From: Comamonadaceae bacterium PBBC1
Lineage (GTDB): Bacteria; Pseudomonadota; Gammaproteobacteria; Burkholderiales; Burkholderiaceae_C
Reading direction: 5' to 3'
Assembly (NCBI GenBank): GCA_002256145.1
Contig: NKIP01000001.1
Span: 130,090-194,089, forward strand
Length of the DNA: 64,000 nucleotides
Both the position numbers and the translations under genes were made by a program. The notes beneath the pieces were generated by a model. That model ran no database searches. It was not told the DNA's origin and was given only the letters and a program-made list of their open reading frames with translations. Positions 1 to 64,000 of the stretch are shown here, one piece after another; positions within the stretch are counted from its first letter, which is position 1, and the number at the start of each line of letters is the position of its first letter.

Positions 1-475
1 CTTCCACAAATACCCCCAAGTCCGCACGTCCCTCGCGCAGAGCCTGCACCACATGCTCTGAAACCTGTTCCTCCAGATCGATCTGGACCTCAGGATGCAA
101 ATGGGTGAACTCGGCCATCAACGGCGGCAAAAACTGGTTGATGGCCGCTGTCCCTGCAAACAAGCGCACATGTCGTGCAATGCCCTGCCGCAGATCGGTC
201 AACTCGCTCACCAAGCCATCCATCTCTTGGAGCAGAGCCAAGCCCCTGCGCATGAAAACTCTACCCGCCGGGGTGATGTCCAAACCACGCGAGTGCCTCA
301 CAAACAACTGACAACCGGTGGCGGTTTCCAACTCTTTCAAACGTCGACTGGCCGCAGGCAAAACCAGATTGCATTCCCGTGCAGCCGTGGTCAAACTACC
401 GGTTTGGGCGCATAAAACCGCCAGTCGTATCGACACAAAATCAAATCGCGCCAGGTTGTATCCGGGCTTGGACAT
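1..475 (-). CDS. LysR-family transcriptional regulator (5' part; runs off window start)
   Basis: Manual translation from ATG at 475: MSKPGYNLARFDFVSIRLAVLCAQTGSLTTAARECNLVLPAASRRLKELE, a LysR HTH. Not in the ORF track because it is truncated by the window edge. Confidence 0.9.
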   Translation of the reverse strand, partial: MSKPGYNLARFDFVSIRLAVLCAQTGSLTTAARECNLVLPAASRRLKELETATGCQLFVRHSRGLDITPAGRVFMRRGLALLQEMDGLVSELTDLRQGIARHVRLFAGTAAINQFLPPLMAEFTHLHPEVQIDLEEQVSEHVVQALREGRADLGVFVE

Positions 476-545
476 CAGCACATCTCCAGAAGGTCTTGTT
501 CTGGCGTATTGTGCTGAATCCGAAAACGATCCCCTCTGGAGATCG

Positions 546-1535
546 TCAATCCGCGTAAACGCCCGCCGCCTTGATCACAGGCGCCCACTTGGCAACCTCA
601 GCCATGACAAAAGCCTTGTGCCCTGCCGGATCGTTGCGGGCGTCGTTGATGACCGAGGCACCACCAGCGTCTTGCTTGCGGATGAAATCCGGGTCTTTGA
701 CGGCCACCTTCAGAGCGTCATTGAGCTTTTTGAGCACTGGGGCGGGCGTGCCCTTGGGCGCATACAAGCCTTGCCAGATCGTGACGGTGAAATCCTTGAG
801 ACCGGCTTCACGCATGGTGGGCATGTCCTTGAGCACGGGCGAAGACAAACGCGCAGGCGTGGTCACGGCAAATGACTTGACTTTTTTGCCCTCGATCTGC
901 GGGATCGTGGTCGTGGTCTGGTCACACATCAAATCCACCTGACCACCGATCAGGTCGGTCATGGCGGGGGCCGTGCCTTTGTAGGGCACCGAGGTCATGT
1001 CCACCTTGAGGGTGGACTGGAACAACATGCCACACAGGTGCGAGGCTGAACCGGGGCCTGCATTGGCGATGTTGATCTTGCCCTTGTTGGCCTGAATCCA
1101 GGTGACCAACTCACCCATGGTGTTGGCGGGCAAACTGGGGCGACCAATCAGGTTCATCGGGTTTTCGCTGACCAAACCGATGTACTCAAAATCTTTTTCC
1201 ACGTTGTAGGGCAGGTTGCGGAAAAAAGTCGGCAAGGTCGCTTGCGCAATGTGCGTGAACAAGAGCGTGTAGCCGTCGGCAGAGGCCTTGGCCACTTTGT
1301 TCGCCCCAATCGAGCCCGAAGCACCGGCCGAGTTGTCGATCACGATACTGTGCCCGCCCATGGCCTTGCTCATGGCCTGGGCCAGGTCGCGTGCGGCTTT
1401 GTCAGTCGGCCCGCCAGCGGCATAGGGCAACACGAAGGTGATGGTTTTGTTCGATGCGGGGTAGTCTTGTGCCCACGCATTGGCGGACAAGAGCAAGGCA
1501 CAAGCTACGGACACTGGCAAAAATGGGAAGCGCAT
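546..1535 (-). CDS. Tripartite tricarboxylate transporter substrate-binding protein (Bug/TctC family)
   Basis: Signal peptide, then FVLPYAAGGPTD, GASGSIGA and VPYKGTAPAMTDLIGGQVD Bug motifs. Start placed at MRFPF. Confidence 0.92.
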   Translation of the reverse strand: MRFPFLPVSVACALLLSANAWAQDYPASNKTITFVLPYAAGGPTDKAARDLAQAMSKAMGGHSIVIDNSAGASGSIGANKVAKASADGYTLLFTHIAQATLPTFFRNLPYNVEKDFEYIGLVSENPMNLIGRPSLPANTMGELVTWIQANKGKINIANAGPGSASHLCGMLFQSTLKVDMTSVPYKGTAPAMTDLIGGQVDLMCDQTTTTIPQIEGKKVKSFAVTTPARLSSPVLKDMPTMREAGLKDFTVTIWQGLYAPKGTPAPVLKKLNDALKVAVKDPDFIRKQDAGGASVINDARNDPAGHKAFVMAEVAKWAPVIKAAGVYAD

Positions 1536-1616
1536 GGTCAAACCTTTCAAAGAGAGGGAGATCAAGATTCATTGATCAGGAAAAGGACAGACTGCATCCA
1601 GCCCTGCATCATGACG

Positions 1617-2681
1617 TCAAGCCAAGGCTTTGCATACAGCCTGTGTGACATCGACCGTCAGGGCTTTCCCGCCCAGGTCGCCGGTGTGCAAGGCTGGATT
1701 GGCCGTCACGCTTTCGATGACCGCCATCAGGCGCTGGGCGGCGGCAGGCTCGCCAATGTGCTCGAGCAGCATGACCACCGACCAGAAGGTGCCCACCGGG
1801 TTGGCCAAGCCCTTGCCCATGATGTCAAAGGCCGAGCCGTGGATGGGCTCGAACATGCTGGGGTAACGGCGCTCGGGGTCGATGTTGCCCGTGGGCGCAA
1901 TGCCCAAGCTGCCCGCCAAGGCGGCTGCCAGATCGCTCAAGATGTCGGCATGCAAATTGGTGGCGACCAGGGTGTCCAGCGTGGCCGGGCGGTTGACCAT
2001 GCGGGCCGTGGCGGCGTCGACCAGTTCTTTGTCCCACTTCACATCGGGGAATTCTTTGGAGACCTGCACCGCGATCTCGTCCCACATGACCATGGCGTGG
2101 CGCTGGGCGTTGCTCTTGGTCACCACCGTCAGCAGTTTGCGGGGGCGCGACTGCGCCAGCTTGAAGGCGTAACGCAAGATGCGCTCCACGCCTGCGCGGG
2201 TCATGATGGACACATCGGTGGCCGCCTCAATCGGATGGCCCTGGTGCACACGCCCACCCACGCCCGAGTATTCGCCTTCGGAGTTTTCACGCACGATGAC
2301 CCAGTCCAGGTCTTGGGGCGTGCAGCGCTTCAGGGGCGCATCAATGCCCGGCAAGATGCGCGTGGGCCGCACGTTGGCGTACTGGTCAAAGCCTTGGCAA
2401 ATCTTCAGGCGCAGGCCCCACAGCGTGATGTGGTCCGGGATGTCCGGGTCACCGGCCGAGCCAAACAAAATCGCGTCTTTGTCACGCAAGGCGTCCAGGC
2501 CATCGGCGGGCATCATCACGCCGTGCTGGCGGTAGTAGTCACCACCCCAGCCAAAGTTTTCAAACTCGAAAGCAAAGGTGCCACAGGCTTGCGCCAAGGC
2601 CTGCATGACCTGCTGGCCTGCGGGGATGACTTCTTTGCCAATGCCGTCTCCGGGGATGGTGGCGATGCGGTAGGTTTTCAT
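1617..2681 (-). CDS. dmlA: Tartrate / D-malate dehydrogenase (decarboxylating), isocitrate/isopropylmalate dehydrogenase family
   Basis: IATIPGDGIGKEV, NLHADILSDL, SMFEPIHGSAFDI motifs; divergent LysR gene. Confidence 0.88.
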   Translation of the reverse strand: MKTYRIATIPGDGIGKEVIPAGQQVMQALAQACGTFAFEFENFGWGGDYYRQHGVMMPADGLDALRDKDAILFGSAGDPDIPDHITLWGLRLKICQGFDQYANVRPTRILPGIDAPLKRCTPQDLDWVIVRENSEGEYSGVGGRVHQGHPIEAATDVSIMTRAGVERILRYAFKLAQSRPRKLLTVVTKSNAQRHAMVMWDEIAVQVSKEFPDVKWDKELVDAATARMVNRPATLDTLVATNLHADILSDLAAALAGSLGIAPTGNIDPERRYPSMFEPIHGSAFDIMGKGLANPVGTFWSVVMLLEHIGEPAAAQRLMAVIESVTANPALHTGDLGGKALTVDVTQAVCKALA

Positions 2682-2780
2682 GTGAATGCTTTAAGGGTGT
2701 TGAACGGTGCGGACATTCTGGAGCCGGATCGGATCAACAAACACCCTAAAATTCAATCCATTGTTAACCTGAGATCAACA

Positions 2781-3692
2781 ATGGAACCACGCCTGCAAGC
2801 GGCCGATCTGGGCTTTTTTTCTGCACTGGCCATGTCGGGCAGCCTGAGCGCCGCTGCGCGTGAACTGCGCATCACCACGGCCGCCGTGAGCAAGCGCCTG
2901 TCGCACATGGAGTCGCGCCTGGGTGTTCCCCTGGTCAACCGCACCACCCGCCGCATGAGCCTGACGGTGGAAGGCGAAACCATGCTGCGCCACGCCCGCA
3001 GCATCCTGGCAGAGATGGCCGATCTGGAACAGCAGTTGGGCGCCAGCCGCTCCACGCCCAGTGGCCTGCTGCGCATCAACGCCACGCTGGGCTTTGGGCG
3101 CAGCCACATCGGCCCGCTGATCAGCCGCTTTGTGCGGCAATACCCGCAAGTCGATGCACAGCTGCAGCTGTCGGTGGACCCGCCCTCGCTGAGCGACGAC
3201 GCCTTTGATGTGTGCATCCGCTTTGGTCCGCCGCCCGACACCCGCGTCATTGCACGCAAGATCGCCGACAACCAACGCCTGCTGTGTGCCTCGCCCGCCT
3301 ACCTCCAGGCGCATGGCGAGCCCAAAACTCCGGCCGAGCTGGCCCGGCACAACTTCATCAGCATCCGCCAAGGGGGCGAAGCCTATGGCGTGGTCAAACT
3401 CACACGCGGCAAACAAGGCCCGACCGAGACCATCAAAACCCGCGGCAACCTGACCACCAACGACGGCAGCATCGCGGTGCAATGGGCGCTCGATGGTCAC
3501 GGCCTCTTGCTGCGGGCCGAATGGGACGTCCGCCAGCACCTGGCCAGGGGCCAGCTGGTGCAAGTGCTGCCACAGCACCACACGCCCGATGCAGACATTT
3601 ATGCGGTCTACCCCGCGCAGCACAAATCGGCGGCGCGGGTGCGGGCGTTTGTGGACTTTGTGGCCGAAGCGTTCAGGCCCGCCAGGCCTTGA
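2781..3692 (+). CDS. LysR-family regulator (DmlR-like)
   Basis: C-terminal part of track ORF 1242..3692: MEPRLQAADLGFF...GSLSAAARELRITTAAVSKRL HTH plus LysR substrate domain; divergent from the dehydrogenase. Confidence 0.9.
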   Translation: MEPRLQAADLGFFSALAMSGSLSAAARELRITTAAVSKRLSHMESRLGVPLVNRTTRRMSLTVEGETMLRHARSILAEMADLEQQLGASRSTPSGLLRINATLGFGRSHIGPLISRFVRQYPQVDAQLQLSVDPPSLSDDAFDVCIRFGPPPDTRVIARKIADNQRLLCASPAYLQAHGEPKTPAELARHNFISIRQGGEAYGVVKLTRGKQGPTETIKTRGNLTTNDGSIAVQWALDGHGLLLRAEWDVRQHLARGQLVQVLPQHHTPDADIYAVYPAQHKSAARVRAFVDFVAEAFRPARP

Positions 3693-3802
3693 GCAAGGCA
3701 ATGATTTCTATCTAAAAACATGTGATTGTTGTGGGCTCAATCAACGCATGCTTTTTTCTGGTCGCTTTTTTGCAGGTCGCTTCACTCAAGTCGGGTACTG
3801 GT

Positions 3803-4900
3803 TCAATGGGACCACCATGGCAGGCATTGTTTGAGGGATTGAATTCGCCCGGTTTGTTCATTCAGGCGATAGCCTGTTTGTTGGCTCAGCTGTTGCTGCC
3901 ATTGCGGACTTTGCAAGACTTGACGCAAGGCGATCACAGCCGGGTTGTCCAAGGCCGATTTCAGGCACACCAGCCAATAGTTTTCCTGGGTCAGGGGAAC
4001 AAAACCAAGTTTTTGAGCGTGCGCAGCCGATGCAATGCCCAAGCCCAAATCAGCGTGACCCGAGGCGATGCGGGTGGCCACGGCAGAGTGTGAGGGCTCC
4101 TCGTTGTCGTAGCCAGTGGGCAAGCTTGCAGGCTTGTGGGTTTGCAGCCATTGGTCCAAAAGCAGACGGGTGCCGGTGCCCAGTGTCCGGTTGACCAAAC
4201 GCAGGTCTGCCCGCGTCAGGTCGTGCCAGCCCGAGATGTTCTTGGGGTTTCCTGGGGCCACCATCCAGCCTTGCTCACGGGTGGCAAATCCGATCAGTTT
4301 GTGGTGCCCTGTTTTCAGCAAAGGCTTGTATGTGCGGGCCGTCAAGGTGCTGGCATCGGGTTGCAAAGGGGCATGAAACCCTGCGACGGTGCAGCGGCCT
4401 TCGTTCAAAGCGCGGATTGCATCCACGCTGCCACAAAAGCGCATGTCCAAGTGCAGGGATTGCCGGGCACTGTGTTCCCTGAGTTTGACCAGCGCATCGT
4501 CGTGGCTGGCATAGACCGTCAACAAATGGCTGCCAGGGTCAAAAGCCACGGCAAAGGTTTTTTCCAGTTCGGCCTGCAAAGCGCTGATCTGGGGGACCAG
4601 CCTGGCTTGGGCTTGGCGCTCGGCCCACAGCAGCTTGTCGGCAAATTCCGTCAGGCGGGCGGCTTGGCCTTTTTCCCAAAGAATCAATGGCTGGCCGAGC
4701 ACTTGTTCCCAGCGCTTGAGTTCGCCCCAGACATGGCGATAGGACAAATCCAAAACGCGGGCAGCGCCCGCAATGGAGCCGGTTGCCCGCACGGCTTGCA
4801 GCATGTCCATCAAAGGATTGCGCAGGGGGCTGATTTGGTCACGCTGCTGCGCCTGCGCTTGATGCGGGGTCCAGCTGTAAGAGAGGTTGATGTGTTGCAC
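3803..4900 (-). CDS. ModE-type HTH plus periplasmic-binding-protein-like domain regulator (FdsR/YvgK-like)
   Basis: GSIAGAARVLDLSYRHVWGEL HTH; GSVDAIRALNEGRC, RLVNRTLGTGTR and ADLGLGI PBP-like motifs; divergent from coxS. Confidence 0.82.
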   Translation of the reverse strand: MQHINLSYSWTPHQAQAQQRDQISPLRNPLMDMLQAVRATGSIAGAARVLDLSYRHVWGELKRWEQVLGQPLILWEKGQAARLTEFADKLLWAERQAQARLVPQISALQAELEKTFAVAFDPGSHLLTVYASHDDALVKLREHSARQSLHLDMRFCGSVDAIRALNEGRCTVAGFHAPLQPDASTLTARTYKPLLKTGHHKLIGFATREQGWMVAPGNPKNISGWHDLTRADLRLVNRTLGTGTRLLLDQWLQTHKPASLPTGYDNEEPSHSAVATRIASGHADLGLGIASAAHAQKLGFVPLTQENYWLVCLKSALDNPAVIALRQVLQSPQWQQQLSQQTGYRLNEQTGRIQSLKQCLPWWSH

Positions 4901-5218
4901 GGGCAGAAGTGTGCCTCATTGCGAACGGTGACAGTCCATCGCGTGCCCGGGATGTATGCAACGCATTTCATAGCGGATATCCCTGAGCAAAAAATGAGCT
5001 TTCGTCCCTTAGCATGACTGCACAAACAAGAACACCTTGTCAGGCCATTTCCAGACGGTTGTGCTGTGGCTCGCCTCCCTGCGGTCCTGCTTTGCGGGTC
5101 GTGAGCCCATCGGTTGAAGATCGGCCTGAAACTGGATGCACGCCAAGGACTTGGATCCTCGGATCTGGGGTGTTTGTGCGTTGAAATGAAAAGTGAAACC
5201 CTCAAAAAGGAGACAGGA

Positions 5219-5686
5219 ATGCAGGTTCAACTCAAGGTCAACGGCAAGGCCGTTGCGGTGGAGGCAGCGCCCCATACTTTGCTGGTGCAAGCATTGCGCG
5301 AGCATCTCAAACTCACGGGCACACATGTGGGCTGCGACACGGCACAATGTGGTGCCTGTACCGTTCTCATGAATGGCCGGGCCGTCAAGTCCTGCAACAT
5401 GCTGTTGGCGCAAGCTGCTGGCTCCGAGGTCGAAACCATCGAAGGCCTTGCGGCGGCCGATGGCACCATGCACCCCATGCAAGCAGCCTTCAAGGAGTGC
5501 CATGGATTGCAATGCGGTTTTTGCACCCCAGGCATGGTCATGAGTGCACTGGATTTGTGCAAACGTCAACCAAATGCGGGTGAACACCAAATCCGTGAGT
5601 CGCTGGAAGGCAATATTTGCCGCTGCACCGGTTATCAAAACATTGTCAAGTCCGTGCTGCAGGGTGCAGCGGCCATGAAATCTTAA
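5219..5686 (+). CDS. coxS: 2x[2Fe-2S] small subunit of a molybdo-flavoprotein (CoxS-like)
   Basis: GCDTAQCGACTV and QCGFCTPG...NICRCTGY cysteine motifs; AAGGAG RBS upstream. Confidence 0.93.
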   Translation: MQVQLKVNGKAVAVEAAPHTLLVQALREHLKLTGTHVGCDTAQCGACTVLMNGRAVKSCNMLLAQAAGSEVETIEGLAAADGTMHPMQAAFKECHGLQCGFCTPGMVMSALDLCKRQPNAGEHQIRESLEGNICRCTGYQNIVKSVLQGAAAMKS

Positions 5687-5697
5687 GGAGATCGAAC

Positions 5698-8079
5698 ATG
5701 GGTGCTTCCGATTTCGCCAACCTGCCCCACATTGGGGAATCCCTCCGCCGCAAGGAGGACTACCGTTTCCTGACCGGCGCGGGCCAGTACACCGACGACA
5801 TCGTGCTGGCCAATATGGCCCAGTGCTACTTTGTCCGTTCGCCCCACGCACACGCCAAAATCCGCAGCATCGATAAATCGGCGGCTCTGGCAGCGCCGGG
5901 TGTCATCGGTATTTTGGATGGCCAAGACGTGGCCGCTGACAAGATCAATGGTTTGCCTTGCGGCTGGTTGATCACCAGCACCAACGGCGAACCCATGAAA
6001 GAGCCGCCACACCCCATTTTGGCCTTCGAAAAAGTGCGTTATGTGGGCGACCATGTGGCCATGGTTGTGGCAGAAACCTACGAACAAGCCCGCAATGCCG
6101 CCGAATTGGTAGTAGTGGATTACGAACCCTTGGCTGCGGTGGTGGATGTGCGTGATGCGCAAGCCCCGGGTGCGCCAGTGATTCACGACATTGCCTCCAA
6201 CAACCAGTGCTACAAATGGGCCATTGGTGACAAGGCGACCGTCGATGCCACATTTGCCAATGCTGCGCATGTGACCAAGCTTGACTTGGTCAACAACCGT
6301 TTGGCCCCCAACCCCATGGAGCCGCGTGCGGCCATCGGGCACTACAACCGGGCCGGTGACGATTACACCCTGTATGTCTCCAACCAGAACCCGCACGTCG
6401 AGCGATTGCTTTTGACGGCATTTGTGATGGGCCTGCCCGAACACAAAGTTCGTGTGATTGCGCCCGATGTGGGCGGCGGCTTTGGTGCCAAGATTTATCT
6501 GTACGCAGAAGATGTGTGCCTGACTTGGGCCTCCAAAAAGCTCAACCGCCCCATCAAGTGGAACTGCGACCGTTCTGAAGCGTTCCTGTCTGACGCCCAT
6601 GGCCGTGACCACGTCAGCCATGCAGAGTTGGCCATGGACAAGGATGGCAAGTTCTTGGGTTTCCGCGTCCACACCGATGCCAACCTGGGCGCGTACCTGT
6701 CGACGTTCTCAACGGCCGTTCCGACCATCCTTTACGCCACATTGCTGGCCGGTCAGTACAAAACGCCACAGGTCTATGTGGAGGTCGACGCATGGTTCAC
6801 CAACACAGCGCCCGTGGATGCCTACCGAGGCGCAGGTCGACCCGAGGCGACCTACTTGCTGGAGCGCATCGTGTCTCGCGCGGCTTGGGAAATGGGTCTG
6901 TCTCAAGACGAAATTCGCCGTCGCAATTTCATCACCGAGTTCCCCTACCAGACACCGGTTGCCTTGCAGTACGACACCGGTGACTTCCACGCCTGCCTGA
7001 AACAAGCCAATGAATTGGCCGATGTGGCGGGTCTTGAGCAACGCAAAGCGCAATCCAAAGCCAAAGGCTTGTTGCGTGGCTTGGGTTATTCCAGCTACAT
7101 CGAGGCTTGCGGCCTGGCCCCTTCCAACGTGGCGGGTGCTCTGGGTGCGCGTGCAGGCCTGTTTGAGTGCGGTGAAGTGCGTGTGCACCCCACGGGCAGC
7201 GTGACCGTTTTCACCGGTTCGCACAGCCATGGCCAAGGCCACGAAACCACGTTTGCACAGGTGGTGGCCGCTCGCTTGGGCCTCTCGCCCGAGCAAGTGG
7301 ACATCGTGCACGGAGACACGGGTCGGGTGCCCTTTGGCATGGGCACTTATGGTTCGCGCTCCATCTCGGTGGGCGGTGCAGCCATCATGCGGGCGTTGGA
7401 CAAAATTGAGGCCAAAGCCAAGAAAATTGCGGCACACCTGATGGAAGCCAGCGATGCCGATGTGGACTTTGCCGGTGGTGAATTCAAGGTCAAGGGCACG
7501 GACAAAATGGTCACATTTGGCCAAGTGGCCCTGACCGCCTATGTGCCCCACAACTACCCGCTGGACAAGTTGGAGCCCGGTCTCAATGAAACAGCCTTCT
7601 ATGACCCGACCAACTTCACCTTCCCGGCCGGCACCTACATTTGCGAGGTCGAAGTCGATCCGGCCACAGGCCAAGTTCGTGTGGACCGGTTCACTGCGGT
7701 GGATGACTTTGGCACCATCATCAACCCGATGATTGTGGAAGGCCAGGTCCACGGTGGCTTGGTTCAGGGCATCGGTCAAGCGCTGCTGGAGCACTGCGTG
7801 TACGACCGCGAAACCGGGCAACTGGTCACAGGTTCGTTCATGGACTACGCCATGCCCCGCGCCGACGATTTCCCTTCCTTCACGATTGGCCATGTGTGCA
7901 CGCCTTGCACCACCAACCCTTTGGGCACCAAAGGTTGCGGTGAAGCCGGTGCCATCGGCTCGCCGCCTGCAGTGATGAACGCTGTACTCGACGCCTTGGC
8001 CCCCCTGGGCGTGAAAGACCTGGACATGCCCGCCAGCCCGAACCGGGTATGGACCGCCATTCAACAAGCCAAAGCCTGA
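5698..8079 (+). CDS. coxL: Molybdopterin-binding large subunit, form II CoxL-like (xanthine dehydrogenase family)
   Basis: GGGFGAK, active-site loop AYRGAGR (about 6820-6840), KGCGEAG; S-L-M gene order. Confidence 0.9.
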   Translation: MGASDFANLPHIGESLRRKEDYRFLTGAGQYTDDIVLANMAQCYFVRSPHAHAKIRSIDKSAALAAPGVIGILDGQDVAADKINGLPCGWLITSTNGEPMKEPPHPILAFEKVRYVGDHVAMVVAETYEQARNAAELVVVDYEPLAAVVDVRDAQAPGAPVIHDIASNNQCYKWAIGDKATVDATFANAAHVTKLDLVNNRLAPNPMEPRAAIGHYNRAGDDYTLYVSNQNPHVERLLLTAFVMGLPEHKVRVIAPDVGGGFGAKIYLYAEDVCLTWASKKLNRPIKWNCDRSEAFLSDAHGRDHVSHAELAMDKDGKFLGFRVHTDANLGAYLSTFSTAVPTILYATLLAGQYKTPQVYVEVDAWFTNTAPVDAYRGAGRPEATYLLERIVSRAAWEMGLSQDEIRRRNFITEFPYQTPVALQYDTGDFHACLKQANELADVAGLEQRKAQSKAKGLLRGLGYSSYIEACGLAPSNVAGALGARAGLFECGEVRVHPTGSVTVFTGSHSHGQGHETTFAQVVAARLGLSPEQVDIVHGDTGRVPFGMGTYGSRSISVGGAAIMRALDKIEAKAKKIAAHLMEASDADVDFAGGEFKVKGTDKMVTFGQVALTAYVPHNYPLDKLEPGLNETAFYDPTNFTFPAGTYICEVEVDPATGQVRVDRFTAVDDFGTIINPMIVEGQVHGGLVQGIGQALLEHCVYDRETGQLVTGSFMDYAMPRADDFPSFTIGHVCTPCTTNPLGTKGCGEAGAIGSPPAVMNAVLDALAPLGVKDLDMPASPNRVWTAIQQAKA

Positions 8080-8090
8080 GGAACCACAAC

Positions 8091-8882
8091 ATGTACGCAT
8101 TCGCATACGAACGTCCCGCCGCATTGGCAGACGCACTGGCCAAAATCTCTGCCGGAGGTCAAGCTCTGGCAGGGGGCCAAACCCTGATCGCCTCCCTCAA
8201 GCAGCGCCTGGCCCAGCCCGGCAGTTTGGTTGACTTGGCAGGTGTCGGTGAACTGAGCGGGATCAAAAAAGAAGGCAACACATTGGTCATTGGTGCCATG
8301 ACACGCCATGAGTTTGTGGCCGACAGCGCCGAAGTGAAAGCCACGATCCCGGGATTGGCCGCACTGGCAGGCCAAATCGGTGACCGCCAAGTCCGTGCCA
8401 TGGGCACCATGGGCGGATCGGTGGCCAACAACGACCCCGCAGCTTGCTACCCCAGCGCCGTTTTGGCATTGGGCGCCACAGTGCAAACAAACAAGCGAAA
8501 AATCGCGGCTGACGATTTCTTTCAGGGCATGTACACCACGGCGCTGGAAGAAGGTGAATTGATCACCGCGATTCATTTCCCTGTGCCCCAAAAAGCGGCC
8601 TATGCCAAGTTCCGCCAAGCAGCTTCGCGCTTTGCGTTGGTGGGCGTGTTTGTGGCACAAACCGATCAAGGCGTTCGCGTGGCCATCACCGGTGCGGGCA
8701 ATGGCGTGTTTCGCCATGCTGGCTTGGAAGCGGCCTTGTCGAAAAGCTTCACGGCCGAGGCTGTCGAAGGTGTGTCGATTGATGCGAATGAACTCAATGG
8801 CGACTTGCATGCCAGCGCTGCGTTCCGTGCCCAATTGATCAAGGTGCAAACACAGCGGGCGGTGCAACAAGCCAATGCGTGA
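8091..8882 (+). CDS. coxM: FAD-binding medium subunit (CoxM-like)
   Basis: LAGGQTL and GTMGGSVANNDPAAC FAD-binding motifs. Confidence 0.9.
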   Translation: MYAFAYERPAALADALAKISAGGQALAGGQTLIASLKQRLAQPGSLVDLAGVGELSGIKKEGNTLVIGAMTRHEFVADSAEVKATIPGLAALAGQIGDRQVRAMGTMGGSVANNDPAACYPSAVLALGATVQTNKRKIAADDFFQGMYTTALEEGELITAIHFPVPQKAAYAKFRQAASRFALVGVFVAQTDQGVRVAITGAGNGVFRHAGLEAALSKSFTAEAVEGVSIDANELNGDLHASAAFRAQLIKVQTQRAVQQANA

Positions 8883-9786
8883 AACCATTCACGATTTTGT
8901 GAGCATCGATGCATTGACCCACGCCCTGGAGGGTGTGGGTTATCACGCGCCTCGTCGTCTGGCGACATCGGTCTTTTTGGCCATGAAGCTCAAAAGGCCT
9001 TTGTTGCTCGAAGGCGAACCCGGTGTTGGCAAAACAGAATTGGCCAAAGCACTGGCCAAGGTGTTGGGGCGGCCCATGCTGCGCCTGCAGTGTTACGACG
9101 GCATGGAGCAGCGCGAAGCCTTGTACGAGTGGAACCATACAGCGCAGCTGCTGCACATGCGTGCGGCGCAAGCCACCCACACCGTGGCCGAAATCGAGCA
9201 AGAGGTCTATCAAGAGCGCTACCTGATTCGTCGGCCTTTGTTGCAGGCCTTGCAAGCGCCGGCTCCGGGTGCCGTTTTGCTGATCGATGAGGTCGACCGT
9301 GCCGATGAACCGTTTGAAGCCTTCTTGCTGGAATACCTTGGCGAATACCAAGTGAGCATTCCAGAGCTGGGCACGATCAAGGCCCAAGTGGCACCGATCA
9401 CCATCCTCACCAGCAACCGCACGCGCGACCTGAACGATGCCGTGAAACGGCGTTGTCTTTACCAGTGGTTGGATTACCCTGAGCGTGAACGGGAACTGGC
9501 CATTGTGCAAAGTCAAGTGCCTGAAGCCGCACCGATGTTGACCGAAGCCGTCACACAATTTGTGTCTCGGCTGCGTGAGATGCCATTTGCCAATGCATTC
9601 CAGCGCTCCCCGGGCATCGCCGAGAGTGTGGAATGGGCCAAGGCACTGGTGGCACTGGACACGCTGGAGCTTGACCCGGAAGTGATCCAGGACACGGCCG
9701 GTATCTTGTTCAAGCAGCGTGAGGATGTGGCAGCTTTGATCCCCATGATCGACGAGCTTTTGCGACCTGAGCCGCAGTCGGCTTGA
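8875..9786 (+). CDS. coxD: MoxR-family AAA+ ATPase (CoxD-like)
   Basis: Walker A GEPGVGKT, Walker B LLIDEVDR, TSNRTRDL. Confidence 0.9.
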   Translation: MRETIHDFVSIDALTHALEGVGYHAPRRLATSVFLAMKLKRPLLLEGEPGVGKTELAKALAKVLGRPMLRLQCYDGMEQREALYEWNHTAQLLHMRAAQATHTVAEIEQEVYQERYLIRRPLLQALQAPAPGAVLLIDEVDRADEPFEAFLLEYLGEYQVSIPELGTIKAQVAPITILTSNRTRDLNDAVKRRCLYQWLDYPERERELAIVQSQVPEAAPMLTEAVTQFVSRLREMPFANAFQRSPGIAESVEWAKALVALDTLELDPEVIQDTAGILFKQREDVAALIPMIDELLRPEPQSA

Positions 9787-9790
9787 TGCC

Positions 9791-11008
9791 ATGAAACTGG
9801 GTGACGCCCGAAGTGGCAAACTGCCGCAGAACATCGTGGGCTTGGGTCGGGCCTTGCGGCGAGCGGGTGTGCCCATTGACAGCCAAGGCATGGCGCTGGC
9901 CATTGAAGCAGCCAGCATCGTGGGTCTTGAACGAAAAGACGATCTGCACGCAGCACTTGGCACGGTTTTGATCCATCGTCAGCAGGACATGGAGGTCTTT
10001 GACCAATTGTTTTCGGCCTTGTTCAGAAACCCCGAACTGGCCCAGCAACTGTTGGCGCAAATGTTGCCCAAGGTGCGTCAAGGTCAGCCCCCATCACGCA
10101 AAGCCAGGGTGCAAGAAGCCTTGGCTGCCACCCCCAAAAAAGAAGGCGGCCCACGCCAAGAAAGTGAAATCCAACTGGATGCGGCCATGACCGCCAGTGA
10201 CCGCCATCGACTGCAGCATGCCGATTTCGCGACACTGAACGCCAGTGAGTTCCGTCTGATTGAACGCTTGGTTCGCGACATTCCCTTGTCTTTGGCACCG
10301 GTGCCCGGTCGCCGCACACGCGCTGGCACACGCGGCCAACGCCCCCATTGGCCTGCCGCCATGCAGCAAGCAGGTCGCTCAGAGGGAGAATTGTTGTGGC
10401 TGCCTCAACGGGCGCGTCGCCCGCAGGTTTTGCCCTTGCTGGTGCTGGTCGACATCTCGGGATCGATGGAACGCTATGCCCGATTGCTTTTGGCCTTCTT
10501 GCACCAGGCCACCCGGGCCCACCCGCGCTCTGTTTTTGCCTTTGGCACTGACCTGTCGGACCTGCGTCCTGCTTTCAAGCACAAAGACACCGATCGCATG
10601 CTGGAGGAGGCCAACACACGGATCTCTGATTTCGCCGGTGGCACCCGCTTGGGCGCGTCCTTGACCACTTTGCGCGAGCGTCATGCGCGGTGTCTGGTCG
10701 GGCGCAGAACCATGGTGCTGCTCATCAGCGATGGCTTGGACACAGGCGCACCTGAACAATTGCAGTCTGAAGTGCAGTGGCTCAAAAGACATTGCCGCAA
10801 ACTGTTTTGGCTCAATCCCCTCTTGCGCTTTGATGGCTACGCGCCGCTGGCCAGCGGTGCACAAGTCTTGCATCAACACGCAGATGGCATGCTGGCTGTT
10901 CACAATCTCAGCAAACTTGAAGACCTTGCACAAGCCATCAGCAAGCTCATGAAACGTTCAAGCCATTCCCCCATTTCATTTGACAGGAGAAACTCATCAT
11001 GGACATGA
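9791..11008 (+). CDS. coxE: VWA-domain protein (CoxE-like)
   Basis: MIDAS motif DISGSM, GGTRLG, ISDGLD, WLNPLL; follows the MoxR ATPase. Confidence 0.9.
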   Translation: MKLGDARSGKLPQNIVGLGRALRRAGVPIDSQGMALAIEAASIVGLERKDDLHAALGTVLIHRQQDMEVFDQLFSALFRNPELAQQLLAQMLPKVRQGQPPSRKARVQEALAATPKKEGGPRQESEIQLDAAMTASDRHRLQHADFATLNASEFRLIERLVRDIPLSLAPVPGRRTRAGTRGQRPHWPAAMQQAGRSEGELLWLPQRARRPQVLPLLVLVDISGSMERYARLLLAFLHQATRAHPRSVFAFGTDLSDLRPAFKHKDTDRMLEEANTRISDFAGGTRLGASLTTLRERHARCLVGRRTMVLLISDGLDTGAPEQLQSEVQWLKRHCRKLFWLNPLLRFDGYAPLASGAQVLHQHADGMLAVHNLSKLEDLAQAISKLMKRSSHSPISFDRRNSSWT

Positions 11009-11568
11009 CTGGACAACGCACCTTACAAGTGACACAGCAGCAAGCCTGGGAGGCGCTGAATGACCCCGACATACTGAAGGCCTGCATTCCCGGCTGTCAA
11101 AGATTCGAGCCCTCGGGTGATCAAAAATTCGCCGTCGCAGCAGGCATCAAAATGGGTCCGGTCTCGGCCATGTTCAATGGCAGTGTCCAGCTCACGGACA
11201 TCGTGGCCCCCCAAAGTTACAAACTCAACTTCGATGCCCAAGGTGGGGTGGCCGGTTTTGGCAAAGGGGAGTCTTCCGTCGAAATCAAGCCACTGGAAAA
11301 GGGCTGCGAATTGCATTACACCGTGCACTCCTCGGTGGGTGGAAAAATCGCACAGTTGGGCCAACGCTTGATCGATGGCGTGGCCAAAAACATGGCCGAA
11401 GACTTTTTCAAACGGTTTGAAGCTGAACTCGAAAAACGTTACCCGCCCGCCGAAGAACCGGTTCCGCAAGAATCTGCGCCTGCACAGACATCCGCTGGCG
11501 TGCCTGTTTGGATGTGGGCTGCGGGCGCAGCTGTTGCCCTGGCCGTGGTGGTCATGGTGACCCGCTGA
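10999..11568 (+). CDS. coxG: CoxG/SRPBCC protein with C-terminal membrane anchor
   Basis: AWEALNDPDILKACIPGC, VGGKIAQLGQRLID; hydrophobic C-terminus. Confidence 0.9.
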   Translation: MDMTGQRTLQVTQQQAWEALNDPDILKACIPGCQRFEPSGDQKFAVAAGIKMGPVSAMFNGSVQLTDIVAPQSYKLNFDAQGGVAGFGKGESSVEIKPLEKGCELHYTVHSSVGGKIAQLGQRLIDGVAKNMAEDFFKRFEAELEKRYPPAEEPVPQESAPAQTSAGVPVWMWAAGAAVALAVVVMVTR

Positions 11569-11584
11569 TTGACAGCCCCAGACG

Positions 11585-12661
11585 ATGGAAAATCTCGACC
11601 TCACGGTGTTGAACCAGCTGCTGGGCTGGCGTGCACAGGGCCAAAAAGCTTTGTTGGCCACTGTGGTGCGAACATGGGGCTCTTCACCTCGCCCCGTGGG
11701 CTCCATCATGGCGCTTTGTGAAACCGGGTCCGTGGTGGGCTCGGTTTCTGGTGGTTGCATCGAAGACGATCTGATTTATCGCTACAAGCGCATCAGTCAG
11801 CCGACCGCTGCCCATCCCTCAGAAAATCTGACACATGACATCCCAGACAGTCCCCCTGAGCGGGTGACCTACGGTGTCAGCGCTGATGAAGCGCACCGTT
11901 TTGGTTTGCCCTGTGGCGGAACGCTAGAGCTTGTGCTCGAATTCAATCCCGAAGTGGCTGAACTCCAACAACTGGTGGACATGCTCACCCAAGGTCAAAT
12001 GGTGCATCGGCGCACCGACATGTCAACCGGAAAGGTGACCTTGTTGCGGGCGTTGCAACCCCAAGCGTTGAGTGACGATGGCAAGGACCTTTGCAATTGT
12101 TTCGGCCCTGAATACCGCATGTTGCTGATTGGTGCCGGTCAATTGACGGAATACTTGGCGACGATGGCCTTGTTTTGCGGCTTTGCAGTGACGGTCTGTG
12201 ATCCCCGCCAAGAGTACCGCAGTGGCTGGCAGGTGGCCGGGGTGACTCTGCTGTCTGACATGCCCGACGATGTGGTCAAAGCTTTCCACGTCGACAAACG
12301 CACTTGCGTGATTGCTCTGACACACGACCCCAAACTGGATGATCTGGCCTTGTTGGAAGCTTTGAGCTGTGATGCACTGTACGTTGGCGCGATTGGGTCT
12401 CGACGCAACGATGAGGCCAGGCGCTCACGCATGGTTGAACACTTTGATCAAACTCAGGAAAGTCTTGCGCCACTGCGCGGACCGATTGGCATTTTCATTG
12501 GCAGCAAAACACCGCCTGAAATTGCAGTCAGCGTGATGGCGGAAGTGCTGGCCGTGAAAAATGCGGTGCCACTGCCACGCGATATGCAAGTGGGGCCCGC
12601 CAAAGAACAACTGCTGCCCAGCCCTCGATCAGAAGCTGTTTGCTTTTTGCCTGAAAAATAG
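11585..12661 (+). CDS. XdhC/CoxF-family molybdenum cofactor insertion chaperone
   Basis: WGSSPRPVGS, GSVSGGCIE, GLPCGGTLEL, ALTHDPKLD, YVGAIGSRR. Confidence 0.9.
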   Translation: MENLDLTVLNQLLGWRAQGQKALLATVVRTWGSSPRPVGSIMALCETGSVVGSVSGGCIEDDLIYRYKRISQPTAAHPSENLTHDIPDSPPERVTYGVSADEAHRFGLPCGGTLELVLEFNPEVAELQQLVDMLTQGQMVHRRTDMSTGKVTLLRALQPQALSDDGKDLCNCFGPEYRMLLIGAGQLTEYLATMALFCGFAVTVCDPRQEYRSGWQVAGVTLLSDMPDDVVKAFHVDKRTCVIALTHDPKLDDLALLEALSCDALYVGAIGSRRNDEARRSRMVEHFDQTQESLAPLRGPIGIFIGSKTPPEIAVSVMAEVLAVKNAVPLPRDMQVGPAKEQLLPSPRSEAVCFLPEK

Positions 12662-12703
12662 CCTGGTGTTTTGATTTCTTCCTTTCCGGACGAATTCAAA
12701 ACA

Positions 12704-13474
12704 TCACCCTGCAAGCCCGATCACCACCGCATTGGGCTCTAGAGCGGCCATCGCGTTTTGCCGAAGTTTGAGGGGTGACTCGGCATCAGCGAACCCCACC
12801 AGGACCAATCCTGGCGTGAGTTGCAATGAGACCTCTAGCCCTGCAGCACCCGTTCCTCGGCGCACCACTTTGCCACGCAGCAGGTTGACTTCGCCAGCGC
12901 CCACGATGGTGGGTGCCACCGTCACGGCAGTGGCCTTGAACATGGCCAACACCTTCTGCCCGGGTTGAAGACTCAGCAGTTGCAGACTCTCCAGCGTGAT
13001 TTTCGACGTCAATCCTTGCCCATCGGGCAGTTCAAGAACGACGGTTGCTGCGCCTTTTGACGCACGTATGTCCTGAACCTGACACGGCATCTGGTTGCGC
13101 ATGCTGGTTCGAAGGCCCATGCCAGCGATACCGCGCAAATTCAGTCCCAAGCCGTCGGCAGAGCGAACAAATTGGGCGAGCGCATTTTCGCGAGCCGAAC
13201 TCAGCAGGTCAGCGGCCTCCAACACCTGAAGGCCGGCAGGCGTGAGTTTGGCGCCTCCTCCGCCCGAACCGCCCACGGCTTTCTCCACCAGAGGAACCCC
13301 GGCCAGATTACTCAGCGTCTCAAGGGCCTGCCAAGCCGCTTTGTAGCTCACGCCATTGGCTCGTGCAGCCTCAGAGATGGACCCCGCATGGTGCATGGAT
13401 CTCAACACTTCTAGGCGCTTGTCTACAGCAGGGGCTCCCAGGACGTCGTCAAATTGAATTTTTGGAGCAGACAT
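12704..13474 (-). CDS. modE: Molybdate-responsive regulator ModE (HTH plus two TOBE domains)
   Basis: GSISEAARANGVSYKAAWQAL, TSMRNQ TOBE motif; divergent from modABC. Confidence 0.9.
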   Translation of the reverse strand: MSAPKIQFDDVLGAPAVDKRLEVLRSMHHAGSISEAARANGVSYKAAWQALETLSNLAGVPLVEKAVGGSGGGGAKLTPAGLQVLEAADLLSSARENALAQFVRSADGLGLNLRGIAGMGLRTSMRNQMPCQVQDIRASKGAATVVLELPDGQGLTSKITLESLQLLSLQPGQKVLAMFKATAVTVAPTIVGAGEVNLLRGKVVRRGTGAAGLEVSLQLTPGLVLVGFADAESPLKLRQNAMAALEPNAVVIGLAG

Positions 13475-13499
13475 GCTCAGTCCCTCAAGGTGATGGCAC

Positions 13500-15031
<1,532 letters not shown>

Positions 15032-15035
<4 letters not shown>

Positions 15036-16117
15036 CCACTTCACCCCAGCTTCGCATCCAAGTTCAGCTCGACCGCAGCGACTTCGCACTGAAGGTGGAC
15101 CTCACCCTGCCAGTCAACGGCATCACGGTCTTGTTTGGGCCGTCCGGTTCAGGCAAAACCACCCTGTTGCGCTGTGTGGCCGGTTTGGAGAAGGCCCAGG
15201 GTCTCATCTCATTCGGCCATGAAATATGGCAAGACAGTGAAAAACGACTTTTCAAGCCCACCTGGCAGCGTCAAATGGGTTATGTCTTTCAGGAAGCCAG
15301 CCTTTTTGAACACCTGAATGTCAAGCAAAACCTGCACTTTGGTCTGCGCAGGGCTGGTAAAACCAAACAAACGCAGGTTCTTGACGCGGCATTGGAGCTG
15401 CTGGGCATTGGCCACCTACTCGAGCGTGGCGTCACCACGCTGTCAGGCGGTGAGCGTCAGCGTGTGGCGATCGCCAGGGCCTTGGCCACACAACCTCAGC
15501 TGCTCTTGCTGGACGAACCGCTGGCCTCACTGGATGTCGCTCGGCGCAAAGAAGTCTTGCCCTGGCTGGAGAGGTTGCACGCAGAACTGAAGATCCCGAT
15601 GCTGTATGTCACCCACTCGGTGGACGAACTCGCTCGCTTGGCCGATCAAGTGGTCATGCTCGATGGTGGCAACGTCCGATCTTGCGCACCGATGACCGAA
15701 GCCATGGTGTCGCAGGACATGGCCCTGGCCATCGGCGAAGAGGCAGGTATGGTGACCTTGGGCCGGGTCATGGAGCGCAACCCAGAGGACCACATGGCAC
15801 AAATTCAATGGGGTGGCGGAATCCTTTGGGTGCGCGACCAGGGCGTTGCAGTGGGTCAAACCGTTCGTGTCCGCATCCTGGCCCGCGATGTCAGCCTCGC
15901 ACTCTCCAATCACGAGGACTCCACCATACAAAACCGTCTGCAGGGCCTCATCGAATCGATAGATTCAGACGCCCATCCTTCGCAAGTTGTCGTGCGCGTG
16001 CGTTGCGGTCAAGCATTGATTCTTGGACGTGTCACACGCAGATCGCTGCACCACCTGGCGCTTCGACAAGGTGCTTCGGTTTGGTGCCAGGTGAAATCCG
16101 TCGCACTCATTGTCTGA
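15032..16117 (+). CDS. modC: Molybdate ABC transporter ATPase
   Basis: GPSGSGKT, LSGGERQ, LLDEP; C-terminal TOBE domain. Confidence 0.95.
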
Positions 16118-16266
16118 GGCAAAGTCGGGTTCAACCCACACAACGCCGACTCGATGGATGGCCACTGTGTGGTGCACTCCAAGGCGCAAACATGACAGCC
16201 ATGAAACTCTGAACAAGGCAAAGTAGCACCTGACCCTCTCACCGATGCCCACGACCAGGACACGCC

Positions 16267-17460
16267 ATGAACGACACCGCCCTCCTCCCACCTGCCCTAG
16301 AAGCCATCCGTGCGCACGAAGCCGAGATGGTGGACATCCGCCACCAGATCCACGCCAACCCAGAGCTGGGATTTCAAGAAAACGACACCAGTGACCTGGT
16401 GGCCGCACGGCTGGAACGCTGGGGCTGGGAGGTGCACCGGGGTTTGGGTGGCACGGGCGTGGTCGGCACCTTGCGTGCGGGCACCAGCACACGCCGCATC
16501 GGCCTGCGTGCCGACATGGACGCCCTGCCGATTGCCGAAACCTCGGGCAAGGCCTGGGCCAGCAAGGTGTTTGGCAAGATGCACGCCTGTGGCCATGACG
16601 GCCACACCGCCATGCTGCTGTCTGCGGCACGCCATCTGGCGGCCACCCGACACTTCGACGGCATCGTGCACGCCGTGTTCCAGCCCGCCGAAGAGGGCCT
16701 GGGCGGTGCCCGCAAGATGCTCGAAGACGGTTTTCTGGACTTGTTCCCCTGCGATGCCATGTTTGGCATGCACAACGGCCCCGGCATTCCTGAAGGCCAA
16801 TTCATGGCCGTGCCCGGTTGTGCCATGGCCAGCGCAGACACCTGCATCATCACCGTCAAGGGCGTGGGCGGCCATGCAGCCTTTCCGCACAACGCGGTCG
16901 ACCCCATCCTCGTGGGCTCGGCCATGGTCATGGCCTTGCAAAGTGTGGTCTCGCGCAATGTGCCGCCCCTGCAAACCGGCATCATTTCGCTGGGGGCATT
17001 TTTGGCAGGCGACGCACCCAATGTGATCCCGGGCACAGCCGAGCTGCGGCTGAGCGTGCGGGCCATGCAACCCGAAATTCGCGACCTGCTGGAGCGGCGT
17101 ATCCACGAAATCGCCAACGCCGTGGCGCAAACCTATGGTGCAACGGCCGATGTGAACTACATGCGCCGCTACCCGGTCCTCATGAACGACCCTACCCAAA
17201 CCGCCTTCTGTCTGGACCTGGTGCGCGACTGGCTGGGCGAGACTGGTCTGGTGCCCAAGCCCGAGCCCGTGCCCGCCAGTGAAGACTTCGCCTTTTTCCT
17301 GGAAAAGGTGCCCGGCTGCTTCATCAACATCGGCAACGGCGTGGGCAGTGTGGGCGGCTGCATGGTGCACAACGCAGGTTATGACTTCAACGACCGCATC
17401 TTGTCGACCGGTGCCACTTACTGGGTCAAACTGGTGGAGCGCTGGCTGGCCAAGGTGTGA
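16267..17460 (+). CDS. M20D amidohydrolase (hippurate hydrolase-like)
   Basis: RADMDALP, MHACGHDGHT, FQPAEEG, SEDFAF. Confidence 0.9.
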   Translation: MNDTALLPPALEAIRAHEAEMVDIRHQIHANPELGFQENDTSDLVAARLERWGWEVHRGLGGTGVVGTLRAGTSTRRIGLRADMDALPIAETSGKAWASKVFGKMHACGHDGHTAMLLSAARHLAATRHFDGIVHAVFQPAEEGLGGARKMLEDGFLDLFPCDAMFGMHNGPGIPEGQFMAVPGCAMASADTCIITVKGVGGHAAFPHNAVDPILVGSAMVMALQSVVSRNVPPLQTGIISLGAFLAGDAPNVIPGTAELRLSVRAMQPEIRDLLERRIHEIANAVAQTYGATADVNYMRRYPVLMNDPTQTAFCLDLVRDWLGETGLVPKPEPVPASEDFAFFLEKVPGCFINIGNGVGSVGGCMVHNAGYDFNDRILSTGATYWVKLVERWLAKV

Positions 17461-17473
17461 AGCGATCCCACCG

Positions 17474-17552
17474 TCTGCTTCAATTCGCCGCACTGCACAG
17501 CCCGGAACACGCGGCAACGGGGTGCTCGTCCGCCCCCCCTGAACACTGGGGG
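17474..17552 (+). repeat. ~79-bp dispersed repeat, copy 1 (orphan copy of the deaminase leader)
   Basis: Aligns by eye with 20098-20174 (CACTGCACAGCCCGG..ACGCGGCAACG.GGTGCTCG..CCCC.TGAACACTGGGGG). Confidence 0.85.
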
Positions 17553-17593
17553 TCAAGGCGTTTGTAGACTTTGTGGCCGAGGCATTTAAACCT
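17552..17593 (+). pseudogene. LysR C-terminal helix remnant
   Basis: Encodes VKAFVDFVAEAFKP versus VRAFVDFVAEAFRP at the end of the LysR at 2781-3692 (12/14 identical); no upstream part of the gene. Confidence 0.65.
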
Positions 17594-17774
17594 CTTGTCA
17601 TGGGCAAGAACAAGCCAATCCAACCCTGCGTCGCGTCGCGTGAGTTTGAGAAAATTAATCCATTATGGTTAAATTCAAATCCACAGCGGTGCAGATCAAC
17701 AGGATCCATTTGCCGCCATTGAAGTCAATAACCTGCACATGCCTTGTTGGCGTGGCAAGTCAACGCCAAGTGTC

Positions 17775-19997
17775 ATGAGAACGCCTCCTTCTTTTCTGCA
17801 TATTTCAGTGCTTTCTGCGATCGGTGCGCCCCTGCTCGTCATCGCTCAAACCTTGCCCGATGAACGGTCAACGCCGCAGGAGCAGTCAACGGAGACGGTC
17901 ACAGTGTCTGCCCGGCGTGCGATCGAGCAGCGTTTTGATGCGACAGGATCACTGGTGGTGGTGGAGCGCAAAGACATTGCCGCCTTGGGCGCATTTTCTG
18001 TCGTGGATGTGCTGCGGCAGCTGCCGAGTGTGCAAGTCACGCCCAACGGGCAAGGGGGCGTTGAGATTCGCATGCGCGGCATGGAGGCCAGTGCAACGCA
18101 ATTGCTGATTGACGGTCAGCGAGTCAGCAGCGGCAAGAGTTCCCTGCCACTGGACCAGCTGCCCTCTGAGCTGATCGAGCGCATTGAGGTGGTGCGCGCA
18201 CCGACGGCTGAATTTTCTGGGGCCACCGGGGGCACACTGAACATCGTCTTGCGTGCCGCCACCGTGAAGCGCGAAACCACCTTGCAACTGACCGACAACC
18301 ATGTCTGGGGTCAAAATGCGGGGCAGCTGTACTTCTCGCAGTCAGGGCCCTTGGGCACCGACCCCGCTGCCCTCAAAGCCGATGCGGCATCGGACACGCC
18401 ACCCGTCAAACCCTGGACTTACTTTGTCGCGGCCAGCCGCATCGATTACTTGATTGGCTCCGATATCCAGCGACAAACCCTGTCAGATGGGCAGCTCACT
18501 TCGACAACCGATACCGCGGGCCGCTACCGCCGCAGCGAGTCCATGCTGCTTCCCAAGGTGAGTGGGCGCATGGGCGCCAGTGACCAGCTCACCCTGCGCG
18601 CGACCTTGAGCCAGACCGAATTTGACGGCACCGCCCTGGCCTCTGGAAGCCTGTGGCGCGACGGTACGCACTATGCGCTCAACAGCCAAGACATGAACGA
18701 CTACCAGCGCCATTACCTGCAAGTGGCAGCGGACTGGACGCACCGCTTTGACCGCAGCAAGCTCGACACCACACTGCATGGCGCCCGCAGCAACTACCGC
18801 CTGAATCGCCAGGGCATCGTGCAGTCCCAGGGCAGCCCCAATTCCGACTACGCCTTGTCGGACGAGCAGCGCGACAGGCAGTGGACGCTCAAATCCAAAC
18901 TCACAGGCACCGACAGCCCCTTGCTGTGGTCGACCGGGGTGGAGCTGGATACGCTGAGCCTGGACGCATTGACCCAGAACACCGACACCCTGCGTGGTAG
19001 CAAGCGCGTGGAGATGGGCGCAAAGCTGCAACGCCAAATCATCTGGGGGCAAAACGAATGGGCGTTACCGGGCAAAACCACCCTGACGGGCGGTTTACGC
19101 TCCGAAACGATGATCCTGACCAGTGCCGATGCCAGCGTCATCCCTGAGCGGCGCATGCACTTCATCCAACCCTCGCTGCATACACGCACCGCCATTGGCA
19201 ATGACATGCAGTGGCGTTGGAACCTTGCCCGGGTCACACGCAACCCCGCTGTTCGCGATTTGTTTAACCGCACCAGCCCCAGTGTGGGGGGCAACAGCAT
19301 CACCAACCCGGACAACGCAGGCAACCCCGACCTGCGTCCCGAAGTGGCATGGAGTCTGGACACCGGGCTGGACCAACGCCTGAGTGAGCAAGGTCATTTG
19401 GGCTTGAACCTGTTTGTGCGCCAGCTCAGCGACACACTGGCCACCTTGGTGACGCCGATCAATGGCCGCTGGTTACAAACCCGCGCCAATGTGGGCGATG
19501 CGACGGTCTGGGGCTTGGAAGCCGATGTCAAAACGGGACTGGCCTGGGCGGGTTTGGGGCGGGACTGGACGCTGTCGAGCAACGCCAGTGTGTTGCAGTC
19601 GCGGATGACCAGTGGCCCCAGCGAGGGCAACCGCATTCCTGGCCAAGCACGCTACACCGCCAGCGTGAACGTGGCCAAACCCCTGCGCAGCACAGGCGGT
19701 TTGTTTGGTGGCGTCACCTTATCGCTGACGGGACCGACCCAACTCAACACCTCTGCCGGCATCACCGGACGAGACCACGCCCGTGCGGCGCTGGATGTTT
19801 ACATCGGACGCGTGCAGCCGACCTGGGGTTACTGGCGCGTGGGGGTGTACAACATCGGCAACGCCCGCTTTAACCGCGATCGCCACTACGCTGACGGGAC
19901 AGGCGAAGTCTGGCAAGACCGCTCCAGCATGGCACTCACACCCCGGGTGTACCTGTCGGTGGGGACGCGATTTTGTGGCGCGTTCAAGCCTTGTTGA
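17775..19997 (+). CDS. TonB-dependent outer-membrane receptor (plug plus beta-barrel), with a 7-residue extension past the usual terminal Phe
   Basis: Signal peptide, ETVTVSA TonB box, plug motif IERIEVVRAP..GGTLNIV, GNPDLRPE; ends VGTRF-CGAFKPC. Confidence 0.88.
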   Translation: MRTPPSFLHISVLSAIGAPLLVIAQTLPDERSTPQEQSTETVTVSARRAIEQRFDATGSLVVVERKDIAALGAFSVVDVLRQLPSVQVTPNGQGGVEIRMRGMEASATQLLIDGQRVSSGKSSLPLDQLPSELIERIEVVRAPTAEFSGATGGTLNIVLRAATVKRETTLQLTDNHVWGQNAGQLYFSQSGPLGTDPAALKADAASDTPPVKPWTYFVAASRIDYLIGSDIQRQTLSDGQLTSTTDTAGRYRRSESMLLPKVSGRMGASDQLTLRATLSQTEFDGTALASGSLWRDGTHYALNSQDMNDYQRHYLQVAADWTHRFDRSKLDTTLHGARSNYRLNRQGIVQSQGSPNSDYALSDEQRDRQWTLKSKLTGTDSPLLWSTGVELDTLSLDALTQNTDTLRGSKRVEMGAKLQRQIIWGQNEWALPGKTTLTGGLRSETMILTSADASVIPERRMHFIQPSLHTRTAIGNDMQWRWNLARVTRNPAVRDLFNRTSPSVGGNSITNPDNAGNPDLRPEVAWSLDTGLDQRLSEQGHLGLNLFVRQLSDTLATLVTPINGRWLQTRANVGDATVWGLEADVKTGLAWAGLGRDWTLSSNASVLQSRMTSGPSEGNRIPGQARYTASVNVAKPLRSTGGLFGGVTLSLTGPTQLNTSAGITGRDHARAALDVYIGRVQPTWGYWRVGVYNIGNARFNRDRHYADGTGEVWQDRSSMALTPRVYLSVGTRFCGAFKPC

Positions 19998-20097
19998 GTC
20001 AGGTGGGTTTTGCCAAGTGATGGGCTTCAGAAGAATAGGCCCGTTCATCTTCAGGTCTTGCGAAAACGCCAACGCGCCAGCGCTTCACGAACGGGCA

Positions 20098-20174
20098 TCT
20101 GCTTAAAATCGCCCCACTGCACAGCCCGGGACGCGCGGCAACGTGGTGCTCGCCCTCCCCATGAACACTGGGGG
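20098..20174 (+). promoter_or_regulatory. ~79-bp repeat copy 2: -10 box (TAAAAT 20104-20109) and structured 5' leader of the deaminase
   Basis: Repeat of 17474-17552; contains a GCAA-capped hairpin and a CCCCA/UGGGG hairpin; 50 nt upstream of the ATG at 20224. Confidence 0.65.
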
Positions 20175-20223
20175 AAAGGGGATTCGGCCGCGACTTGTTT
20201 CACCCCTTGCCCAGGACAAGTCC

Positions 20224-29658: not shown

Positions 29659-30642
29659 TTACTTGACCAGGCCTACGGCCTTCATGGTCACACCCATTTC
29701 GGCATCGGACTTGGCCATGAATTTGGCCATGTCATCGGGTCCGCCATAAATCACGCCCAAGCCGCGACTGCTCATGAAGTCGTTGTATTCCTTGCTGGCC
29801 ACAGCCTTGCGCACGGCTTCGGCCAACTTGGTTTGAACCGGTGCTGGCAAGCCTTTGGGGGCCAGCACACCGCGCCAGGCCGCCATGGTCCAATTGCTGC
29901 CGGTGACAGATTTGAGGGTCGGCACATTGGGGTACAGCGTCGATGATTTGGCGTCCATGATGGCCAGGCTCTTGACCTTGCCCGCATCGATCAGCGAGCG
30001 GGCTTCGGGCAAGGACACTGGCGCCACCTCAACGCCCCCAGCCACCATGTCTTGCAAACCAGGCGCAGCACCGTTGCTGGGCACCCAAGGCAGCGCAGCA
30101 GGGTCGATTTTCTGATCGAGCAGCAAACCGGCAATGGCCAAATGCCAGATGCCGCCCTGGCCTGTGCCCGAGGCTTTGAACTTGCCGGGGTTGGCCTTGA
30201 TGGCGGCCAGCAAGTCGTTCACGTTTTTATAAGGTGAATCGGCACGCACCTGAATGCCTGCCGGGTCGGCATTGACCAGACCGATGGGGGTGTAAGAAGC
30301 GCCTGTCAGCTGGGTCAGGCCCTGCCAATGCATCATGCCGATTTCGACCGTGGCCAAACCGATGGTGTAGCCGTCAGCGGGTGCAGAAGCAATGGCCGCA
30401 TGGCCCACCACGCCGCTGCCGCCTGTGCGGTTGACGACGGTGACAGGTTGACCCAAGTCTTTTTCGAGCAAGCTGGCCACGATGCGGGCCACCGCGTCGG
30501 TGCCACCGCCTGCGCCCCAGGGCACGATCATGGTGATGGGGCGAGTGGGGTAATTTTGCGCGGCTGCAGGCACAGCGGCTGCCAAACAAGCCAAGCCAGC
30601 AACAACACTGGCCACCAAAGTACGACGCGAGCGATTGAACAT
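29659..30642 (-). CDS. tctC: Tripartite tricarboxylate transporter substrate-binding protein
   Basis: YPTRPITMIVPWGAGGGTD, NRTGGSGVVG. Confidence 0.92.
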   Translation of the reverse strand: MFNRSRRTLVASVVAGLACLAAAVPAAAQNYPTRPITMIVPWGAGGGTDAVARIVASLLEKDLGQPVTVVNRTGGSGVVGHAAIASAPADGYTIGLATVEIGMMHWQGLTQLTGASYTPIGLVNADPAGIQVRADSPYKNVNDLLAAIKANPGKFKASGTGQGGIWHLAIAGLLLDQKIDPAALPWVPSNGAAPGLQDMVAGGVEVAPVSLPEARSLIDAGKVKSLAIMDAKSSTLYPNVPTLKSVTGSNWTMAAWRGVLAPKGLPAPVQTKLAEAVRKAVASKEYNDFMSSRGLGVIYGGPDDMAKFMAKSDAEMGVTMKAVGLVK

Positions 30643-30712
30643 GGGTGTCTCCTTTTGATTTGTACAGCTGGGCCCAAAAGGACCTGCTGCATCAAAATTT
30701 ATACCCAACCGA

Positions 30713-30723
30713 TGGTCATACCA
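30713..30723. promoter_or_regulatory. Putative FadR-subfamily GntR operator (TGGT-N3-ACCA)
   Basis: TGGTCATACCA about 70 bp upstream of tctC, resembling PdhR/LldR/GlcC-type boxes. Confidence 0.5.
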
Positions 30724-30779
30724 ATAGGGTCAACCTCATTCCAAGTAACACTGGCGACTGCCTTGGTGCCTCACACGAC

Positions 30780-31991
30780 TCAGTCGACCTTGGCACCGGC
30801 CTGAAACCAGCGGCCGATCAAGGCGCGTTCTTCGTCGGTGATGCCTGTGCTGTTGTTCATGGGCATTTGTTTGGTGACCACCACTTGCTGGTAGACGTTT
30901 TGTGCGTGTTGCTTGACCAACTCAGGGCTGTCCAAACGCACGTTTTTCATTTGCACCTGTTCACCGTGGCACATGTAGCAACGTTGCTCAATCACGGTTT
31001 TGACCTGAGCAAAAACCACAGGCGCTGCGGGCGCGGCTGAGGCCACGGGCGCCGCGGGCTTCAGGGCCACGATCACGCCTGCAATCAGCACCACACCCAC
31101 AGCAGCAAAAGGCCATGGGTTCGCGGCGCGACCCAAGTGATAACCGTGGCGCTGCACAAAGAACTGACGAATCAAGGCCCCGGCAAACATCATCACAAAC
31201 AGCAACACCCAGCGGTGTTCGTGTGTGTACAAAAAGCTGTAGTGGTTGGACAGCATGGCAAAGATGACGGGCAACGTGAAATAGGTGTTGTGCACGCTGC
31301 GCTGCTTGCCGCGCTTGCCGTGAATGGCCAAGGCATTGGCGTCATACGCTTGGCCACTGGTCATGGCCGCCACCACTTTGCGCTGGCCGGGGATGATCCA
31401 GAAAAACACGTTGGCGCTCATGGCGGTGGCAATCATCGCTCCCACCAACAAAAAGGCGGCGCGGCCTGCAAACAGTTCGTTGGCCAACCACGATGAACAT
31501 GCCACCACCACGATCATCAATCCCGCGACGATCAGTTCACCGTTTTTGCGAAAACCAAATACACGGCAAACAATGTCGTAAACGATCCAGAACGCCACCA
31601 ACATGCCAACAGCAGCCGAGCCTGCGACCACGGGGGTCCAGTCCATCAGCGATTTGTCGATCAGGAAAGTGCCCGCGTTGTAGAGGTAAAGCACGGTGAA
31701 CAGCGCAAAACCGCTGAGCCAGGTGGAGTAACTTTCCCAATAGAACCAGTGCAGCTTGGTGTGGATGATTTTGGGGGCTACCATGTACTTTTGCGGGTTG
31801 TAAAAACCGCCCCCGTGCACCGCCCACATCGCGCCCCCGACGCCTTTTTCAAGCAGGTCGGGTGAGTTGGGTTTTTGCAGGTTGTTGTCCAGAAAGACAA
31901 AGTAGAACGAGGAGCCAATCCAGGCGATGGCGGTGATGACATGCACCCATCGCAGCAACAAATTGGCCCATTCCAGAAAATACGATTCCAT
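30780..31991 (-). CDS. puuD: Membrane urate hydroxylase PuuD (DUF989 plus cytochrome c)
   Basis: LRWVHVITAIAWIGSSFYF, LHWFYWESYSTW, RSVHNTYFTLP; C-terminal CYMCH haem motif. Confidence 0.92.
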   Translation of the reverse strand: MESYFLEWANLLLRWVHVITAIAWIGSSFYFVFLDNNLQKPNSPDLLEKGVGGAMWAVHGGGFYNPQKYMVAPKIIHTKLHWFYWESYSTWLSGFALFTVLYLYNAGTFLIDKSLMDWTPVVAGSAAVGMLVAFWIVYDIVCRVFGFRKNGELIVAGLMIVVVACSSWLANELFAGRAAFLLVGAMIATAMSANVFFWIIPGQRKVVAAMTSGQAYDANALAIHGKRGKQRSVHNTYFTLPVIFAMLSNHYSFLYTHEHRWVLLFVMMFAGALIRQFFVQRHGYHLGRAANPWPFAAVGVVLIAGVIVALKPAAPVASAAPAAPVVFAQVKTVIEQRCYMCHGEQVQMKNVRLDSPELVKQHAQNVYQQVVVTKQMPMNNSTGITDEERALIGRWFQAGAKVD

Positions 31992-32087
31992 GAAGGATCT
32001 CCAACCTGCTCACCACCGCGGGCCCTGTGAGCGGGTATTCGGTCGCGAACATGAATCCAAGAATTCTTGCGCCGCTGCGACCAGTGC

Positions 32088-32108
32088 ACCGAAGTGTATA
32101 CAGTTTTG
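32088..32108 (-). promoter_or_regulatory. Shared 21-bp operator/promoter, copy upstream of puuD
   Basis: ACCGAAGTGTATACAGTTTTG, 20/21 identical to 46036-46056; core palindrome TGTATACA. Confidence 0.75.
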
Positions 32109-32166
32109 ACTTGGGAATCCAGCGCTTCAGCTCCCAATAGACTCAGGGAAAACGAGTGTCCGCGAT

Positions 32167-32970
32167 TCAGTTCACTTGCAAGAGTTGTGCCGCCACCGCC
32201 ACGGCAATGACTTCGGGCTCTTTGCCCGTGATGCCCGGCACCCCAATGGGGCAGGTGATGCGTGCGATTTCTTCGGCGCTAAAGCCACGCTCTTGTAGCC
32301 GGTGGCGAAAAGTAGCCCATTTGGTGGCACTGCCAATCAGGCCCACAAAAGGCAAATCATTGTGGGCACGCAGGCGCTTGAGGCACGCCACCACGATGTC
32401 GAGGTCTTCGGCGTGGCTAAAGCTCATGATCAAGACCCGGCTGCCCGCAGCCAGGTCGGCCACGGCGGCCTGCACCGGATTGGAGTGTTCACAGTCCACA
32501 CCATCGGGCACATCGGTCGGGAATATTTCGTCGCGACTGTCCACCCAACGCACCGCAAAGGGCAAGGGGGCCAATGCTTGTACCAAAGCCTTGCCCACAT
32601 GCCCCCCACCAAACAGTGCCACAGGGGTGCGCGGGGGCATCAACAAAGTGCGCAAACGTGCCACATCGGCCCCACCCACCCGTTCAAAAACCAAGGCCAC
32701 CACTCCGCCGCAGCACTGGCCCAAACTGGGACCCAGCACTTGGCGCAAGGTCATTTGTTCGGTCTGCCCAGCCAACAAACGACGCGCATGCGCCAGAGCC
32801 TGAAACTCCAGATGCCCGCCCCCAATCGTGCCTGCTTCGCCCTGGGCAAACACCAGCATGTGGGTGCCTGGACCGCGGGGCACAGACCCTTGAGTGGCAG
32901 CCACACTGACCCGAACACCGGGCTCCTCATCCAACCGACTCAAAGCCAAAACCATCCAATTCACACACAT
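32167..32970 (-). CDS. xdhC: Xanthine dehydrogenase accessory protein XdhC
   Basis: GSVPRGPG, TIGGGHLE, LGQCCGG, FVGLIGSATK, CPIGVPGITGKEPEVIA. Confidence 0.93.
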   Translation of the reverse strand: MCVNWMVLALSRLDEEPGVRVSVAATQGSVPRGPGTHMLVFAQGEAGTIGGGHLEFQALAHARRLLAGQTEQMTLRQVLGPSLGQCCGGVVALVFERVGGADVARLRTLLMPPRTPVALFGGGHVGKALVQALAPLPFAVRWVDSRDEIFPTDVPDGVDCEHSNPVQAAVADLAAGSRVLIMSFSHAEDLDIVVACLKRLRAHNDLPFVGLIGSATKWATFRHRLQERGFSAEEIARITCPIGVPGITGKEPEVIAVAVAAQLLQVN

Positions 32971-33057
32971 TCCTTAGAAAAGGCCACACTCGCCTTGTAT
33001 AGCAAGAATGACACAATAGACACCACAATCCGAGTATGCCAAGGAGCACCTATCTCC

Positions 33058-33606
33058 ATGAAATCAGTTGATGCATTAAAAATGAGCTGCAAGGCCACCT
33101 TCTTGGGCATGGCCACATTGATTCTGGCCTGGCTGGCTGGGTGCAGTGCCACAAAAGTGGATGAGCCGTCAACCCAGCCCAGCCCCAAACCCCCTGAAAC
33201 CCAGTCGCGTGTCATAGTGCCTTTGCCAGTACCTGCACAACGACCAGTCGACATCATCAAAAACAGTTCGGCAGCGAGAAACGCCAAAGACTACCGAAAA
33301 GATGCAGCCAGTCATCTTTACACCCAACACAGTCAACACATCTACAAAGGCCGCCTTCCACCCATGCTGGAAGCTGTGGGCGTGCTCAATGTGGACATTG
33401 ACCGACACGGTGCAGTCAAATCGGTGAACTGGACTCGAGCGCCCAAGCATGTGCCCCATGTGATGCAGGAAATCGAACGCTTGGTCAAGGCTGCAGCCCC
33501 CTACCCGGTCCCTCAAAACCTGAGTCAGGTGACGTACACCGATGTGTGGCTGTGGCACAAAAGTGGCAAATTCCAGCTTGACACCCTGACCGAAGGCCAA
33601 GACTGA
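33058..33606 (+). CDS. Hypothetical lipoprotein (TonB C-terminal-like)
   Basis: Lipobox LAGC, Pro-rich linker, C-terminal ...DVWLWHKSGKFQLDTL; C-terminal part of track ORF 32302..33606. Confidence 0.65.
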   Translation: MKSVDALKMSCKATFLGMATLILAWLAGCSATKVDEPSTQPSPKPPETQSRVIVPLPVPAQRPVDIIKNSSAARNAKDYRKDAASHLYTQHSQHIYKGRLPPMLEAVGVLNVDIDRHGAVKSVNWTRAPKHVPHVMQEIERLVKAAAPYPVPQNLSQVTYTDVWLWHKSGKFQLDTLTEGQD

Positions 33607-33660
33607 ACACCGACACCCATCCACCAGCAGGCCACTGAGCAAGGACCCCACTGGCGGGGT

Positions 33661-34884
33661 TCAGGCCAGGGTCTTTTCGTGAGCTGCTCCTGGCAGCAAA
33701 GTCAAAATGAGCGTGGTGGCCACCGAAAAACCCGCCAACATTAAGAGCGAGTTGCCAAAGCCCATGGCCTTGACGACCGGCCCCAAAGCCCAGACCGACA
33801 AGGAGCTGACTGCGAACGACACGCCCAAGCGCATGCCCGACACGCGCGAACGCAGGCGGTCGTCCACATAGCGGGCGATCATGAAATCGGTAAACGGGAT
33901 CGCCCCGAAGATGAACACCATCACCCCAATGAGCGCCGCAAACAGCCACCAGCCTTGTGCCTGCGAGGCCAGCACCAGCATGGGGATCTGCGCCAAGACC
34001 ATGAACATAAAAAAACGCTTGAGAGGAAACCTGTTGATCAAGTGCCCCACCACCACTTGGGCGACTGAGGCCACGGCGTAGACCAGAGCCAGCAAGAAGC
34101 CCAAGCTGGCCGGGTCTTCCATGACCCCCTTGAAGCGCTCGGTGATCAAAGGCCCATTGCCGTTGGTGGTGAAGTTGAACAACACACTGCTGGTCACCGC
34201 CGCTGCCGTCATGACCACCATGGCCCGCATCAGCAAGGGCGCGGGCAGACTCACCTTGGCCCCGCCCTTGCGTTTGGCGGGCGACGACAGCTCTTGAGGG
34301 CAGGCGCGGGCAAACAGCCATCCGCACAGCAGTGCCACCAAACCGGGTAAAACAAAAGCCGCACGCCAGCCTTGCCACTGGATCAAAAAGCCGGTGAGCA
34401 AGGCGGCCACGGCCACGCCCAGATTGCCTGAGAGACCGTTGAAGCCAATGGTCGCACCCGGGTTGGACGAGCGCTCCAGCAGCATGGGTATGCCCACCGG
34501 GTGGTAAATGGATGCAAACACGCCGATCAGCGTCAAGCAACCGGCCAACTGCCAAGGCGTTTGCGCAAAGGCTGTGAGGATGGAGGCCGCGCCAATGCCA
34601 AAAAAGAAGACCAGCATCATGCTGCGGCGGCCCCATAAATCGCCCAAGCGCCCGGCGGGCAAAGAACCCAGACCGAACATGAAAAACGCACCCGCACCGT
34701 AAGGCATGAGGTCTTGCCATTGGGCCATGCCCATGTCGAGGGCGATGGTGGTGACTGCCGCCGCAAAAATCAGCAAAAACAAATGGTCCAGCGCGTGCGC
34801 GATGTTGAGCAGGCCCCGCACCATGCGGGGATGGTCGGTGGCTTGTTCGGGCACGGGGGCGGCAGAAGGGGACAAGGTCGTCAT
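33661..34884 (-). CDS. MFS transporter
   Basis: AGRLGDLWGRR motif A, about 12 TM segments. Confidence 0.9.
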   Translation of the reverse strand: MTTLSPSAAPVPEQATDHPRMVRGLLNIAHALDHLFLLIFAAAVTTIALDMGMAQWQDLMPYGAGAFFMFGLGSLPAGRLGDLWGRRSMMLVFFFGIGAASILTAFAQTPWQLAGCLTLIGVFASIYHPVGIPMLLERSSNPGATIGFNGLSGNLGVAVAALLTGFLIQWQGWRAAFVLPGLVALLCGWLFARACPQELSSPAKRKGGAKVSLPAPLLMRAMVVMTAAAVTSSVLFNFTTNGNGPLITERFKGVMEDPASLGFLLALVYAVASVAQVVVGHLINRFPLKRFFMFMVLAQIPMLVLASQAQGWWLFAALIGVMVFIFGAIPFTDFMIARYVDDRLRSRVSGMRLGVSFAVSSLSVWALGPVVKAMGFGNSLLMLAGFSVATTLILTLLPGAAHEKTLA

Positions 34885-34996
34885 GGTCAATTTCAATGTT
34901 CAGGCCAAGTGTTTACCTCAACCAACAGGCACCAACACTGTGCGCCCAAGGCCGTTTTAACGCTGTCGCTTTGGTCACAGCGGGGATGCGTTGCAC

Positions 34997-36265
34997 TCAC
35001 AAAGGTGCGTTGGCTGGGGCTTTGGCGTCCCAGATGTGCGCCCGCCAATACACCGCCATGGCACCCGTAAGGAGCAGGCCCAGGGCCGAATACGCCCCCG
35101 CCGTGGCGGCATAGCCCCAGCGGTCAATCAAGGGGCCCGACAGCAACAAACCCAAAGGCAGACCCCAGATCGCCAGCATGCGCATGCCCATCACGCGGCC
35201 CCGATAGGCGGGCTCGGTCACGCGCAGCATCACGGCCGCCAGCGGCGTCATGCTCAGGCTTTGGGCCAGGCCAGCCACCCACAACAAGGCCATGCCCACG
35301 CCCAGATGCGTACTGAAGGCCAGCAGCACATCCACTGCAAACCACACCGCCCCCGCCAGCACCATGGTTTGCGCGGCGCGAAAAGCAAAGCGGTGCGAAC
35401 TGAGCACCACCGAGCCCACCAGGCCCCCAAAGGCAAAGCTGGCCCCCAGCCAGCCCAGGCCCGTCTGGTCGGTCAGGTAAATTTTTTTGGCCACATAGGG
35501 CAACAAACCCAAAGAGAAGGGAAAGGCCAGCAGGTTGACCAAGAACGCCAAGGCCATGGCCGCCATCAGCACCGGGCGCGTCCACACATAGCCAAAAGCC
35601 AGCTGCAAGTCGCGCACGGGCGACACGCGCACGGTGTCATGGGCTGGGGCGGGCACGTCCGACACCCCGCGAGACAGCACAAAGCTGAGCGTGTAAAGCG
35701 CCGTGATCAGAGCATAGGCCCAGGTCATGCCCAGCCAAGCGACCACGCCTGCGCCCGCCAGTGCACCCGCAATGCGGGCCGAATCCGAGGTGATGCGCGA
35801 AATGCCCAAGGTGCCCAGCAAATGCCGGGGCGGCAGGGTCTGCGCGATCAGGGCGTTGCGCATCATCATGTCCGAGGGGCGCACCAGGCCCGCCAAGGCC
35901 GCCATGCACAACACGATCAATGGGGTGAGTGCTTGCAACCAAGCCAGCAGCATGAAGGTGGCGGCCAGCGCCGCATACAAGGCACGCGACAGGACCAGCA
36001 TGCGCCGATAACCCAGCCTGTCACCCACCACGCCAAACATGGGAGAAACCAATGAGCCCAGGTATTGCAATGAGCCAAAGACCACCAGCATCATCACCGA
36101 GCCCGACTCGACCAGGATGAACCAGCCCAGCACGATGGACTCCATCTCGAAGGCCCAGGAGGTGGCCAGGTCGGCAGGCCATTGAAATCGGAAACTCCGG
36201 ACCCGGAACGGGTCACGCCAGTGCATGGCGGGTGGGGATTCAGCCGTCGGCGTGGCCTCGCTCAC
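34997..36265 (-). CDS. MFS transporter
   Basis: GVVGDRLGYRR motif A, about 12 TM segments; start codon approximate. Confidence 0.88.
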   Translation of the reverse strand: MSEATPTAESPPAMHWRDPFRVRSFRFQWPADLATSWAFEMESIVLGWFILVESGSVMMLVVFGSLQYLGSLVSPMFGVVGDRLGYRRMLVLSRALYAALAATFMLLAWLQALTPLIVLCMAALAGLVRPSDMMMRNALIAQTLPPRHLLGTLGISRITSDSARIAGALAGAGVVAWLGMTWAYALITALYTLSFVLSRGVSDVPAPAHDTVRVSPVRDLQLAFGYVWTRPVLMAAMALAFLVNLLAFPFSLGLLPYVAKKIYLTDQTGLGWLGASFAFGGLVGSVVLSSHRFAFRAAQTMVLAGAVWFAVDVLLAFSTHLGVGMALLWVAGLAQSLSMTPLAAVMLRVTEPAYRGRVMGMRMLAIWGLPLGLLLSGPLIDRWGYAATAGAYSALGLLLTGAMAVYWRAHIWDAKAPANAPL

Positions 36266-36343
36266 GGCCGTGGTCCTGTGCAGAGCAAAGTGTGGGGAAA
36301 CAGCGCACCGCGGCCGGGGCACGGGTGCAGGCCGCTCATGCGC

Positions 36344-36526
36344 TCAATCCTGCCCGGCGCGAGGCGACTGTGGGGAGGTGTCGCTCTTGGCCAGGCGGTC
36401 TGGCTGCGCCGCAGGCTCGGGCATGAAACACATCTTCTCACCATCCCAACGCTGGCCGCACCAGCACAGGCCTTCGGCGTTGATGATGCAAGTGCCGGTG
36501 CCGCAGCACCGTGGATCGTCTGACAT
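36344..36526 (-). CDS. Small cysteine-rich protein (60 aa)
   Basis: MSDDPRCCGTGTCIINAEGLCWCGQRWDGEKMC; AGGAG RBS upstream; lies in the xdhAB operon. Confidence 0.7.
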   Translation of the reverse strand: MSDDPRCCGTGTCIINAEGLCWCGQRWDGEKMCFMPEPAAQPDRLAKSDTSPQSPRAGQD

Positions 36527-36601
36527 GGGCCTGCTCCTGTGGGCTGTTGGGATCAAAGTGACAGGATGCCTGAAACCATTTCAGGCATCTGGCTCAAAGC
36601 C

Positions 36602-38962
36602 TCACAGCCCTGCAGTGGCCTTGGCTTTTTCGCACGCCATCAGGATGCGCTCGGGCGTGGCCGGAGCGTCCATGTACACCACGGCTTTGTGGTCGGCGCT
36701 GGCCGCCACCGCATCGCGCAAGGCGAAGAAGGCCGACAAGCCCAGCATCAAAGGCGGCTCGCCCGTGGCTTTGCTGTTGAACGGGGTGGGCTTCAAGTTG
36801 GCGTTGTCGAACAGGGTCACATTGAAGTGCTCAGGAATGTCGCCCGCCACCGGAATTTTGTAAGTGCTCGGGCCGTGTGTGAGCAGCTTGCCCTTCTTGT
36901 CCCAAATGCACTCTTCCATGGTCAGCCAGCCCATGCCTTGCACATACGCGCCTTCGATCTGGCCTTTGTCCAATGCGGGGTTGATGCTGCGGCCCACGTC
37001 GTGCACGATGTCCACGGCCTTGAGCCACCACTCACCCGTGCGGGTGTCGATTTCCACTTCGCTCACGGCCGCGCCGTAGCAGTAGTAATAGAACGCGCGG
37101 CCATTCAGGGTGGCGAAGTCGTATTTGATTTCAGGCGTCATGTAGAAACCCGTGACCGACAAGCCGACACGTTCCATGTACGCTTGTTTGGTCACATCGG
37201 CCCACTTCACAGCCTTACTACCGCCGTGGACTTCGTTGTTCGCGAAAGTCACATCACCTTCGGCGCAGCCCAGCATGCGGGCCGCCACGGGCTTCAAGCG
37301 CTCACGCATCTGCATGGTGGCGTTCATGATGGCCGCGCCGTTGATGTCGGCACCGCTCGAAGCGGAGGTAGCCGACGCGTTGGGCACTTTTTGCGAATCG
37401 GTCGCAGTGATGCGCACATGGTCCACGCTGATGCCCAAGCCATCGGCGCAGACTTGCGCCATCTTGGTGTTGAGGCCCTGGCCCATTTCGGTGCCGCCGT
37501 GGTTGCAACTGACCGAGCCATCCATGTAGACCACGAGCAGCGCGCCGCCCTGGTTCAGGTGCGTGGCGGTGAAGCTGATGCCGAACTTGAGCGGCACCAG
37601 GGCCAAACCACGCTTGCGGGTTTTGCTCTTGGCGTTGAAGGCATGCACGGCGGCGCGGCGCTCGGCGTATTTGGATTCCTGCTCCACCTGGTCGATCACC
37701 TTGTCACCCACCCAGTCTTCAATCAACTGGTTGTACTGGGTGGTCATGGTGTCGGGCGTGCCGCTGATGGCCTGGTCTTTGTAAAGGTTGAGCTTGCGCA
37801 CTTGCAGTGGGTCTTTGCCCAAAGTCATGGCAATCTCGTCCATCACCGTCTCGATGCCGAACATACCCTGCGGGCCGCCGAAACCACGGAAAGCGGTGGC
37901 GCTTTGTGTGTTGGTTTTGCAGCGGTGGCTGACCAACTTCAAAGCGGGGATGTGATAGCTGTTGTCGATGTGCAAGCAAGCGCGGTCGTTGACGGGGCCG
38001 GAATAATCGGTGCTGTAGCCGCAGCGCGACATGAGCGTGATGTTGGCACCGAGCACGCGACCCGTGTCGTCAAAACCCACTTCGTAGTCGATGCGGAAAT
38101 CATGGCGCTTGCCGGTGATGGTCATGTCGTCGTCGCGGTTCACGCGCAGCTTGACGGGCTTTTGCAGCTTGTGCGCAGCCAAGGCGGCGCTTTGGCTGAA
38201 GATGCTGGCGTTGCCCTCTTTGCCACCAAAGCCGCCACCCATGCGGCGGCAGATCACCTCCACATCGTTGGTGTGCAGGTTCAGGGCGTGCGCGGCTTCG
38301 CGCTGGTTGCCGTCGGGGTGCTGGGTCGACACGTACAGCGTCAACTGGCCATCTTCTTTAGGCACCGCATAAGTGATCTGGCCTTCCAAATAGAACTGCT
38401 CTTGCTGACCGGTGTTGGTGCTGCCTTTGATTTTGTGCGGCGCATTGGCAATGGCTGCGGCGGCGTCACCGCGCGTGATGCCTTTGGGCGGCATGATGAA
38501 GCTGCCCGCCGCCATCGCCTCTTCGATGGTCAAGATGGGCGTGAGTTCTTTCACCAGCACCTTGGCTTTTTTGGCGGCTTCGCGGGCGTAGAGCATTTCA
38601 CGCGCCACGACCACGGCCACGGCCTGGCCGACAAACTCGACCTTGCCAGCAGCCAAGAACGGATCGTCGTGGATGATGGGGCCGCAGTTGTTTTCGCCGG
38701 GAATGTCTTTGGCGGTGTAGACCGCGACAACGCCGTGCTCCTTGAGGATAGCTGCGCGGTCAATGCCGTCACCAATCAACTCACCATGCGCCACGGGCGA
38801 CAAGATGAGTGCGGCATACAAAGTGCCTGCGTGCTCAGGGATGTCATCGATGTAAGTGGCAGAACCGGTCACATGCAGGTGCGCAGACTCATGCACCAGC
38901 TCTTTGCCCTGCTGAACGTCAGAAGCAGGCAACAGGTTTTTGATGGGGGTAGGAGCGTTCAT
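36602..38962 (-). CDS. xdhB: Xanthine dehydrogenase molybdopterin-binding subunit
   Basis: HESAHLHVTG, GGGFGGKE, AFRGFGGPQG, GTEMGQG, SKATGEPP. Confidence 0.95.
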   Translation of the reverse strand: MNAPTPIKNLLPASDVQQGKELVHESAHLHVTGSATYIDDIPEHAGTLYAALILSPVAHGELIGDGIDRAAILKEHGVVAVYTAKDIPGENNCGPIIHDDPFLAAGKVEFVGQAVAVVVAREMLYAREAAKKAKVLVKELTPILTIEEAMAAGSFIMPPKGITRGDAAAAIANAPHKIKGSTNTGQQEQFYLEGQITYAVPKEDGQLTLYVSTQHPDGNQREAAHALNLHTNDVEVICRRMGGGFGGKEGNASIFSQSAALAAHKLQKPVKLRVNRDDDMTITGKRHDFRIDYEVGFDDTGRVLGANITLMSRCGYSTDYSGPVNDRACLHIDNSYHIPALKLVSHRCKTNTQSATAFRGFGGPQGMFGIETVMDEIAMTLGKDPLQVRKLNLYKDQAISGTPDTMTTQYNQLIEDWVGDKVIDQVEQESKYAERRAAVHAFNAKSKTRKRGLALVPLKFGISFTATHLNQGGALLVVYMDGSVSCNHGGTEMGQGLNTKMAQVCADGLGISVDHVRITATDSQKVPNASATSASSGADINGAAIMNATMQMRERLKPVAARMLGCAEGDVTFANNEVHGGSKAVKWADVTKQAYMERVGLSVTGFYMTPEIKYDFATLNGRAFYYYCYGAAVSEVEIDTRTGEWWLKAVDIVHDVGRSINPALDKGQIEGAYVQGMGWLTMEECIWDKKGKLLTHGPSTYKIPVAGDIPEHFNVTLFDNANLKPTPFNSKATGEPPLMLGLSAFFALRDAVAASADHKAVVYMDAPATPERILMACEKAKATAGL

Positions 38963-40438
<1,476 letters not shown>

Positions 40439-40514
40439 GGTGCGGGGAGGTAAATAAACGGTAAGACTGCGATTCTAAAGAAGCATGGCCAGCATGGCAG
40501 GCTTTTTCGACGGA

Positions 40515-40674
40515 TTAATTGGGATCTGACCCCAATTAACCTTAATTGGGATCTGACCCCAATTAACCGCCGCATCGACAGGTCTGACTGGGCGGACTGA
40601 TTCACCGCCACCAATGAAAAGGGCCGCATGCTGAATTAATTGGGGTCAGTTAATTGGGGTCAGATCCCGATTAA
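40515..40674. repeat. Cluster of AT-flanked palindromic REP-like units TTAATTGGGATCTGACCCCAATTAA
   Basis: Two identical 25-bp units (40515-40539, 40542-40566), then an inverted 14-bp half unit (40636-40649) and an inverted full unit (40650-40674). Confidence 0.85.
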
Positions 40675-41246
40675 TCCGAAGCCGCATCCCCATTGGGGCA
40701 AGAAGCGGGCACTTTGGCCTCCACCCCATTGCGATGCACCCAAGGGGCCACGGCGGCGGTGGCCCACAAACCTTTTTTGGCGGTGCGGGCCGATGCGTGA
40801 GCTGCTGCGTAGGCTTGGCGCTGCCGGATGTCGATTTCGCATTGGTAGGCTTCGTAATACCAGGCCGCACCAGACGCAACTTGGTTCAAGTTGACTTGGC
40901 TGCAATCGAGCTTGAAGACGGTACCCACCACCCTGTCGTAGGCGTCTTTTTGGGCATAAGTGACGGTGACGCTCTGGCCCAAGACCATGGCAGCTAAATG
41001 CGCCCGTGACGATGGGCCATAGGCTTGATCCAACTCGGGGGCGTCGATGCTGGCCAGCCGGATCGACTCACCACCCACGGTGATCGTGTCGCCGTCGTGC
41101 ACCGATGTGACCGTGCCAGTGATGCGCTGCGTGCCAACGCTCACGCCGCAATGGGTGTTGCCCGATGCAGGCGCAAAACTCGCACCATCCCCGCCACCGC
41201 ACGCCGACAGGGCCACTGCAATCATGAACAACAAAGACCTCATCAT
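40671..41246 (-). CDS. Thermonuclease (SNase-like) lipoprotein, copy 1
   Basis: Lipobox LSAC; SNase motifs HDGDT, IRLASIDAPE, DAYDR, KKGLW. Confidence 0.9.
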   Translation of the reverse strand: MMRSLLFMIAVALSACGGGDGASFAPASGNTHCGVSVGTQRITGTVTSVHDGDTITVGGESIRLASIDAPELDQAYGPSSRAHLAAMVLGQSVTVTYAQKDAYDRVVGTVFKLDCSQVNLNQVASGAAWYYEAYQCEIDIRQRQAYAAAHASARTAKKGLWATAAVAPWVHRNGVEAKVPASCPNGDAASD

Positions 41247-41326
41247 GGCTGCATGCTTAGCCGAGTCAGGCGGTAGAACGAAGCCTCAAAATTCGGTTCA
41301 TCCAAACTTCAATGGCATTGCGCAGG

Positions 41327-41578
41327 CTAGTGCTGCGAAACCAAGGGAAAATCTTGCGGCCTGCGAATAGAGCTCACAGACAAGTCCACATCCAGCTGCG
41401 GCCAATACAAGTGGTCCGGCGTTGGCCACTCCACAGTTGTCAACTGCTCAACGGTGGCCTGCTTGAACCATGGGAATTGATCAAAAGGCAAAAGCAGTTC
41501 CTCATCGCCCAACAGCAGCCAAAAGCCGTGTTTGGACACATTGGTGACTTCAGCCGCCGAAGTGGTGATTCCATGCAT
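41327..41578 (-). CDS. DUF2442-family protein (predicted antitoxin)
   Basis: EVTNVSKHGFWL...LPFDQFPWF...LYWPQLDVDLSV; overlaps the DUF4160 gene. Confidence 0.8.
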   Translation of the reverse strand: MHGITTSAAEVTNVSKHGFWLLLGDEELLLPFDQFPWFKQATVEQLTTVEWPTPDHLYWPQLDVDLSVSSIRRPQDFPLVSQH

Positions 41579-41792
41579 CTTGAATTTCCTTTAGGTGTAA
41601 CTCAACCACCGACTGGGCTTCCTTGAGCTGTTTTGTTGACAAACCGGTGGACGTTGAAAGGGCAACCACCGGTGTAAGCCAAAATTTTGCCTCTCCGTCT
41701 GGGTGCGCAACATGCACATGAATGCGAGGCTCTTCTCTCGAAAAGAAGAACAAACGAAATGCGCCATCGCGAACAACAGTCGGTGCCATCAT
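41550..41792 (-). CDS. DUF4160-family protein (predicted toxin)
   Basis: FRLFFFSREEPRIHVHV...EAKFWL...AWNHHFG. Confidence 0.82.
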   Translation of the reverse strand: MMAPTVVRDGAFRLFFFSREEPRIHVHVAHPDGEAKFWLTPVVALSTSTGLSTKQLKEAQSVVELHLKEIQDAWNHHFGG

Positions 41793-41921
41793 GGGACTCT
41801 AACGGAACTTACCGAATAAAAGTTGAATTCCAGTCAAACATGACCACAGTTCAAACATGACGTAACAGATGAAGAAACAGGCGGAGGGCTTACTGGGGAT
41901 CAGATCTGCTCCTCACGAACC

Positions 41922-42265
41922 TCAAGACCCCCGATAAGTCGAATAACTCCACAGGCTGGCCAGCAGCGGCACATGGTAGTGCTGGTCTTCGTGGGCCACG
42001 CCGAAGTCCAGGCTCACTTTGTTCAAAAAGTTCGGCTCGGGCAGCTCGACACCCTTGGCCTTGAAGTAGCCCGCCACGTCAAACACCAAGCGGTAGGTGC
42101 CTTTGCGCAGGCTGGCGTGGTCGTACAGCAGGCCGTCGGTGTCGGGTGAAGGGTGGGGTCTGTGAAAGACGCGCACCTCACCCAACAACACCACCGCGAT
42201 GCGACTGCCTTCGCGCTCACTCACCTCGGCCCCCAGCTCAACAAACGAGCTTTCGATATCGCGCT
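41922..42265 (-). pseudogene. Chimeric pseudogene: hicA-like toxin fragment fused in frame to the 3' part of a second uraH
   Basis: RDIESSFVELGAEVSEREGSRIAVVLLGEVRVFHRPHPSPDT (HicA-like, preceded by a TAG where Trp is expected) joined at CCGAC (42135-42139) to DGLLYD...YSTYRGS (67/71 aa identical to uraH at 45603). Confidence 0.8.
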
Positions 42266-42332
42266 ATGGGATATGAAGGCCGTTTTGTTGCGAAAGTTGT
42301 CATTTTGACTACACTGATCCGTCGATCCAAAC

Positions 42333-43328
42333 ATGAGCACCTCCATGGACACCCAACCCAGCAGCATGACCGACATCGCCATTTACCAAGCCGAAGGGGG
42401 TGAGGTGGTGGTGCGACTTCAGGGGGAGACGGTTTGGCTTCGTCAAGAGCAGATGACCCAACTTTTCGGGCGAGAAAGGTCGGTCATTACCAAACACATT
42501 CGCAATGTTTTTGCAGAGGATGAACTTGAGGAAAAAAGCAATGTGCAAAATTTGCACATTGCCGGATCCGACAAACCCGTTAAGTTTTACAACCTCGACG
42601 TCATCATCTCAGTCGGTTATCGCGTCAAGTCCGTCCAAGGCACCCGTTTCCGCCAATGGGCAACCACCGTACTTCGCCAGCACCTGACGCAGGGCTACAG
42701 CCTCAACCGCCAGCGGCTGGAGGCCAACGCCCAAGAATTAGAAGCCGCCTTGCTGCTGGTGCGCAAGATTGCACAAAACCCTGAGCTGCCTCAAGACGCT
42801 GAGCGTGGCCTGCTTGACGTGGTCACGCGTTATGCCCGAACGTTTTTTCTGCTGCAGCGCTACGACGAAGGCCTGTTGACCGACCCGCCGCAACAATCAG
42901 GCGGTACTTTGCCCACGGCTGCCCAAGCGCGTGCAGCGCTGGTGCAACTCAAAGCTGATCTGATGCAGCGCGGCGAAGCCACCGACCTGTTTGCCCGCGA
43001 TCGGGGTGACGGTCTGGATGCACTGCTGGGCAATCTGGACCAATCGGTGTTTGGTGAGCCTGCCTACCCTACCGTGGAGACCAAGGCCGCACACTTGCTG
43101 TATTTCGTCATCAAAAATCACCCTTTTGCCGATGGCAACAAGCGCAGTGGTGCTTTTTTGTTTGTGGACTTTTTGGCGCGAAACGGCCGCTTGATGGACG
43201 GCAACGACCAGCCTGTGATCAACGACATTGGACTGGCAGCGCTTGCCTTGCTGGTGGCCGAATCGGCCCCCGATCAAAAAGAGACCCTGATTCGGCTGAT
43301 CATGAACATGCTGGCCCGACAGGACTGA
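42333..43328 (+). CDS. RhuM N-terminal / Fic-Doc fusion protein
   Basis: RhuM-like ETVWLRQEQMTQLFGRERSVITKHI, YNLDVIISVGYRV; Doc-type motif HPFADGNKRSG. Confidence 0.9.
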   Translation: MSTSMDTQPSSMTDIAIYQAEGGEVVVRLQGETVWLRQEQMTQLFGRERSVITKHIRNVFAEDELEEKSNVQNLHIAGSDKPVKFYNLDVIISVGYRVKSVQGTRFRQWATTVLRQHLTQGYSLNRQRLEANAQELEAALLLVRKIAQNPELPQDAERGLLDVVTRYARTFFLLQRYDEGLLTDPPQQSGGTLPTAAQARAALVQLKADLMQRGEATDLFARDRGDGLDALLGNLDQSVFGEPAYPTVETKAAHLLYFVIKNHPFADGNKRSGAFLFVDFLARNGRLMDGNDQPVINDIGLAALALLVAESAPDQKETLIRLIMNMLARQD

Positions 43329-43414
43329 ACAAGGCACAAAAACCGATCTGAGAGCCATTGATCCAAGAATTGAGGCGCTGCATGTTCAGCGGTTGACGCC
43401 TTCGTTGCCCGCAT

Positions 43415-43990
43415 TCAATCCGAAGCCGCATCCCCATTGGGGCAAAAAGCGGGCACTTTGGCCTCCACCCCGTTGCGGTGCACCCAAGGGGCCACGGCGG
43501 CGTTGGCCCACAAACCTTTTTTGGCGGTGCGGGCCGATGCGTGAGCTGCTGCGTAGGCTTGGCGCTGCCGGATGTCGATTTCGCATTGGTAGGCTTCGTA
43601 ATACCAAGCCGCACCTGCCGTAACTTGGTTCAAGTTGACCTGGCTGCAATCGGGCTTGAAGACGGTACCCACCACCCTGTCGTAGGCGTCTTTTTGGGCA
43701 TAAGTGACGGTGACGCTCTGGCCCAAGACCATGGCAGCCAAATGCGCCCGCGACGATGGCCCATAGGCCTGATCCAACTCAGGGGCATCGATGCTGGCCA
43801 GCCGGATCGACTCACCGCCCACGGTGATCGTGTCGCCGTCGTGCACCGATGTGACCGTGCCAGTGATGCGCTGCTTGCCCACGCTGACGCCGCAATGGGT
43901 GTTGCCCGATGCAGGCGCAAAACTCGCACCGTCCCCGCCGCCGCATGCCGACAGGGCCACTGCAATCATGAACAACAAAGACCTCATCAT
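43415..43990 (-). CDS. Thermonuclease (SNase-like) lipoprotein, copy 2
   Basis: 185/191 aa identical to 40671-41246; same catalytic motifs. Confidence 0.9.
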   Translation of the reverse strand: MMRSLLFMIAVALSACGGGDGASFAPASGNTHCGVSVGKQRITGTVTSVHDGDTITVGGESIRLASIDAPELDQAYGPSSRAHLAAMVLGQSVTVTYAQKDAYDRVVGTVFKPDCSQVNLNQVTAGAAWYYEAYQCEIDIRQRQAYAAAHASARTAKKGLWANAAVAPWVHRNGVEAKVPAFCPNGDAASD

Positions 43991-44133
43991 GGCTGCAGCT
44001 TAGCCCAGCTAGGCACGTACGCAAAGCCAAAATAGGGGCTCCCTCCAAATCATGGTGGCCCAGACAAATGCTCAAAAATAGTCCAACGCACCAACACAAC
44101 GGCTGATGCGGACCAAGCGCCTACACTGTCCCC

Positions 44134-44952
44134 ATGTCAAAAACGGATTACACCCCTTGGTATGTCTCACCCAAGCGCAAATGCCAACTTTCGGACTTTG
44201 ACACGGAGCCCCCCGCCAAAGGGCAAGCCTCTGGCAAAGAATTGGAAGAGCACTTGGCAGACATGGGCGAAAAGCTCGACAAACTGCAGAGCACCTTGCA
44301 CGCAGCGAAAAACCGGGGCTTGTTGGTGGTGTTTCAGGGCATGGACACCGCGGGCAAGGATGGCGTGATCCGCAGCGTTTTCACCCACGTCAGCCCCTTG
44401 GGCGTGCGGGCCGAGGCCTTTGGTGTGCCCACCGAGCTGGAGAGCCGCCATGACTTTTTGTGGCGCATCCACGCCAAAGCGCCGGCACTGGGCGAAATGG
44501 TGATTTTCAACCGCAGCCATTACGAAGATGTGCTGGTCACCCGCGTGCGGGGCTTGATTGACGAGGAAACTTGCCAACAACGGTACAACCACATCTTGCA
44601 CTTCGAGTCTTTGCTGCAAGACGCGGGCATCACGGTGTTGAAGTGCTATTTGCACATTTCCAAATCCGAGCAAAAGAAACGCCTGCAAGCCCGGCTGGAC
44701 GACCCGCGCAAACATTGGAAGCTGCAGCCTTCTGACTTTGACGACCGCGAGCTGTGGCCCCAGTTCACCCAAGCCTACGAAGAGGCCCTGAGCGCCACCA
44801 GCACGCCTGAGTCCCCTTGGTACGTGGTGCCCGCCGACAGCAAGCCCTACCGCGACAGCTTCGTGGCGGGGCTGATCGTGCAAACCCTGGAAAACATGAA
44901 ACTGACGACGCCGAAACCCAGTTTTGACCTGTCCAAAGTCAAGCTGACATAA
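44134..44952 (+). CDS. ppk2: Polyphosphate kinase 2 family phosphotransferase
   Basis: QGMDTAGKDG, FNRSHYEDVL, WYVVPADSK. Confidence 0.92.
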   Translation: MSKTDYTPWYVSPKRKCQLSDFDTEPPAKGQASGKELEEHLADMGEKLDKLQSTLHAAKNRGLLVVFQGMDTAGKDGVIRSVFTHVSPLGVRAEAFGVPTELESRHDFLWRIHAKAPALGEMVIFNRSHYEDVLVTRVRGLIDEETCQQRYNHILHFESLLQDAGITVLKCYLHISKSEQKKRLQARLDDPRKHWKLQPSDFDDRELWPQFTQAYEEALSATSTPESPWYVVPADSKPYRDSFVAGLIVQTLENMKLTTPKPSFDLSKVKLT

Positions 44953-45001
44953 GCCCACCTCAAATTAAACGGCCGTATGATGAAACACTTCAAAAAATGA
45001 A

Positions 45002-45439
45002 TTGAACCGGAGACTCAAGATGCTTTTGGAGCCCAAAACCTTTGCTCTGCTTTTCACCGTCGTCTTGTTGGCGGTCACAGCCTATTTTCTGTTGGGCTCT
45101 GTGCCACTGTTGATTCTGAAACACGACAACCCAATGGACTCGCGCTTCATCCGTTCTTTTTACATCACCTATTTTCGAATCGCATTGCTTGCAGCAGTTG
45201 CCGCATGTGCCAGTTATGCATTGGCAGATCGACCCGGTTTGGCTTGTGGGGCCGCAGCCATCGCGCTTTTGACGGTGCTGATGCGCAGACACCTGATCAG
45301 TCGCATGGACGTGCTGGGCGCTCAAATTCAGGCCAATGAACTCGTGGCAATTCCAAGATTTTTAACGATGCACAAATCCGCGATCTTGATCAATACCACT
45401 CAGCTTGTGGCCATCCTGATGAGTTTGACGACCTTCTAA
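45002..45439 (+). CDS. Hypothetical membrane protein
   Basis: 145-aa ORF with about four hydrophobic segments. Confidence 0.65.
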   Translation: MNRRLKMLLEPKTFALLFTVVLLAVTAYFLLGSVPLLILKHDNPMDSRFIRSFYITYFRIALLAAVAACASYALADRPGLACGAAAIALLTVLMRRHLISRMDVLGAQIQANELVAIPRFLTMHKSAILINTTQLVAILMSLTTF

Positions 45440-45602
45440 ACCCGTTTCTTGCGCACAAACAGTGCGCTCATCATTTTCAGCGACCAACCTGTTCTCACGA
45501 TGATTGGCCGACCCCTCGGTCGGCGATCACCACCAACAGCGCTAAGCGCATCAGCCAATCACTGATGTGGGACAGTGCCCCTTAATGGCCATCCCCGCTG
45601 AC

Positions 45603-45956
45603 TCAAGACCCCCTATAAGTCGAATAACTCCACGGGCTGGCCAGCAGCGGCACGTGGTAGTGCTGGTCTTCGTGGGCCACACCAAAGTCCAGACTCACTT
45701 TATTCAAAAAGTTCGGTTCAGGCAGTTCCACGCCCTTAGCTTTGAAGTATTCGCTCACATCAAAGACCAAGCGGTAAGTCCCTTTGCGCAGACTGGCGTG
45801 GTCATACAGCATGCCGTCGGGGTTGCGACCATCGTGGTTGAGGATGAAGCTTTTGACCAAGGTAGCTTGGTCGCCTTGCGTGGTGTACAGGGAAACTTGC
45901 ATGCCCGCGGCGGGGCAGCCGTGCATGGTGTCCAGAACGTGTGTGCTCAATCCCAT
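45603..45956 (-). CDS. uraH: 5-hydroxyisourate hydrolase
   Basis: MGLSTHVLDT...HYHVPLLASPWSYSTYRGS transthyretin-like signature. Confidence 0.96.
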   Translation of the reverse strand: MGLSTHVLDTMHGCPAAGMQVSLYTTQGDQATLVKSFILNHDGRNPDGMLYDHASLRKGTYRLVFDVSEYFKAKGVELPEPNFLNKVSLDFGVAHEDQHYHVPLLASPWSYSTYRGS

Positions 45957-46035
45957 GATGTGCTCGCTTGTCTTGAATAAGGGGTCAAAAAAGGGTGGTT
46001 TTGGCAAGGCTTTGAAAAGCCCTTCAAACCGGTCG

Positions 46036-46056
46036 ACCGAAGTGTATACAATTTTG
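46036..46056 (-). promoter_or_regulatory. Shared 21-bp operator/promoter, copy between uraH and the GntR gene
   Basis: ACCGAAGTGTATACAATTTTG, 20/21 identical to 32088-32108. Confidence 0.75.
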
Positions 46057-46127
46057 CTTTCGGCGGCTATGATTTGCGCCACCGACACAAAAACACTTGG
46101 GTTCACACCCCAAAGAGACCGCGAGAC

Positions 46128-46793
46128 ATGGAAACCTCCACCACGCACCACATCGTCGAATCGCTGACCCGCGCCATCGTGGAGCACCGGCTTTTGCCCG
46201 GCTCCAAACTGGCCGAGCAAAAGCTGGCCGACCACTTTGGCGTGTCGCGCACGCTGGTGCGCCAGGCGCTGTTTCAGCTGTCGCAAAACCGCCTGATCCG
46301 ACTCGAACCCGCCCGCGGCGCGTTTGTGGCCGCCCCCTCGGTTGAAGAAGCGCAGCAGGTCTTTGCCGTGCGCCGCATGCTTGAAGCCGAGATGACCCGC
46401 GCCTTTGTGCAGCAGGTCACGCCCGAACAAATCGTGGCCCTCAAAGACCACATTCGGCAAGAACGTGAAGCCGTGACGCAGGGCGACGTGACGGGCCGCA
46501 CCGAATTGCTGGGCGACTTTCATGTGCGCATGGCCGAGTTGATGCACAACGATGTGTTGGCTCAAGTGCTGGGCGAACTGATCTCGCGCTGCGCTTTGAT
46601 CACCCTGATGTACCAATCGCGCAACGAGGCCGAGCACTCCACCGACGAGCATGTGGCCTTGGTCGCCGCTCTGGAGGCAAAGGACTCGGACCTGGCCGTG
46701 CAATTGATGCACGAACACCTGTTGCACGTCGAAGCCAGCCTGACCTTTGACCGCAAAGTCCCCACCCATGACATTTCTTTGGCCTTGGCCTGA
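46128..46793 (+). CDS. GntR (FCD) transcriptional regulator
   Basis: PGSKLAEQKLADHFGVSRTLVRQAL wHTH; FH...H...EH FCD residues. Confidence 0.92.
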   Translation: METSTTHHIVESLTRAIVEHRLLPGSKLAEQKLADHFGVSRTLVRQALFQLSQNRLIRLEPARGAFVAAPSVEEAQQVFAVRRMLEAEMTRAFVQQVTPEQIVALKDHIRQEREAVTQGDVTGRTELLGDFHVRMAELMHNDVLAQVLGELISRCALITLMYQSRNEAEHSTDEHVALVAALEAKDSDLAVQLMHEHLLHVEASLTFDRKVPTHDISLALA

Positions 46794-46810
46794 CCCCTCG
46801 GAGTACAAGC

Positions 46811-47761
46811 ATGAGCACCTATGACAGCACCCTCCCCTATCCCCGCGACTTGAAGGGCTACGGCCGCCATGTGCCGCATGCCCAATGGCCTGGTGGTGCC
46901 CGCGTGGCGGTGCAGTTTGTCTTGAACTACGAAGAAGGTGGCGAAAACTCGGTGCTGCATGGCGACGCAGGCTCCGAGCAGTTTTTGTCCGAGATGTTCA
47001 ACCCCGCGTCATTTCCCGAGCGGCACATCAGCATGGAAGGCATTTACGAATACGGCTCGCGGGCGGGCGTGTGGCGCATCCTGCGGGAGTTTGAAAAACG
47101 CGGCTTGCCGCTCACGGTGTTTGGCGTGGCCACCGCGCTGCAAAAGCACCCCGAGTTGACGGCTGCCTTCCAGGAACTGGGCTATGACATCGCTTGCCAT
47201 GGCCTCAAGTGGATCCACTACCAAAATGTCGATGAAGCCACCGAGCGTGCCCACATGGCCGAAGCGATGGAGATCATTCAAAAGCTGACCGGTGAGCGGC
47301 CCCTGGGTTGGTACACCGGGCGCGACAGCCCCAACACACGCCGCTTGGTGTCCGACTTTGGCGGTTTTGAGTACGACAGCGACTACTACGGCGACGACCT
47401 GCCGTTTTGGATGAAGGTGCGCAAGTCAGACGGCACCGATGCGCCGCAACTCATCGTGCCCTACACCCTGGACTGCAACGACATGCGCTTTGCGTTGCCC
47501 CAGGGCTATTCGCACGCCGACCCGTTCTTTCAGTACATGAAGGACACCTTTGACGCGCTGTACGCCGAAGGCAATCCAGATGGCGACAACGCCCCCAAAA
47601 TGATGAGCATCGGCATGCACTGCAGACTGCTCGGCCGCCCCGGACGCATCACCGCGCTGCAACGCTTTTTGGACCACATCCAGTCGCACGACAAAGTGTG
47701 GGTGGCGCGGCGCATCGACATTGCGCGGCATTGGAAAGCGACACATCCCTATGCAGAGTGA
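46811..47761 (+). CDS. puuE: Allantoinase PuuE (polysaccharide deacetylase fold)
   Basis: YPRDLKGYG, VLNYEEGGE, YEYGSRAGVWR, GWYTGRDSPNT. Confidence 0.95.
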   Translation: MSTYDSTLPYPRDLKGYGRHVPHAQWPGGARVAVQFVLNYEEGGENSVLHGDAGSEQFLSEMFNPASFPERHISMEGIYEYGSRAGVWRILREFEKRGLPLTVFGVATALQKHPELTAAFQELGYDIACHGLKWIHYQNVDEATERAHMAEAMEIIQKLTGERPLGWYTGRDSPNTRRLVSDFGGFEYDSDYYGDDLPFWMKVRKSDGTDAPQLIVPYTLDCNDMRFALPQGYSHADPFFQYMKDTFDALYAEGNPDGDNAPKMMSIGMHCRLLGRPGRITALQRFLDHIQSHDKVWVARRIDIARHWKATHPYAE

Positions 47762-47815
47762 ACGCGTTGTCCCAAACCCCATTTGCACGATGGTCGGTGG
47801 ACCACCACTGGCGCT

Positions 47816-47936
47816 ATCGCCCACAGGGTGGGCTCCTACGAAGACAGGGAACCTCTCACCCGCTGTAGGAGCGCACCCCGTGCGCGATGGTTCGAGAACC
47901 ACCGCCGCCCTTATCGCCCACAGGGTGGGCTCCTAC
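47816..47936. repeat. GTAG-family REP/REPIN cluster
   Basis: ATCGCCCACAGGGTGGGCTCCTAC at 47816-47839 and 47913-47936; inverted GTAGGAGCGCACCCCGTGCGCGAT at 47865-47888. Confidence 0.85.
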
Positions 47937-47976
47937 AAAAAGACAACGGCCTATTCAAACCTGCACGGAAATACCC

Positions 47977-49752
47977 ATGTCCTTGACACTTGAACAACTC
48001 AACAGCGCCAGCCGCGAAGACGCCGCGCAGATGCTCGACGGCCTTTACGAGCATTCGCCGTGGATCGCCGAGCAGGCGCTCAACGAACGCCCCTTCACCT
48101 CGCTGGCCCACCTCAAGCACGCCATGTGCGAGGTTTTGACACACGCCGGGCGCGACGCGCAGCTGGGCCTGATCCGCGCCCACCCGGAATTGGCGGGCAA
48201 GGCCATGGTGAGCAAGTCGCTTACGGCCGAGTCCACCAACGAACAAACCAAGGCGGGCCTGACCGACTGCACGCCCGAAGAGTTCGCCAAGATCCAAAAG
48301 CTCAACGCCGACTACAACGCCAAGTTCGGCTGGCCCTTCATCCTGGCGGTGCGTGGTCCGCGTGGCGTGGGCTTGAACAAAAAACAGATCATCGACGCCT
48401 TCGAGCGCCGCCTGTTCGGCCACCCCGACTTTGAGTTGGCCGAGTGCCTGCGCCACATTCACCGGATCGTCGAGATCCGCCTGAACGACAAGTTTGGCGT
48501 GGAGCCGACGCTGGGCCACCAGGTCTGGGACTGGCAAGAACAACTCGCGCAGCACTCCGACCCCGGCTTTGCCGAACTGGGTCAACTCACCGTCACGTAC
48601 CTCACCGACGCGCACCGCGCTTGCGCCCAACGCATCACGCAAAACATGCGCGACTGCGGTTTTGACGAGGTCTCTACCGATGCCGTGGGCAACGTGGTGG
48701 GCCGTTACCACCCGGCCACCGCAGGCGGCAAATACCTGATGACCGGCAGCCACTACGACACCGTGCGCAACGGCGGCAAGTACGACGGGCGCTTGGGCAT
48801 CTTTGTGCCCATGGCCTGCGTGCAGCAGCTGCACCAACAAGGCAAACGACTGCCCTTTGGCATTGAGGTCGTGGCCTTTGCCGAAGAAGAAGGCCAGCGC
48901 TACAAAGCCACCTTCTTGGGCTCGGGCGCACTCATTGGCCAGTTCAACCCCGCTTGGCTGGACCAGCAAGACGCCGACGGCATCACCATGCGCGCGGCCA
49001 TGCAGCACGCGGGCTTGAACATCGACGACATCCCCAACATCCAGCGCGACCCGGCGCAATACCTCGGCTTTATCGAAGTGCACATCGAGCAAGGCCCGGT
49101 GCTCAATGAAGTGAACATCCCGCTGGGCGTGGTCACCTCCATCAACGGCAGCGTGCGCTACCTGTGCGAAGTGATTGGCACCGCCAGCCACGCAGGCACC
49201 ACCCCCATGGACCGCCGCCGCGACGCAGCCTGCGCCGTGGCCGAACTCGCGCTGTACATGGAGCAACGCGCTGCGAAAGACGGCGACAGTGTGGCCACCA
49301 TTGGTCAGCTGCAAGTGCCCAACGGCTCGATCAACGTGGTGCCCGGCCGCTGCCTGTTCAGCCTGGACATGCGTGCGCCCACCGATGCACAGCGCGACGC
49401 GCTGGTGGCGGATGTGATGGCGCAATTGCAGGCCATTGCTGAGCGCCGAGGTGTGCGCGTCAAAGCCGAGCTGACCATGAGCGCCGACGCCGCCCCCAGC
49501 GCCCCCGAATGGCAAGCCCGTTGGGAACGCGCCGTGAGCGCCTTGGGCGTGCCATTGTTCAAACTGCCCAGCGGGGCAGGCCACGACGCGATGAAGCTGC
49601 ACGAAGTCATGCCACAAGCCATGCTGTTTGTGCGTGGCGAAAACGGGGGCATCAGCCACAACCCACGCGAATCGACCACCAGCGACGACATGCAACTGTG
49701 TGTCGACGCCTTCACCCATGTTTTGAACCAACTCTCTCAGGAATTGTCATGA
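47977..49752 (+). CDS. uraD: OHCU decarboxylase (UraD) fused to an allantoate amidohydrolase (M20)
   Basis: YEHSPW, RAHPELAG, STNEQ, YNAKFGWPFI N-terminal domain; GSHYDT..GGKYDG, EEEG, HIEQG, HAGTTPM, GAGHDA C-terminal domain. Confidence 0.92.
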   Translation: MSLTLEQLNSASREDAAQMLDGLYEHSPWIAEQALNERPFTSLAHLKHAMCEVLTHAGRDAQLGLIRAHPELAGKAMVSKSLTAESTNEQTKAGLTDCTPEEFAKIQKLNADYNAKFGWPFILAVRGPRGVGLNKKQIIDAFERRLFGHPDFELAECLRHIHRIVEIRLNDKFGVEPTLGHQVWDWQEQLAQHSDPGFAELGQLTVTYLTDAHRACAQRITQNMRDCGFDEVSTDAVGNVVGRYHPATAGGKYLMTGSHYDTVRNGGKYDGRLGIFVPMACVQQLHQQGKRLPFGIEVVAFAEEEGQRYKATFLGSGALIGQFNPAWLDQQDADGITMRAAMQHAGLNIDDIPNIQRDPAQYLGFIEVHIEQGPVLNEVNIPLGVVTSINGSVRYLCEVIGTASHAGTTPMDRRRDAACAVAELALYMEQRAAKDGDSVATIGQLQVPNGSINVVPGRCLFSLDMRAPTDAQRDALVADVMAQLQAIAERRGVRVKAELTMSADAAPSAPEWQARWERAVSALGVPLFKLPSGAGHDAMKLHEVMPQAMLFVRGENGGISHNPRESTTSDDMQLCVDAFTHVLNQLSQELS

Positions 49753-51002
49753 GCGCTACCGAAATGCAATACCAACAACTCGACGCCTGGATCGACGCGC
49801 ACTTTGACGAACAGGTCAAGTTCTTGCAGGCCCTGGTGCAAGTGCCCACCGACACCCCACCCGGCAACAACGCGCCACACGCCGAGCGCACCGCCGAACT
49901 GCTCGCGCCCATGGGCTTTGAGGCTGAGAAGCACGCTGTGCCTGCCTCCGAAGTCAAGGCCTATGGTCTCGAGTCGATCACCAACCTGATCGTGCGCCGC
50001 AAATATGGCGAAGGCAAAACCATCGCCCTGAACGCCCACGGCGACGTGGTGCCCCCCGGCGAAGGCTGGACACACCCGCCCTACGGTGGCGAAATCCACA
50101 ACGGCGCCATGTACGGCCGCGCCACCGCCGTGAGCAAGTGCGACTTTTCCACCTTCACCTTTGCCACGCGGGCGCTCGAATCACTCAAGGCCCCCCTCAA
50201 AGGCGGTGTGGAACTGCACTTCACCTACGACGAAGAGTTTGGCGGCGAAATGGGTCCCGGCTGGCTGCTGGCCAAGGGTCTGACCAAGCCTGATTTGATG
50301 ATCGCTGCAGGCTTCAGCTACCAGGTGGTCACCGCACACAACGGCTGCCTGCAAATGGAAGTCACCGTGCAAGGCGAGATGTCGCACGCGGCCATCCCCG
50401 ACAGCGGCACCGACGCGCTGCAAGGCGCGGTGCACATCCTGAGCGCCCTGCTCGCGCTCAACACGCAATACCTGAAGGTCACGTCCAAGGTGGAGGGCAT
50501 CACCCACCCGTATTTGAACGTGGGCCTGATCGAAGGCGGCACCAACACCAACGTGGTGCCCGGCAAAGTCAGCTTCAAGCTCGACCGCCGCATGATCCCC
50601 GAAGAGAACCCGGCCGAAGTGGAAGCCAGCATCCGCCAGACCATTGCCGACGCCGCTGCCAGCTTCCAGCCCCCACGCGGTGGCCATGTGCTGAAAGTGG
50701 ATGTGCGCCGCATGTTGCTGGCCAACGCCATGAAGCCGCTGGCGGGCAACCAACCCCTGGTCAGCGCCATCCAAAAACACGGCGAACAAGTCTTCGGTGA
50801 AGCCATCCCCGCCTTGGGCACGCCGCTCTACACCGACGTGCGCCTGTACGTGGAGCGCGGCATCCCCGGCGTGATCTACGGCGCAGGCCCCCGCACCGTG
50901 CTCGAGTCCAACGCCAAACGCGCCGATGAGCATGTGCAGCTGGAAGACCTGCGCCGGGCGACCAAGGTGGTGGCGCGCACGCTGCTGGATTTGCTCAGCT
51001 GA
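49749..51002 (+). CDS. M20A (ArgE/DapE-like) metallopeptidase/amidohydrolase
   Basis: LNAHGDVVPPG, MYGRATAVSKCD, YDEE, ADEH. Confidence 0.88.
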   Translation: MSATEMQYQQLDAWIDAHFDEQVKFLQALVQVPTDTPPGNNAPHAERTAELLAPMGFEAEKHAVPASEVKAYGLESITNLIVRRKYGEGKTIALNAHGDVVPPGEGWTHPPYGGEIHNGAMYGRATAVSKCDFSTFTFATRALESLKAPLKGGVELHFTYDEEFGGEMGPGWLLAKGLTKPDLMIAAGFSYQVVTAHNGCLQMEVTVQGEMSHAAIPDSGTDALQGAVHILSALLALNTQYLKVTSKVEGITHPYLNVGLIEGGTNTNVVPGKVSFKLDRRMIPEENPAEVEASIRQTIADAAASFQPPRGGHVLKVDVRRMLLANAMKPLAGNQPLVSAIQKHGEQVFGEAIPALGTPLYTDVRLYVERGIPGVIYGAGPRTVLESNAKRADEHVQLEDLRRATKVVARTLLDLLS

Positions 51003-52344
51003 TCAGGTCACAGCCCTCTTCTGTGCTTTTGACTTCTCCAATGGAAAAAAAGCGAGAGAAGTCGGAAACCTCGGGCCATAAAAGCTGCCGTTCTTTCAAA
51101 CAGAACGGCAGCACCCAAAGGCGCATTCCCCTGGTCTTGGGAAAATCAAATACTGGTAACGGGGAATGGAATGCATCCGTTTTAGGATAAATCAGCACGA
51201 CATCACCGACGCCATCTAGGTAGCTCAACCCATAGGCCTGCAATTGGTAAAAGTCTGCTTGAGACAATCCGTATTTGTCTGTTCCGCTCGCCTTCAGACC
51301 ATCAAGCAGCTTCCACTTGGTATCGAGAACCAGTAAGTCCCGCTCTGAGTTTCGAACCAGTAAGTCTGGCTTCAATTGAAACCAGTTTTTTTCGCGATGA
51401 AGCACCAAGTGACGACTTCGTGCCTGAGTTTTCAATAGAAGAGATGGCTGCAGCTGCTTTGCAAGATGCTTGGCCACAAATGCCTCAAAAACAGCTTCCA
51501 TCGGAAACAGCAATGACGGCGCAGCATGATTGCCTGAACCAGTCAGCGGTGAGTCTTCGTTCAAGATGAGGCGCGCCCATTCAAGGGCATCGGCGTAATA
51601 ACCCATACCCCTGTCCAGTCGGACGTTCTGAAAATCAATCTGTATTTGCGTGGAGGCTTGAACCTCGGCAAAAACAAAATCCAATTCTCTTGCCAGCCGC
51701 TGATTAGCCTGCGTTTTTGCCAGCATCAACATGCGACGCAACGCTGCGCGAAGCAATCGATTCTCAGGCCGGTCTGTTGAAAATTCATCGTGCTTGGTGA
51801 AAAATCGGTCCGCACGGAACAAGTTTTGCCGAAGATTTTGAGACACCAATAGCTTGCCACGCAAGGCAAACAAGTTATCTTGCCGCTGACGATAGTCGCT
51901 GCGAAGCCCACGTTTGACAATGTGCTCAACAGCATGCAAAAACTCAGTGATGAAAATTTCTGGTAGAGGCATCCGCACAGCAGAAAGTTTGGCGCTATCA
52001 GTCACAACATGCCGAAAGCCAGGCAAACAGCACAGCATTTCAATCAGCAATTGACGCGCCTCGTCGACACCACCAATGGCCTTACCCACTTTGGGAAGTA
52101 CTTCTATCTGATATCCGTTTGGCGCACGAATAACGCCGACATAACTTGTCACCTGGACAACACGACGACCACTGCGCTGAGCTAGGCGAAGCCAAGCTGC
52201 ATCTCCTTTCTCCGTAAGACTCAAGCATTGGTCTTCAAGCCACTTAAAAACTTCATTCGGAATCAAGTGCACGTTATCGGCATAGGGAAATTCCACCCCA
52301 GAGGGTACCAGCGCATCAAACTCGTAAATTGTTTTGCAAGTCAT
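50995..52344 (-). CDS. mcrC: McrC-family restriction nuclease subunit
   Basis: SYVGVI, IEVLPK, ENRLL, MEAVFEAFV, PD-(D/E)xK LKPDLL...LDTKWK, YQLQAY. Confidence 0.92.
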   Translation of the reverse strand: MTCKTIYEFDALVPSGVEFPYADNVHLIPNEVFKWLEDQCLSLTEKGDAAWLRLAQRSGRRVVQVTSYVGVIRAPNGYQIEVLPKVGKAIGGVDEARQLLIEMLCCLPGFRHVVTDSAKLSAVRMPLPEIFITEFLHAVEHIVKRGLRSDYRQRQDNLFALRGKLLVSQNLRQNLFRADRFFTKHDEFSTDRPENRLLRAALRRMLMLAKTQANQRLARELDFVFAEVQASTQIQIDFQNVRLDRGMGYYADALEWARLILNEDSPLTGSGNHAAPSLLFPMEAVFEAFVAKHLAKQLQPSLLLKTQARSRHLVLHREKNWFQLKPDLLVRNSERDLLVLDTKWKLLDGLKASGTDKYGLSQADFYQLQAYGLSYLDGVGDVVLIYPKTDAFHSPLPVFDFPKTRGMRLWVLPFCLKERQLLWPEVSDFSRFFSIGEVKSTEEGCDLIS

Positions 52345-54725
52345 CAAGTTGAGAGCGACTGATAAATGCCAATGTATGCATCAGGATTGGAGAACGATGC
52401 ATCCCGGATCACATAGCGTTGCTTGGTGGCGTATGCAGCAAGGCCGTGATCGCTACCAAATAGACGGGCAAGATCATCTTCATGATCCCGGCTTTCGATC
52501 ACAAACCGGGCCATCTCAGGCTTCTGGTTGTCTGCAAGCACAAGCCGGATTTTTTGCCAGTCCTCGAAAAAGTACTCCTCAAGCAAAGGGATGATGCGTT
52601 TACTGAAGAGCTGCGATAACGCTACAAACCGTTCGTCTTCGTCAGTTATCTTTGCAAGCGAAGTGAAGTAAGCATGACCAATGCAGTGGTCACGGTCGTA
52701 AAGAGCTTCGATGCGCTGATTGATGACGGACAACATTTTCGGGATGTCAATCACCTGCCCACCCACGGTCACCCGCAAACCAAAAAGCGGTGCACCTTCT
52801 TCATCACGGGCATCTGCCAACACTGGCTCAAAGTCGAACCGGCGACGCAAAGCCGTATCCAGCAAGGCGAGTGAACGGTCCGCTGTGTTCATGGTGCCGA
52901 TGATGTCAACGTTCGGCGGCACAGAGAACGAGTCTCCTGAATACGGCAACGTGACCGAGATGGCAGTTTCTGAACCCTCACGTTTGTCTGGCTCGATCAA
53001 CGTGATCAGTTCGCCGAAGATCTTGCTGATGTTGCCCCTGTTGATTTCGTCAATGACCATGGCAAAGCGCTGTTCTGGAGCCTGTCGCGCCCGGCGGCAA
53101 AGCTCCTTAAAGGCGCCGGGTCGAATTTGATATTTAATCGCCCCTGATTCAGCATCGTCATTCAGCACAGGACGAAGACCTTCGACGAACTCCTCATAGC
53201 CATACGATTGATGGAACGTGACAAAGCTATAGTGACGAAGGGTTTCCGTCGCTCTTGCACCTTCTTGATATTCCTTCAGCAATGCGATGAGATCGGCGCA
53301 GACATCTTCCCATTCACCAGTGAGATGCCAGACAGCCTCCTCGCTCTTGTCAAATACCTGTGGGCTAAAGCGCTGCTGCTGCTTTACAGTCGTAGACTCG
53401 TTAACTGTCCTACCCTGAAGTACTGCCCACATGGTTTGACGCATGTTGTCTTGACGACCTCTGGTTGTTGCCAGTGCATCAATGAAGGGGTGTGCCAATA
53501 GCTGACTGACGTTGGCTTTGCCGCCAAGGTCAATCAACGCCAAGACTGCCGCTTCCCACCATTTCAAATTCGCAATTCTGTCCGCAATGAATTGCTTCTG
53601 CCATTCTGATTTGGACACCGAGGACATGGACTGCTCATAGTCACGTTGAAGCAACTTGGTCACTTCGTACGTCTTACCAGTACCGGGTGGCCCGTAGTAA
53701 ATACGATTAAAGGCTTGGGTCACAGCGTCTTCCGTAGGTGGCTCTTCGTTATCGGATTCATCGTCGGACTCGGTGGGGTCATCCCGAAGTTGATCGGGCC
53801 ATAGACCAGGACGTTCCGTTTCCTGCACCAGCCAGTCATCCAGCGCTTCGCGTTCAGCGGCCAAAGCAGCTTCAATCTTCGTCACCCAATCGTCTGTGAG
53901 TGGCTCCCTGTGCAACTTAGGCACATCACCAACTTCGCGCGTCCAAGATATCGTGCGGGCTCGTGTACCTAGTATTACTGCCAACACGCCAACCGCACGC
54001 TCGCTGCCTGGATTCTTTCGCCCAAAGCGAACTTGAACCCCTTTACCTACGTGCCACCAATCCAACCCTACCGCATGAACAGCTCTAGCCAACCTGCAAA
54101 ATGTCGCCTTACCCTGAGGTGTCCAGGACGCCCGGAAGGTTTTGAAGGCGGGCTTGCCATCAAAGTGTTTAAGAAGGTCCTCATCACTTAGCTTTTGATT
54201 CAAATCCAGCTTGGCCACCAGCTCGTCATATCGGAAACGGAATTTGCGAATGGCCTCGACACTCCAAGCCACCAATTCAGTCAGCGATTTATCAAGCCCC
54301 TGCGACACAGGGAGAATTGCCACGATGGGTGAGGATGTAAAACCACCTCGAATCTGCTCGTATCGTTGACGCAACGCAGCATCATCAACATGCGTATTCA
54401 CCAGATCAATCTTGACGACAAATCCGTGATCTGCCTCAATGCCAACCGTATAGGCCAAGGCTTTAGGTGACTCTAGGCTCGGATAAATTCGAGCCCAGTT
54501 GTACGCTTGGAAATTGTTGGCCTGATTCGTTGGACGTTTGCGGCAATCAACTTTTCCTGTAGGAAAGAACTCTGCTTTAAGTTGATTGGCCCACGCCTCG
54601 GTGATCTCGTAAGCTTTTTTCAGCTCTGCATATGCATTGTTCTGTTCAGAATTCGAATCATCGCGCTTCTGCCCTCTCCATTTGTTCAGCAGTTCGAAAT
54701 GTTCACTCGTGAATTTTTCAGCCAT
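52344..54725 (-). CDS. mcrB: McrB-family AAA+ GTPase with large N-terminal region
   Basis: YGPPGTGKT, FVTFHQSYGYEEFVEG, IDEINRGN, MNTADRS, LRRRF, PLLEEYF. Confidence 0.92.
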   Translation of the reverse strand: MAEKFTSEHFELLNKWRGQKRDDSNSEQNNAYAELKKAYEITEAWANQLKAEFFPTGKVDCRKRPTNQANNFQAYNWARIYPSLESPKALAYTVGIEADHGFVVKIDLVNTHVDDAALRQRYEQIRGGFTSSPIVAILPVSQGLDKSLTELVAWSVEAIRKFRFRYDELVAKLDLNQKLSDEDLLKHFDGKPAFKTFRASWTPQGKATFCRLARAVHAVGLDWWHVGKGVQVRFGRKNPGSERAVGVLAVILGTRARTISWTREVGDVPKLHREPLTDDWVTKIEAALAAEREALDDWLVQETERPGLWPDQLRDDPTESDDESDNEEPPTEDAVTQAFNRIYYGPPGTGKTYEVTKLLQRDYEQSMSSVSKSEWQKQFIADRIANLKWWEAAVLALIDLGGKANVSQLLAHPFIDALATTRGRQDNMRQTMWAVLQGRTVNESTTVKQQQRFSPQVFDKSEEAVWHLTGEWEDVCADLIALLKEYQEGARATETLRHYSFVTFHQSYGYEEFVEGLRPVLNDDAESGAIKYQIRPGAFKELCRRARQAPEQRFAMVIDEINRGNISKIFGELITLIEPDKREGSETAISVTLPYSGDSFSVPPNVDIIGTMNTADRSLALLDTALRRRFDFEPVLADARDEEGAPLFGLRVTVGGQVIDIPKMLSVINQRIEALYDRDHCIGHAYFTSLAKITDEDERFVALSQLFSKRIIPLLEEYFFEDWQKIRLVLADNQKPEMARFVIESRDHEDDLARLFGSDHGLAAYATKQRYVIRDASFSNPDAYIGIYQSLST

Positions 54726-54728
54726 TTT

Positions 54729-55469
54729 TTATACTCCCTCAACATCAATACCATGTTCAGCCAGCCAGTCCTTGCGTTGCAAGTAATCAGGCATGGCACG
54801 CTCTACCCTCTGCCAAAAGGCAGGTGTGTGATGTGGTTCGTGCAAGTGTGCAATCTCATGAACCACCACATATTCAGCAATTCGCGCTGGCAGCAGAATC
54901 GTTTTCCAATGGAAATACAGCCAGTCACCCTTGCCACATGAACCCCAGCGATATCCAAGGTCCTGAACTTTCACGCCAGCAGGTTCCACCTCCATGCGTG
55001 ACTGGTAGTCGGCTACGCGGCCGGACAACCAGATCCGTGCCCTTTCGCTGTACCAGCGGATGAAGTGATCCCTCGCGCCAGCTTGCGCATCGTGGTGCAG
55101 CGCAAAGCGGCCATTCATCAGCTTCAGCGGTGCCTCTTGGGCTTCGACCAATTTCAGTCGATGGGTTCGCCCCAAAAACAAGAAACCCTCACCAGCAACA
55201 AACTCTTTTCGCGGCACTTGGCGTTGAAGGCGATCCTTCTGTGCCAGCTTGGTGTAGACCCAAAACCGCTTTTCAGTCACAAACTCACGCAGCTTGTCGA
55301 TGCCCACTTGAAGTGGCGCACTCAGGATCAGCTCACCCGTTCGCTCGACGGTGATTTCCATCGTTCGGCGCTTGGCGCTGCGACGTATCTCAAATTGCAG
55401 ATCATCCAACTCGATGGATGTTTCTGCTGAGATTGGCGTGCAGTCTGCGGGCTGGTGGGAGGTTTTCAT
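54729..55469 (-). CDS. M48/YgjP (SprT-like) zinc metalloprotease-domain protein
   Basis: RRSAKRRT, RWGSC, YVVVHEIAHLHEPHH HExxH. Confidence 0.9.
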   Translation of the reverse strand: MKTSHQPADCTPISAETSIELDDLQFEIRRSAKRRTMEITVERTGELILSAPLQVGIDKLREFVTEKRFWVYTKLAQKDRLQRQVPRKEFVAGEGFLFLGRTHRLKLVEAQEAPLKLMNGRFALHHDAQAGARDHFIRWYSERARIWLSGRVADYQSRMEVEPAGVKVQDLGYRWGSCGKGDWLYFHWKTILLPARIAEYVVVHEIAHLHEPHHTPAFWQRVERAMPDYLQRKDWLAEHGIDVEGV

Positions 55470-55485
55470 GGGCAACAACAGGGCT

Positions 55486-58400
55486 TCACACCTGCACCAA
55501 CTTGTCGTGGTTGGCCCGCCCTTGCTCCATCAGCTTGTCCGCCAGCACACCCGCCTTGTCGGTATCCACCAAGGGTGGCCGCAATCGCATCAGGTGTTCA
55601 AACAGTTGCGTGTTGAGGTCTTCCTGAGCAGCGCGTTTGTGTGGACTCCAAATATCGCGGTTGCTTTGCAGCTCCTGCGTCAACAGGTCCACCAGCTCCA
55701 CGGTCACATCCTTCAGTCGCAATAACTCGGCTGCACTTGGCGCCTGGCCAGCACACACCACGTCCAACACGGTGCGCAAAAACGGCGCGCAATGCTCCGG
55801 CAAGTCGCTCGGTGCATCGGCGCTGCCTGCCTGGCCTGTGCGCAGTTCGTCGATGATCTTTTGCAGCTGCGCGATCACCTCGTTCCACTTTTCACCCAGC
55901 GTATTAAGAATGTCGTTCAAGTGCTCCGACAGCTTGCGGTACAGGACGGGATCTTCATCGGTGTGCTTGCGGATGTGCGAACGGATGGCGTGCTCCATCT
56001 CGGAAGCCTTAGCGCGGTCGTTCGCGGTTCGGGCCACATGCGTGTCGAAATGGGCATCGGTCAGCTGAATCGGCGGGATCTTGGGGTCGATGCCCAGTGA
56101 GATCACATGGTCGTCGATCAGCTTGCGCACCTTGGCGCCCACATCTTTGCCCAGTACCGGCGTGTCCTTGTAGCGGTTGCGAGCCCGGGCGTAGATGTAA
56201 GCGAGCTTCTTGGCGTCTTTGGTGTATGGCAACCCCTCGGGCCGTGGCAACACCGTGTCCAGCGAACCCAAAAATGCTTTGAGCTTGACGGCAAACTCAG
56301 CGCGCAGCTTCTCGCTGCCCAAGGCTTCAACACAGGCCTCAGTGTCTTCCAGCGATTCGATGCCACGCTGGCGGAACAAGTCCACCACGCGCAGATGCCG
56401 GTCGCGCAGCACAGGCACTTCGTCCTTCAAACTGGCCAACGCACCTTCCACATCCTCGTCGGCGTAAGCTGCCAGCGCCTCTTTCAAGTGCTGGGCCACA
56501 CCAAAGTAGTCCACCACGATGCCGCAGCGCTTGCCAAAACCTGTGCGGTTGACGCGGGCAATCGCCTGCAACAACTCCGCCTCGCGGATCGGGCGGTCCA
56601 GGTACATCACGCCTTCAATCGGTGCATCAAAACCTGTGAGCAACATCGACTTCACCACCAAGAAAGCCAATGGATCGGTCTTCTCTGGCTTGGCATGGAA
56701 CAGCGGCTTTTTGAAGCGTTTGATCAGCTGCTCCTGCCCTGCGCCATCGGTCCACGTTTTCCAGGCAGGGTCATCGTTGTTGCTGCCCGAAATGATGGGG
56801 GCAAACTCAATGCGCGCCAGCGTGTCGCGGTAGCGCCAGGCCTGCACCACCGCCTGCACACCCACCGGGCGCTGACACAGCGCCTCGTCATCCAGTGCTT
56901 TGTCTTGGGGTGACAGCGCCTGAGCCTCGGCCAGCAACTCATCGCGTGCTGCGCGCAAAGCCTCGAAATAACGGATCGCCGCCAAGCGGCTGTAGGCCAC
57001 CACCTGCGCCTTGTAGCCGTTGGGCAGGATGTTGGTCACGTAATGGCGCAGGATGTCGCGGGCCTTGTCGGCAATCAGAGCCGGGGCATCAAAGATGTGG
57101 CCCTTTGTGGCGTACTTTTTCTTGATCGCCTCCAGCTCTTCCTGTGAATGCTGGCGAAACAGGTCTTCAAACAGTTCGTCCAGGCTCGCACCGTCTTTGA
57201 TGGCACCGTTGGCCGTGCGGCCTTCATAGAGCACGGGCACCGTCGCGCCGTCGGCTTCGGCCTCTTTGATCGTGTAACGGTCAATGAACTCGCCAAAAAT
57301 CTCATGGGTGCGTTTCTTGTCACCCATGATGATGGGCGTGCCAGTAAAGCCCATGCGCGCGCAATTGGGCAGGCCCGCCAACAAGTTGGCATGCAGGTCG
57401 CCCGCCTGGGTGCGGTGCGCCTCATCCACCAGCACCAGGATGCTGTCGTCCTCGTTCAGCACTTCGAACTTTTCGCTGACCTTGTAGCTGGCCTTGGGCT
57501 CTTCCACTTTTGGCAAATCATCCGCCGTCAGTGGCGCATCACCCACACTGTCGGGGTCGCGGTATTTTTGGATCGTGGCAAACACCAGCCCCGGCCCTTT
57601 GCGCCTTGCCAGCGCCTTCACGCCCGCTGCGCTTTCGGCCACATCCACCACTTCGCCCGTCAAGGTGGCGGTCACAGACAACTGGCCCTGCAAGTCCTTG
57701 CGGTCGGTGACCACAATGATCTTGAAATGCCGCAACTGCGCATCTGCCCGCATCTTGCGCACCAAGAACACCATGGTCAGGCTCTTGCCCGAGCCCTGGG
57801 TGTGCCAAATGATGCCGCCGCGCTGATCGTGCTCACCATGCTGCCGCCTGGTTCGGCCGGTCTTCAGGCGCGCGATGGCCCGGTTCACCGCCCGGTACTG
57901 TTGGTAGCGGCAAACCGTCTTGATGGTCTGACCGCCGGTCTGCATGAACAACATGAAGTTCTGCACCACATCCAACAAATGGGCGGGCGACAGCATCCCG
58001 GCAATCAAACGCTCTTGCTCAGACAGGGCCGCCTTGCCCATCGCTTGCGCCACCGCCATCTCGCTGCCTGCGCCACCTGGGCCGATCACCGTCTTCCACT
58101 GGGCGTAATGCTCAAAGGCCGCACCCACGCAGCCCACGCGTGCCTCGTCAAAACTGCTGGCGACCAGCAGCTGGTTGGTGGCAAACAGGGGCTCGTTGCC
58201 CTCGTTGTCATCCACCTCCATCCCGGCTTTGCGCTGGTTGCTGTAGCGGCGCAGTTGGTCCACCGCCTCGGCCAATGGCTCGGGCACCGACGGGCTCTTG
58301 CACTCCACCACCACCAGCGGAATGCCGTTCACCAACAGCACCAAGTCGGGCACGATGAACTGCTTGCCACTGTTAAAACCAGGCGGGCAATCCACGCGGT

Positions 58401-58803
58401 ATTGGTTGATCACCGTGAAGCGGTTGTTGGCTGGGGTGTCCCAGTCGATGTAGCGAATGGTTTGGCCGCGCCCACCGTCCCAGCCGGGCAGGCCCTCCAC
58501 CGTCAGCCCACGGATCAACAAAGCAGTGGCCTTTTCGTTGGCCTCCATCAGCTTGTGCGTGCCCAGCCGGATGATGGCGGTCACGGCTTCATCCAGCCGC
58601 GCCTCGTCCAGCCAGGGCAATCCGTCTGGCCCCAGGTTCAGCGCGCGCAATTGTTCGCGCAGCAGCCCCTCTTGAATCACCTCGGCAAAGCCGGTGCGGC
58701 CCGTCACGGCAGGGTCGTCAAGGCTGCCTTCGATGTGCGCCCAACCCAGCGCCTGCAACTGGGCAACGAATGGCTTTTCGACTTCTTCGAGTTCCCAGCC
58801 CAT
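55486..58803 (-). CDS. hsdR: Type I restriction endonuclease subunit R
   Basis: PDLVLLVNGIPLVVVECK nuclease motif, WHTQGSGKS, DEAH, FTGTP, MLLTGFDAP, QAIARVNR. Confidence 0.96.
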   Translation of the reverse strand: MGWELEEVEKPFVAQLQALGWAHIEGSLDDPAVTGRTGFAEVIQEGLLREQLRALNLGPDGLPWLDEARLDEAVTAIIRLGTHKLMEANEKATALLIRGLTVEGLPGWDGGRGQTIRYIDWDTPANNRFTVINQYRVDCPPGFNSGKQFIVPDLVLLVNGIPLVVVECKSPSVPEPLAEAVDQLRRYSNQRKAGMEVDDNEGNEPLFATNQLLVASSFDEARVGCVGAAFEHYAQWKTVIGPGGAGSEMAVAQAMGKAALSEQERLIAGMLSPAHLLDVVQNFMLFMQTGGQTIKTVCRYQQYRAVNRAIARLKTGRTRRQHGEHDQRGGIIWHTQGSGKSLTMVFLVRKMRADAQLRHFKIIVVTDRKDLQGQLSVTATLTGEVVDVAESAAGVKALARRKGPGLVFATIQKYRDPDSVGDAPLTADDLPKVEEPKASYKVSEKFEVLNEDDSILVLVDEAHRTQAGDLHANLLAGLPNCARMGFTGTPIIMGDKKRTHEIFGEFIDRYTIKEAEADGATVPVLYEGRTANGAIKDGASLDELFEDLFRQHSQEELEAIKKKYATKGHIFDAPALIADKARDILRHYVTNILPNGYKAQVVAYSRLAAIRYFEALRAARDELLAEAQALSPQDKALDDEALCQRPVGVQAVVQAWRYRDTLARIEFAPIISGSNNDDPAWKTWTDGAGQEQLIKRFKKPLFHAKPEKTDPLAFLVVKSMLLTGFDAPIEGVMYLDRPIREAELLQAIARVNRTGFGKRCGIVVDYFGVAQHLKEALAAYADEDVEGALASLKDEVPVLRDRHLRVVDLFRQRGIESLEDTEACVEALGSEKLRAEFAVKLKAFLGSLDTVLPRPEGLPYTKDAKKLAYIYARARNRYKDTPVLGKDVGAKVRKLIDDHVISLGIDPKIPPIQLTDAHFDTHVARTANDRAKASEMEHAIRSHIRKHTDEDPVLYRKLSEHLNDILNTLGEKWNEVIAQLQKIIDELRTGQAGSADAPSDLPEHCAPFLRTVLDVVCAGQAPSAAELLRLKDVTVELVDLLTQELQSNRDIWSPHKRAAQEDLNTQLFEHLMRLRPPLVDTDKAGVLADKLMEQGRANHDKLVQV

Positions 58804-59870
58804 CAAGCGCTCCCGTCCTGCTGATTCGTTTCATCAGGCAAATTGATCAGTTCTTGCTCAAGTTCTTCAATGGTGGGCAGCTTGCTCGCCAAATTGTCAG
58901 GAAGCTGGCGCAGCAACTCATACTCAGCCACGCCGATGGGCTTCTCAATCCCAGACAAGGCGTATTCCGCAATCATTCGATTCTGTGTTTTACACAGCAA
59001 AAGGCCAATGGTGGGGTTATCGTCAGGCCCCTTGATCTGGCGATCTACCGCTGTCAGGTAAAAATTCAACTGACCCGCATGCTCCGGCTTGAAGGCCACC
59101 GCTTTGAGTTCCACCACGACATAGCACTTGAGACGCGTGTGATAGAAAAGCAGATCAATAAAAAACTCATCGCCCGCCACTTCCAGGCGGTGTTGTCGAC
59201 CCACAAATGCGAAGCCAGTGCCCAGCTCCAGCAAGAAGTGCGTGATGTGCCGGATCAGGCCGCTCTCGATGTCGCGCTCATGGGCTTCGTCACCCAAGCC
59301 CAAAAAATCGAACAGGTAGGGGTCTTTTAAGGTGTCTTGGGCCAAATCGGAGTGCGGTGATGGCAGCCGTTCGCCAAAATTCGTCACGGCTTGGCCCTGG
59401 CGGGCCAACAAGCGGTTCTTGATCTGCACTTCCAGCGTCGTTCGCGACCACCCCCGCTGTATGGCTTGTGCGGCATACCACTCGCGCTCTTCTGGGGTTT
59501 GCAACTGGGTCAGCAAGGTCACGATGTGGAACCAAGGCAATTGGGCAGCAGGCTGCTGCCCAAATCGCTGGGACGGACAGTGCTCGGCAAAGTAGCGCAT
59601 GTACTTCAGGTTGCGCGATGAAAACCCTTTCATCTGCGGAAAAGCTTCGCGCAGATCACGGGAGAGCCGGTCAACCACTTTCGCCCCCCAACCCTCGCGG
59701 CTTTGCCGGTCAAGAATATCGCGCCCGATGTGCCAGTACAGCAGCACCAGTTCCCGGTTGACGGCCAGCGCGGCGCGCTGCTGGGCGCTGTGGATGCGGG
59801 TTTTCAGCTCAGCGAGCCAGTCGGCATAGCCTTCAGGCGACGGGGTGAGCGAGGTCGGGCGGTCGGTCAT
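58803..59870 (-). CDS. YhcG/DUF1016 PD-(D/E)xK nuclease-domain protein
   Basis: VNRELVLLYWHIG, GFSSRNLKYM, LKDPYLFDFL, FLLELG, VVVELK, GQLNFY. Confidence 0.92.
   Translation of the reverse strand: MTDRPTSLTPSPEGYADWLAELKTRIHSAQQRAALAVNRELVLLYWHIGRDILDRQSREGWGAKVVDRLSRDLREAFPQMKGFSSRNLKYMRYFAEHCPSQRFGQQPAAQLPWFHIVTLLTQLQTPEEREWYAAQAIQRGWSRTTLEVQIKNRLLARQGQAVTNFGERLPSPHSDLAQDTLKDPYLFDFLGLGDEAHERDIESGLIRHITHFLLELGTGFAFVGRQHRLEVAGDEFFIDLLFYHTRLKCYVVVELKAVAFKPEHAGQLNFYLTAVDRQIKGPDDNPTIGLLLCKTQNRMIAEYALSGIEKPIGVAEYELLRQLPDNLASKLPTIEELEQELINLPDETNQQDGSA

Positions 59871-64000: not shown

What the first reader, a model, noticed from the sequence alone, without database searches (positions are those of the whole stretch)
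17474..20223. Duplicated structured leader upstream of the purine deaminase: riboswitch candidate
Seen: a ~79-bp sequence occurs at 17474-17552 and 20098-20174. Both copies keep GCAC/GTGC pairing around a GCAA-capped hairpin and a C-rich/G-rich hairpin with loop TGAACAC. Copy 2 follows a TAAAAT -10 box and continues into alternative pairings near the RBS: GACTTGT (20192-98) with ACAAGTC (20216-22) beside the ATG, and AAGGGG (20176-81) with CCCCTT (20203-08). Inference: an aptamer plus translational expression platform sensing an oxidised purine. It does not match the xanthine (NMT1), purine or guanidine riboswitch consensus as I recall them. It could instead be a small dispersed repeat (MITE/REP-like).
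Basis: partly seen in the sequence, partly recalled or inferred. Interest (0 to 1): 0.65.

Follow-up and report, generated by a model that had tools for sequence, protein, structure and literature searches.

The report
Candidate riboswitch before 8-oxoguanine deaminase
A conserved, structured ~84-nt RNA leader that matches no Rfam family sits immediately upstream of the 8-oxoguanine deaminase gene in Limnohabitans, Rhodoferax and related freshwater bacteria, which makes it a good candidate for a new riboswitch class; the second copy in this window is a broken leftover of a gene rearrangement.

Summary
The repeat is real: 17474-17552 matches 20098-20174. These are the only two copies in the 4.6-Mb genome, so it is not a MITE or REP element.

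Copy 2 is the 5' leader of the 8-oxoguanine deaminase gene (ATG 20224). It belongs to a conserved ~84-nt motif (20118-20192).
- A scan of all GTDB species found 86 genuine instances, and a metagenome scan found 31.
- All are in Comamonadaceae-type sequences (Limnohabitans, Rhodoferax, Curvibacter and MAGs).
- Every one lies 7-86 nt upstream of a deaminase of this family, downstream of a -10 box.
- Rfam 15 has no match, even at E <= 10.

About 50 core positions are invariant in the instances found (the search patterns fixed 25-28 of them). They flank a hairpin (P3) that has 70 different sequences and always folds. Covariation supports P3, a long-range helix P1 and a short 5' helix.

Copy 1 is a truncated resident leader. 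It lacks the 3' third of the motif and has two substitutions at invariant positions. It abuts a fragment of a LysR gene, the scar of a recombination that brought in the TonB receptor gene.

Most likely reading: a new riboswitch class, probably sensing 8-oxoguanine or a close relative. Ligand binding and switch polarity are untested.

The parts
20104..20109 (+). -10 box TAAAAT of the leader promoter (copy 2)
   Evidence: TAAAAT sits 9 nt before GCACAG in most Limnohabitans loci. Other lineages have TATGAT (6 nt before) or CAAAAT (21 nt before). The consensus scan did not call it, because the -35 is weak. The transcription start is inferred, not measured.
20118..20192 (+). Conserved ~84-nt RNA motif (candidate aptamer), copy 2
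   Evidence: It scores 99.6 bits (E 4e-20) against covariance model R1. 86 genome instances and 31 metagenome instances all lie before the same gene family. There is no Rfam match.
20118..20135 (+). 5' helix S1: 20118-20120 pairs with 20133-20135 (alignment columns 7-9 with 22-24)
   Evidence: Pair 7-24 is A-U in 29 sequences, U.G in 29, U-A in 5 and unpaired in 8. Pairs 8-23 and 9-22 are invariant G-C and C-G. The only break of 9-22 is in copy 1.
20124..20139 (+). Invariant GCCCG ... CGGC, forming a 3-bp helix that with S1 could make an H-type pseudoknot
   Evidence: RNAalifold predicts pairs 13-28, 14-27 and 15-26. All positions are invariant, so the pairing can be neither supported nor refuted. 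The pseudoknot is inference.
20142..20147 (+). P1, 5' strand (CGUGGU)
   Evidence: It pairs with 20187-20192. Pair 32-91 is C-G in 67 sequences, U-A in 2 and U.G in 1. Pair 33-90 is G-C or G.U. Pair 37-86 is U.G in 61 and C-G in 10. Pair 34-89 is variable: UG, CG, UA and AU, but unpaired in 26 of 71. Metagenome variants add several more sequences with U-A at 34-89 (4 distinct forms) and a C-G to G.U change at 32-91 (read by eye from the sequences). P1 appears in the minimum-energy fold of 69 of 70 distinct sequences.
20148..20152 (+). Invariant junction strand GCUCG
   Evidence: Invariant in every instance found, including L063-L065, which were found by BLAST rather than by the pattern. The search pattern fixed part of this strand.
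20153..20181 (+). P3 variable hairpin
   Evidence: There are 70 distinct insert sequences. All fold as a single hairpin with a mean of 9.6 bp and a mean z of -2.5 against shuffles. The sense strand is more stable than the antisense in 50 of 70. Base pairs 45-78 (CG, UG, UA, AU) and 46-76 (UA in 35, CG in 25, AU in 1) covary.
20182..20186 (+). Invariant junction strand AUUCG
   Evidence: Invariant in every instance found. It is destroyed in copy 1 and in the decayed leaders L183 and L184.
20187..20192 (+). P1, 3' strand (GCCGCG)
   Evidence: See P1 5' strand. In Rhodoferax-type lineages it reads GCCUCG, which contains an anti-Shine-Dalgarno-like CCUC.
20192..20222 (+). Hairpin next to the ribosome-binding site (GACUUGU 20192-98 with ACAAGUC 20216-22), with the AGGA Shine-Dalgarno at 20213-16
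   Evidence: Both arms are conserved in nearly all Limnohabitans-type leaders (44 of the distinct leaders analysed fall in this class; sequences). L060 has one compensatory U-A to A-U change. The hairpin is absent from other lineages, which have different platforms.
20224..21651 (+). 8-oxoguanine deaminase gene
   Evidence: It matches the NCBIfam equivalog NF006055 at 673 bits against a cut-off of 532. The genome has a separate bona fide guanine deaminase elsewhere (TIGR02967, 480 bits).
17474..17552 (+). Copy 1: truncated, decaying duplicate of the leader (promoter through P3)
   Evidence: It scores 43 bits against at least 60.8 bits for all 70 genuine instances. It lacks the AUUCG junction and the P1 3' strand. 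It carries G to A at invariant column 22 and C to T at invariant column 43.
17557..17600 (+). Fragment of the 3' end of a LysR-type regulator gene (rearrangement scar)
   Evidence: 30 nt match the last codons (...AFVDFVAEAF...) of a LysR gene. That gene ends just upstream of the leader or of the M20 gene in many Limnohabitans, and also at window 3644-3692. Its LysR identity rests on Pfam families PF00126 and PF03466.
17775..19997 (+). TonB-dependent receptor gene inserted between the two copies
   Evidence: It has Plug and beta-barrel domains. A promoter-like site lies at 17646-17675. Window 17660-20315 is 96% identical to genome G336, which has no copy 1. Window 16000-17536 is 96% identical to G378, which has no receptor gene.
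16267..17460 (+). M20 amidohydrolase gene upstream of copy 1
   Evidence: It matches TIGR01891 at 338 bits. It lies directly upstream of the intact leader in six relatives.

Best explanation
Copy 2 (20118-20192) is the aptamer-like domain of a conserved cis-acting 5'-UTR RNA that controls the 8-oxoguanine deaminase gene. Most likely it is a metabolite-binding riboswitch of a class not yet described.

Proposed fold:
- a short 5' helix, possibly a small pseudoknot, built from the invariant GCACAGCCCG...GC.CGGC;
- a long-range helix P1 (CG.GGY with GCC.CG);
- P1 encloses a 5x5 internal loop of invariant GCUCG and AUUCG;
- a variable hairpin P3.

By analogy with the Paenibacillus 8-oxoG riboswitch, and because the genome has a separate guanine deaminase, the likeliest ligand is 8-oxoguanine or a closely related oxidised purine. 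Ligand binding would stabilise P1.

In Rhodoferax-type leaders the P1 3' strand (GCCUCG) carries an anti-SD-like CCUC, so forming P1 would free the ribosome-binding site (an ON switch). In Limnohabitans a separate hairpin abutting P1 covers the spacer between the Shine-Dalgarno and the AUG.

Copy 1 (17474-17552) is not a second switch. It is the truncated resident leader, left behind when a LysR-TonB receptor-leader-deaminase segment recombined into an M20-leader-deaminase locus.

Shown here: the conservation, the exclusive gene association, the covariation, the absence from Rfam, and the truncation and scar. Inferred: transcription of the leader, ligand binding, ligand identity and switch polarity.
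For: - Copy number: only two copies exist in the genome.
- Genus survey: 44 of 101 Limnohabitans genomes have one copy, always before the deaminase while the upstream gene varies.
- Wider scans: the species-wide pattern scan gave 86 genuine hits, 84 with an intact deaminase start 24-73 nt downstream and 2 cut by the end of the fetched stretch, plus 11 chance hits in coding DNA. All 31 metagenome hits lie before the same gene; three of them have an unclear start call.
- Not a known family: Rfam 15 gave no match at E <= 10 for four lineages.
- Covariation: the S1/P1/P3 model is 96% paired, and no shuffle reached its covariation score (0 of 500), compared with 29-42% paired for slid controls. RNAalifold recovers P1 and P3 independently. 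P3 has 70 distinct sequences that all form a hairpin.
- Strand: G.U pairs and the sense-versus-antisense stability difference place the structure on the mRNA strand.
- Conservation: the core is 84-96% identical where the ORF DNA is 69-75% identical, with the caveat of pattern ascertainment.
- Regulatory replacement: about half of Limnohabitans deaminase orthologues, at 90-95% protein identity, lack the leader. They sit back to back with another gene instead, usually a glycerate kinase across a short intergenic region. Two lineages carry decayed leaders.
- Precedent: 8-oxoG riboswitches are always associated with 8-oxoguanine deaminase genes in Paenibacillaceae (PMC10556655).
- Separate guanine deaminase in this genome.
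- Copy 1 as a relic.
Against: - The transcription start and the RNA itself are therefore inferred.
- Single-sequence folding energies are no better than shuffles.
- Most core positions are invariant, so only a few pairs carry covariation. P1 pair 34-89 is mismatched in about a third of sequences.
- The related sequences are phylogenetically clustered, so shuffle statistics overstate significance.
- The expression platform differs between lineages. Forcing the aptamer changes predicted accessibility of the ribosome-binding site inconsistently (mean +0.02; up in 26 and down in 14 of 77 leaders).
- Anti-SD complementarity is statistically weak (mean z -0.47 in the lineage with a TATGAT-type -10 box (called type B in the full report)).
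- A U-tract after P1 in some type-B leaders would suggest an OFF terminator instead.
- The search pattern fixed 25 positions, which inflates apparent invariance.
Confidence: 0.55

Rival explanations
1. It is a structured leader RNA that is recognised by a protein or a small RNA rather than by a metabolite. Examples would be autoregulation by the deaminase or control by a dedicated RNA-binding regulator.
For: The comparative evidence (conservation, covariation, gene association) fits this reading as well as it fits a riboswitch. The expression platforms are heterogeneous and their polarity is unclear.
Against: The motif keeps about 50 invariant positions arranged around an internal loop and a small 5' helix or pseudoknot, which is typical of small-molecule pockets. 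No candidate RNA-binding protein gene co-occurs with it, and the neighbouring genes vary. A direct precedent exists for a metabolite-sensing RNA on the same gene.
Confidence: 0.2
2. It is a 5'-UTR structure with no sensing role, for example an element that stabilises the mRNA or sets a fixed translation level.
For: No switch could be demonstrated computationally. The hairpin near the ribosome-binding site in Limnohabitans shares only one nucleotide with P1.
Against: Stabilising hairpins do not need about 50 invariant unpaired or junction nucleotides. The element is lost or replaced together with the whole regulatory region in half of the genus, as regulators are.
Confidence: 0.12
3. It is a DNA-level operator for a transcription factor, such as the LysR-type regulator encoded just upstream in several Limnohabitans.
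For: A LysR gene ends 30-60 nt upstream of the leader promoter in several species.
Against: The conserved block lies downstream of the -10 box and spans about 85 nt. It contains a hairpin whose sequence is free but whose pairing is kept, with G.U pairs on the sense strand only. The LysR gene is not adjacent in most other Limnohabitans or in the Rhodoferax-type lineages.
Confidence: 0.05
4. It is a small dispersed repeat (MITE or REP-like), the alternative the first reader raised.
For: There are two copies within 2.6 kb.
Against: There are only two copies in 4.59 Mb and one copy per genome in relatives. All 86 genome and 31 metagenome instances occupy the same position before the same gene. The second copy is explained by a local recombination scar.
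Confidence: 0.01

Closest known systems
8-oxoguanine riboswitch (guanine-I variant lacking U47; Paenibacillaceae; Hamal Dhakal et al., PNAS 2023, PMC10556655)
   Same: It is a cis-acting leader RNA found exclusively upstream of 8-oxoguanine deaminase genes, with a narrow taxonomic range. An ON logic is plausible for both.
   Different: The architecture and sequence are unrelated. This motif has no three-way junction, no kissing loops and no match to the Rfam purine model at E <= 10. It occurs in Betaproteobacteria rather than Firmicutes. Its platform is apparently translational rather than a terminator. Ligand binding is unproven here.
Xanthine-I riboswitch (NMT1 motif, Rfam RF03054)
   Same: It is a proteobacterial leader RNA tied to oxidised-purine metabolism and built as a rod of helices around conserved internal loops.
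   Different: No cmscan match was found. The conserved sequences and the associated genes differ (transporters and dioxygenases for NMT1, only the deaminase here).
Small H-type pseudoknot aptamers (preQ1-I, RF00522), including a preQ1-like candidate before clostridial 8-oxoguanine deaminase genes noted earlier in this scan (e1-5235145)
   Same: The 5' domain can be drawn as a compact pseudoknot of two 3-bp helices.
   Different: This motif has no A-rich tail and no Rfam match. It is about 84 nt long with an additional P1/P3 domain. The pseudoknot is only inferred, because its pairs are invariant.

Membership tests
Riboswitch (generic definition) | Conserved structured domain in the 5' UTR of the regulated gene, on the sense strand | tested here: met
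   The motif lies 7-86 nt upstream of the start codon and downstream of a -10 box in three promoter contexts. G.U pairs and the stability asymmetry favour the sense strand. The transcription start itself was not measured.
Riboswitch (generic definition) | Helices supported by covariation, flanking highly conserved unpaired nucleotides | tested here: met
   P3, P1 pair 32-91 and S1 pair 7-24 covary. The junction strands GCUCG and AUUCG are invariant.
Riboswitch (generic definition) | Consistent association with genes for one metabolite | tested here: met
   All 86 genome instances and all 31 metagenome instances lie before 8-oxoguanine deaminase homologues.
Riboswitch (generic definition) | Direct, selective binding of a small-molecule ligand | not testable with these tools
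   This needs in-line probing, ITC or SHAPE.
Riboswitch (generic definition) | Expression platform with mutually exclusive structures | tested here: inconclusive
   The P1 3' strand contains CCUC, complementary to the Shine-Dalgarno in Rhodoferax-type leaders, and a hairpin near the ribosome-binding site abuts P1 in Limnohabitans. However, forced-fold accessibility and duplex z-scores are weak and inconsistent.
Purine riboswitch family (guanine-I, adenine, 2'-dG, xanthine-II, 8-oxoG; RF00167) | Match to the covariance model; three-stem junction with an L2-L3 loop interaction | tested here: not met
   No hit at E <= 10 in the window region or in three other lineages. The supported fold has no three-way junction.
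Xanthine-I / NMT1 motif (RF03054) | Match to the covariance model | tested here: not met
   No hit at E <= 10.
MITE / REP-type dispersed repeat | Many copies at unrelated loci in a genome | tested here: not met
   There are two copies in the genome and one per relative, always at the same locus.

The most novel reading that the evidence does not exclude
This is a second class of 8-oxoguanine-sensing riboswitch ('8-oxoG-II'), structurally unrelated to the first. It would have evolved independently in freshwater Comamonadaceae to switch on 8-oxoguanine deaminase, showing convergent RNA solutions for sensing an oxidative-damage product.
Probability: 0.3. Interest if true: 0.75.

Novelty: new variant of a known kind. 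Interest (0 to 1): 0.66.

Why it matters
If ligand binding is confirmed, this would be a new riboswitch fold. It would be only the second RNA sensor linked to 8-oxoguanine, a marker of oxidative nucleic-acid damage, and it occurs in bacteria that dominate freshwater plankton (Limnohabitans, Rhodoferax). It would also be a case of unrelated RNA structures controlling the same enzyme family in distant phyla.

The motif is short and has about 100 natural variants with clear boundaries, so it can go straight to in-line probing and crystallography. The patchy distribution is a natural experiment on how regulators are gained, replaced and lost: there are intact, decayed and truncated leaders, and leaderless orthologues with a different intergenic region.

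Tried and rejected
- Dispersed repeat: rejected on copy number and context.
- Known RNA families: rejected. Rfam was run at the gathering threshold on the whole window, and at E <= 10 or E <= 5 on four lineages.
They could still be ligand-free conformers.
- Homology of copy 1 beyond 17552: only a weak, out-of-register match (score 23, reached by 3 of 300 shuffles). The adjoining DNA turned out to be a LysR gene fragment instead.
- Sigma-54 promoter within GGCAAC-N-TGC: the spacing is one base short by eye, so this was dropped.
- Occurrence outside Comamonadaceae: a covariance-model search of 150 genomes across the order gave only 26-30-bit hits, none near a deaminase. One family-level hit (G086) lies in coding DNA.
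- Pairing of the P1 5' strand with codons 2-3 (ACCACG): it appears in the minimum-energy fold, but the wobble base varies without compensation, so it was treated as coincidence.
- Switch polarity from constrained folding and duplex energies: inconclusive.
- Literature: searches found no description of this motif.
Full report
**1. The observation**

The two copies exist as described. Local alignment pairs 17474-17552 with 20098-20174, and the first 63 nt are 87% identical. A degenerate 38-nt core pattern finds exactly these two sites in the window and none in 100 shuffles. In the whole 4.59-Mb assembly, BLAST and a pattern search allowing three mismatches again find only these two. That rules out a dispersed repeat.

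The gene order, from NCBIfam and Pfam, is:
- modABC;
- M20 amidohydrolase (16267-17460);
- copy 1;
- TonB-dependent receptor (17775-19997);
- copy 2;
- 8-oxoguanine deaminase (20224-21651; NF006055, 673 bits against a cut-off of 532).

**2. Copy 2 belongs to a conserved leader found only before this deaminase**

In 101 genomes of the same genus, 44 carry one copy. In all 43 fetched loci the copy lies just upstream of the deaminase orthologue, while the upstream neighbour varies: M20 in six, the TonB receptor in one, other genes elsewhere.

A pattern scan of one genome per GTDB species returned 97 stretches.
- 86 have the full GCACAG... prefix. They come from Limnohabitans, Rhodoferax, Curvibacter and unclassified Comamonadaceae MAGs.
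- 84 of these are followed within 24-73 nt by an ORF starting M-x-T-L-L-I. The other two are cut by the end of the fetched stretch.
- 11 hits lack the prefix and lie in coding DNA of unrelated taxa; these are chance matches.

A metagenome scan restricted to forms without G at column 89 (which excludes the main Limnohabitans type) gave 31 hits, all before the same gene (three have an unclear start call).

Covariance-model searches of 150 genera of the family and 150 genomes across the order found nothing convincing elsewhere. The 26-30-bit hits are not near a deaminase, and one lies in coding DNA.

Rfam 15 has no match at the gathering threshold in the whole window. It also has none at E <= 10 or E <= 5 around the element in four lineages. 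Literature searches found no description of the motif.

**3. Anatomy**

Column numbers refer to alignments A3 and A5. For copy 2, column n is window position 20111+n up to column 28 and 20110+n from column 30 to column 46.

- The motif starts 6-21 nt after a -10 box. The box is TAAAAT in Limnohabitans, TATGAT in a second lineage ('type B') and CAAAAT in a Rhodoferax lineage ('type A').
- The consensus is: N-GCACAGCCCG-N7(..A.GC.)-CGGC-AA-CG.GGY-GCUCG-CC[variable hairpin]GG-AUUCG-GCC.CG.
- P3 (20153-20181) has 70 distinct sequences. All fold as a single hairpin with a mean of 9.6 bp and a mean z of -2.5. The sense strand is more stable than the antisense in 50 of 70. Its basal pairs covary: 45-78 is CG, UG, UA or AU, and 46-76 is UA, CG or AU.
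- P1 (20142-47 with 20187-92) appears in the minimum-energy fold of 69 of 70 sequences, and RNAalifold predicts it independently. Pair 32-91 changes from C-G to U-A, and to G.U in a metagenome variant. Pair 37-86 alternates between U.G and C-G. Pair 33-90 is G-C or G.U. Pair 34-89 is loose: UG, CG, UA and AU occur, but it is mismatched in 26 of 71 sequences.
- S1, a short 5' helix (columns 7-9 with 22-24), is supported by pair 7-24: A-U in 29 sequences, U.G in 29 and U-A in 5. Most exceptions are in type B, where the -10 box is so close that column 7 may not be transcribed.
- The invariant GCCCG and CGGC segments can form a 3-bp helix. With S1 this could make an H-type pseudoknot, but invariance prevents a test.

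Overall the S1/P1/P3-base model is 96% paired, against 29-42% for slid controls. No shuffle in 500 reached its covariation score. Related sequences inflate such statistics, so I treat this as supportive rather than decisive.

**4.

GCAC/GUGC and the GCAA-capped hairpin are made of invariant bases. Where they do vary they break: A.C in 10 sequences, and pair 24-34 unpaired in 41 of 71. Their covariation score is below every shuffle. They may be alternative conformers but are not the conserved fold. The AAGGGG/CCCCTT pairing is peculiar to this genome.

The GACUUGU/ACAAGUC hairpin is conserved across Limnohabitans, with one compensatory change in L060. It covers the spacer between the AGGA Shine-Dalgarno and the AUG.

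Other lineages have different platforms.
- In type B and Rhodoferax leaders the P1 3' strand reads GCCUCG. It contains an anti-SD-like CCUC that can pair with the downstream GAG, GGAG or GAGG.
- Forcing the aptamer raises predicted accessibility of the ribosome-binding site in several type-B leaders (for example 0.29 to 0.63).
- Across all 77 leaders, however, the effect is inconsistent (mean +0.02), and the duplex z-scores are weak.
- Some type-B leaders also have a U-tract right after P1.

Switch polarity is therefore unresolved. I favour ON, by analogy and because the gene product degrades its presumed inducer.

**5. Evidence that it is regulatory**

The core stays 84-96% identical where the ORF DNA is 69-75% identical. 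The pattern fixed 25 of the 49 positions, which inflates this, but L063-L065 were found by BLAST alone and show the same invariants.

89 of 101 Limnohabitans genomes have the deaminase. In 39 orthologues whose leader BLAST had missed, including proteins 90-95% identical, the covariance model finds no motif, apart from two decayed versions at 46 and 22 bits. There the gene usually sits back to back with a glycerate kinase (DUF4147 plus MOFRL) across about 55 nt, or next to other genes.

So the whole regulatory region is swapped between close relatives, as happens with alternative regulators.

The genome also encodes a separate bona fide guanine deaminase. The leader-controlled enzyme is therefore a specialised paralogue.

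**6. Copy 1**

Copy 1 scores 43 bits, against at least 60.8 bits for all 70 genuine instances. It stops after P3, so it lacks the AUUCG junction and the P1 3' strand. It also has G to A at invariant column 22, which breaks the otherwise universal C9-G22 pair, and C to T at invariant column 43.

Window 16000-17536 is 96% identical to genome G378, which has modC-M20-leader-deaminase and no receptor gene. Window 17660-20315 is 96% identical to G336, which has receptor-leader-deaminase and no copy 1.

Directly after copy 1, 17557-17586 matches the last codons of a LysR-family gene (...AFVDFVAEAF...). In many Limnohabitans that gene ends just upstream of the leader promoter, and a G336-type locus (L162) has it upstream of the receptor gene. 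A full paralogue ends at window 3692.

Copy 1 is therefore the truncated resident leader. The junction is a scar of recombination that brought a LysR-end/receptor/leader/deaminase segment into an M20-leader-deaminase locus.

Copies 1 and 2 share the P3 loop UGAACAC, unlike G378. The two parents were therefore close relatives, or the copies were homogenised. The receptor gene has its own promoter-like site at 17646-17675.

**7. Verdict**

The MITE alternative is refuted. The riboswitch reading is supported for copy 2 as far as sequence comparison can go.

I put the probabilities at:
- about 0.85 that this is a functional cis-regulatory structured RNA;
- about 0.55 that it binds a metabolite directly;
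- about 0.3 that the metabolite is 8-oxoguanine.

Noticed in passing
window 17557-17600 and 2742-3692: A 30-45-nt fragment of the 3' end of a LysR-family gene sits right after copy 1. A full-length paralogue ends at 3692. In several Limnohabitans the intact LysR gene ends 30-60 nt upstream of the leader promoter, so it may be a co-regulator of this locus.
   Followed up: partly
L169-L208 (upstream regions of Limnohabitans deaminase genes without the leader): About half of the genus has the deaminase without the RNA leader. Most of these sit back to back with a glycerate kinase (DUF4147 plus MOFRL) across about 55 nt. That region contains a conserved near-palindrome, GGGCAAATTGTGCCC, or in a second clade AGAGTGTAGTG...CAATTTCTTCGTGCAAAAT. 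These are probably protein operators that replace the RNA.
   Followed up: partly
L183 (G355) and L184 (G315): These are decayed versions of the leader, scoring 22 and 46 bits, with changes in the otherwise invariant CGGC, GCUCG and GGAUUCGGCC. They lie before intact deaminase genes that are 90-92% identical to this one. They look like natural loss-of-function intermediates.
   Followed up: no
L083, L137, L143, L085, L148, L225, L227, L250 (type-B leaders): A run of 5-7 U follows the P1 3' strand by 1-2 nt. The P1/P3 domain could therefore double as an intrinsic terminator in this lineage, which would imply the opposite polarity or a dual mechanism.
   Followed up: no
L145 (CALQKH020000003.1): A contig labelled as an Akkermansia muciniphila MAG carries a Limnohabitans-type leader and deaminase. 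This is probably a binning or contamination error in the public record.
   Followed up: no
window 22657-23400 (+): This 247-aa ORF translates to an Arg/His/Gln-rich sequence with no Pfam family. It is probably the antisense shadow of a minus-strand gene (22388-23383). Its tblastn matches next to the deaminase in relatives would then reflect that gene.
   Followed up: no
G000 contig C34:102869-104092 (outside the window): This is a separate canonical guanine deaminase (TIGR02967, 480 bits). The leader-controlled deaminase is therefore not the cell's only guanine deaminase.
   Followed up: partly
Rhodoferax type-A leaders (e.g. L071:5037-5180): These leaders have an extra 5' hairpin (GCGC-AUA-GCGC) before the motif, and an inserted CCACC...GGUGG hairpin flanked by duplicated GAC(A)GGAG boxes between P1 and the Shine-Dalgarno. 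The block ACUUGUUU(C/G)AC is shared with Limnohabitans.
   Followed up: no
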